A DNA stretch of 64,000 nt from Octopus vulgaris (taxonomy: Eukaryota), in the NCBI GenBank assembly GCA_951406725.2, contig OX597819.1:62992001-63056000 (forward strand). The letters run 5' to 3'. A program made the translations under genes and the position numbers. Below are positions 1-64,000 of the stretch, piece by piece (the stretch's first letter is position 1; each line of letters starts with the position of its first letter). Below the pieces are notes generated by a model. It did no database searches, was not told the DNA's origin, and saw only the letters and a list, made by a program, of their open reading frames with translations.

Positions 1-1679
1 CTTTTCGTCTTTCGCCTTCCTTTCTCTCTCTGACCGCTTGTTTATGAGTTTCCCTACCTACTTCCTTCTCTCCGTCTTCTTCTCCTTTCATTTTATATCT
101 CTCCCTATATTTATTTATTTAACTATTTATTTATATATCTATTAAAGTTTTCCATTTCGCCGCTCTTTACGGTCTTCTGTCTGTCGTTTCTATCTGTTTG
201 ACGTTCGCTTAATCATCCAATCCTTTATTTTATTGTTATAATGTCAATCTCGTCTATACATTATATTTGCTTAAAAAATGCTTCGGCTCTTTCTCTTTTC
301 TTTTACGTTTATGTATCCATTCAATCATTTATATATTCATTTATTCATAACGACACACATTTAGAAATTTGGTTTACCTAGAACCATCTTAATATTAAAT
401 ATATAACATATATTACAGCCAGAATAATACGTACTGCTCCAAGCATTTATATTTCTATGAACTTCTCCGCTAAAGACAGCAACAAAATTACGTTTAACTA
501 AATGAGGAAATATATTAAAAATACATTCAGCAATGCAAATGAAAATTTAGGCAAATATGTAATGTGGTGCCAATAAATATAAATCAGAAAAAATATTTTA
601 TATTTTGATATGTATTTTTTAATGCTCACTCTATTATATTTCGTGAAAGCCTCCCCTTAGCATGTATAAGGATAATGCAATCTAAGAGTCCGTAGAGAAA
701 ACGGTGAATCTTTCTGGTGTGTTACGTTTTTGACTTGTTTTTTTTTAAAGAGAGCAGGATTGCGGTCGCATTACCCGCTCCGAATTGAACGCCAGTGCAT
801 AGTGCAAAATATCCCGTCGTTCTATCTACAGTAAAGATACAATATTGTAACAGCTTAGGGTTCATAGTCTCAAATCAGTTCAATACCTTGTCGAAAATCT
901 GAGGGATCTTTGAGGCGAAAATGGGGTTTTTGGTAATAGGTCATCTTGTGAAAGTCTTATTTGACATAGGAGATGAACTCACATCACTGCAAGAAACGGA
1001 AATAAGGGAAACATTATCACACCCACATATTCACCAGAACGAAACCCAGGGAAAGGGGCAGAGTAATAAAATGACCGCAGCCCGAAATAAATAAAAGTAA
1101 AATTGAAATAAAGATATATGAAAAGCTGAAGATTCGCAAGCATTGGTACGTAACGTGACTCACAAATAATCTCTTGGAATCTACACCGAGTAATAAACAA
1201 TAATAACGACAACAAATACAACAGCAACAATAATAATAATGGTTTTTCTTCATGTACTTAATATACTCAACAAAGAGACATCCTTATCAATCAGCTTTCG
1301 AAAATCGACTTCGAACTTCACGTCAACGAATTTGTAAGATTAAAAATACACAGCTTGTATCTTTATTATGATTTTTTACACCTGTTTTCCATCAGGCACC
1401 GAAGCAAAAAGAAAGAAATGTGGTAGAGGGTGATTCCGAAAGTGAGAATGTTAGAGAATGTCGGTTCAATTGTCCACTGGAATTAGCTTTGGGTATGTGA
1501 AATGTAGGGGGTATTGGTGCAACACAACATGAGCTTATGAGAACCTTCACCAAAAATCGTTCATCCTTTTTAACCAGCCAAGAAAATTTCGAGGAAGTGA
1601 AATCCCCACAACACAATGTCTGAAAGAAATATTCAAGATGACTTCGGCTAGAAAGGGTTTGAGCATTCTTCTGTTAGAT

Positions 1680-1992
1680 CAGTGGTTTCAACCATTTTTT
1701 CTTCTCTATAGACCTATTTGATTGCTATTCTCTTATGATAGGCCTTCATAGCCATTCAATGTTTAAAGACAAATTTTATTTTCCAATTTTGTTCTTGACA
1801 CACTAACTTCTGTATTTTCACCTATATAGAATATAGAATTTATTTCTCGCAATAAACACACCTAAAGCAAATTTTTCAATGAACGCTTAATATACTTTTG
1901 TGCGTCCCCAGATTACTATTTTGTTTGCGTGGATCCCCGAAAGCCTTATATGGACACTCAGGGGCCACGGGAATCTCGGTAAAGAACCACTG
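1680..1992. mobile_element. Degenerate MITE, hAT-like termini
   Basis: Begins CAGTGGTTTCAACC and ends AAGAACCACTG (short terminal inverted repeat CAGTGGTT/AACCACTG); non-coding; no clear TSD. Confidence 0.4.
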
Positions 1993-2520
1993 TGATATAT
2001 CAACAATGTCCTGGAGCTTTCCACACATTTCTATCAAGAAAAAGTAAACACAGGAGACGTAAATATAATTACATTCAAAATCTCGCCTGTACAACTTCAC
2101 ACAATAATCGCAGCACTCAGTCAATCATATCCACCTACTGAGAGCAACTATTTACATAATGAATAGACTATACGTAAATGATAGATTTATTGGCAGACAC
2201 ATTTCCAAGCAGGATTTTGATTGGCATATTCCAGTGATGAATTTGCATATATCAACCTCACACTTATATACATATATATCATTCAAAGATTTAACAAAAA
2301 ACTAGCAAACGGAAAATTTGACACAAACATAACAGAAAATTCGCAGCTACGTCCTCATCAGTCAATGTCCATTTAGATGTATCTATGTATGTAAAGCCAT
2401 CTATCAGTTTGTCTAACTATCTATCAATCAATCTATCTATCTATACTTATATATACATATATATATGTATGTATATGTGTATATATATATAAAAATATGT
2501 AAGTATATATATATATGTAT

Positions 2521-2824
2521 GTGATCACATGACGAACCAGACCATCAGATGTTGTTACACATCGCTGGTCACAATGCGCTTCGCATTGTTTTAGCCTTCA
2601 AATGACGCCACCCCGCTGGCTAAGCGAGCAGGCCAACAAAAGAAAGAGTGAGAAAAAGTTGTGGTGAAAGAGTATAGCAGGGATCACCACTCCCTGCCGG
2701 AGTCTCGTGGAGCTTTTTAGGTGTTTTCGCTCTATAAACACTCACAACGCCCGGTCCGAGAATCGAAACCGCGATCCTCCACCGCGTGTCCGCTGCCCTA
2801 ACCACTGGGCCATTGCGCCTCCAC
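2521..2824 (-). mobile_element. tRNA-derived SINE (head type 1, tail type A)
   Basis: Minus strand starts GTGGAGGCGCAATGGCCCAGTGGTTAGGGCAGCGG...GGTTTCGATTC (pol III A/B boxes); the same head recurs at 34915-35200, 40285-40635, 43712-44017 and 62155-62460. Confidence 0.85.
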
Positions 2825-2829
2825 ATATA

Positions 2830-2863
<34 letters not shown>

Positions 2864-2908
2864 CATACATATATATATATATACATACATATATATATAT
2901 ATATATAT

Positions 2909-2984
2909 AGGTGGTGCTATTAAGTTAGACATGGCCTGGGCCAATAATGGCCGAAACCTATCAAAGTATCAAAGTATCAAAGTA
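2909..2984 (+). mobile_element. 76-bp 3'-terminal stub of the CR1-type LINE, inverted relative to 4041-4116
   Basis: Exact reverse complement of 4041-4116, including the (TATCAAAG)3 tail. Confidence 0.9.
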
Positions 2985-3121
2985 TATATATACATATATA
3001 TATATATACATACATACATATATATATATACATACATATATATATATATACATACATACATATATATATATATATACATACATACATATATATATACATA
3101 CATACATACATATATATATAT

Positions 3122-3152
<31 letters not shown>

Positions 3153-3267
3153 CATACATACATACATATATATACATACATACATATATATATATACATA
3201 CATACATATATATATATACATACATACATACATATATATATATATACATACATACATATATATATAT

Positions 3268-3298
<31 letters not shown>

Positions 3299-3299
3299 C

Positions 3300-3330
<31 letters not shown>

Positions 3331-3380
3331 CATACATATATATATATATACATACATATATATATATATACATACATATG

Positions 3381-3412
<32 letters not shown>

Positions 3413-3460
3413 CATACATACATATATATATAGACATACATATATATATATACATACATA

Positions 3461-3501
<41 letters not shown>

Positions 3502-4040
3502 ATACATACATATATATATATACATACATACATATATATATATACATACATATATATATATACATACATATATATATATATACATACATATATATATATA
3601 CATACATATATATATATACATACATATATATATATATATACATACATATATATATATACATACATATATATATATACATACATATATATATATACATACA
3701 TATATATATATACATACATATATATATATACATACATATATATATATATACATATATATATATACATACATATATATATATATATACATACATATATATA
3801 TACATACATACATACATATATATATATACATACATATATATATATACATACATATATATATATATATATATACATACATATATATATATATATACATACA
3901 TATATATATATATATACATACATATATATATATACACATACATATATATATATATACACATACATATATATATATATATACATACATATATATATATATA
4001 TACACATACATATATATATATATACATACATATATATATA
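2985..4040. repeat. Compound (TA)n/(CATA)n microsatellite, ~1.05 kb
   Basis: Seen directly; source of the spurious YI/HT ORFs. Confidence 0.98.
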
Positions 4041-6033
<1,993 letters not shown>

Positions 6034-6538
6034 ATTTATTATATAGAAGGAGCTTCTACAGGACTAGTACTGTTTCATTCAAGAGAAATCTTCAGGAAGC
6101 TATTTAACAAGAATTGTATTAGCATTTATACATTTAGGCAGGTTTAAAGGAGTGGTGGTGGGGGACTTTTTGGGGGTAGGCATAGCGCAAAATATCATAC
6201 TTGGGGGAGTGGTCAAGGAGTCAGTGGTAAGTTAGATGAAGGAATAGATAAATAAAAAAATAAAAAAATAAAAAATAAAAAAATAAAATAAAATAAAAAA
6301 ATAAAATAAAATAAAAAAATAAAATAAAAAAATAAAAAATAAAAAATATAAAAAATATATATAAAAAAATATATATATAAAATATATATATAAAAAAATA
6401 TATATAAAAATATATATAAAAAAATATATATATAAAAAAAGGGGGGATAGAGTTATAGGTAAATAAGGAGATTCTCACTTATACCTATACACACATGTAT
6501 ACGTATCTACACACACATACATACATACACATATATAT

Positions 6539-6587
<49 letters not shown>

Positions 6588-6939
6588 CCTACACATACAC
6601 ACATACATACATACAAATATACATATACATATATATATATACAATCCAATACAGGCCCATTCCCTAATTTTAATTTTATTATCTTCATTTATTACTTTTG
6701 TTATCTTTGATCGCTAGGGCTAAGAATCCTGGCAATGGCTGCATGTCCATTTGTCTGTCTACTAGAAGGCAAGTACTCATTCCCGCACGCACACTCATTA
6801 GCACGTACATTCACCCATTCGTACACTCATACACATACACGTACGCACGCGTTATATTCATACATACAAACATCTACATACGTTCACGTATATACACATA
6901 CGTACTCGTACCTACAGATTCGTGTCTACACTTTAGGAG
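6034..6939 (-). mobile_element. 3'-terminal ~0.9 kb of the Penelope-like element family at 47266-54935
   Basis: Near-identical to 47266-48130 and to the reverse complement of 54010-54865; the match ends at CTTTAGGAG (6939). Confidence 0.92.
6051..6101 (-). ncRNA. Type I hammerhead ribozyme (copy 1)
   Basis: Same sequence as 54798-54848, on the minus strand. Confidence 0.8.
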
Positions 6940-7352
6940 AGACATTCAGGCCAGTTTTGTTTGAGGATCTCTTTCTCAATTTGTTTCCAGTTTGCCTTAT
7001 GGTAGTTCAAGCTGGAAAGATTTTGAGGGTTTCTTGTAGGCTGCATGTCCGTGCTCTCTTTTGGCCCGTACATGGTCAGCTCTATCATGTTGTGATCCGA
7101 GAGTAGTGTCGGTGTCACTTTCACATTATGGATGAGATCCATGTCATTTGTGAAGCAGAGATCCAGTGTGTTACCTGCCCTGGTTGGTTGGAGTATTACC
7201 TGCTCCATGTACAGGGTGTTGATGAGGTTCAGGAGGGACCTCGCCTGTCCTCGTTCACATCTTGTCATTCCTGGGAGAGAAAGGCCCTCGGGCCATCTGA
7301 CATTCGGCAGATTGAAGTCTCCCATAAGAAGCACACCTATGTGTTGAACACC
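6936..7352 (-). pseudogene. LINE ORF2 apurinic-like (APE) endonuclease, C-terminal fragment, CR1-like
   Basis: Motifs LMGDFNLP, PTRAGNTLDLCFTN, LSDHNMI, then NYHKANW; truncated at both ends. Confidence 0.88.
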
Positions 7353-7415
7353 AGGCGATAAATTTATCAATGGTTGAACACCATGGTGTTCAACCATTGA
7401 TAAATTTATCGCCTG
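7352..7415. repeat. Perfect 64-bp palindrome with no spacer
   Basis: CAGGCGATAAATTTATCAATGGTTGAACACCA followed directly by its reverse complement; centre at 7383/7384. Confidence 0.95.
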
Positions 7416-8050
7416 TGAATATGAAATTCCTCTTCATTTCTCTGGAAATTTACATCTACACCATTGGAAATTGTGCATCTATACAAAGGATTAATTCACC
7501 CTCTCTGTAATGCTAATAAGCAGGAATTGAGACCCACCTCGTTGTGATTAACAATGGATAAATTTGTCGTCTGTGGGTATGTAATCCCTCATCATATCTC
7601 TGGAAATTCATATGTGCACTATGGATTAGGTCACCTTCTCTGTGATGCTGTTAAAACTTTTTTTAAAATTCTGTGATAAGACTGCACATCATCTTTAAAG
7701 AACTTTAATGAACTTTGGAAATCTGTTTATGTTACTTAATTATCTACTTCATGAGTATAGCCTCAACCAATAGGATGTCTAGAGAACTCACATGTATTTT
7801 AGCTGATGAGTACAGGACACGTTTATATGCTGTAATTTTTACAACTTTTAATAAAGCCTGTCCTTGTATGAAACGATTGTACTAAAAACCTATCCATTCT
7901 TGTTGCTTCTTTCTCGCTTATAATCACCCCACATTACTGTATTGTTAAAACAGTATAGTTTTTTTTTTGGTGCATCTAAGTTAGGTACCATATTCAAGTA
8001 AATTCATTTAAATTAACTTGAATCTTTATTGCTTTTTGTATATATATATA

Positions 8051-8468
8051 TATATACTATATAAAATCCGTTCTATCTGTCTGTTTGTCTGTCTGTGTCT
8101 TCTAGGATCCCGGGCATCCTCCATCCGATTGCGCTCAAATTTGATCTGTAGATACCGACGGTATCAGGGCGTGTATAAGTCTTGAAAAAATTACAAAAAA
8201 CGATTCTAGGTGAGAATGCGATCGATAAAGCCATTTTTGTCCTGCATTACTTCCGTCATCCTGTACATAACTGCATCTTCCATTCTTTGCTGTTTTTCTA
8301 CAGCATACCTTGAGACATGTGTGATCGGACTGAAAATTCTCAAGTTCTGTCGGCTTGCTTTGAGACGCGTGCCTATAGTGATGAATTATATGGTTATTGA
8401 CGATTTAAGTCTATTTTCGGCATATTTGGCATTAGAATTTTTTCTTTTGCTCTTGTTTATAAGTTTTG

Positions 8469-8506
<38 letters not shown>

Positions 8507-8592
8507 TATATACATACATATATGTACATACATACATACATTTATAAATATACTGGCATTAAAGTCCCGTCGTTGCCGGGTCATAGTGCTAG
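8051..8592 (+). mobile_element. Non-autonomous Helitron-like element
   Basis: 5' TATACTATATAAAATCCG then (CTGT)-like repeats; 3' GC hairpin CCCG-TCGTTGC-CGGG just upstream of terminal CTAG followed by T; the 5' ~180 bp recur at 38838-39012. Confidence 0.7.
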
Positions 8593-8719
8593 TGCATGTA
8601 TATATGTGTATATATATGTGTACATATTACATGTACATCTATATATATAAATCTACACATAAAATACAAAATACAAAGTTATATCTTGATATCGCTAATG
8701 ATAACAATACTCAAAATAT

Positions 8720-9561
8720 ATAACAAACTGGAATTGTTAGCCCTTCTCTTGTAATTTCGATCAACCGTATCTTGTCCTCCCTCTTGTATAGAAGTGTGGC
8801 TACAATCCAGCCTACCTCTACTTCGGGGGGGAGGGGCATTTAAAACTTTTATCCGGGACGTCCTACGCCCCAGATATAAAGGTAAAAATAAAATATTTCC
8901 ACTTTGCAAGGTTCGAGTCGAGTACTCCCTTGCATGCTCCGTTGACTGGAACCTTGCTTCTATTGTGGCGAATTTACCGCCTCTGGTTAGATACTTGATA
9001 TCTTTCATAGTCACACCAAGATACTTTTCAATGGTGCTTTCCTCCAGGTGTTCAAATCGTTTTTTTCTCTACATTGTATACTTTATAGGCAATAGTCTTT
9101 TCTTTAATTTAATTTTTTATTTCGTTTGGTGGTGTTATCTTAGATTCACCGTCTTTGTTGGTGATCAATCCGAAATAAGTTTGTATTTCTTCCATTTTAA
9201 TTTTAATGAGTTCGCCGCCCGCTGACGGCTGCAGCGAAATTCATTTTGGGACTTTCTTCTATCGAAGGCATTCTAACAAAAATGCTTCCTTGTAAACGGT
9301 GAAAATATTGTCAATTTCCCCAAACAGGGACACAATTCAATTTTTAAACAATAACCAAAGCTCCTTCTCCCAAAGAGGGAGGGTTACGGTTTACAATTAT
9401 TTAACAAATGCAACACAACAACGCTTCCCTTACGAGGAACAATAACAATAGTTAAACAGAAATAATAACAACAAACCTTACGGTAAACAAAAGAGCAGTA
9501 CTCTGTTGAAGCTATAGGCCTTTAGGGATCAGAAATAAATCAACAGCGGTACTCAGTAGAA
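8720..9561 (-). mobile_element. Degenerate ORF1/Gag-like retroelement A (3'-truncated), paralogue of element B
   Basis: DIKYLTRGGKFATIEARF...ILFLPLYLGRRTSRIKVLNAPP aligns by eye with EIVFVARGSEYGTIMVQF...VILLPTYMNKRTTRIRVEGIPP of element B. Confidence 0.7.
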
Positions 9562-11219
9562 TATTTCTTTATTTCCCACTAGGGGCGACATAGAGTAGAC
9601 ACTACAAGACATTGGGGACATAGAACATTATAAAATAAAAGTATGTAAGATGAAATTTTGAAAATGATAATATGAAAGTGATGCTAACGGCCCCTTCCGC
9701 CAGCACCACTTATCTGTCCTTCATAAACCATCGTCATTTATCATCTCCAATCAAAAGCCCATATTTCTTTATCATTCTCTCAGCCTTCCTTTCATACTCT
9801 TTCACCGTCTCATCCGTAAATGCTACTTTAATCACTTTCACACCCTCATTTACACACTTCGCCATAATTCCTTCCATTTGCTCCCTAGGCACAACCGCAT
9901 AACTCCCATCTGCTCTCTCATACCATGAATAATTATCTATCATGTCTTTCGAGTCCTTCGTGTCCTCCCTTTTCACAAAACATAAAATATGGGGCTTGGG
10001 ATCTTGTTTACTTTGTGTGTCTGCATTATTTTATTTTTGGTTTTCTTTTAGGCGGGGAGTGGGTGGAATGACTGTTTGTAGAGGAAGGATGGGATTCAGA
10101 GGATGCGGGTGGTGTTGGGGTGGGTTGGGGTTCACCATAGTTCACTTTTCTTCTCCTTTTTCTCTTCTTTCTTAAATCTTCCCATCCAGTCTGAGCTTCC
10201 TCCTCCTCAGTTTCTTCCTCCTCAACTTGTTTTTGCTCCACCTCCTCATTTTCCTGGTTCACAGTTTCCTTTTGTGGGGGAGGGCAGTAAGCTCTTATGT
10301 GGCCCCTCAGGCCACACTTATAGCATCTTGGTGCTCTGCCCTCAACCCATACTCTCATTACAATATTTCCCATGTTTATGTTGTCTGTCATTCTTTCGTG
10401 TGTATCCTCCTCCGCTTGTACACTCATTTCAAGCGTCTTACCTCTCCAGCCTTCACCCTTTACGGTAGCCTGCAAGATGTCTACCTCCTCTTCGACTTCT
10501 TTTATTACCGCTGCAACGACCCATTCACCTTCTATGTGGGGGGTATCCCTTCCACTCTTATTCTTGTGGTTCTCTTATTCATGTAAGTTGGTAATAAGAT
10601 TACCTTTTCTGTTTTGATCGCCTTTGCTGCCATTTTTCTCGCCATATTCTTGTTTCCAAACTGCACCATTATCGTTCCGTACTCACTACCTCTTGCCACA
10701 AATACAATTTCTTCTTCCACTCTCCTTAACGCCTCCTCAATATCTTCCATTTTCACCATCTCGACTCTCTTGTTATCGTTTACGTATGTCCGGTATTTAA
10801 TCACTCTTTTTTCAAACCATTCACCACGTTTTTCTGGTGGTAACAGCTTTACCTCTCCTCCTTCCCTCGTCATATATGCCTGAAAGCCTGGCAACTTTTC
10901 CAGGTCTATCTCCTTTTCTTCCGTCTTCCTTGCTGCTCCAACATACGTCTTACCGACCTTTATATCCATCTTATTGACGGCGCCAATTAGCTCGTCCTCG
11001 GAGGTCGATGCCTCCGATAGACTCTCGAATAACCTTTCTTCTGCCATCTCTCCCATTAGGGAGGGGCGGTCCATCACTGTTTGTCTGTCTCAACGCAGAC
11101 AGACAACGGCCAACAGACCAAAAAACAGTATAACAAAAACCGTATAACAAAACTTTCAATAACAATTCAATAGCAAATTCAACAGCAAATAATTGGCAAC
11201 TTACAATAAAGTCCAAAAG
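9562..11219 (-). mobile_element. ORF1-only (half-LINE-like) non-autonomous retroelement B
   Basis: ~1.66 kb; flanked by identical 17-bp direct repeats AGCGGTACTCAGTAGAA (9545-9561, 11220-11236); no RT or EN coding; 3' tail GCCCCTAGTGGGAAATAAAGAAAT. Confidence 0.7.
9734..11077 (-). pseudogene. Frameshifted ORF1p/Gag-like nucleic-acid-binding protein with CCHC zinc knuckle
   Basis: Three consecutive track ORFs (10532-11077, 10026-10475, 9734-9976) join via frameshifts; CYKCGLRGHIRAYC = CX2CX4HX4C, followed by acidic, basic and Pro-rich tracts as in L1/Tx1-type ORF1p. Confidence 0.78.
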
Positions 11220-11579
11220 AGCGGTACTCAGTAGAAGCATCTTACGTACAGCCAAACTTCATATAGATACTTAATGCTAGCTAATTAGCAAATAATCTAA
11301 TGTAAATGCCGTGCACAACTCCATCTGGACTATTCCATTTTGCATTTAATTTTTATTTTTTATTTATTCCCATTCATGTGAAACCACTGATTCAAGTTCA
11401 AGTCATTGATGCAATGTTACGATTTAATTATTATATCATACATTAGTTTGATTTTAATTATTACTTACTACATATAATTCAATTGTTATTATTATCTCTA
11501 ATTTTTATTGTTAAAGGGAAAGTATCTGACTTAAAATAGAGAGATGTTTTTGTTTCACTTTTAACATGTAATACTGAAA

Positions 11580-11778
11580 TAGTGGAGAAGATATGATATT
11601 GCTATGGGCTCACCCTCGACAAGCAGGTGAACATTTTTTTGCCCATGAAACTACATGGACCCTAAGTAAGGCATGTGTAAAATTTGAATGAAATTGGTTG
11701 TGTAGTTCTCAAGTTTTTGGGGAAAAAGACAAACAGACAGATAGATACACATTCTCAGTTTTATATATATATAAAGAT
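11580..11778 (-). mobile_element. Possible Helitron-like 5' end fragment
   Basis: Minus strand starts TCTTTATATATATAAAACTGAG...CTGTCTGTTTGTC, same layout as the 8051 element; 3' end not found. Confidence 0.35.
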
Positions 11779-11789
11779 ATATGTGTGTA

Positions 11790-11820
<31 letters not shown>

Positions 11821-11888
11821 TTATGCATTTATTCGATCAATGCTTAATTTGGGACCAAACTCTGGTATTCTTTATTAAAGAATGGACA

Positions 11889-12110
11889 AGGTAGCGAGGT
11901 GGTAGACTCGCTATGTGCGCCGGGTAAACGGCTTCGCTGCACATCGTCTCTCCTTACGTTCTGAGTTCAAACCCCACCAAGCTCGACTTTGCCTTTCATC
12001 CTTTCATCGTCGATAAAATAAGCACCAGTTGAATACTGAGGTCAATATAATCGACTTAGCACCCTCCCGAAATTTCTGGCCTTGTTCCAAAATTTGAAAC
12101 AATTATTATT
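11889..12110 (+). mobile_element. Degenerate SINE (family with the CTTTCATCCTTTCGGGGTCGATAAA central domain)
   Basis: GTTCTGAGTTCAAA B-box region and GACTTTGCCTTTCATCCTTTC..GTCGATAAAATAAG; homologous to 22350-22772. Confidence 0.75.
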
Positions 12111-12714
12111 AGAATCATTATTATTGGAAAGACGGTGAGCTCGCAGAAATATTAACACTGTGGCAAAATGTTTAAAGGCATTTCGATGACTATTATCTGT
12201 TTTATTTACTCTTGTTTAGCACTACATTAAACTCATTCGTAAAATCGTCTTTCATTTCGTCAAATCATCTTACACAGTGTGTTGTATGGACCACAAAGTT
12301 TCTTTTAAAACATAGGGTTTAATTTGAGGGAAATTTGACCGTTATTTATATCAGAAAGCCGATTAGAATCCACACAAAGGCTTACTGACAACCACTGTTT
12401 ATCCTTTTTTTAAAACTGCTTGTAGCCTTTTTTGTTTCCTCGTTATGGCTGCATGAAAATTGCGACATCTTTATGAGACATAAACTTATGTGAAAACCAA
12501 CTAGTATTACCTGATGACCAAAACCGGCGCTAATAAAAAACAATCGTTGTCATTTTTCACCGAGATATCTTCTATTGCTTGTTTATTTGAAGATTATTTG
12601 ATACCTAGATTAAATATCAATAACAAAATATAACAAAAGGAGTCGGCGTGATATCAAATGAGACATCAACATTTACAGGTCATCTCAATTTGGCCGGAAG
12701 TGAAGCTAAACAAT

Positions 12715-12821
12715 TTGGACAAAAACAACACCAACAACTCCAATAACAACGATTGCAACAACGACAAATACTACGACTACTACTGCTTCTGCTGTTGCTC
12801 TTGCTTCTGCTGTTGCTGCAG

Positions 12822-12873
<52 letters not shown>

Positions 12874-12880
12874 CGCTGCT
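12715..12880. repeat. Compound trinucleotide repeats (AAC)/(TGC)/(TAC)n
   Basis: Seen directly. Confidence 0.9.
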
Positions 12881-14214
12881 GCATAAATTGCTATAAATAA
12901 TTTGGAGTTGTGCTCCACCTTAAACGATTTCTTCTCAATGATGTTCAGCATTAACACAATACAGGATCCCAACCTGCTTGTGTGGCTCAGAGTCAGTATT
13001 TCTCGATAGCAATCAAAATTAAATACTTATTGTCGTTATTGAAATTTCTTCTGTTTTGCTCCAGGTCAACTGTAAAGGATTTTTCACCATGATCAAATGC
13101 GTTCTGGCTATGACCAATCCTTTACTATAATTCAAGATATTATTTAGCTAGACCGATATTTAGCTACGTAGGCTTGACTCTGATTTTAAATATCAAATTT
13201 ATTGCTTTGTACTGTATTATGTTGGGTAGCAAATACAGATTTCATGAAAGGTCTGAAAATAATTACAAATAATGGAATTTCTTGAATACATCATCAGATG
13301 TATGTATCCTAGTACCACGGACGTACTATGTATGTCCGTACTATGTGTGTGTATATTTACATGTATATATGTGTGTGATTGTATGTATATATGTGTGCAT
13401 ATATCTATGTGTTTATATGCATGAATATATATATGCAACTATCTATCTACCTACCTACCTGTGTGTGTGTGTGTATGTAATCATGACATCATAAAGAAAA
13501 ATGGAGAAGTATACGTCTTCAAAACTTGTTTATTACAATATTATTCTCATTGAATTCAGATTAGATTCCAATCCGACACGTGTTTCTGCTGCATACGTGT
13601 CCTAATATCTTTTGATGTAGCATTTATGTGCATTATATATATTTTATGATTTCACTTCTACAAGGCGATAGTACTAGTCAATTGTGAGGACTCAATGAAC
13701 TTTTGCCTGAAAATAATTCTTTTGACAGAGCGTGATAGTAACGAATAAATGATAAAAAAGAACAGTAGCAACTTCATAAATTTGATTAGTTGAGTGCTGT
13801 TTCTGCTATGAGAAGTCATACAGTCAGAGCTGAGTGCTTGTGCTACTTCAAATAGGTGCTTCGATGCCATGCAATTGAGGTGATGCTACACAAGCATTCG
13901 GCACTCACTGCAGTGCTTCTTATAACAGAAATAATTACATGCTGAAGGTGAACATATACCTTCTATACTCGTGCCATTCATTTGTTAATATATTCATACA
14001 TAGAAATATGGAACACTCTCATAGAGTCGAAGTTGTCCACCAATTTCCTTTAACTACTCTGTACAGCTACTGCAGCAAAAGAAATCGGATAACTTCATAT
14101 CTGTTGCTTGCCAGGAAAATCAGAATTCTATACTCGAGTGTTCTATACGTATGTATAATATATTACGTTCCTCTATTTCAATGAAGTTCTACACACATAC
14201 ACATCGTTACTCGT

Positions 14215-14367
14215 TATATATGAAAGCATATATATACATACATATATTTACTTTTCGCAAGACGATATATATATATATATTCATATATGTATGTATATAT
14301 ATATATATATGTATGTATATTTATATATACGTATATATATGTAGGTATGTGTATATATATATAAATG

Positions 14368-14414
<47 letters not shown>

Positions 14415-14498
14415 ATATATATATAAATGTATGTATGCATATATATATATGTGTCTGTGTGTATATATATGTATATATATATATATATATATGTAATA

Positions 14499-14538
<40 letters not shown>

Positions 14539-14826
14539 CACAACATATACATATACACATACAAAAATACACGCAGAAACACACATACTGGCATATACTG
14601 TATGTATATATATATATATATATATGTATGTATATACGTATATATATTATGTATGTATATGTATATATATATATGTTTTATGTATATATATACGTATGTG
14701 TAAATATAATTATATATATTTGTATATATATATATATATGTATATATACATAAGTATATATAAATATGTATATATAAGTATATATATACGTATGTATATA
14801 TATGTATATATATAAATGTATGTATG

Positions 14827-14900
<74 letters not shown>
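14215..14900. repeat. Compound (TA)/(TATG) microsatellite
   Basis: Seen directly. Confidence 0.95.
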
Positions 14901-14902
<2 letters not shown>

Positions 14903-15504
14903 CACCTGGAAGTTAAATTGTCATATAAGTATTCGTATATTTTGGCATATCTTTCCATCAATCTCTTTATCTTTTTTCTCCCCACTCTCTTACTGTATGT
15001 AAGTCCGTATGTATGCCTATAAATGTTCCTATATATCTTTCTGTCTGTCTATCTATCACTTCACCCATCTATCTAATTCCAATTACCATTTGAGCAAAAA
15101 ACTCGGTTTCTGCTTAATTGTATCAACCACAACCTCAACAACATTTGTTAAATTTCCCATAACCAACACCGCGGATATCTCTCCATTTTTCGCTTGAAAT
15201 AACTCTAAATTATTGTTTGTTTTATCATACTATTTCAGTTTTATTCAGTAGAATTTTAAATTTCCAGTCATTCTGTGTTCATTTTTTTTTTTTATTTTTC
15301 TTAGTTCAATTTCTCAATTTATTTCAAATCTTCTGGAATAAATTCATTTCAGATATTTGCTTGAATTTTTTTTTTATTTTAGTGTATGTGTGTTGTATAC
15401 TATGTTGTTGTATGTTTGCTGTTATCTAATTTTTCTTGTTTATTATTATCGTATTTATTATTTGGCTCGTTTTTTTCTGTATATATATATGTGTGTGTAT
15501 ACAT

Positions 15505-15550
<46 letters not shown>

Positions 15551-16366
15551 GAGTGTGTGTGTGTGTATGTATGTGTGTGTAAATGTATATAATATGTATA
15601 TGTGTGTATATATATGTATGTACTTGTTTGTGTATTGTGTATATCTTTTTTATATGTTTGCTGGTATGTTGTCTTTTAAAAGTCAGTTACCATTAAAGAT
15701 GTCGATGAATATGTAAGGCAAAAAAAAAAAGAAACGAAAAATGATTATCGACAACAACAAAAGAAACAGCAACAACAACAATAAGAACACCAACAACAAT
15801 AATCGAAATTCAAATATAGCCAACCATAATAAGAAAGCCGCTCAGCTTAAAGATATTTCGAAGTGTGATATGCACAGATGGATCACTATACGATGCAATA
15901 AATTACCAATGTGCGAGTTCCTGGATCGCATCTTGACGATAACGTCACATGGCATGGCATTGCTTATGTGTCCATGTTAACCAAATGTCCATATCGAAGT
16001 AAACCGTCCACATTTTATGAAAACTCAGTTTATATTGTGAAAGTTCACGAAATATATTAAGCATTAATATTCTCGAAATTGTGCAGTGTATTATCTTCGG
16101 TTCATTTTATTTTATTCTGTATTACAGAATTACGATTGGTGCATAATCAAGTCGATGGTTCCTGTTTCCAATGGGTCAGTCGCTGGTTCGATGAATTTCT
16201 GTTGGCGAAATTGTGGCAAGGAAGTGCCTATTTCGGTATTGTAGAAACAGCTCAAGATATATGATTCGTCAGACATTGTTAGTTTATTCCGCAGTTTTAT
16301 GACCGTCGTATGTCAACAAAAAATACGCATGCTAACAATTACCATTAATATTCCTACAGACATACG

Positions 16367-16800
16367 TAGGAGTGTGTGTGTGATAAGTAGCTTGCTTACC
16401 AACCACATGGTTCCGGGTTCAGTCGCATTGCATGGCACCTTGTGTGTGAGTGTGTGTGTGTGTGTGTGGGTGTGTATGTTTGTGTGCCTGTGTTTGTCCC
16501 CGAAAGTAGGAAAGGTGGAGCCGACTTCGGCGGGATTTGATTTCAGGACGCAAAGACTGACAAAATGCCGCTAAGCATCTTTTAGTTTCCTTGATAATAT
16601 TAGTTTACTCCAAAAGGCACCGAACTGGCAGAATCGTTAGTATGCCGGACGAATTGGCGCTAGTTCACCTGAGTTCACCTTCTGCCGAAGTCGATTCTGA
16701 TTTACAAGCTTTCGGGGTCAATAACATCAGTATCACTTGCATGCTGGTGTCGATGTAAACGACTTAACCCGTACGGCTGACCTTGTGTTAAATTGTAGCC
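16367..16800 (+). mobile_element. Cluster of SINE fragments from two families
   Basis: AGCTTGCTTACCAACCACATGGTTCCGGGTTCAGTC head at ~16385; decayed GAACTGGCAGAATCGTTAG...CTTTCGGGGTC copy at 16615-16800. Confidence 0.65.
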
Positions 16801-17956
16801 TTTATTAATTTACCAACTGAGATGAGAAACCTCTGCTCCGTAGTTAGCTGTCTATCATTATATCGACACGAAATGTGATATTTAAAGTGACGATAACATG
16901 AAAATCATCAACAAAATAGTAATTTATTGGTATGAAGAATGGACAAGGAGAAAATGACATAATGTGACGTTGCAAAAATGAATGATACAAATCCGTGAGA
17001 GAGAGAGAGAGAGAGAAAGAGAAAGAGAGACAGAGAGAGAGAGAGAGAGGAGAGAGAGAATTGAAGAAAAAGAGATAACGTGTCTATCGAGCCGTGGAAA
17101 TAGTATGATGATGATACTTGGTGATAGAGAGATTGATAGAAATACAGGGAGGATAGAGGGAACAGAATATAAATATATGTATATATATATAAAAACATGG
17201 CGCTATACTGAATCAGCGACTGAAGGACAGAAATCAGTAGAGCGAACGAAAGAAAGAAAGAGAGTGAAAGTGTGTGAGTGTGTGTGTGTGTGTGTGTTTG
17301 TGTGCGAGAGAATGAGACAGACAAAAAGAGAAATAGGGTGATAAGGCGAGTGAATATGAGTAAGAAGTGACCAAAAAATTGTCACACTGATATATATGGG
17401 TAGACAAATATATATAGATTGAAAAAGACATAGAGAAAAAAATGAGAAGATAGAAAGAAAGAAGATAAAAAATATTTGCAAAAATATATTAAAAATAAAT
17501 ATTAAATCCGTTATTATCAGCCGCTTTCTCAAAACTTCTCATAGTTCATTTGATTGATTTCGTATTTATAGAAGCGCATCGGATATCCGCCATTCTGACT
17601 TCACATTGGTGACCTTCATTCTACCCCAGATTCACAGTCAATAGACAGACAAGTAACGGGTTCTGCCCCGCCATTGCAACTTGTCAGGATTTTCACATCG
17701 TTGATTCATTTCTCCAAAAGAAAAAAAAAAGAAATAAAAGAATGAATTTATATTTTTATGTACAAATATTATTTTCTAAGTAGATTTTTTCATTCCAAAC
17801 AAACCATGAATTATGTTTTTCAATAGATTCACATTCATGCAGTGAAATCCATATATACATATATGCATCGTATATAGATATACATATTCATATCTTATCG
17901 AGAATCATGGATACACAGATATAAATCCCCACATATCTGTGTGTATATATGTGTTC

Positions 17957-17993
<37 letters not shown>

Positions 17994-18581
17994 TATATGT
18001 ATCCATATTTCCATGTGAAGATCTACACGCTTTTAGCGAGATAGGTGATCATAGTTCCAATGCTGCCGAGGCTGGTTAATTATTTCATCCTGTTTTCTAC
18101 AAAGAAAATCGTCAGCTGAGATAGAATTTATCCCTTTTCTGTATCTCAAGCTCTCCCATGCTCATAATCTCTTTTTCTCTGTGTCTTTTTTCTCTGTCAC
18201 TCATTTGTTCCAGAAGGAATCGCTTGAGTCAAACCATAGCAAGAAATGGTTTTCAGTTTTTCTAATAGTCGACAGTACGACGATGAAGTCGTTGGGGCAC
18301 CGTCATCAGGAATTAGAGCCCAGCGCAACACAATCTCTCTCTTTCTCTCAACTTATGTATCTATCTGTCTATCTAGCTATCGATTGATCCATCCAACCCT
18401 CTTCCAGATGCACATACAAGCTCTCTTATACACACGCACGCGCATCTTCGTTTTGGGATCACCACTACCTTATTATTACCCCTTCTTCCTAGCTCTCATG
18501 TGTGACTCTCATGTGTTCGCCATGATAGATCACTAGCCACTACACATTCTTTATTTTCTCTCCTTGTTTCTTTCTGTGTTC

Positions 18582-18619
18582 GTTTCTGTGGAAGAGCGTA
18601 GGCTCGAAACGTTAAAAAC
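18582..18619 (+). ncRNA. Minimal hammerhead-like motif with altered core (CUGUGGA)
   Basis: GTTT-CTGTGGA-A-GAGC GTAG GCTC-GAAA-CG-TT-AAAA; stem II intact, palindromic AACGTT in stem III. Confidence 0.5.
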
Positions 18620-18714
18620 TTTTTCACTTTCCGATCGTTATACTAATACATCTGTTTGTTGTCTACACCGCCTGTCTTCGTCTTTTGCTTTTTTGTGAAT
18701 TTTCCCCCACTATA

Positions 18715-18783
<69 letters not shown>

Positions 18784-18984
18784 GTAAAAGTCAGTGGTAC
18801 GTCAGTGCACCAATATTTACTGGAAATAGCAGTCGATAATATACGACGCTATGGTAAAGCTTCACAGGGAAGCAATATTACTGTATTGCACAATTAAATA
18901 ATTTTGTCGTTGAAAGTATATATATTTTTGTGTGTGTGTGTGTGTGTGTGTGCGTGTGTGCGCATGTGTGTTTATATATACAGC

Positions 18985-20130
18985 TATGATGGTGCGGAAA
19001 AAGCTGATCTTTTAAGTCTCTATATTCTAGATGTCCTTAGGAAAGTAATAAAAAAAAGCTAATATAATTTTATTTAAGGACGATGTCCTGGCAGTGCTAC
19101 ACAATAAAAACGGACACGATATGGATTGAAAAAGGTAACAATTATACCAAATATTTAGCTAATTAGTTCAACAACCACAATTAGTTCCAACCTTAAAAAA
19201 GTCAATTTCCTACATATTAACATTAACCTTAGCAAAGGTAAATTAAAACCCTACCATAAACAAAATGTGTGAACCTCGTATAAGGTCATAGGCTCCAAAC
19301 ACCAGCAGTCAATACACAACTAGTCAACAATATTAGCAGGGGCGTCTCCAATTTATCCGCCGATAAAAACACCTTTAAAAAAGCCGTCCCATACTATAAT
19401 GTTGCATTAGAAAGGTTCAACTTCAAGAATATCATAAACTGCATTTAACCAAATACAAGCAGACCAAGAAGAAGCGGACAGATGAAGATCTTATGGTTTA
19501 AGCCACATTATAGCGTGAATGTGGACACTACAATCGCTAGGATATTCTTAAAATAATTAGCCAATCACTTCCCCGACATTCATTCAAATACCATTAGATT
19601 TTCGACGGAAACACTGTTAAAGTTAGCTATGTTTGCCACCCTAATATAAGGTCAACAATACTTAACCACAATAAAAATAAACATATCAGAAATATTCCCG
19701 AAAGATATAGTAACTTCAGACCTTCCAACTGCTTTTTTCTGTTCCGAAAAAAGAACCTGTATACGAGTGTAAAGTGACAGAACTCAATGGAGTAGCGAAG
19801 AAGTATATCAGAATGACGGGTAACTCATTCAAGGAAAGATACACACAACACCTGGTGTCATTCAGAGACAAAAATGAAAATTTAAACACGACCACCTCTA
19901 TCCAATATGATATGGACATTGAAGGAAGGTAGTATAAGAACCACCCCAAAAATGGAACATCATTGTTAAAGCCAGAAAATAGAGAGAACGGAGTAGCATA
20001 TGTGAATTACGTATCATTAAAAATCTAAATAGCATACAATCAACAGATAACATCCTAAATACAAGGGATGAGATCTTCTCTCCTTGGATACACGAACAAC
20101 ATTTCACACTTAAATATTTCAATGACGAAC
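18985..20130 (+). pseudogene. Old, decayed Penelope-like RT + GIY-YIG relic
   Basis: Peptides readable across frameshifts (DGAEKADL, VNFL, KPYHK, AVPYYNVAL, ILWFKP, VYECKV...KYIRMTGNSFKERY..H..SF) are colinear with the ORF at 50624-51933. Confidence 0.8.
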
Positions 20131-20647
20131 CGCCCCTTAGCAGTTAATCCATGACAATTTCCTGGACGTGAAATTTGAATATCCAAAACACGCGAACTAT
20201 GCCTCCATGACGAACTAACTCAGTGCACAATCATATGAATATCACGTACATCTAGAATAATATAAGATAATTCAAATAAATTTACCATCCAGCATGACTA
20301 CTTTGCCCAAAAGCCCAATCCAAGGCCGATAACCACTCAAAAGTTGTCACCCAAGAGTAGCACCCTTTCATTATTTCTTGTTTACGAGAATCTTCACGAA
20401 TTCAACGAGACTTTGTGTTTTCATTCAAAATGGAGACGGAAACCATCGTTCCTGAATAGAATAATAAGACCTTTTTTATTTTCCTTGACCTGAAACCAAA
20501 TTGAATAGAGTCTTCCTATAATATCACAAGTATTCGAGGCGGCAAGTAGGCTGAATTGCTGGCATGCCGGACAAATAAAAAGTTTCTGTCAACCAATGCT
20601 GTTTGAGCTCACATTTTCCTCGTTCGATATTTACGTATGCATATAAG

Positions 20648-21040
20648 TAGTGCGGCTGTGTGATAAGAAGCTTGCTTCCCAACCACATGGTTCCGGGTTC
20701 AGTCCCACTGCATGCCATGTTGGGCAAGTGTCTACTAATATGACCTCGGGCCGACCAAAGCCTTGTGAGTGGATTTGTAGAATGAAACTGAGAGACGCTT
20801 GTATATATATATATGTGTGTGTGTCTTTGTGTCTGGGTTTCTCCCCCTGCCATCTCTTGACAACCGACGTTGGTATGATTATATCCCCGAATTATAGCGA
20901 TTCGGCATATGTGACCGACAGAATAAGTACTAGGCTTACAAGGCCTGAGGCCTGGGGTCGATTTGTTCAACTAAAAGCAGTACTTCAACATGGCCGCTGT
21001 CAAATGACTGAAAAGTGTAAAATAATAAAAGAATAAAGGA
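20648..21040 (+). mobile_element. tRNA-derived SINE with CORE-like segment (head type 2)
   Basis: GGCTGTGTG..AAG..GCTTGCTT..CAACCACATGGTTCCGGGTTCAGTCCCACTG...TTGGGCAAGTGTC; internal microsatellite; tail GTCAAATGACTGAAA. Confidence 0.85.
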
Positions 21041-21069
21041 ATATATTATACATATACATACATGCATAC

Positions 21070-21120
<51 letters not shown>

Positions 21121-21189
21121 TGCATATTTATATACATACATATATATATATATGTACATACATACATATATATATGCATATGTATATTC

Positions 21190-21405
21190 ATGTATACACA
21201 TACATATACATTGCCTATGTTTACAGCTCTATCTATCTACTTATCTCTATCTCTTGCTCTGTATATAAATATATATATATATATATGTATGTACATACAT
21301 ACATATATATATGCATATGTATATTTATATATACACATACATATACATTGCCTATGTTTACAGCTCTATCTATCTACCTATCTCTATCTCTTGCTCTGTA
21401 TATAT
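21190..21405 (+). repeat. Local tandem duplication, period ~138 bp
   Basis: CATTGCCTATGTTTACAGCTCTATCTATCTAC.TATCTCTATCTCTTGCTCTGTATA occurs twice. Confidence 0.85.
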
Positions 21406-22349
21406 ATATATATATATAAGCATGCACAAGCATACGTATATGGCTAGATACGAACGTACATACACATTATATTTTCTCATATTCGAAATATACATCCAAA
21501 CAAACAAAATCATTTGAAAGAAATGTTTTTGTTACAGACTATTCTCTCTGAGAGTTATTAATAATTTAAACTACTATTGATTTTTGAATATCATTGAATT
21601 CATCTAATTTATCAATATTCAAATATACCGAAAACAATATATTCTTGTGGACAGTTTATGCTAGCCTTATTCATACGACTTTTGAATTATCGGACGAACC
21701 TCGTATCACAACCGCGTCATTATTCTATCGAAGAAAGTTATTGAAATCTCGTCTATTTTGTCTACATAAATATATATTGGCATCTTTGAACAATATATTC
21801 ATATGATAAAATATCTTTTAGTGAATATATCTCATATGTTTCAAAGTGGCGGTGTACAATCAAAGTTCAATGTTGTATGTCTTTCATGATATGTCTATCT
21901 ATGTCCAAAGGATCATTGATTAAACGGTAAGAGTGTTAGTGGTTGCAATAATTTTAATGTAAAATTTGTCGTGTCACGAATCCAAGGCAAGAAATATAGT
22001 CACCTCTATAACATTTAAAAGTATCAGGAAAAATTTCATCGAGTACTGTATACATTTTAATATGCAATTTTATTGTTTCTCCTCATCATTAACAACACCT
22101 CGACCGGCATTATTTTCCCAGTTCCAACAGACTGTTACAAAGTTTCTATAATGTGTAAGTGGGGGAGATCACAACACTACTCTGCTGCAGTGCTATTAAT
22201 TTATAGCTGAATGAACTGGAGCAACATGAAAGGGTGTATTTTACTCATGAGCTTACGCCAAGACCAGTTCAGGTATCGAAACCATATTCGTGCGGTCGTG
22301 CGTACAACGCCTGTTTCTCAAAGCCACATACTTCTGACCTTTTTATATT

Positions 22350-22772
22350 TATTTCTTTACTACCTACGGGGGCGGGGTGCTAAACATAAAGGGGGCAAAC
22401 AAGGACAGAGAAAAGGATTAAGTCGATTACGTCGACCCCTGTGCGTAACTGGTACTTATAAACTCGACCCCGAAAGGATGAAAGGCAAAGTCGACCTCGG
22501 TGGAATTTGAACTCAGAACGCAACGGCAGACCAAATACCTATTTCTTTACTACCCACAAGGGGCTAAACACAGAGAGGACAAACAAGGACAGACAAACGG
22601 ATTAAGTCGATTATATCGACCCTAGTGCTTAACTGTTACTTATTTAATCGACCCCGAAAGGATGAAAGGCAAAGTCGACCTCGGCGGAATTTGAACTCAG
22701 AACGTAGTGGCAGACGAAATACCGCTAAGCATTTCGACCGGTGTGCTAACGACTCTGCCAGCTCGTCGCCCT
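22350..22772 (-). mobile_element. Two head-to-tail SINE copies (one 5'-truncated, one full)
   Basis: Minus-strand head GGCGACGAGCTGGCAGAGTCGTTAGC...GTTCTGAGTTCAAATTCC, central CCTTTCATCCTTTCGGGGTCGA, tail GCCCCTTGTGGGTAGTAAAGAAAT; the unit boundary is at ~22540. Confidence 0.88.
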
Positions 22773-22994
22773 CCGACAATTTTATATTTGCGCACATTAA
22801 TTTAACAAGACATTTCTACATAGGTTTCTGGCACCAGAGACTTATTAAGGATATGTTTGAATAACATCACACCTCCATGTTCATTTGTTATACAATCTCT
22901 TGAATGCCAAATTTTCTAAGAAAATTGAATAGAATCTTCCTATAATATGTCAACTATACGAGGCGGCAGGCTGGCAGAATTGTTGAAAATGACG

Positions 22995-23473
22995 ATATTC
23001 GGTAAAACCTATAAAAAAAGTTTTTCTTTATATATAAATATAACAGTAAGGGTTTAGCAACAAGTTGCTTGACCACATCCCGAAAATTTTAGTAATAGCA
23101 CCCAAAAGACATTTCCGTTTTCTTCAAAATATGTCTCCACAGACAACAATATAAGGGGTAAGTTCTCCTAGCATCTTCACATTTATAATTATCGAAATAT
23201 TATGTTGACAAAGGAAATGAGTCTTATGATTCATATCCAGAAACGCGTCCATAATTAATCGAAGACTGATTTCCTTATTTTTCTTCTTTTTTGCCATGTG
23301 TGAGTTACAAATATTGCTGTCTGTGGAGACATATTTTTGTAGAAAAAGGAAATAGTAGTCTTTTGGCTGCTATTTCTAAAATTTTCGGTATGTGGTCAAG
23401 CAACTTGTTGCTAAACCCTTATTGTTATATTTATATATAAATAAAAACTTTTTGTATAGGTTTTACCGAATAT
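22995..23473. mobile_element. Fold-back element: ~160-bp inverted arms around a 158-bp spacer containing a hammerhead
   Basis: 22995-23152 is an imperfect reverse complement of 23311-23473; the arms share motifs (GCTGCTATTTCTA, GTATGTGG) with the PLE 3' region at 49655-49695 / 52450-52495. Confidence 0.85.
23199..23255 (+). ncRNA. Type I hammerhead ribozyme candidate, U3-A8 core variant
   Basis: Stem I ATTATG/CATAAT; core TTGACAA; stem II GGA.ATGAGTC-TTAT-GATTCAT.TCC; GAAA; palindromic stem III ACGCGT; GUC site at 23247-23249. Confidence 0.7.
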
Positions 23474-23554
23474 GGTCCTTTTCCATACCGAAAACCTACT
23501 AGGTGAAATTTGTTGATTTTATTAAATTAATAATTTTTCACCCTATATCTATAA

Positions 23555-23617
<63 letters not shown>

Positions 23618-24147
23618 CATTTACACTTGTACATTGTTATGAATGTACGCATACACTTACATACAGATGTGTAGGTATTTTTCTGAATTATAATACGTTG
23701 CACGTTCACAACAGTCCACACTAGTCCACAGTGCACATCAGAACTCAGCGTCAACATACATAAGGAGGAGGTATACATAAAGACTCCCTACAAAGTATAT
23801 TTTAGTGTAAAACACTGGCTGACTCATGAGACATTTACTATGTTTGTACATATCCCAGAGGCTTTGTGATACGAAGTAGAGAAATCTATAATCGCTTTTA
23901 ACAATGATTGAATTGACGCTCCTTTCTAGTTTCCCCTCAAGACGGTTTGGTTTTTTTGATTTTCGCTGATAGATATTCAGAAGTTTCTGGACAAGTGGAC
24001 TTAATTGCTGCATCATAGAAATTATCCACAAAAGGCCATCACTTTATCCTGTTTCCACATAGATGCAGATGTATTTCAAATGTATATACATACATACATA
24101 CATATTTATATATATATATATCTTGATAGATAGACAGATAGCTAGAT

Positions 24148-24213
<66 letters not shown>

Positions 24214-24231
24214 ACACATATAGATTTATAT

Positions 24232-24271
<40 letters not shown>

Positions 24272-24343
24272 CATATATATGAGGTGGGTTCTATGTATCT
24301 ACAATTATAAACACGAAGAGAAACACGCATTCTTTTACAAATA

Positions 24344-24396
<53 letters not shown>

Positions 24397-24963
24397 GTAT
24401 GTACTCACGTATACACACACACACACACACATCTGTCCCGTAGCGAACGGGATTCGATATTCTTAATAAATCAATCCCAAGAGATCACTGCTAAATCTTA
24501 ACATTCAGTTTCTGGGATTATCTTCTTACCTCCTCCTCAACATTGACAAACTTTCGTGTTTTTTTTATCTATAGACAGAAGAACAATGGACACCCTTATA
24601 GTCATGTAGTGAAAGAACTTTTCCAAAAGACTTTATCATACAATAATCCGAAGTTGTATCACGTCGGTAAGTTATTGATATATTTCGACAGAGAATGGTT
24701 GTACAATGATGAAGGGAATAAGATAAAAAGGAAAAAATTATTAATGGGAATACGAAAAATAAGTTTCCCGCTCAGACCCACACAATGAGACATATACACT
24801 CACACACACATGTAAAGATGCATAATAATATAAATGAACACGTACGTCTTTACACATATATCCATTTACATATATACATATATACATATACATACATATA
24901 TATATATATATGTATAGAGTGTTAGGTGTTATGTACAGAAATTGAATAACGACAAAAATAAAT

Positions 24964-25213
24964 CGTCAGAGTTTTAGAAAAAACGCCTTTTATTTCTTTA
25001 TTATTATTAGCGTTTTCGTTCGTTTCTCGAACTCGTCAAGTAAAATTTTGTGAATGTACAAACAGGTTCTTCGTTTATATAAAAACATCTGTTATATATA
25101 AATGAACAAGTTGTTTGTACATTTACAAAATTGTATTTGACTAGTTCGAGAAACGAATGAAAGCGCTAATGATAATGAAGAAATAAAAAGTTTTTTTTTC
25201 CAAAATTCTGACG
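24964..25213. mobile_element. Imperfect 250-bp fold-back element with a decayed hammerhead motif in each arm
   Basis: Arms are reverse complementary about ~25088; left arm (minus) TTGACGA-GTTCG AGAAA CGAAC-GAAA-ACGC-TA; right arm (plus) TTGACTA-GTTCG AGAAA CGAAT-GAAA-GCGC-TA. Confidence 0.75.
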
Positions 25214-25226
25214 GGTTTTTTCTTCA

Positions 25227-25280
<54 letters not shown>

Positions 25281-25724
25281 CTTTTACTTGTTTCAGTCGT
25301 TTGCTGCGTCCATGCTGGAGCGCCTTCTTTAGTCGAAGGACTTATTCTTTGTGAGCCTAGTACTTATTCTATATTGAGTTTCTATTAAAATCTCACAAAG
25401 AGACGATGGTTCAAATAAAGTTGTGTACATCTATACCCGTTTGTCTAAACGTAAATGTGAGAAGACGTTTCCTTTGGCAGCAGTCCTGGAAGAGAAATTA
25501 TCCTTATAGAAAATATGCAGGCTGAGAAATAAATTCTTGGAATATGGGACATTTATATTTGTATCATTACGCTACGTCATTATCAGACACTGAATTTGTC
25601 GCTCGAAGATATTCAAGCCCAGTAGTTCTTCTATTTTGGTATGAGAAATAAATAATCACACTCAAAATTATTTACAGATAATTTAACATAAGCAAAAGGT
25701 TTACATATACACACAATTTATTCT

Positions 25725-26140
25725 CTTATCCTTTTATTTGTTTCAATCATTTCACTGCGGCAATACTGGAGCACTCCCTTAAATGGTTATAGTCAAAGAA
25801 ATCGACCCAAAGACTTATTCTTTGTTAGTCTAGCACTTATTCTATAGGTCTCTTTTGCTGAATCATTAAGTTACTCGGACGAAAACACACCAGCATCGGT
25901 TGTCAAACGATAGTGGGGAGATAAACACAGATAACCACCCACACACTCACCCATTCACAGACACACAGACACAGAGATACACACACATATATATATGACA
26001 TGCTTCTTTGAGTTTCCATCTAACAAATCCCCTCACAAGGCTTTAGTCGGCTTGAGGTTACACTAGAAGACATTTTCACAAGGTGGCACACAGTGGGACT
26101 GAACCTGGAACCGTGTAGTTGTGAAGCAAGCTTCTCGCCA
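25725..26140 (-). mobile_element. SINE, head type 2, degenerate
   Basis: Reverse-complement match to the 20648/44627/62607 family. Confidence 0.8.
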
Positions 26141-26337
26141 CTTACATAAACTTACATATGATTATATATATATGCATACACTCACACACATATACACACA
26201 TATGCTTGCGATGTTCGGACAAAAGTTTGACAATTTGCATAAGAAGGGAAGAAATTACAATATCCCGTCCAAAAATAAAAGTGCTTTATAAAACAAAGGA
26301 AAAATATCAACTAGATTATGGCTGGGAGATAACAGTT

Positions 26338-26835
26338 CACTCGAAGTAGCCACCCTCAGCTTCCACCTCGGTATTAAGATAGTTCTGGGACGAAACACAT
26401 GCCTTCCTCACTGTGTCACTGAGAATATCTTTGAACATTTCACTTACTTTGGCCAGCGGCTCAGTCTTGGTGTTACAGATAGAGCGGCTGATGTCTTCTC
26501 TACCGTGCCCGACGCATAGCTATCCACGGGTCAACTCTTGGGGGAAGTAGTGCGCCAGATATTGGTGCTGGTGAAGCTGTACATGTTCTTCGAAATCCAC
26601 ATCTGAATAATTTGGGATATACCGCAAGAAGCCGAATCCTTCTGCCACACATAAAGTCTTCTTGCAGCAGCTATCTCCAGCCAGAGTTGGCGATAGTCCC
26701 CAGTTGCTTCATATAGCCTTCTGAATTGGGCTTAAGGACCAGTTCAACGATGTGAGGCGGTATGACTTTACGCTGAGTGGAGACATTCTGAAGCACCATC
26801 ACAGTTTGGGGAAACTTGGTTTTTATGACTTTCAT
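26338..26835 (-). pseudogene. Tc1/mariner-superfamily transposase relic, maT/DD37D-like, C-terminal half
   Basis: Minus-strand peptides TKFPQTVMV, VIPPH, VWQKDSA, W...SP..PVD and terminal EVEAEGGYFE-stop, with stops and frameshifts; interrupted by a SINE at 26838; probable upstream remnant to ~27480. Confidence 0.78.
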
Positions 26836-26837
26836 GT

Positions 26838-26973
26838 TACTTACTTACCAATCACATGGTTCCAGGTTTAGTCCCACTGCGTGACACCTTGGGCAAGTGT
26901 CTTCTTCTATAGCCTCGGGCCGATCAAAGCATTGTGAGTAGATTTGGTAGACGGAAACTGAAAGAAGCCTGCC

Positions 26974-27018
<45 letters not shown>

Positions 27019-27226
27019 TGTGTGTGTATATGTTTGTGTGTCTGTGTTTGTCCCCCCAACATCACTTGACAGCAGATGCTTGTGTCGGGGACGTAAAGAC
27101 AAGAGACCGATAGAATATGTACTAGGCTTCCAAAGAATAAGGCCTGGGGTCGATTTGCTCGACTACAGGCGGTGCTCTAGCATGACCGCAGTCAAATGAC
27201 TGAAACAAGTAAAAGATTAAAAGAGT
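26838..27226 (+). mobile_element. SINE, head type 2, inserted into the transposase relic
   Basis: CACATGGTTCCAGGTTTAGTCCCACTGCGTGACACCTTGGGCAAGTG...GTCAAATGACTGAAACAAGTAAAAGA. Confidence 0.85.
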
Positions 27227-27689
27227 AAAGTGACTTTATAATATTTTCAGAGCAGTGAGCAGCACTGATGGTGTCGGCATTTGATACTCGGCGCAAATCA
27301 CCATGGTACAAGAGATACCTTTCTAATATCCAGATGGCTTCCAGACCGCCATGCCAGCTAAAGTTTTCTCAGTTACAGTTTTGTACTCTCCAACTCAGTT
27401 GACAGTTCGCCATTACACTAAGCTATTCCCGACATGAAACACAATCGGTAAATTTAGCACGAACACGCAGTATATTGAGCCTATCGAGGAAAGACTTGGG
27501 CAGTGAATTCAACCGACAGAACGTCATCCTTTGAAGGAGGCAAACAGGCTTCTTTTCGAAGTCGATGTCAAGACTTATATGTATAAAACTCGGTAATCCT
27601 TCTGATTGATTTTAAATTCTTCTCTCATATACTTTCACCTACAAACAAACTTATTCTGTCTTCCTGTCTGTCTGTTTGTCTGTCTGATC

Positions 27690-27808
<119 letters not shown>

Positions 27809-27969
27809 GAATACATACATATCTAGGAATATACATATGTATGTGTTTGCGTGTTTGTGAGTGCGTTTGTATGCTTGTGTGTGTATGCATGTGTAAATAT
27901 ACGTTTAACACACATTTAATAGGTGCATTGAGAATTGGATACGATTAACATAATTGTTTGAAACAAATT

Positions 27970-28022
<53 letters not shown>

Positions 28023-28535
28023 ATGTATATATATATATATATATACACACAGAGAAAGATAGATAACTAGAGGTAAAGAGAGGGCGGAGAGACATAATAA
28101 AAATAAAGATGCTAAGTTAATCGAGAAATGGGGAAGAAAAAAGTGGAAAGAAGGGTAAGATGATATTGTGTGTCCGTCCGTGAAATGCACCATATTTCTT
28201 CCTGAAATCGAAGATGCAATTGTGGAAATATGTATATGATGGGAGATGTAAAATGAAATTAAGAAATCATCTATTGATATATCGATTAGCGAAAAAGGAG
28301 AACGAGAATAAAGATTTAGAATTAAATACGTAGAAGATGAGGTTGCGGGAAATAAGAGGAGAATGTGGATTATATATGCATACACCTATATATAAATAGA
28401 CCTACATAAAGCCTCACATACACAGGCATAGATAAATACATACATACATACACACACACACTCACATATATATAGATAGATAGATAGATATACATATATG
28501 CACACACAAACACACATACACATAGATACATAGAT

Positions 28536-28593
<58 letters not shown>

Positions 28594-28762
28594 TTATACA
28601 TATATGAACACACACAAACACACACACACACAGACATATATATATACTCATACATATATTTATATCGATACACAACTATATACATTCATACATATATCGA
28701 CATATATGAATATAAAAAGACGTTGAGTTAAGAATTGTATATAATACAAATATAAAAATGCA

Positions 28763-28881
<119 letters not shown>

Positions 28882-29879
28882 TTACATGCATCTATAAACG
28901 TATATATGTATGTATATCTATCTATTTTTCTATCTATCTATCTATCTATCTCTCTCTCTCTATATATATATAAATATATATACATATATGTATATATATA
29001 TTACATACATACATACGTATATATTCATATAGATATCGGTATACGTATATATACATGTATATATATATATATAAAATGTTTGTATTTTTGTGTATGTATA
29101 GATATATAGATATATAAATGTTTATATACTCTATTATACATAGACGTTGAAAAAATACACCCCTGTATATTGATGTGAGCACTTGTGTGTGTATATATGT
29201 GTGGAAATATATAGGACTGCATGCATATGTGTACATTCAATCGTGTTGAAATATATGATATGATTGTTGAATTGAGTAAAAGTTTTTTTTTTTGAGAAAA
29301 AACTGTGGGTAAAATATAGATTAACTACAACCAAATCAACAATTACAAAAATAATATCTACCACAACCAGAATCACCATACCAACAAAAACAACCAGAAA
29401 ATAAATAGAAACTACAGATTATTATAGCAGGATGAATAAAATCATATCTTCACCATCAACAAAAGGGCAATTGCGATAGCGGTAACAACGAGGAGATTCT
29501 AGGGTGAAGACGAACAAGATGGCGGAAGAGAAGTAATTCAATGGAAAATACAAGTAAAACAATGAAAGCTCTGAATAAAAGAAAATTCAAATGTAGAGGG
29601 AGGGAGAATATTAAAAGAGATTTACAAGGACACGGCAGATAATGAGATACAGATAGACTAAATTCTTTTCCACTTGAACCTTGTGAAGGCTTGCTGAAGG
29701 AAATGATAAAATCGAAAGCATAACGTATCAATCAACATATAATAAGACGTTGCTGGAAATCGATGAAGCTATTCGCGATTCACCTTTAATACTTTAATAG
29801 ACATTGACTGATCGATAGATAGACAGATACGCACATATATATGTAAAGCATAATAACCTGGACATATTGATTTATAAGC

Positions 29880-29918
<39 letters not shown>

Positions 29919-29981
29919 CATGCATGTATCTATATGTATATATATACATATAATATATGTGCATATATATATATATATAAA

Positions 29982-30027
<46 letters not shown>

Positions 30028-30699
30028 CATATATATGTATATACATACGTATATATATATACATCTATATATTCATACATGCATTTAAACAAACGCTGAT
30101 ATGTATACGCATATATATATGCATTCGTGTATACGAATATATATATATATATGCACTGAGTATGAATACACACATGCTCACGCACGCACACGAATGTGGC
30201 ATATATAGTTAAATAAAGCATTTAGCATTAACTATATATTAATAAGGTTAAAAGTATTATCAGATGCACAGAATGTTTGCTTTTTTATTCATCCTTGCAT
30301 ACGTACGATCAAAAACATATACATTTACTTTCGCACACAACACACATTTAAAAAGCGTTTATATAAGCACACTTACAGTCGTACAGACACATATTTTTTC
30401 TCGCATATTGACGCACGCACCAAGCATATCTATATATAAATTTTTACATTATATTCCTGTTTACATTAACTTTTATTAACATTTACTGTATTATAAGTAC
30501 AAAACTCCATTATTATATGCATATGTAATCATCATTTTTATTTTATAGATAGAGATGTTCTGATAGAAAGTAATATACAGATTTAGAGTTTCATCGTTAG
30601 AATATATCGTTTTATGCAAACTGCGGAAAGAGTTTTGGACTAATGATAGCATGTCTATTACTTTCACAAAAGATGTGGGTTCGATACGGCAAACACTCA

Positions 30700-31060
30700 T
30701 CAAAAATTAGGCAGCGGCATGAAAAAGTGATATCGAGTTTGGGCATCTTGTGCAAAGCCCTGGGCTATAAAGTCAATGCCTTTTGTGTGAGTTTGGTAGA
30801 TGAAAACCGTGTGTAAGCCATCGTATAAGTATATATACATATACACGAGTTTGTGTGTTTGTGTATTTGCCCTTCCTCTGCTTCTTATCCCGTGTTGGTC
30901 ATTTTTACGTCCTTATAATTTAGCGGTTCGGCGAAAGTGAACGATAGCATAAGAACTAGGTTTTTAAAACCGACGTACAGTTGGCAATTTGTTGGCTTAA
31001 ACACTTTAAGGTGGGGCATAATTATGACCGTAGTCCAATAACTGAAATATATAAACGGAA
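30700..31060 (+). mobile_element. Highly decayed SINE, head type 2 body
   Basis: Residual TTTGGTAGATGAAAAC, TTAGCGGTTCGGCGAAAG and ATGACCGTAGTCCAATAACTGAAA blocks. Confidence 0.6.
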
Positions 31061-31340
31061 GTCACACACACATTTATATGTAACTACACGTGAACCGTTG
31101 GCAATTTCTTTTCCATCTCTGGACTTTCTCCTTTCTCCTTTCCGACGTTAAACTCGCTCCTTTCAACGAGCGTTAAGCTAATACATTTTTTGTGCTCGTC
31201 CTCCTGTTCCTTGTTTACCGCTTTATTTTCATTTCTTTTTCGTTTATTTGAAGTATTATTCATTATAATTGACTAATGTAACTACAAATTAATCGTTGAC
31301 GATTTTCTTTCTGCGTCTTCTTTCTATTGGACTTTCATCT

Positions 31341-31375
31341 GTTTCTGAAGAAGAGCGTTGCTCGAAAAGTTAAAC
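31341..31375 (+). ncRNA. Minimal hammerhead-like motif
   Basis: GTTT-CTGAAGA-A-GAGC GTT GCTC-GAAA-AG-TT-AAAC; canonical core, stems I and II intact, stem III palindrome broken by one change. Confidence 0.6.
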
Positions 31376-31534
31376 CATCTTTCTTTCCTTCCCTGACCGT
31401 CTACTAATACTTTACATGTACCACGTCCGCGCGTTGTTGCGTTTTTGTGTTTGTTCTTCTTTTTCTGGATTTACGCTACATACATACATATATACACACA
31501 CACACATACATACATATATATGAAAGATTTAGAA

Positions 31535-31580
<46 letters not shown>

Positions 31581-31623
31581 CATTTCTAAATCTTTCATTT
31601 ATGCAGTAGTAACGCGATAAATT

Positions 31624-31784
31624 AGTGGTGAGTTGTCAACTTAATGTGACAGTTCCTCCCTTTGTAAACATAAGGACACAGGAACTGTCAACGCCGACAG
31701 GAGGTGGTGCTCCCTAGGGCTAAATAGCAGTAGTATTCTTCCCTTTCATTGGACTGTCACATTAATTTGACAACATACCACCAC

Positions 31785-31785
<1 letters not shown>
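31624..31785. mobile_element. Small inverted-repeat (MITE-like) element between TA tracts
   Basis: AGTGGTGAGTTGTCAACTTAATGTGACAGT vs ACTGTCACATTAATTTGACAACATACCACCACT; inner IR GACAGTTCCT/AGGAACTGTC. Confidence 0.65.
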
Positions 31786-31850
<65 letters not shown>

Positions 31851-33409
31851 TTGATATGTGAAAGCACGTAGTTGGATGTATAAAAGACAAAAAAATGTGA
31901 AAAAACTAGAGATGACTTGTGTTTTATGGTTAAAGAATATATTTAAATCGTTATGTTAGAAAAATGTTATAAAGCTTTGCGTATAGTAACATAGATTTTT
32001 TTGGGAGAAATAACCGGTTTCGTATTTTCTTTTCAAATTTCTCAAATTTCTTTAACTATATCGTGTCATGTCTTCGCTATGTTGTGAAATACGGAGTTCC
32101 AGGCAGCGGAAGGTAATCAAGGATTTTTTCCGGTATAAGGGAGATAATCAAACATGTTGGGAATGACTAATTTATCATGATTTGGTCTAGATGGATCAGA
32201 ATTCCTCTTCAAAGAGGGACAAAAATTCAAAATCAAATCTAATTTTACTTGAGCTTCAGAAAACCTGATTTATGTCATAAAATGCTCGGGCTTCCACCAA
32301 AACTACATAGGGTCTACGAGATTATCGCTCAGATGCAGATGCACTCTGCATCGACAAGAATACAGAATGATACCCTTTAGTGACCATATTGAGAAATGCG
32401 CAAAGCAACTACTACCACAATTTATAATCTTTCCGTTCTATCAATGTGCCATTGGAACACCAACACAAGTTAGATTAAAGAAACCTTCTTCATTAAAAAA
32501 TATAAGCCAAAACTTAACCATTTCTAACATTTTTAAATAAGAATCATTCGACTCTTGGAAATTTCGATTATTTTGTACAGTGACACATTCAAAAGAAGGC
32601 TGTCGGACAAATTGTTTGGTGATATCATTTTGTATTCTGACTTCATTTTTAGCATCAACATCACAGTACCTATTGTTAGTAGATGTTAGGATGCTACTTG
32701 GCAGAATCATTACAAGAAAAGAGATTTCCGGTATTTTTTTACGGTTCTCGAGGTTTTGAGTTCAAATCAAACTGAGGTTCACTGTGCCTTTCATTCATTT
32801 TCGTAACTAATAAATTAAATACTATTCTAGTATTGAGATCGATGTCAACGACTTCCCCACCATCTTGAAATTTCTGAATAAATCAGAAAAAAATAGTTGC
32901 AGGCTTGATGTAAAGAATCGATGGCAGGTACCTTCCTATTGATTCAAACGGTCTTCGACATTTTTCAGATTCCAATCGAAGAACTACCTCGAACTTAATA
33001 AATTAGTCAAAACCATCTTCATGTTGCTGTTGTCTGTCCTGATCAAAAATGCGCATAATCAAAGCCGTCCCAAACACGCTTCATTAAGGAATACTACACC
33101 AATTACTGTTATTAAAAAGTTCAGCTGCTCTGCAATTATTGTCAATAAGTTAATTAAAGTTTAACTTTATAGATGACGTATTTTATATTTATCATTTGTG
33201 CAAAGTTTCATTAGAACCATTGATTTGATGCAACATTTAAGGTAACATACCATGTTGTGCGGATGGTGGTGATGTTGGGAGTTGTAGATTTGCTACTGGC
33301 CATCGTCATAATCTGCTCTCGAGGATTTAACACGCCTATGTTGTTATTTGTATCAGCTAATAGATGTCTTGCCTAAATTTGCCTTCTAGTCATAATAATA
33401 CTACATTAT

Positions 33410-33547
<138 letters not shown>

Positions 33548-33620
33548 CATGTGTATATACATATATACATATATACATACATACATACATACATACATGC
33601 ATACATACACACACACACAC

Positions 33621-33695
<75 letters not shown>

Positions 33696-34914
33696 GAGTG
33701 ATCATACTTTAGATCGCTAGAGGGCAGACGTGTTGCACATAGACACAAAACAGCGGAACCGCTGTGATGATAATGTCACGAAAATGATGGCGGGAAAATC
33801 CAACAGTGCAATAAATTTAATAAAGTAAACACACATTCATATGATGAAAGCACACGAACGCGCGAACACCAGTTGACACATACTCACAGTCTCAAGTACA
33901 TATTTTGATAGACAGAATATCACACACATGCACAGGTATACACAAACGGTCATGCCTGTGCACGCGCACACTTACACACTCAAAACCAAGAGACGTGTAC
34001 ATAAATATGTATATATTAGTATATATTAATATTTATTTCAAATTTGTTAATACCTGTGTGTGTCTAGATATAGAGTTAATTTAAGTTTTGCTAATGTATG
34101 TCAGTGTTACTTAAGTTACTTTAAAACTAACTTACGGGCTGCAAGTTCAAACCTTCATTCAATGAGTCTTTTGTTGTATTTATAGACACAACAATACATA
34201 ATATCTTGCACCATGAAGAGACGGTGCATTCGCGTCAGAAGGCTTTTGATAAAGTTTTATGCGTAAGAGCGTTGTATAATCCTCACAGAACTATAAAATA
34301 AGCTTATAACAATTTCCGGAACATCCTTAAAAATTGTTGTTATTTAAAAAAAGAAGAAATTAATACAAAAACATGAATCGAATTTGAAAAACTGAAAAAA
34401 AATACAATAATCATTATTTGTAGTAACCTTTTGGTATCCACCCTTCCAAGACCACCCCATTTCTATGATATAAAACTTCATGCTTAAATGATCCAAGTTA
34501 AAATCTATCAAAATTTCCTGTTATATTCTAAGCATCAGCTTAATAATGGCAAAATAATTTTATAAAATCCTTCATTATTTTCAATATTTATTGATGCAAA
34601 AGCGATGTTTTTGCTTCAACAGAAATATGGTTGCAACAGAGTAGAATACAATAAAATAGAAGGCTAACTAATTTATTATTAAATTGGATAAAATAAATAT
34701 ATACGTAGTTGGTTAACGTTTGCTTTATTATTATTTTTTTTATGTGGTGAGAGATTTACTCGTTTAAGAGGGGGAAATTTTATCGACTCAAGTACTTGAC
34801 TAGTATCTAGGTATTTCAGTGATTCCAGAAAGATAATTTTCCAAATCGATCGCCCCTATGTTACAGCAAACAGAGAGAACGTCTGGGTGAAAACCAGCCT
34901 CACCAATAGAATTT

Positions 34915-35200
34915 GTTGTTGTTTGTTCCTTCTTGAGCCACGCTTGGCTCATAGGGCCGGTTTCCCGGTTTCCTTGGTGTATAGGTTCCCCACCTGACCG
35001 GGACGCCGGTCCGTCGCAGGTGAGCTGCAAGATTGCAGGAGGAAAGTGTGAGAGAAAGTTGTGGCGAAAGAATCAGCAGTTCGCCATTGCCTTCTACCGG
35101 AGCCGCGTGTTTTCGCTCATAAACACACACATCGCCCCGTCTGAGATTCGAACCCGCGACCCCTCGAACGCGAGTCCGCTGCCCTAACCACTAGGCCATG
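34915..35200 (-). mobile_element. tRNA-derived SINE (head type 1, tail type B)
   Basis: Minus ATGGCCTAGTGGTTAGGGCAGCGGACTCGCG...GGTTCGAATCTC; tail GGGAAACCGGCCCTATGAGCCAAGCGTGGCTCAAGAAGGAAC(AAC)n. Confidence 0.85.
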
Positions 35201-36494
35201 TATCTACATCCCATTATAATTTAGCCTCGGTTAAAATTCATTCTGGAACTTCAGTAAAGAACTATAGAGTAGAGATATAATTCTGTTAAAGCAATGTATT
35301 TTTATATCCTTCTCTAGAACCGGACATCATTTACTGGAAATATTTTCTTTTTACCTAAAATTATAAATATTTTAGCTATGTAACTCCTCATAAAAATTGT
35401 CATATGTCGTAAATTTAATTGCGGTACTAAAAATATTTCCGATAACTGCATTTGTCTTCTGCGTGATTGTAACTTTCGGATAACATAGTAGCTGGAAGGA
35501 ATTTCGTATAAAGTGTCTTTCTCCTGCATACCTCCAGGATACGGTCAAACGTTCCAGGTAAGAATTCGAGATTTATCTGCTTATTTTTAATACCAAGGAA
35601 ATATGATTGACAGTACACTATCCGCAAAATATAACCTGGTGGACAATTCAGTTAACCATAAGCAATTTTAATGGCATTTCCGATTTTCATTCGATGCATA
35701 TCATTATGGTTGTGAATCAGCAAACAAGCTTAAGAATGCGTGGCCTAATGGTCAAAGAGTTGCACTTCCGATCGTGAGATCGTACTTCCAATTGCTGGAC
35801 CAGGTGTGCATACTGTTCTTGAGCAAAACACCTCCTTTCACGTTGTTCCAGTCCACTTAGGTGAACATGAGTAAACCTGGAAGAGACTGAAGTCCCTCTC
35901 GGGGATAATGTTAAGACTGCAGCCAATTATACACCATCGAAACCGTTTAGCGGCCCTATGAGGTGCAAGGAAAGGTACAGTAATATCCAGAAGGATTTCT
36001 TTATTTTCAACACATATGACGCATAATATTTACGAGAATTATTGAAGCTTCACAGAACTGTTATGTAAAGAAACGACTGAAAGAAATATATTTTTTATTT
36101 ATTGAGTTCATTTTATATATTTTGATGTTATAGACACACCATAATAGGAATGCAACGCTTCAATTTATTTTTTTTTCTCAAGGAAATGATTGGAACAGCA
36201 GTATATGTTTTGCAAGTTAAATAGGAAAAGTCACATGAAAACAAACAAAAATTGAAAAACGAAACAATCACAATTAACAGACGACAGCCAGCAGCCATGA
36301 GATATATAGAGATGTAAAGAATTAAAAAAAAGAAAAAAAAACAGAAAATGCGTTTTCATGATGTTAGATAAATTGCTTCGTGGTTTCTCTAGCATTTTCA
36401 AAGGTAGGAATTATTTTTTTAACATGTTCATAGCGTTTCAATTATTGCATCTTTAGATTTTCTCAGTTGAATTCTGTGTGAGCTTATAAGTATG

Positions 36495-36588
<94 letters not shown>

Positions 36589-36704
36589 CATACATATGTG
36601 TGTATATATGTGTATATATGTATATATATATATATATATGTGAATATTATATATATATGCATACATACGCACATTCGTACATATATATACATATATTATT
36701 TTAC

Positions 36705-37102
36705 TTTCTTTTATTCTTTTACATGTTTCAGTCATTTGACTGCAGCCACGCTGGAGCACCGCCTTTAGTCAAGCAAATCAACCTCCGGAACTTATTCTTT
36801 CTAAGCCTGGTACTTATTCTATCGGTCACTTTTGCCGAACCGCTAAGTTACGGGGACGTAAACATACCAGTATCTGTCGTCAAGCGATGCTGGGGGGACA
36901 AACACAGACTCACAAACATATACACACACATACATAAATACGATGGGCTCTTTTCCGTTTCCGCCTACCAAATCCACTTACAGGTCTTTGGTCGACCCGA
37001 GACTATAGTAGAAGACACCTACCGGAAGTACCACGCAGCGAGATTGAACGCGGAACCATGTGGTTGGTAAGGAAGCTACTTACCACAAAGCTACTCCTGC
37101 GC
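36705..37102 (-). mobile_element. SINE, head type 2
   Basis: Full-length reverse-complement match to 62607-63025. Confidence 0.88.
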
Positions 37103-37154
<52 letters not shown>

Positions 37155-37210
37155 GTATATATACATGCATACATATATATAGATATACATACATGAATAC
37201 ATATATAAAC

Positions 37211-37255
<45 letters not shown>

Positions 37256-38837
37256 CATACACATGTTTATATAATCTGTTACTCCTCAAGTATATCTGTA
37301 TAACATACTCAATTTCGTTTTGTAGTGGATTTGGAAAAGACAATATAATAAACACTCAAAAATAAACAACGCTTTAACATGCTGTTTATATATGTATATG
37401 CATGTATGTGTGTGTTTGTGTATGTGTTTGTAAGTGTGAATGTATGTGTGAGTGTCTGTTTGTGTAAGTGTGTCTGTGTTGTGTGAGTATGTGTGATACC
37501 ACTAAATAGAATCTAGATGATCTTCGTTTTAATCTAGTAAATACAGCGTAAAAGCGAGTCAACATCCATGTTGCGATTATTGCTAAAAACTCGATTGCTC
37601 TTTTATCAAGAGCTTGTGATCATTTAGGAAGATGTACTAACACTTACATTTCTCATATTCCCACTGACATTTATCTTTCCTGCTGGTACAACACACTGTT
37701 GCAGTTACTAGTTTCAAACGTGAAATTCTCTGTATTTAGTACACCAGAAACTAAACGGTTGATTGTTATGTGAGAGGATGCACAACAATTTCGCGTATTA
37801 TCCACATATCAGTGTGACATTATGGACATTGACTGCTCCAAGGTCTAACACTGTGAGAGCACAGTGTGTGCATAATGTGACTGCAAAAAAGAAACAACTG
37901 AATTAGAAGTTCGTATTCCACATGACATTCATTGGACTAACGCACTCGTAAATTTTGGCTAAATTATCATTCATAACGTAATGTGACCCTATTAAGCAAA
38001 CTTTCGCTGATAACTAACCAAATTCAACGCTTGATCTTGTGACCATCTTCCTCCAACGAAAGCAACTTGAATGATCTTTTCATCAAAAACGTGCTTTCAA
38101 TCTCCGGGCAGTGGTGAGATTGTTGTAGCTTAGCTCTACGTCTCTCCATCTCGCACGAAATGCAAAAAAAAAAAAATAATAATGTCATAAAACTGAATTT
38201 TTAAAAACCTTTTCAGTCAGGCGAAGAGACAGTGCTCATGGAATGCCATAAGCCCAGCTTGGGTGACGCGAGGGAGATAGGAAGTTATTATTTATTATTA
38301 TCTGGCCTTCAATAACTTAATACTGACAGGGGTCGTATAATTATCCTGTAGATTACATTTCTTCAATAATAGAGAGAGAATCTCCTTCAGAGAAGCAGAA
38401 ATTGCGTAGATCCAATGAATGAGTTTGTTGACGCTTGCATTTACCGCATTCTGACCTCCTGCAATACAAGGCTGGTATATTTTATCATTGAGGTTTACTC
38501 CTCGAGGTATGTTTGGTCCAGGACTTTATTTCTCTATTCACAGCTAATCTTCATATTTGAAGGCCTTTCCCCTATCCGCCATATGGGGAATCGACATACG
38601 GAATTTTTATCTGTACACAAGGAGCTGTCAGAAGATGGTTTGGCTCAGTCCTACCCATCAACTTCGTTAGGGGCCATCCCTTTGGATTTTCTGTAGAGGT
38701 TTACTCCCGTAGCCTTTCACACACTCGTCTGTATGGGCAGAGAAAAAAAAAAGAAAGAAGTGGAATAGAATAGGATATAAAAGTAAGAATATAAAAAGGA
38801 GTAAGATAATATAAATATAAAATGATGCTTAAAAATA

Positions 38838-39012
38838 TCTATTATATAAAATCCGTTCAGTCTGTCTCTGTGTGTGTCTTCTAGGTTTTCGGGCACCCTA
38901 CATCCGATTGTGCTCAAATTTGATATGTAGATACCGACGGTATCAGGGCGTGTATAAGTCTTGAAAAAATTACAAAAATAGATTCCAGGTGAGAATGCGA
39001 TCGATAAAACCG
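38838..39012 (+). mobile_element. 5' fragment of the Helitron-like family at 8051
   Basis: Starts TCTATTATATAAAATCCG; shares GATACCGACGGTATCAGGGCGTGTATAAGTCTTGAAAAAATTACAAAAA with 8150-8200. Confidence 0.75.
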
Positions 39013-40284
39013 TGGGAACGTATATTTGTAAAATCATTTTTCAAGGAATAGAAAAAAGTCTATCTTTATTTCTCATTTTGCTAGTGTCTCAAATTTAGGT
39101 TAAATCAATGTTTCTCAAAGGAGAGGCTTATGGGACAGTCGAACAAGTTGTTTTGAGAAAATTTAGTTTAAATGTTTGACAACTCAGCACCGTTCATTGG
39201 ACGGGGGGCGTTTGCTCTTACACTATATATATATATGTGTGTGTGTGTGTGTTTGTATGTGTGCGCATACACACTCCCACACACACAAAATCAAGGCCCA
39301 AATATTTACACATTGTTTAAGGGCCGTTGGCCACCATGCGTCCCTCGCGCTTTTTATGGGTTTTAATTTTCGTACCGCAGGGTGTCCAATAACCACCCTC
39401 TTCACCAAGCAAGTTCGGTGGGATTGCCGACCCGACCATATCTCCAATTTGTACTGGGTTACATGCTTACAGTACCGCTTGCGATTGACCAGATTTAGAA
39501 AGATATCTTGAAAACTGACACGTGGCTCCAACAGAAACAACAAGTCTGGCTCTCTTAAAGTCACTCACAGTGATATGTGGTAAGGGTAAACACGGCGTCA
39601 AGTGTCATTACCTAGATTGACGAGGTTGATGTTTGATTCAGGTAAGATCTCATCAGGCAGACATATATTCTGTTGCAGTCTAATCTACTTACATTCAATA
39701 ACATCAGATGCACTGTTTATATTATAGAGTGGATCCGTATTTGGGATTCACAGAGCGGATTTTGGAAAGTTTGGTTGCTATTTCTAGTGAAACAATCAAC
39801 CGCGTACAGGAGCTCTTGTTGGCTTGTCATGAAATAAATAGATAAGTGAAGGTTATACAGTTTATGGTAGATTTGAAAAAAACAGAAATGAACATGATGG
39901 AAATCTATTGAAAGTAGCTCAGATGGCACAGAGTGGTGCTTAAAGGAAAATAGTAAAGATAAGACTTAAGCTTTCAAGTGATATTTTATAGCTTTCGAAA
40001 AAGAAGATGTAGATTCAAGAGTAAAAAAGAGATGTTGCTTTAGAGAGTTAAATTCGAAAAGCAATGAGGTTATATGGGATCATACATCATAAGAAATTTT
40101 ATTGACCTTCATTTATATATTTTAGTGCCTTATTAAATTAAGTGTTTGTTTTAAGAGTATTATATATTTCAAATATATAGGTACGCAGGCAAATACATAG
40201 ATGCACGAACGTACACAAACAAACACACATAACTACATGTGATTGCATATTTGTATGTATACAAATACGTATGTACATATATAT

Positions 40285-40635
40285 CTTCGGTTACGACGAT
40301 GAGGGTTCCAGTTGATTCGATCAACGGAACAGCCTGCACGTGGAATTAACGTACAAGTGGTTGAGTACTTCGCAAACATGTGTACTCTTAACGTAGTTCT
40401 CTGTGGGACAAGGCTGACCCTTTGAATTACAGGTACGGCAGAAACAGGAAGAAAGTGTGAGAGGAAGTCGTGATAAAAGAGTGCCGCAGGGTTCGCTACC
40501 AACCCCTGTCGGGGCCTTGTGGAGCTTTACGTGTTTTCGCTCAATAAACACTGACAACACCCGGTCTGGGAATCGAAACTGCAATCCTGCTTCCGCGAGT
40601 CTGCTGCTCTAACCACAGGGTCATTGCGCCTCCAC
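40285..40635 (-). mobile_element. tRNA-derived SINE (head type 1, tail type C)
   Basis: Same head and body as 2521-2824 from ~40440 to 40635; unrelated 3' segment at 40285-40440. Confidence 0.82.
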
Positions 40636-40636
40636 G

Positions 40637-40718
<82 letters not shown>
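40637..40718. repeat. (TATC)n microsatellite
   Basis: Seen directly. Confidence 0.97.
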
Positions 40719-40719
<1 letters not shown>

Positions 40720-41032
40720 ATGAATGTATAAATGCATGTATTTACGTAAAGACCTCTCCATCGTCGATAGAGGTATGTCTCTCCCTCTCTACCTATCTAT
40801 TTGAATATTAGCGCGTGCAGGTAAAAATATTTTCATGTTGCATAAAATTAATTGATAAATATTTTAAGGCAATCCCTCGACAAAGGCACACGTGTAGTAT
40901 GTGTGTGTGTGTGAAAATATACATGTAAGTAACTACTATGCATATATGTATGCATATATGTATATATACACAAATGTACACATATTTATATACATTTCCA
41001 ATTATTCATACATTTATATCTATGTTCATATA

Positions 41033-41243
41033 TATCTGTAAATTAATGTTACCATTATTCAATAGCCAAGATAAAAGTCTGCGTTTCGGATGCCGAAGTG
41101 GAAATCCACAACACCATCCGAAACTCAGAGTTTTATTTTGGCTATTGAATAATGGTAACATATTAATTTACAGATAAATTCCCTCTATTTACGTAATATT
41201 GAGGTATCTTTCTTTCTTTTGTTATCTTACCGTTTTTACCAAT
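41033..41243. mobile_element. Asymmetric fold-back element (same family as 57568-57734)
   Basis: Arms 41033-41092 and 41115-41176 are reverse complementary; the one-sided extension to 41243 matches 57568-57640 in reverse. Confidence 0.75.
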
Positions 41244-41282
41244 ATGTTCATATATATATATAAATTATATATATTTATATAT

Positions 41283-41335
<53 letters not shown>

Positions 41336-41463
41336 CATACACACATACATTTTAAATATTGCAATGCGATAATATCACTTTCCAGCCAAATATGTGTATA
41401 TATATACTTAGACATATATATGAATCGAATATGTAATGTATGTATGTATGTATGTATGTATGC

Positions 41464-41546
<83 letters not shown>

Positions 41547-41969
41547 TATGTATATATACAATTATCATATGTGAGTCCCTAACTAATTAATTCACTACGT
41601 ACACATTCGAAATCATATACACGTGCATAACTGCAAGAATCATTGCCGCAGTCCCTGTTGTCGCCATAGTGGTTATCATTAAAGTCGTGATGTTATTTCA
41701 GTTGTTGTTGCTGTTGTTGCTGCTGCTGTTGTTGTTTCTTTTGTTATTCTTGATGTCACTGGTGTTGTTGAGATTAGAGACGTAATAGAAGGCACCTAAG
41801 ATCTCCAATGAATATTTGTATTGACACTCGTATCAAAATTATTGATTACATGTCAACTTTGCTTCTTCGCAATAAACATATTTTGTATTTTCTTTCATTT
41901 AATATTATTTTTTGCGATTTCTTAAGACATGTCTGCTTAATTTTTATTGCATTTTTTAACCCACCTGTC

Positions 41970-42040
<71 letters not shown>

Positions 42041-42219
42041 CGCGCGCGTGTATGCATGAGTTTGTGTGTTTGTGTGTATGTATGTGTATTTTCGACTGGA
42101 ATTTCTGTCGTGTGTGTCATGATGTTTATGAGATATTTTGCTCACAATACACCTGCTATTGTTATTTATATTTTGTGTACAGGTTATGTCATCTGACAGG
42201 GAGTATTAATATGATCGTT

Positions 42220-42235
42220 ATTGTTGTTGTTGTTA

Positions 42236-42302
<67 letters not shown>

Positions 42303-42431
42303 CATTATTCCCAATATAACGGAGCAAGTTGCAACTATAATTCATTGTACAATCAAATAATAAATACACATACTTCATTAAGCGTAGCTCTATACATATA
42401 TCAATACATCCATACGTAAATACATACATGA

Positions 42432-42526
<95 letters not shown>

Positions 42527-42555
42527 TGATAATAATAATAATAATAATAATAATG

Positions 42556-42595
<40 letters not shown>
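42220..42595. repeat. (GTT)(ATT)n tract and (AAT)n tract facing each other
   Basis: Seen directly; source of the poly-I/L/Y/N ORFs. Confidence 0.97.
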
Positions 42596-42597
<2 letters not shown>

Positions 42598-43186
42598 TAT
42601 ACATGAATACATATGTGCTTAGACACATACATATGTCTCTTATTATCTGTCAGCGCGTAAACCAGTTATCCTGTGCGTGTTTCTGAGTGTGTGTGTGCGT
42701 GTGCGTATGTGTGTGTGTGTATGTGTGTGCGCGTGTGTATGTGTGTAAGTGTGTGTGTGTCTGTTTTTATTTTTTGAGCACTGTGTTTTTTTTGGAGTCC
42801 TGTGTTTTTGTGTCTCAATCGGAAGAAAAAAAAACAAGAAAATTATGTATTAATATGACTGAGGTATAACGAACCATAATAAAAAAAAATGAAGAGACAT
42901 TTTCTAAAAAATAATAATATTGAAATAATAAAAACAGCATACTTCAAAACTTTTCCATAATGAAAACAACAGTGGCATTTTTCATAAATACGCGCTCGCG
43001 CACACACACTCCTTTCCGCGCACACGCAAACACACACACTCTCATACAGATATACATATGTTGTGCGTGTATGCTTTTGTGTGCGAACATGTCCGTACCC
43101 ATATATATATACATATATACGTACCCGTATATATATACATACACACACGCATACACACGTACATACATATATATATATATATGTAC

Positions 43187-43236
<50 letters not shown>

Positions 43237-43711
43237 AATAAACAATATATCTGATAAGAATCTCAGCACACAATATACGTACATATAAATACAAGCATAT
43301 ACATACATACATGCAAACACTCACGCAGAAACGTAAACATGTGTGTGTGTGTGTGCCCCAGACATCGTGCACGTCTGTGCGATCGTGTGTGGTCCTGAGT
43401 GTATATATTTTTGGGCTGCATTGTTACATTTAATGTTTAAAATATAACTTGTTAGCTGTCAACTTGATATAAATCTGTCTTGTTTGGGGAGGAATTACCC
43501 AATAAGCAACAAGCACCAGCAGGAGTTACTAGTAGTTCAGTCTTCTGCACATTGTACGCAAATTTCCTTATTTGTTTCCCAAAACGTCGGCAATTTTATA
43601 TTCATTTTCTATGTGAATTTTGTGGTTTTATTCGACGCGCTCCTCATGCTACACATTCAAAAATTGGAGAACATTTTTCGCCGGATTAATATACCCCTCT
43701 TTAATTTTTAT

Positions 43712-44017
43712 TTATGCGCCCTTTTCAAGCGTAGCCAGGCTCATAGGCCCAGTTTCCCGGTTTCTATGGCATATGTGTTCCCCCCAGTTGGACGAGACGC
43801 CAGTCCATTGCAGCATTACTCAAGAAACAGGAAGAAAAAGTGAGAGATATTTAGGGCGAAAGAGTACAACAGGAGTGGCCACCACTCCCTGCCGGAGCCT
43901 CGTGGAACTTTAGGTGTTTTGCTCAATAAACACACACAACGTCCGGTTTGGAAATCGAAACCGCGATCCTCCGACCGCGAGGCCGCTGCCCTAGCCACTG
44001 AGCCATTGCACCTCCAC
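43712..44017 (-). mobile_element. tRNA-derived SINE (head type 1, tail type B variant)
   Basis: Minus GTGGAGGTGCAATGGCTCAGTGGCTAGGGCAGCGG...; matches 62155-62460. Confidence 0.88.
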
Positions 44018-44626
44018 ATACCTCTCTACTTAACAGATATTATGTAGGCTATCTAACACAGTTGGGTTAATTTGCTTGAACCTTATTCATATCTTTATGC
44101 ATAATATTATCTTATGCATAAACGTCGTACATATCCCTCTTTACTTCTCAGAAGTGATAATATGTATCTTTGGGTGAGTATATATGAAGTTTAAATTTTA
44201 TAGATTGATGGTTATCAGAAGATAAAGTGATTAATAAAAGAAAATGTAACCTTGAATAATGGCAATACCAATTTCGAAAATAAAATAACCATTTTGAATA
44301 AATAAAACAATTGATGTCGTAATAATAGAGGTATTAATTAATGAAAATGATAGAAAATCACCAATGAAGGTTAAAATAATGTGACCCGCTCTAATGCTAG
44401 CAGCAATTCGAATTGCTTAAGTTAAGAGTTGGACTCTAATGCTTATAATTTCATGGTAAAAAGGGGATTTAAAATGAGGGAGTACCTGAAGGTAAGAGAC
44501 ATACAAGAGATGGATATCTATTGTTATAATAAGATGATGTAATTAATTTGAATCATAAAGGGAAAGAAAGCGAAAAAGATATAGCTAAATGTCTAATAGT
44601 TCTAAAAACATAAGGAATTAAACCTA

Positions 44627-44803
44627 GGAGAGTGGCTATGTAGTACGTAGGTTGCTTACCAACCACATGGTTCCGGGTTCAGTCCCACTGCGTGGCACCT
44701 TGGGCAAGTGTCTTCTACTATAGCCCCGGGCCGACCAAAGCCTTGCGAGTGGATTTGGTAGACGAAAACTGAAAGAAGCCCGTCGTATATATGTTTATAT
44801 ATG

Positions 44804-44838
<35 letters not shown>

Positions 44839-45052
44839 CTGTGTTTGTCCCCCTAGCATTTCTTGGCAACCGATGCTGATGTGTTTATGTCCCTGTCACC
44901 TAGCGGTTCGAGAAAGAGACCAATAGAATAACTACTAGGCTTACAAAGAATAAGTTCCGGGGGCGGGGTCGATTTGCTTGACTAAATGCGATGCTCCAGC
45001 ATGGCCGCAGTCAAATGACTGAAACACGTAAATGAGTAAAAGAGTAAAAGAG
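44627..45052 (+). mobile_element. SINE, head type 2
   Basis: CCACATGGTTCCGGGTTCAGTCCCACTGCGTGGCACCTTGGGCAAGTGTC...ATGGCCGCAGTCAAATGACTGAAAC. Confidence 0.9.
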
Positions 45053-45249
45053 ATTAAGAATAACGATGAAATAATAAAAATAGATATAATTTAATAAATC
45101 AAAAAATAACAACCAAAAAAATATATATCCCTCGTGACTTCTCAGAGATTCAATCTAAATGGTTTCTGCTGTGAATTTCCGTTTCTAGTTTTCTGCTTGC
45201 CTTCCAACAATCTCTGTTTCTTCCTCTTTGATTCTGCTGTGTGTAAATA

Positions 45250-45310
45250 TACTTCGATATTTTTGATAGGTTTTGCCCAGTATTTGCCCAGGCCATGTCT
45301 AACTTAATAG
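45250..45310 (-). mobile_element. Diverged 3'-terminal stub of the CR1 family at 4041
   Basis: TTTGATAGGTTTTGCCCAGTATTTGCCCAGGCCATGTCTAACTTAATAG matches 4060-4108. Confidence 0.85.
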
Positions 45311-45807
45311 ATATATGTGTATATGTGTGTGTGTATGTGAGTATTATAACATTACATACATGCGTATATGTATATGTATAAATGTATATATCAGTACTCG
45401 GAATGAGGGGTAGATAGACAGCTGACAACTAACGAAGGGTCATTCTTTATGTTACTTGTCCTGTTTTCCATTTGTTTCTCTCGTTGTTTGCGTATTGAAC
45501 TCATTGTTCTCGTATTTCATGCTGTTTACTGTTGGTGAGATCCAGTACCCATATATATGAATATATCAATATCTACAAATCTGAAATGCGAAAAGTTTGT
45601 TTGTCTAGTCTTGGCATTGGACCGGGTTAAAGGGCACTAGATCCCGTCGGATTCGCTCTAAAATTTACAGGAACATGTAAACAAAGGCGAGGATGTGAGT
45701 GGGCTAGAAATCCCTATCTCAAAAGCTGTGGTTACTAGGGCAAAAGAAAAACACTTTGACAAGTGTTTGTCGTTTCTCTCTTATAGAAAAAATGTCAATG
45801 ATGTTGA

Positions 45808-45884
<77 letters not shown>

Positions 45885-45917
45885 ATAAACATATATATAT
45901 ATATATATGTTTGTGTG

Positions 45918-46090
45918 TGGGGAGGCGCGTGGCTTAGTGGTTAGGGTGTCAGCACCATGATCGTAAGGTTGTGGTTTCGATTCCTTGCCCGGGTGACGCG
46001 TTGTGTTCTTGAGTAAAACACTTCATTTCACGTTGCTCCAGTCCACTCCGCTGGCAAAAATGAGTAACGCTGCGATGGACTGGCGTCCCT
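45918..46090 (+). mobile_element. tRNA-derived SINE (head type 3), 3'-truncated
   Basis: GGAGGCGCGTGGCTTAGTGGTTAGGG...GGTTTCGATTCC, CORE-like TGTGTTCTTGAGTAAAACACTT, then GCTGCGATGGACTGGCGTCCC. Confidence 0.82.
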
Positions 46091-46597
46091 TATGTATATA
46101 AGCATACATAAATATACATGTATTGGTATCTATTTTTTAAAATAAGATCAGCAATTTCGGAGAGGGGATAAGGCAATTACATCGATCACAGTCGCCAAAT
46201 ACATTTTAATTTATCGCCCCCGAAGGGACGAAACGCAAAGTCAACCTTCTGCAGAATTCGAACTTAGAACGTAAAGATGTCGCTAAGCATAATGCCCGGC
46301 GTGTCAACAATTCTGACATGAAGTAGTATATTGTGTGTTTAATCAAGACACTTTCTAGCAGTTTTGAATTTAGCTTCTGTCTTAAAGAAAACGTACAATA
46401 TTTAGTATATCGCAATGAAGTTGACACCGAACAATTTTATTTTGCTTTAAATTCTCATCATAGATGTTTTGTGAAGCACTTTCATGTACCAGTGCTAAAT
46501 AGCATAAAGTTACTTACGCTCAATACAGAAAATTATAGTTTATTTTCAATTTCTTTCGCGGTTTCTGCACAGAAGCCATTTATTATGTATAATATAT

Positions 46598-46899
46598 ATG
46601 AAAATGACGAAAGATATTTAAGCTTCTACAATCAGTGAATGAGAGAATAAATACAAAACTATAATTTACTAATTGCTGGAAGATTTAAAGTCCGAATAAT
46701 TAATACTAAAATACGTAAAATATAGATAATATAGTTAAATCAATTTATATTACTATGATTAATAGATATTCATTAAATTATGTATTTTAGTATAAATTAT
46801 TGTGACTTTAAATCTTCCAGCAATTAGTAATTTATAGTTTTGAATTTTGTTCTCTTATTCTCCGATCCTAGAAGCTTAACTATCTTTCGTCATTTTCAT
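46598..46899. mobile_element. ~300-bp AT-rich fold-back element
   Basis: ATGAAAATGACGAAAGATA...TTACTAATTGCTGGAAGATTTAAAGTC is mirrored by GACTTTAAATCTTCCAGCAATTAGTAA...TATCTTTCGTCATTTTCAT. Confidence 0.8.
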
Positions 46900-47282
46900 T
46901 AATATAATACATAATTCTATACCTTTATTCTATTTTTGTTATTTACGCAACGTCTTCACGAGTTAAATTTTTTATAAACGCCAAGGCCTAGGATTTACGT
47001 TTAAAATTCAGTTAAAATTTTTTCTTAGATAAGTAATGCGTTTCTTTTATCACAATATTATTGAATATTGAATTGAATTATGTTTGATTATTATTGTAAA
47101 AATATTAATTTCTCTATTGTTATTTGATAATTATAAGTTACGATACATATAGTTATTTACTTATTATTTTATTTTTTTTTTATTGTTATTACCTTGTGAA
47201 TTAACGTATTACATATAGCTTCATTTAATGTATATTATGTTTAATATATATATATATATATATATATTTATTATATAGAAGG

Positions 47283-47333
47283 AGCTTCTACAGGACTAGT
47301 ACTGTTTCATTCAAGAGAAATCTTCAGGAAGCT
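47283..47333 (-). ncRNA. Type I hammerhead ribozyme (copy 2)
   Basis: Reverse complement of 54798-54848. Confidence 0.8.
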
Positions 47334-47740
47334 ATTTAACAAGAATTGTATTAGCATTTATACATTTAGAGGAGTGGTGGTGGGGGACTTTTTGGGGGTA
47401 GGCATAGCGCAAAATATCATACTTGGGGGAGTGGTCAAGGTAATAAAAAAATAAAAAAATAAAAAAATAAAAAAAAAAAATAAAAAGATAAAATAAAAAA
47501 AAAGAATAAAAATAAAAAATATAAAAAATATAAAAAATATAAAAAATATAAAAAATATATATAAAAAAATATATATAAAAACATATATATAAAATATATA
47601 TATAAAAATATATATATAAAAAAAGGGGGGATAGAGTTATAGGTAAATAAGGAGATTCTCACTTATACCTATACACACATGTATACGTATCTACACACAC
47701 ATACGCACATACACATATATCTACACACACATATATATAT

Positions 47741-47777
<37 letters not shown>

Positions 47778-48230
47778 CCTACACATACACACATACATAC
47801 ATACAAACATACATATACATATACATATATATACAATCCAATACAGGCCCATTCCCTAATTTTAATTTTATTATCTTCATTTATTACTTTTGTTATCTTT
47901 GATCGCTAGGGCTAAGAATCCTGGCAATAGCTGCTTGTCCGTTTGTCTGTCTACTAGAAGGCAAGTGCTCATTCCCGCACGCACACTCATTAGCACGTAC
48001 ATTCACCCATTCGTACACTCATACACATACACGTACGCACGCGTTATATTCATACATACAAACATCTACATACGTTCACGTATATACACATACGTACTCG
48101 TACCTACAGATTCGTGTCTACACTTTAGGAGGCTAGTCTATACATATACACCAATAAATATACATATATATATATATATATATACCCGACATATACATAC
48201 ACACACACACATATATACTCCTACATACAG

Positions 48231-48275
<45 letters not shown>

Positions 48276-48485
48276 TATACATATATATACATATATACAC
48301 ATACATACACATACACACATACACATACACACACATACATACACATATATATACATACACAAACATATATACACACACATATATATATACATACACACAT
48401 ACACACGTACATACGTATACATACATACATACATCTATACATCCATACTTACATGCATTTATACGCATACACACACCCATCTATA

Positions 48486-48522
<37 letters not shown>

Positions 48523-48740
48523 TCACACATACATATACAAATCTACGCACACACATACATACATACACGTATACGCATACACGCACATACACATATACAT
48601 GCGTACCCATACACGTGCACACACGCACGCGCATCCATATAAATACACACACGCATATATATATATACACGTGTGCAAGCATACATACATACTCATACGC
48701 GCACACATACTTAATATATGCATACATACACACATGCACT

Positions 48741-48802
<62 letters not shown>

Positions 48803-48867
48803 CATATACATACATAGACATACATACCCATACATACACATACACATACGTACACACACATATACAC

Positions 48868-48900
<33 letters not shown>

Positions 48901-49438
48901 CACATATACGCATACATATATACACATATACATACATATACATACACACACACATACATATATACATATACACTGATACACATACCCATACATACACATG
49001 CATATACTTATATTACTACATACTCACATATATAGACATATATACATATACACACATACACATATATACATGTACATACACATACGCATGCATATATATA
49101 TATATATATATACATATATATACACATATATACATATATATATACATATACATATATACATACATACACACACACACATACATATACACATATACATGTA
49201 TACATACGCAAAAATGATACGCATATATACACATACACACACACAGACAGATGCATATACATACATATATATATATATAAACTACATATCTATATAAATA
49301 CAAACATAATACACATATACACACACATATATATACATTCATGCATATACATATACAAGTATACATACACAAACATACACACACACGCGCACACATACAT
49401 ATACACACACACATATACAAATACATACATACACACAT

Positions 49439-49485
<47 letters not shown>

Positions 49486-49867
49486 CATGTACACATATAC
49501 ATATGTATATATATATCAACAAGGGAGGGTAAAGTTAATTAGTTATTAATCAATTTCATCAAGTGTTCAGTATGTAAAGGGACCATTATTATTTTGAGTA
49601 AACAATGTTAGAGGGAAAAAAATTCTCTAAGTAGTGGAAGAGGCTAAAAAACTTTATTGGCTGCTATTTCTAGAAAGTTTAGTATGTGGCAAAGTAATTT
49701 ATTTTATTTTCCTAAGCCCTAATTATATAATATTTTATACATACATACACATACATAAGCACATACATTTACACATACATATGCATATACATATATACAC
49801 ACATACATACAAACACATATACACATATGCACACACACACACACACACACATACAAGCACATACATA

Positions 49868-49903
<36 letters not shown>

Positions 49904-50180
49904 CATATATATACACAATATATACATATATATATATACATATATACATGCAGATATATATACATATATATTTTTTTACATGCATACATACACACACACA
50001 CACATAATACATGCGTATATTCCTACTGTACCCATGCATTTCTATACATATATACATACATACATACGATACACATATACAAGCGTGCACATATAATATG
50101 TGGAAAGGTCTTAGGAGAAAAGGTAATCGGGGGTGCTAGGGGAACAGTGGGGTTGGGGGGGGGGTTGTAGGGGGTTGTCA

Positions 50181-50623
50181 TCAATCAGGTTGCCGGGTAG
50201 GTCTATAGTTCTTGTAGTTCGCATTCTTCTTATGCATACAGTTTGGGGAGTGTTCTGAAAATTTGTTAAGGAGAGGGCCTTTGGCGAACAAGATCTCTAG
50301 GCTCTCTGATAGCATAGGTCACAGCAGGTATGTCCTCCTGTGTACGAGCGCGCCTTCTGTAGTAGTTTCCACTTGGTCTTGAAGGGGATTGAGTTCCTTT
50401 TAAGGTACCAGATGTGGGCGGCGAGGGTAGTTTGGTTGGATTTATCCTGTCGCCGGAACGAGTGTGTATGTGCATACCAGCGGGTCTTAAAGCTGTTTGA
50501 CGTCATTCCAATGTAGGATTTACTTTTATCGTCAAGGCCTGATCTTACCTCGCATTTATATACTAGGTCCCTCTGTAGGCAGTTGTTGTTGAGGGGGCAG
50601 GTGGTTTTATCATGGCAGTTGCA
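50181..50623 (-). pseudogene. Inverted duplicate of the GIY-YIG endonuclease coding region
   Basis: Reverse complement of 51490-51933 with a 1-bp deletion after CCDLC. Confidence 0.9.
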
Positions 50624-51933
50624 CCATCACCGAGGCCGAGCAAGATGTGATCCTCCACGCACGTAAGACTTTTCTTTTCTATGACGGATCCCACTGGATC
50701 AACAAAAAATCTGTGACCCCCTTCGACGTCAGCATGGGTGCTAACGACTCTGCTGAAATAAGTGACCTAGTGGGCCTTTTCATCCTCCATAGGCTGAAAA
50801 CCCTATTCACAGGCCTCTCCGGTGGTCTTTACCGAGATGACGGCCTTTTCGCCCTCCACAATATAAACCCCAGGACCACGGATGGGTTCCGGAAAAATCT
50901 TCACACCTTCTTTAAAAACTTAGGCCTTAGGATTACCCTAGAATCCAACTTAACTAAGGCTAACTTCCTAGATGTCACCCTCGACTTAAAAACCTCACTT
51001 TATTACCCGTACCACAAACCTAATGAATCCCTTAGATATATAGATATCAATTCCAACCACCCCAGAAATATATTAGATAACCTAGTAAAAAGTGTCTCAA
51101 TTAGAATCTCTAGCCTGTCCGCCACGGAAGATATCTTTAAGGCCGCAGCCCCCTATTACAACGAGGCCCTGGCCCGCAGTGGTTTTAAAGATAAGATTAC
51201 CTACACCTAGTATAGCCCCACGCCAACCCAGGAAAAATAGACGAAGACACATTAGCTGGTATAACCCCCCTTCAACCGTGAGGTCGCTACACCTGTAGCT
51301 AAGATCTTTTTCACTCTCCTACAGAAACACTTCCCCACCCAACATAAGTACTACACTATCCTAAATAAGAACACTATTAGACTCTCCTACTCTACCACGC
51401 CCAACCTAGCCAGGAACTTAGCCAACAACAATGTGAAAAAACTTAACATATCTACTTTCTCCGGGGCCCATCCAACGTCCGATAGCAATTGCAACTGCCA
51501 TGATAAAACCACCTGCCCCCTCAACAACAACTGCCTACAGAGGGACCTAGTATATAAATGCGAGGTAAGATCAGGCCTTGACGATAAAAGTAAATCCTAC
51601 ATTGGAATGACGTCAAACAGCTTTAAGACCCGCTGGTATGCACATACACACTCGTTCCGGCGACAGGATAAATCCAACCAAACTACCCTCGCCGCCCACA
51701 TCTGGTACCTTAAAAGGAACTCAATCCCCTTCAAGACCAAGTGGAAACTACTACAGAAGGCGCGCTCGTACACAGGAGGACATACCTGCTGTGACCTATG
51801 CATATCAGAGAGCCTAGAGATCTTGTTCGCCAAAGGCCCTCTCCTTAACAAATTTTCAGAACACTCCCCAAACTGTATGCATAAGAAGAACGCGAACTAC
51901 AAGAACTATAGACCTACCCGGCAACCTGATTGA
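50624..51933 (+). pseudogene. PLE polyprotein, 5'-truncated: RT (C-terminal part) + linker + GIY-YIG endonuclease
   Basis: RT motifs FDVSMGANDSAEISDL, YRDDGL, NFLDVTL; WYNPP; Cys motif CNCHDKTTCPL...C; LVY...YIGMT...FKTRW..H, then CDLC..E...LLN...C.H; two compensating frame slips at ~51205 and ~51270. Confidence 0.92.
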
Positions 51934-52239
51934 TGACAACCCCCCCTACAACCCCCCCCAACCCCACTGTTCCCCTAGCACCCCCGATTACCTTTTCTCC
52001 TAAGACCTTCCACATATTATATGTGCACGCTTGTATATGTGTATCGTATGTATGTATGTATATATGTATAGAAATGCATGGGTACAGTAGGAATATACGC
52101 ATGTATTATGTGTGTGTGTGTGTATGTATGCATGTAAAAAAAAAAAAAAAAAAAAAAATAAAAAAAAAAAAAATATATATGTATATATATCTGCATGTAT
52201 ATATATATATATATATATGTGTATATATATGTGTGTATA

Positions 52240-52292
<53 letters not shown>

Positions 52293-52659
52293 GCTTGTAT
52301 GTGTGTGTGTGTGTGCATATGTGTATATGTGTTTGTATGTATATGTGTATATATGTATATGCATATGTATGTGTAAATGTATGTGCTTATGTATGTGTAT
52401 GTATGTATAAAATATTATATAATTAGGGCTTAGGAAAATAAAATAAATTACTTTGCCACATACTAAACTTTCTAGAAATAGCAGCCAATAAAGTTTCTTA
52501 GCCTCTTCCACTACTTAGAGAATTTTTTTCCCTCTAACATTGTTTACTCAAAATAATAATGGTCCCTTTACATACTGAACACTTGATGAAATTGATTAAT
52601 AACTAATTAACTTTACCCTCCCTTGTTGATATATATATACATATGTATATGTGTACATG

Positions 52660-52704
<45 letters not shown>

Positions 52705-53242
52705 ATGTGTGTATGTATGTATTTGTATATGTGTGTGTGTATATGTATGTGTGCGCGTGTGTGTGTATGTTTGTGTATGTATACTTGTATATGTATATGC
52801 ATGAATGTATATATATGTGTGTGTATATGTGTATTATGTATGTATTTATATAGATATGTAGTTTATATATATATATGTATGTATATGCATCTGTCTGTGT
52901 GTGTGTATGTGTATATATGCGTATCATTTTTGCGTATGTATACATGTATATGTGTATATGTATGTGTGTGTGTGTGTGTATGTATGTATATATGTATATG
53001 TATATATATGTATATATGTGTATATATATGTATATATATATATATATATATGCATGCGTATGTGTATGTACATGTATATATGTGTATGTGCGTATATGTA
53101 TATATGTCTATATATGTGAGTATGTAGTAATATAAGTATATGCATGTGTATGTATGGGTATGTGTATCAGTGTATATGTATATATGTATGTGTGTGTGTA
53201 TGTATATGTATGTATATGTGTATATATGTATGCGTATATGTG

Positions 53243-53273
<31 letters not shown>

Positions 53274-53344
53274 GTGTATATGTGTGTGTACGTATGTGTA
53301 TGTGTATGTATGGGTATGTATGTCTATGTATGTATATGTATGTG

Positions 53345-53382
<38 letters not shown>

Positions 53383-53845
53383 ATGTATATATATATGTAG
53401 TGCGTGTGTGTATGTATGCATATATTAAGTATGTGTGCGCGTATGAGTATGTATGTATGCTTGCACACGTGTATATATATATATGCGTGTGTGTGTATTT
53501 ATATGGATGCGCGTGCGTGTGTGCACGTGTATGGGTACGCATGTATATGTGTATGTGCGTGTATGCGTATACGTGTATGTATGTATGTGTGTGCGTAGAT
53601 TTGTATATGTATGTGTGAGTGTGTATATATATATATATATATATATACATATATATAGATGGGTGTGTGTATGCGTATAAATGCATGTAAGTATGGATGT
53701 ATAGATGTATGTATGTATGTATACGTATGTACGTGTGTATGTGTGTATGTATATATATATATGTGTGTGTATATATGTTTGTGTATGTATATATATGTGT
53801 ATGTATGTGTGTGTATGTGTATGTGTGTATGTGTATGTATGTGTA

Positions 53846-53903
<58 letters not shown>

Positions 53904-54362
53904 TATGTATCTGTATGTAGGAGTATATATGTGTGTGTGTGTATGTATATGCGGGTATATATATATATATATATATGTATATTTATTGGTGTATATGTAT
54001 AGACTAGCCTCCTAAAGTGTAGACACGAATCTGTAGGTACGAGTACGTATGTGTATATACGTGAACGTATGTAGATGTTTGTATGTATGAATATAACGCG
54101 TGCGTACGTGTATGTGTATGAGTGTACGAATGGGTGAATGTACGTGCTAATGAGTGTGCGTGCGGGAATGAGCACTTGCCTTCTAGTAGACAGACAAACG
54201 GACAAGCAGCTATTGCCAGGATTCTTAGCCCTAGCGATCAAAGATAACAAAAGTAATAAATGAAGATAATAAAATTAAAATTAGGGAATGGGCCTGTATT
54301 GGATTGTATATATATGTATATGTATATGTATGTTTGTATGTATGTATGTGTGTATGTGTAGG

Positions 54363-54419
<57 letters not shown>

Positions 54420-54797
54420 AGATATATGTGTATGTGCGTATGTGTGTGTAGATACGTATACATGTGTGTATAGGTATAAGTGAGAATCTCCTTATTTACC
54501 TATAACTCTATCCCCCCTTTTTTTATATATATATTTTTATATATATATTTTATATATATGTTTTTATATATATTTTTTTATATATATTTTTTATATTTTT
54601 TATATTTTTTATATTTTTTATATTTTTTATTTTTATTCTTTTATTTTATCTTTTTATTTTTTTATTTTTTATTTTTTTATTTTTTTATTACCTTGACCAC
54701 TCCCCCAAGTATGATATTTTGCGCTATGCCTACCCCCAAAAAGTCCCCCACCACCACTCCTCTAAATGTATAAATGCTAATACAATTCTTGTTAAAT

Positions 54798-54848
54798 AGC
54801 TTCCTGAAGATTTCTCTTGAATGAAACAGTACTAGTCCTGTAGAAGCT
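54798..54848 (+). ncRNA. Type I hammerhead ribozyme (copy 3, sense to the PLE ORF)
   Basis: Stem I AGCTTC/GAAGCT; core CTGAAGA (54804-54810); stem II TTC-TCTT-GAA; GAAA; stem III ACAG/CTGT with loop holding palindrome ACTAGT; GUA cleavage triplet ending at 54842. Confidence 0.82.
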
Positions 54849-54929
54849 CCTTCTATATAATAAATTAATTTTACTCTGCTATGTATTGAGTACCTTACTT
54901 ACTGTGGTTAACCCCGAATCAACCCGGGA

Positions 54930-54966
<37 letters not shown>

Positions 54967-55611
54967 TTAATTATTTTGTTTTAGTTGCTTGCATTTTAAT
55001 TTTACAGTAATGATATACTATAGTTTGCTATTTTTCTTCTACAAGCTTAAATATATTTTCATAGATAAAATAAATATTTATATCTATTTATTCTAGTTTT
55101 ATTTTACACCACGTTTTAAAGGAGATAAATTTATTATAAACAGTAAGTCCTACGTATTAAGTTTAAAGATTTTAGTTAACAGAATATATTTAATAAGATA
55201 TTTTGTGTTTTTGCTTTAAGATATATTGTTGGATTTTTGTTCGATTTTTTATTGAAAAACTACGTATTTTTTTATATATTTATACTTTCTTATTAGATAA
55301 TATACGTGCATTTATTTAATTATTTTATTGTTTTCATCTTGGACCTGATGAGTGACTATTTTTAAATTGAATTGATTTTACTGTTATCAGTTTGAAAATA
55401 TAAGTTATTATTTCGTACTTAATTTAGTTCTAGGTAAATGTTTTATCGTATTTTTAATTTTTTTCTGTATGGTATGATTTAATTATATCATTGTTGAATT
55501 GCTACATGGTGGTTCTTCTCTAATTTCTATATATTATATATTTTGAAATGTGATTTAGCATTACTAAATTGAATTATTCCCCGGTAAGTTTGGAATCATA
55601 TTCCCTAATAT

Positions 55612-55645
<34 letters not shown>

Positions 55646-56574
55646 AATACACACGCATATATAATTACACACACACATACGGTAAATGAAAGACGGAAGA
55701 TGGAATATACGTGAATTTATAATTAAACACGACAACTGTTTCGACGCCTCTAGCACCGATATCTGACGGGTGGGACACTCAACAAATGGTTCAGGAGCAT
55801 ACGGCAGTGCAGATAGGTCTCATTCGGTAATAAATAGATACAACTCGTTAAAATAACAGTTCCGAAATGTATCTTTTCATTATGTAGATAAAAGAGCAAA
55901 GGAAAAAAAAAAAAACGAAGGAAATATCTTCATTCATATAGAAGATCAAAAATAAAATCACAGATGCAATAAATAAGCAAACACGCAATACAGCGAGAAA
56001 AGTATTAAAAATAATCGTTAACAAATATAGATGTATAAACGCCCTCACACAAGCTGCATGGCGCGTGTACATTCGCAACAGTTTAAGGAGTAACCATGTT
56101 CATATTCATTAATGTGGACAAAATGTGATTACGGTATTGAACACTTAAACAAGTTATACAGAACTTTAGCAACTGTCTGTTTGTCTTCTTTGGCACCAAG
56201 CACTTGCAGAAGTGTGGTTTGGTGCACTCACAAATGGAGTTAGATAGTTACTTGGTGTTTAATAGACTGGGGAGGTTAAGACCAAGCTTAATTCATCCAT
56301 ACCTTAAAGTAAATTATGTTAACAGTTACTCAAATTCATCTCCAGTGCATTGTGCGATGGTACATTTATATGCGTGTAGACATCTTGAGAGTCTTTCAGA
56401 AATTCTATTAAAGATATCTTTAAGTCAACAAATAGACAAGGGTTCCTCAGTGTAGAGACGGCATCTTTTGGAAAAGATATTGTATGGTTTCGCGTGCCTT
56501 ACTATGGACCAGGTTATGCTGTATGTAATTTTATCCTCCTTCAGTCACCATACAAAATCGACCAAAGATGTTGA

Positions 56575-56990
56575 ACGTCTCTTATTGATTCTCTTAAAGC
56601 TGGTGACATGGTTACGATAACGATTCTTAAATGAATCAGCCGTCTTCACAATGTCAACATACGGCTCTCCCCTTGTGTGCACGGTTCATTTATATACAAG
56701 ATTTGTACTCATGCAGAGTTTCATTAGTAGGCATTATAATTTTTTTCTGAATGAGCAATTATCATATTTATTTGTATATAAGGCAGTTCCGAATCCATTT
56801 TCCGGCGTAGTTAGCGTGTTCGCTGTATCACAAGCATTTCTATTATTACAATTTGACCGTAATTGGTGTTTTTCATTACAGTTTGCATCTCCTTTGATAG
56901 TATTTAGATGCGTGTGTTTGCTAGATCCAGTAGGTGGAATATTGAAAATTTGTTGCATTTTACTATTGTTTATGCGATGCATAAGCTGCT
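56575..56990 (-). pseudogene. Decayed PLE linker/GIY-YIG relic
   Basis: Minus-strand DNCSFRKKL*CLL..LC.STNLVYK*TV...TADSFKNRYRNHVTSFKR parallels CNC...CPL...CL..DLVYK...TSNSFKTRWYAHTHSFRR. Confidence 0.7.
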
Positions 56991-57199
56991 CTAAATTAGC
57001 AGAGTTAAATTAGTCTGCTATAATGAATCGATAAGCACATGTAAAACATCCAAGGGTATATATATTTTTTAACTCTGAAGATATTATGCCCAAGTCATAT
57101 AAATTTTATGCTTACTTAATATTTACAGAGTATTAATTGAAACAGCTGTAAGGGATGACATACATACATAAACTCATACATGCAGGCACACACAGGCGC

Positions 57200-57238
<39 letters not shown>

Positions 57239-57324
57239 CTTCAGATTTCCAGAATACATAAGACAAAGACAGGTGAGCGAACAAAAAGCAGGTGTATTAT
57301 TTGATCCACGGGACAAATGGAAAA

Positions 57325-57362
57325 GTCTTTGACATTTCAAGCCTACGCTCTTCGACAGAAAT
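57325..57362 (-). ncRNA. Minimal hammerhead-like motif with altered core (CUGUCGA), same family as 18582
   Basis: Minus TTT-CTGTCGA-A-GAGC GTAG GCTT-GAAA-TG-TC-AAA. Confidence 0.5.
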
Positions 57363-57470
57363 GACAAAAATGGTTAGGGATTAAAGGTTCAATATGATAT
57401 GTATATATATCTGTCTGTCTGATATATATATATGTGTATATTTATATACACATATATATGCACACACATG

Positions 57471-57773
<303 letters not shown>

Positions 57774-58279
57774 TATATACATGTATTTATGAGTCTCTTT
57801 CGCTTCAGTTGAAAGAACAAAGAAAAACAAAAGAAACCGTGGAGTAATTAATAATTAGATATTGAACACGGGAGGTTGTATCAATCGTTATCTCGTCTTT
57901 CCTTATTTCCTGTTTCACTTGTTGAAACTGCTGCAATGCAGATGCCTCCATAAATCAAAACTCGTTATTTAGCATGTAGAATGCGCATAGAAGCTTAGAA
58001 ATGTGGAGAGAAGCAACAACGCCAAAATGGAGTTGTGCTATTCTTTACGAGATGCTGGTCAGCAGCCTTTCCCTTCCCCGTTTTTATTTGTTGTGTATAT
58101 AGAAATATATATTATTACGCCAATTGCGTCTAATTAGATTCATGAAAAATCTGAAATTGCCAATGGATTCAAATGTACCAAAATACATCTAAACCTACTT
58201 ATATAGACATATAGGTGGACAGATAGACAGATAAAATGATATATATCTATATATATATATATATATATATATCTATCTA

Positions 58280-58355
<76 letters not shown>

Positions 58356-58365
<10 letters not shown>

Positions 58366-58593
58366 TATATATAGATAGATAGGTAGATTGACAGTAAGAT
58401 ACGTACACATAAAAATATATGTGCAAACATACTAACTAAAACATGTATGTATATATATATATATATATATATGTATATACATACATATATACACATTTAT
58501 ACATACATATGCACACACACACACATATAGAAATATAACATATAAATATATATATATATATAAGTATCATAATTATATAGATAGATATATAGA

Positions 58594-58639
<46 letters not shown>

Positions 58640-58723
58640 TATATATAGATAGATAGGTAGATTGACAGTAAGATACGTACACATAAAAATATATGTGCAA
58701 ACATACTAACTAAAACATGTATG

Positions 58724-58755
<32 letters not shown>

Positions 58756-58870
58756 CATACATATATACACATTTATACATACATATGCACACACACATAT
58801 AGAAATATAACATATAAATATATATATATATATAAGTATCATAATTATATAGATAGATATATAGACGCAT
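58356..58870 (+). repeat. Near-identical tandem duplication, period ~275 bp
   Basis: AGGTAGATTGACAGTAAGATACGTACACATAAAAATATATGTGCAAAC...AAGTATCATAATTATATAGATAGATATATAGACGCAT occurs twice. Confidence 0.9.
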
Positions 58871-58960
58871 TCAAGTGGGACACACGTAAACTCACAAATA
58901 TATATATATCAAGGTATATATATATATGTATACATATATCTATACATAATACATACATAC

Positions 58961-59016
<56 letters not shown>

Positions 59017-59393
59017 TGCACGTATGCTCATATTTACTTATATTGGTGCACAGCATTTCAGCGTTTATATCTACCTCTTATATATGTGGGATTTAGCAAA
59101 TTGATATCTTGCTATGCCGTTTTCTTTGTGCAACTCACATTTACATTATCGATCATTTTTAAGCTTGATTGATTTCTTCCTTTCAATGAAGATCAACACT
59201 TTAAATCCATCTAATCTTCTATCATTTTCTACTTCCTTGTATGTCTTCCGAATCAATTTGCTACGAAATGTCTCAAATAGACGGCTGTTACCATTTCTTT
59301 GGGAAATGTCTATATGTATTTCTTTGGAAAATTGATTCACCCACGTTTGTAAACGGTGAATGGAAGTATATGGACATAACTCTATGAATTACG

Positions 59394-59457
<64 letters not shown>

Positions 59458-60094
59458 GGCTGTCTAGCTCTCTACGTAGCGTGTAAGTGCATATGTAAAT
59501 ATACAAATAATATAGATACATATGTAGATAGTTTCACGTATGCAAAGATGTATATGCATACATTTACATACATATTCGCATAAATACAGAACAAAATGTA
59601 CCATGCACATACAAATAAAGATAAACAATCTTGTGCGTATGCGCGTTACTGTTCGTGCGCATGCTTGTGGGTGTGATGTGGGAATGAGTATTGGCGATTT
59701 ATAGAATGTTGAGCATCCTCATCCGTGCTTTAAGTTCGCTACGTGGACCAATACCGAACCTGTAACTCAATATTCCCAGTGCATATCATCTTCAGGCTGC
59801 TATCAAAAACATGGTTGCGATGATCTTGTATGTGTTATAAGAATGAGAAGAATTATCAGATTTACAGTCCCAAATAAATAGTTCTTATTTAATTTTTATA
59901 TTAAATTTGATCGTCCGGCGCCGATGGCATGGTTTCGAGGCGTGCAACGCTGAAGGGGCAGGTTAGTCAGTCACCAATATACATGTACATAAAACATGTC
60001 TCCTTTTCATCGTCCATTTCCTTTTCCATGATGGATTTCTTCGAAAACGACTGAAGACGCTACCTAACTACCTACTTATATATCTACATACCTG

Positions 60095-60560
60095 CCTACG
60101 TTCGTACGTACGTACCTACCAATTACCTACCTACCTACGTACATACGTACGTACGTACGTACGTACGTACGTACCTACCTACCTACCTACCTACCTACCT
60201 ACCTACCTACCTTCCTACCTACCTACCTACCTACCTACCTACCTATATACCTGCCTGCCTGCCTGCCTACCTACCTATCTACCTGCCTACTTACATTACT
60301 TACATACATACATATTTACATACACACGTGCATGCATACGTAAATAAGTGCATACATGCATGTATGTATTCCATATATATGTACATACATGTATGCATGT
60401 ATGCATACATGTATACATAAATACATTCAGACATACATACACGCATGTATACGCACATACATTCATGCAAACATACATACATGCATGTATACGAACACAC
60501 ATGCATGCAAACATAAATACATACATACATACATACATACATGCATGCTTGCATACATAC
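60095..60560. repeat. Compound (TACG)/(TACC)/(TGCC)/(CATA) repeats
   Basis: Seen directly. Confidence 0.92.
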
Positions 60561-61024
60561 CTATATGTGAAAGAGCAAACACCTCCCTGGATTATTGAGA
60601 ATGTGCTGCTCCTCAACCAGACTACAATTTCAGATTTACGCACGTAATTTTTGGTTGCACTCAAAGCTAGGAAAGGAGAAATATTATTATTTTACAGATT
60701 CAGGTCTTCAGTGTAACTGTGAAAATATCTAAGAATTTTTAAATGTTTAGCATATAAGTAGAGGTGCATACGTTTAGACATGCAATTGTATGTATGAGAA
60801 TGCATGCATAAAAGCAAACATACATATCCGCACGTGCACTGACTGCAAATACTTGCGCAGATTCACAGATACATGCACAACTTAAATGTTGATGTTGTTG
60901 AAATTGCAATGAAGAACCCTTTGAAATTATGTTGGAAAGTGACTGTAAATCCATTGCCAAGAACTCTAGAATTGAAATTTAAATAATTATAATTATATAC
61001 TAACATACACTTACATACATATAT

Positions 61025-61424
61025 AGAAGAAAAACGACCATCGTTGCTTTCAAGACGAAAAGTGTTCTTCCATCAGGATAATTCTCGGCTACATACTCGA
61101 GGATGACATTCCACAGGTTGGTGCAGTTTGAACGGGAAACGATGCCCCATCTTCTATATTCGCCGTACATTGCCCTATCTGATTTTCCTTTATTCCGCAG
61201 TTTTCAAAATCATCTGGCCGGAAAAAATTCTGTAGAAGGGGTCAGAGCAGTACCGGACAAGTGAATTTTGGAAGAGGTTTCTTACATGTCTACCAGATAG
61301 ATGGAAGAGCATTGTAGAAAATGAAGGAAAGTGTATTGTAGATTAAAAAAGAACTTTGTTTATCTTAATTCTGCAAAATAAAAGAAGTATAAATGAACCG
61401 CATTATTTATGGGGTGACCATATA
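61025..61424 (+). pseudogene. mariner (DD34D) transposase relic, C-terminal part plus probable 3' TIR
   Basis: EEKRPSL...KVFFHQDNSRLH, MPHLLYSPYIALSDFPLFRSFQNHL (decayed YSPDLAPSD motif), LPDRWKSIVENEG..IVD-stop. Confidence 0.85.
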
Positions 61425-62154
61425 TATACACACGTTATTGAAGAGTCTGGTATGTAGGCTATTTTGAAGATCAATAGTTAAAGGCCTTCTATATTGCTTT
61501 TATTCTCTTTAAGATTTCAGCATCCGTATCTTTGGCGTATTCACTGTGTACCCTAAGGAAACGTATTCAAAAGTAAAAAATTTGAAATGAGCCTATTCGA
61601 GAACGGAGCGGATTGAACGATGTCATTGCAGAATACCGAAAACACGAATTCCTCCGAGTTGGATATGTCGCGAGGTTCACAAACAATAGGTCGACTCGTG
61701 TTGTTTCCGAGTGGTAGCCAAGAGAGCGGAAAAATGTCACATAACAGACGCCCACGACAATTAATCAAGGAATTAAAGTGTGTGTTCTTGTGTGCAGAAA
61801 AACAAAATGATTGGAAAACAATTGATAATCGATTTTAATTATCTGTACGCGGAGATCTTCACAGTTACGGCAACGATAGCTTAAAGTTATCATTTAAGGA
61901 TCGCATTATCATCTAACGACTGAGCGTCGACATGTTTGGTCAAAGTAACTGGCTAAGCAAACAACTTGAGATGCAACTTTGAATACAATAAACCCTAGCC
62001 ATATTGCGGTTCACCTATCGCGGTTCACCTATCATGGTTTATTATTTAAACTTACGTCGACTCCTCTATGGTGTTGTTCTGCATTTATGATAAAATATAT
62101 ATAAATTATAAAAATAATTAAAAAAATATATATACTGCATAGTTTCTACTTGTG

Positions 62155-62460
62155 GATGCGAAATGGGCCAGTGGTTAGGGCATCGGACTCGCGGTTGGAG
62201 GATCGCAGTTTCGATTCCCAGACCGAGCGTTGTGCGTGTTTATTGAGCGAAAACAGCTGAAATCTCCACTAGGCACCGGCAGTGGGTAGTTACGACCCCT
62301 GTTGTACTCTTTCGCTCCAACTTTCTCTCCCTCCCTCTTCCTGTTTCTTGAGTAACGCTGCGATGGATTGGCGTCCAATCCAGCTGGGGGGAACACATAC
62401 GCCATAGAAACCGGGAAACCGAGCCCATGAGCCTGGCAAGGCTTGGAAAGGGCACATAAA
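62155..62460 (+). mobile_element. tRNA-derived SINE (head type 1, tail type B variant)
   Basis: CCAGTGGTTAGGGCATCGGACTCGCGG...GTTTCGATTCC; GCTGCGATGGATTGGCGTCC; tail GGAAAGGGCACATAAAT. Confidence 0.88.
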
Positions 62461-62606
62461 TAAAAAATAAATCCCTATCCATATTGTGGTTCACCTATCG
62501 TGGTTTATTATTTAAACTTACGTCGATTCCTCTGTGGTGTTGTTTTGCATCTATAATAAAATCTATACAAATTATAAAAATAATAAAAAAAAAAATATAT
62601 ATATAT

Positions 62607-62771
62607 ATAGGCGCAGGAGTGGCTGTGTGGTAAGTAGCTTGCTAACCAACCATATGGTCCGGGTTCAGTCCCACTGCGTGGCATCTTGGGCAAGTGACTT
62701 CTGCTATAGCCCCGGGCCGACCAATGCCTTGTGAGTGGATTTGGTAGACGGAAACTGAAAGAAGCCTGTCG

Positions 62772-62810
<39 letters not shown>

Positions 62811-63025
62811 GTGTGTGTGTGTTTGTGTGTCTGTGTTTGTCCCCCTAGCATTGCTTGACAACCGATGCTGGTGTGTTTACGTCCCCGTCACTTAGCGGTT
62901 CGGCAAAATGGACCGATAGAATAAGTACTGGGCTTACAAAGAATAAGTCCCGGGGTCGATTTGCCCGACTAAAGGCTGTGTTCCAGCATGGCCGCAGTCA
63001 AATGACTGAAACAAGTAAAAGAGAG
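62607..63025 (+). mobile_element. SINE, head type 2, well preserved
   Basis: GGCGCAGGAGTGGCTGTGTGGTAAGTAGCTTGC...GGGTTCAGTCCCACTGCGTGGCATCTTGGGCAAGTG...AAATGACTGAAACAAGTAAAAGAG. Confidence 0.9.
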
Positions 63026-63729
63026 TATAGTACAGTACTGTTTCTACTTCGTGGATTTTCATCAATTTAGGAACGTAACACCCGTGATAATAGAGCGATT
63101 ACTGTATATCAGACCGGGTTGTGAACTATTGCGACACATTTTGCCAAATGTATGCTCGGCCTATAATCGTACACATGCTCGATAGCTAACCATTTATGTG
63201 CTCGAGTGAGGACAAAAGCTATCTGTAGATTTTCAAATGAATTTAGAGAACGTCGTCGACGTATTTTTAGACAAATATATAAAATGTGTTGTAACGGATT
63301 ACCAATTACAAAAGAGCCTAAAATTAAATTAAAGAAAATATAAAGAGATTTGACAATATACAAAAGCTTAATAGGATTATTAATATAAATAATATAGTGG
63401 GAGAAAATAATTGACCCAACACTCAAAAATGAAATTCCTTAAAGCAAAGAACTGTAAAATATTTTCTAGAATGATTTTAATGCGAAACACGTTTTTTTAA
63501 GAAACAGGAAAGGAGAGAAAAGAAAAAAAAAGAAAAGAAAAATAAACAGGAAAAGAAAAGAATTAAAAAACAGAAAAGAAAGAGCTAAGTAGCCATCATT
63601 GAATAAATGTGTTACATTAATACGCAGACAGCAATTATAAAGATATATTCCATTGATACTTATGTTGTGAACGATCGAAAAAAAATTGAGTTATAGTGTT
63701 TTAATATATATACATATACCTACACAGAC

Positions 63730-64000
63730 CATATGTACATACATCAAACAATACACACATACACAGAAATATATATATATATATAAAGATATATATATAT
63801 ATATACATATACATACATATATATATACATACATATATATATATATACATACATACATATATATATATACATACATACATATATACATACATACATACAT
63901 ACATATATATATACATACATACATACATATATATATACATACATATATATATACATACATAAATATATATATACATACATACATATATATATATATACAT
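63730..64000. repeat. (TA)/(CATA) microsatellite running off the window end
   Basis: Seen directly. Confidence 0.97.

What the first reader, a model, noticed from the sequence alone, without database searches (positions are those of the whole stretch)
47266..54935. 7.6-kb quasi-palindromic Penelope-like insertion: 3.36-kb inverted arms, each ending in an intact hammerhead ribozyme
Seen: the arms mirror each other through the endonuclease and the whole 3' region. The inversion junction is at TGCA (50620-50623 / 51490-51493). Both arms lack two short segments present in the 6034 copy (near 6138 and 6219-6250), so they derive from one template. Established: PLEs carry hammerheads in their terminal repeats and often show inverted 5'-truncated partners. 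Inference: a single insertion event with an unusually long inverted arm. Read-through would give a >3-kb dsRNA hairpin, a strong substrate for ADAR editing or small-RNA production.
Basis: partly seen in the sequence, partly recalled or inferred. Interest (0 to 1): 0.75.

Follow-up and report, generated by a model that had tools for sequence, protein, structure and literature searches.

The report
Two-armed Hydra-type Penelope retrotransposon insertion
This mirror-image stretch is one young insertion of a common jumping gene whose copies usually land as back-to-back pairs, a layout already known for this class; the near-strict rule that only one of the two ends carries a 70-base tail suggests both arms are likely copied from one RNA at the same time.

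Summary
Real, and ordinary for its family. Arms 47266-50623(-) and 51490-54865(+) differ at 2 of 1,373 non-repeat bases; an 866-bp RT piece lies between them and only the right end carries a 70-bp tail. Two paralogous empty sites join the flanks by a short (TA)n, so the 7.67 kb is one insertion. It is a new family of the Hydra clade of Penelope-like elements (motifs and hammerhead type met; no tree made). 81 of 102 family insertions examined are head-to-head pairs; these arms are long but not unique. Inverted arms with a hammerhead each, a one-sided tail and siRNAs from such arms are published. What the family adds is numbers: exactly one tailed end in 50 of 51 pairs not chosen for it, tail on the longer or the shorter arm alike, private alleles shared by both arms, too many near-perfect palindromes. 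This fits priming of both target ends on one RNA at the two known start sites (inferred). The scan noted this model before on other DNA. Cleavage, read-through, dsRNA and editing are untested; a family-wide frame break proved a likely assembly error.

The parts
47244..47265 (.). left half of the (TA)n target, inside an older dispersed repeat
   Evidence: sequence; empty-site paralogues on C8 and C11
47266..50623 (-). inverted, 5'-truncated arm (endonuclease + 3' region), ending at the 'short' family end without tail
47283..47333 (-). hammerhead motif of the left arm, identical to the right one; predicted cut at 47289
50622..50623 (.). head-to-head junction, 2-base microhomology (CA)
50624..51489 (+). 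unpaired spacer: 3' part of the reverse transcriptase and linker; private 1-base insertion near 51207; C-run near 51264 probably under-called in the assembly
51490..51933 (+). CxCx5C linker and GIY-YIG-type endonuclease to the stop codon
   Evidence: translation; compared by eye with Hydra-1_Obim in the supplement of PMC8557442; no Pfam match
51934..54865 (+). 2.9-kb 3' region of the forward arm, mostly TA/TG microsatellite with short unique blocks
54798..54848 (+). hammerhead motif: stem I 6 bp, core CUGAAGA, U.U then 3-bp stem II, GAAA, stem III 4 bp with palindromic loop, GUA cut site after 54842
   Evidence: same layout as Hydra-clade motifs in File S2 of PMC8557442
54866..54935 (+). 70-bp tail, present at this end only; in tandem copies it runs on into the next unit's ORF
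54936..54962 (.). right half of the (TA)n target
6034..6939 (-). separate 3' fragment of the other subfamily, short end, also beside (TA)n

Best explanation
The 7.67 kb is one recent insertion of a Hydra-type Penelope-like retrotransposon into a (TA)n run, made of two 5'-truncated copies joined head to head, and it likely arose when both ends of the cut target primed reverse transcription on the same RNA, one at the far start site (giving the 70-base tail) and one at the near start site (no tail). Shown: one insertion, family identity by motifs, the layout is the family norm, one tailed and one untailed end, both arms from one source. From the literature on another PLE (green anole PAc): the protein cuts and extends both strands, starts at two adjacent internal sites whose interval is the tail, is modelled as a dimer, and does not need ribozyme cleavage. 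Inferred: the two enzymes run along one uncleaved RNA, the rear one displacing the first cDNA; each stops early, sometimes both at the same point; the two cDNA ends are joined bluntly or by 0-6 bases of homology and filled in by host repair. The hammerheads are passengers of the 3' end: both arms span the cut site, and the ends lie 23 and 93 bases beyond it.
For: Empty sites: two paralogues of the host repeat show left flank-(TA)n-right flank. Layout: 27 of 37 ORF-chosen loci, 31 of 36 tail-chosen loci, 23 of 29 loci chosen on the 3' block only are inverted pairs. One-tail rule: 27 of 28 and 23 of 23 pairs not chosen for a tail (one short/short, no tail/tail); 31 of 31 partners of tail-chosen ends are short. 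Tail on the longer arm 16, shorter 14, equal 6 of 36 simple pairs. One source: 77 pairs differ at 50 of 42,386 bases; 16 of 77 share an allele seen at no other sampled locus, against 19 of 16,775 cross-locus pairs; subfamily state agrees at both outer ends wherever both were scored. Near-symmetric junctions: 6 of 36, 0.77 expected by shuffling, p 2e-5; 5 clear further cases among 37 later pairs. Arm-private changes lean the same way on the sense strand in both kinds of arm (all 18:7, shorter arm 9:3, untailed arm 7:1), as expected if both arms are copied from sense RNA. PAc biochemistry: PMC11167929, parts 1-2 of 4 read.
Against: No biochemistry on this family. Shared alleles show one source locus, not one molecule. 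Eight polymorphic sites differ between arms of one insertion (L022 x2, L024 x2, L027, L034, L118, window 51891); L024's two sites look like two subfamilies. L028 has two untailed ends. 21 of 102 loci have no partner arm (one search shows (TA)n or other DNA at 13 of these 5' ends, one beside an N gap). The polarity classes were chosen after seeing the data, counts are small (p 0.04 overall, not significant per class) and the assembly has homopolymer errors. Near-symmetric junctions also fit fold-back. Samples are top-identity hits, so old or edited copies are missed.
Confidence: 0.62

Rival explanations
1. Two RNAs from one source locus, one per protomer of an asymmetric dimer, each priming one target end at a different start site.
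For: Explains shared alleles and either arm being longer; fits the arm-discordant polymorphic sites such as L024 and the mixed-subfamily tandem L031/L032; PAc is modelled as a dimer.
Against: Needs a built-in asymmetry on a palindromic (TA)n target, and PAc showed no start-site difference between strands; does not explain the excess of near-symmetric junctions; both ends almost always come from the same subfamily although two large subfamilies are young.
Confidence: 0.2
2. Fold-back or self-priming: one cDNA (or an antisense RNA, as proposed in PMC3846280) folds on itself and is copied, and endonuclease cutting near the tail trims one end.
For: Near-perfect palindromes, some centred on a self-complementary word (L055); shared alleles; the tail has been ascribed to endonuclease resolution (PMC8557442, passages); self-priming was proposed from such palindromes (PMC3846280, passages).
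Against: A copy cannot be longer than, or carry a tail missing from, its template: the tail is on the shorter arm in 14 of 36 pairs, unless both ends are first tailed and one is cut at random. The copied arm should show reversed error polarity; the shorter arms do not (9:3, weak).
Confidence: 0.14
3. Assembly or sequencing fold-back chimera, or two independent insertions side by side.
For: The assembly has systematic homopolymer errors; no contig listed or 53 bridges 50623/50624.
Against: Flanks differ and rejoin in empty-site paralogues; asymmetric ends and an 866-bp spacer; allele 51889 occurs only in the two arms genome-wide; 80 other loci have the layout with their own junctions.
Confidence: 0.02
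4. A functional host hairpin RNA (ADAR substrate or small-RNA source) kept at this locus.
For: A read-through transcript would pair over 3.3 kb; Penelope inverted copies gave siRNAs in Drosophila.
Against: No host exon seen in the window; a promoter in the terminal repeats, if this family has one as proposed for PAc, would point outward; no A>G excess in the arms or the family sample; about four in five sampled insertions have the same fold, so nothing singles this one out.
Confidence: 0.03

Closest known systems
Hydra-clade PLEs, notably Penelope-13_HM and Hydra-1_Obim (Craig et al. 2021, PMC8557442; section 11, passages and supplement parts seen)
   Same: C-terminal endonuclease, DKT, CxCx5C, CxxC and CxH motifs, (TA)n target, hammerhead with U before and after stem II; Penelope-13_HM is listed with a 5'-truncated inverted copy and a hammerhead on each strand.
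   Different: Other family than Hydra-1_Obim (different hammerhead and protein sequence, by eye); unit about 5.2 kb against generally under 3 kb, because of a 2.9-kb microsatellite 3' region; tail 70 bp against the usual 30-40.
Inverted pLTR plus one-sided tail of EN+ PLEs (Pen2a_Av, PMC3846280 passages; Fig. 2 legend of PMC8557442)
   Same: Head-to-head 5'-truncated partner, tail on one of the two ends, short junction homology or palindrome.
   Different: Published as 'optional' or 'often at one end'; here near-absolute in 51 pairs; no target-site duplication can be read in (TA)n.
PAc / Poseidon of the green anole (Frangieh et al. 2024, PMC11167929, parts 1-2 of 4)
   Same: AT-rich target, two internal start sites whose interval is the tail, hammerhead just upstream, cleavage not needed.
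   Different: Other clade; the parts read do not link the two start sites to the two arms of one insertion.
L1 twin priming (recalled; PMC2837659 seen only as a search listing)
   Same: Both target ends prime on one RNA and give an inversion.
   Different: L1 arms cover different parts of the RNA; here both arms cover the same 3' part, which needs displacement of the first cDNA or a second RNA.

Membership tests
Hydra-clade PLE | single ORF with RT and C-terminal GIY-YIG endonuclease | tested here: met
   RT 506 aa and endonuclease part 220 aa in L027; the break between them is absent from read contigs that bridge it and from L024; colinear by eye with Hydra-1_Obim. Pfam and PDB give no match.
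Hydra-clade PLE | RWK and DKT motifs, GxKF/Y not conserved | tested here: met
   RWR (conservative change), DKT, GFKS (against section 11)
Hydra-clade PLE | CxCx5C linker; CxxC and CxH near the C-terminus; no CCHH | tested here: met
   CNCHDKTTC, CDLC, CMH; one cysteine only within the GIY-YIG core (by eye)
Hydra-clade PLE | insertion into (TA)n | tested here: met
   empty sites; outer ends listed abut (TA)n almost without exception
Hydra-clade PLE | hammerhead near the 3' end | tested here: met
   motif layout equals File S2 entries; 64 of 68 scored occurrences identical, overlapping fetches counted twice
Hydra-clade PLE | generally under 3 kb (typical, not strict) | tested here: not met
   unit 5,189 bp in L021; tandem spacing 5,193-5,211; the coding part is of normal size
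Hydra-clade PLE | placement in the RT tree | not tested
   reference proteins were seen only as paper text; no tree was built
active hammerhead ribozyme | self-cleavage | not testable with these tools
   core complete; active fold -7.3 against -8.5 kcal/mol for an inactive one, ensemble share 0.024; metazoan PLE motifs cut poorly alone (PMC4209133 passages)

The most novel reading that the evidence does not exclude
Penelope-like elements normally insert by double priming on a single RNA: both ends of the target break are extended from the two start sites at once, so the head-to-head pair with one tail is the primary product and single copies are the cases where one arm failed. This young family (one tail in 50 of 51 pairs, shared private alleles, arms that stop at the same base) would be a direct genomic record and a test system for the open question of how PLE inverted ends form, and it seeds hundreds of kilobase hairpins made of microsatellite.
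Probability: 0.55. Interest if true: 0.6.

Novelty: new member of a known kind. Interest (0 to 1): 0.3.

Why it matters
The locus itself is ordinary. The family is useful: how PLEs form tandem and inverted ends is named as open in PMC8557442, and a young family with hundreds of near-identical ends (938 and 287 first-look candidates for the two subfamilies, 40 scored each) turns a qualitative remark into counts that separate one-RNA double priming from fold-back and from two free RNAs. It also spreads about 3 kb of microsatellite per arm and builds long potential hairpins at most insertions. In 4 searches aimed at mechanism and the passages read I did not find the one-RNA model or these counts in print; subscription papers and the older Penelope papers were not searchable.

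Tried and rejected
Family-wide frame break between RT and endonuclease (47 of 49 ORF copies) looked like programmed frameshifting; contigs from all four runs laid show one more C there, so it is most likely a homopolymer under-call of the assembly. Junction in public reads: no listed contig bridges 50623/50624 (tables cut, contigs drop rare forms), no evidence either way; the 'joint' 50623-51480 is the normal element read on. Expression: no RNA holder listed. Rfam: nothing at gathering score and no hammerhead to E 10. Pfam and PDB: nothing useful. ADAR footprint: no derived A>G in the unique parts of the two arms and no A>G excess among singletons (14 A>G against 34 T>C), but the sample excludes diverged copies. 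Same hairpin after both ends (lead from note e1-8668527): only weak, unlike hairpins of about -5 kcal/mol follow the two ends; inconclusive. Self-alignment as a measure of spacer length gave false zeros at TA runs; junction symmetry was taken from element coordinates and read by eye instead. PMC12910113, PMC13282606 and bioRxiv 10.64898/2026.07.22.740005 (passages) hold nothing on this layout; bioRxiv supplements were not open.

Full report
Observation. The arms are there: 47266-50623 on the minus strand matches 51490-54865 at 96.9%. A global alignment gives 20 substitutions and 23 indels, almost all in TA/TG runs or homopolymers; in 1,373 bases of non-repeat blocks the arms differ at two sites, 51891 and 52497, while the nearest other long copies differ from them at 4-7. 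Between the arms lie 866 bases of reverse transcriptase. The junction shares 2 bases with the forward copy. The right end continues for 70 bases (54866-54935) that the left end lacks; both ends abut (TA)n.

One insertion, not a chimera. The flanks belong to an older dispersed repeat. Two paralogues, on C8 and C11, show the left flank joined to the right flank by a short (TA)n only, so the whole 7,670 bases entered one site. Both arms share three alleles absent from the other sampled arms. Exact genome searches found allele 51889 only in the two arms, allele 54173 also in both arms of one other inverted insertion and allele 52010 at two more loci. Public contigs did not show the junction either way.

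What the element is. A young family: 511 first-look candidates for the coding part, 40 scored, nearly all 99% identical; unit about 5.2 kb. The protein of a natural long copy has RWR, DKT, CxCx5C, CxxC and CxH and lacks CCHH, the marks of the Hydra clade in PMC8557442 (section 11), and lines up by eye with Hydra-1_Obim in its supplement while being another family. The hammerhead has the clade's layout. That supplement already lists Penelope-13_HM with a 5'-truncated inverted copy and a hammerhead on each strand. No tree was made. The host was not established here; earlier notes of the scan call it an octopus. A frame break in 47 of 49 copies is missing from read contigs that bridge it and is taken as an assembly error.

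The layout is the family norm. Three samples were taken, each from the top hits of a search. ORF-chosen: 39 stretches, 36 distinct insertions plus the window, 27 of 37 inverted. Tail-chosen: 36 loci, 31 inverted (one of the five singles borders an N gap). Chosen on the 3' block alone, other subfamily: 29 loci, 23 inverted (pairs have two chances to be picked). Three allele-chosen loci (L163-L165) are left out of these counts. Arms of 3.3 kb or more occur in 7 of 26 other ORF-chosen pairs and 3 of 54 of the rest, so this locus is long but within the range.

The rule at the ends. Outer ends come in two kinds, short (equal to 54865) and tailed (equal to 54935). Among pairs not chosen for a tail, 27 of 28 (one nested mini-insertion included; L028 short/short) and 23 of 23 have exactly one of each; all 31 partners of tail-chosen ends are short (four ends were classed from alignment ends because the anchor missed). 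Free choice would give half. In 36 simple pairs the tail is on the longer arm 16 times, the shorter 14, and the arms are equal within 20 bases 6 times, against 0.77 by shuffling; five more clear near-perfect palindromes turned up among the 37 pairs fetched later. Across 77 pairs, 50 of 42,386 bases differ and 16 pairs share a locus-private allele, against 19 of 16,775 cross-locus pairs. Against a clean picture: eight polymorphic sites differ between partner arms, and the test on error polarity is weak (18:7 overall, same direction in every class, classes chosen after the fact).

Mechanism. For the anole element PAc, the protein cuts and extends both strands of AT-rich DNA, starts at two internal sites whose interval is the tail, is modelled as a dimer and needs no ribozyme cleavage (PMC11167929). 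Put together with the counts, the simplest reading is that both target ends prime on one RNA, one at each start site; the rear enzyme displaces the first cDNA; the cDNA ends are then joined. This gives one tail, shared alleles, either arm longer, and arms that stop together when the RNA ends or one enzyme catches the other. It is inference (0.62). Two RNAs on an asymmetric dimer (0.2) and fold-back with trimming (0.14; self-priming was proposed in PMC3846280) remain. I had this reading before looking at the scan's notes (note); searches then showed it had been reached on other DNA several times, which is not independent support.

Hammerheads and hairpin RNA. The motif is complete and nearly invariant but its active fold is not the most stable, Rfam does not see it, and such motifs cut poorly alone. 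Both arms span the cut site, so their template was uncut. A read-through RNA would form a 3.3-kb hairpin, and siRNAs from inverted Penelope copies are published, but no transcript, host exon or editing mark was found for this locus.

Verdict. Real; a new family of a known clade in its known insertion form; interest 0.3. The value lies in the family-level counts that make the origin of PLE inverted ends testable.

Noticed in passing
window 51262-51270 and 46 other copies: A C-run one base short breaks the RT-endonuclease frame in 47 of 49 assembled copies; read contigs carry the extra base, so the assembly under-calls this homopolymer family-wide and intact copies would be missed by annotation.
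   Followed up: yes
window 52100-54455: The microsatellite 3' region is strongly one-sided on the sense strand (TG 331, CA 22; G 393, C 60), as repeated A>G change of (TA)n RNA hairpins would leave; but unrelated arrays in the window (2822-4043) are as skewed, so slippage of one variant unit is just as possible.
   Followed up: partly
L031/L032 (C8:3.33 Mb): Tandem whose middle unit is of the deletion subfamily while both outer ends are of the other subfamily: a template switch between RNAs or insertion into a sister copy.
   Followed up: no
L047 / L076, element position 54472-54478: Both arms share two neighbouring A>G changes in what reads by eye as a hairpin of the 3' region; possibly an edited template.
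   Followed up: no
L036:2765-2950; L027:9779-9922; L057:8712-8896; L127 near 9842: Small second insertions of the same family in the (TA)n runs inside or beside older copies; the element carries its own target sequence.
   Followed up: no
window 46700-47243 and 54965-55600: The target lies in an older AT-rich dispersed repeat (404 and 1,936 first-look candidates, 70-90% identity) with a short inverted repeat near 46700-46790; a CTGATGAG word at about 55346 may be a hammerhead remnant.
   Followed up: partly
window 4133-5383 (-), 6933-7433 (-), 10026-11089 (-): Fragments that read like LINE reverse transcriptase, AP endonuclease and a zinc-knuckle ORF1 (labels from recall of the motifs).
   Followed up: no
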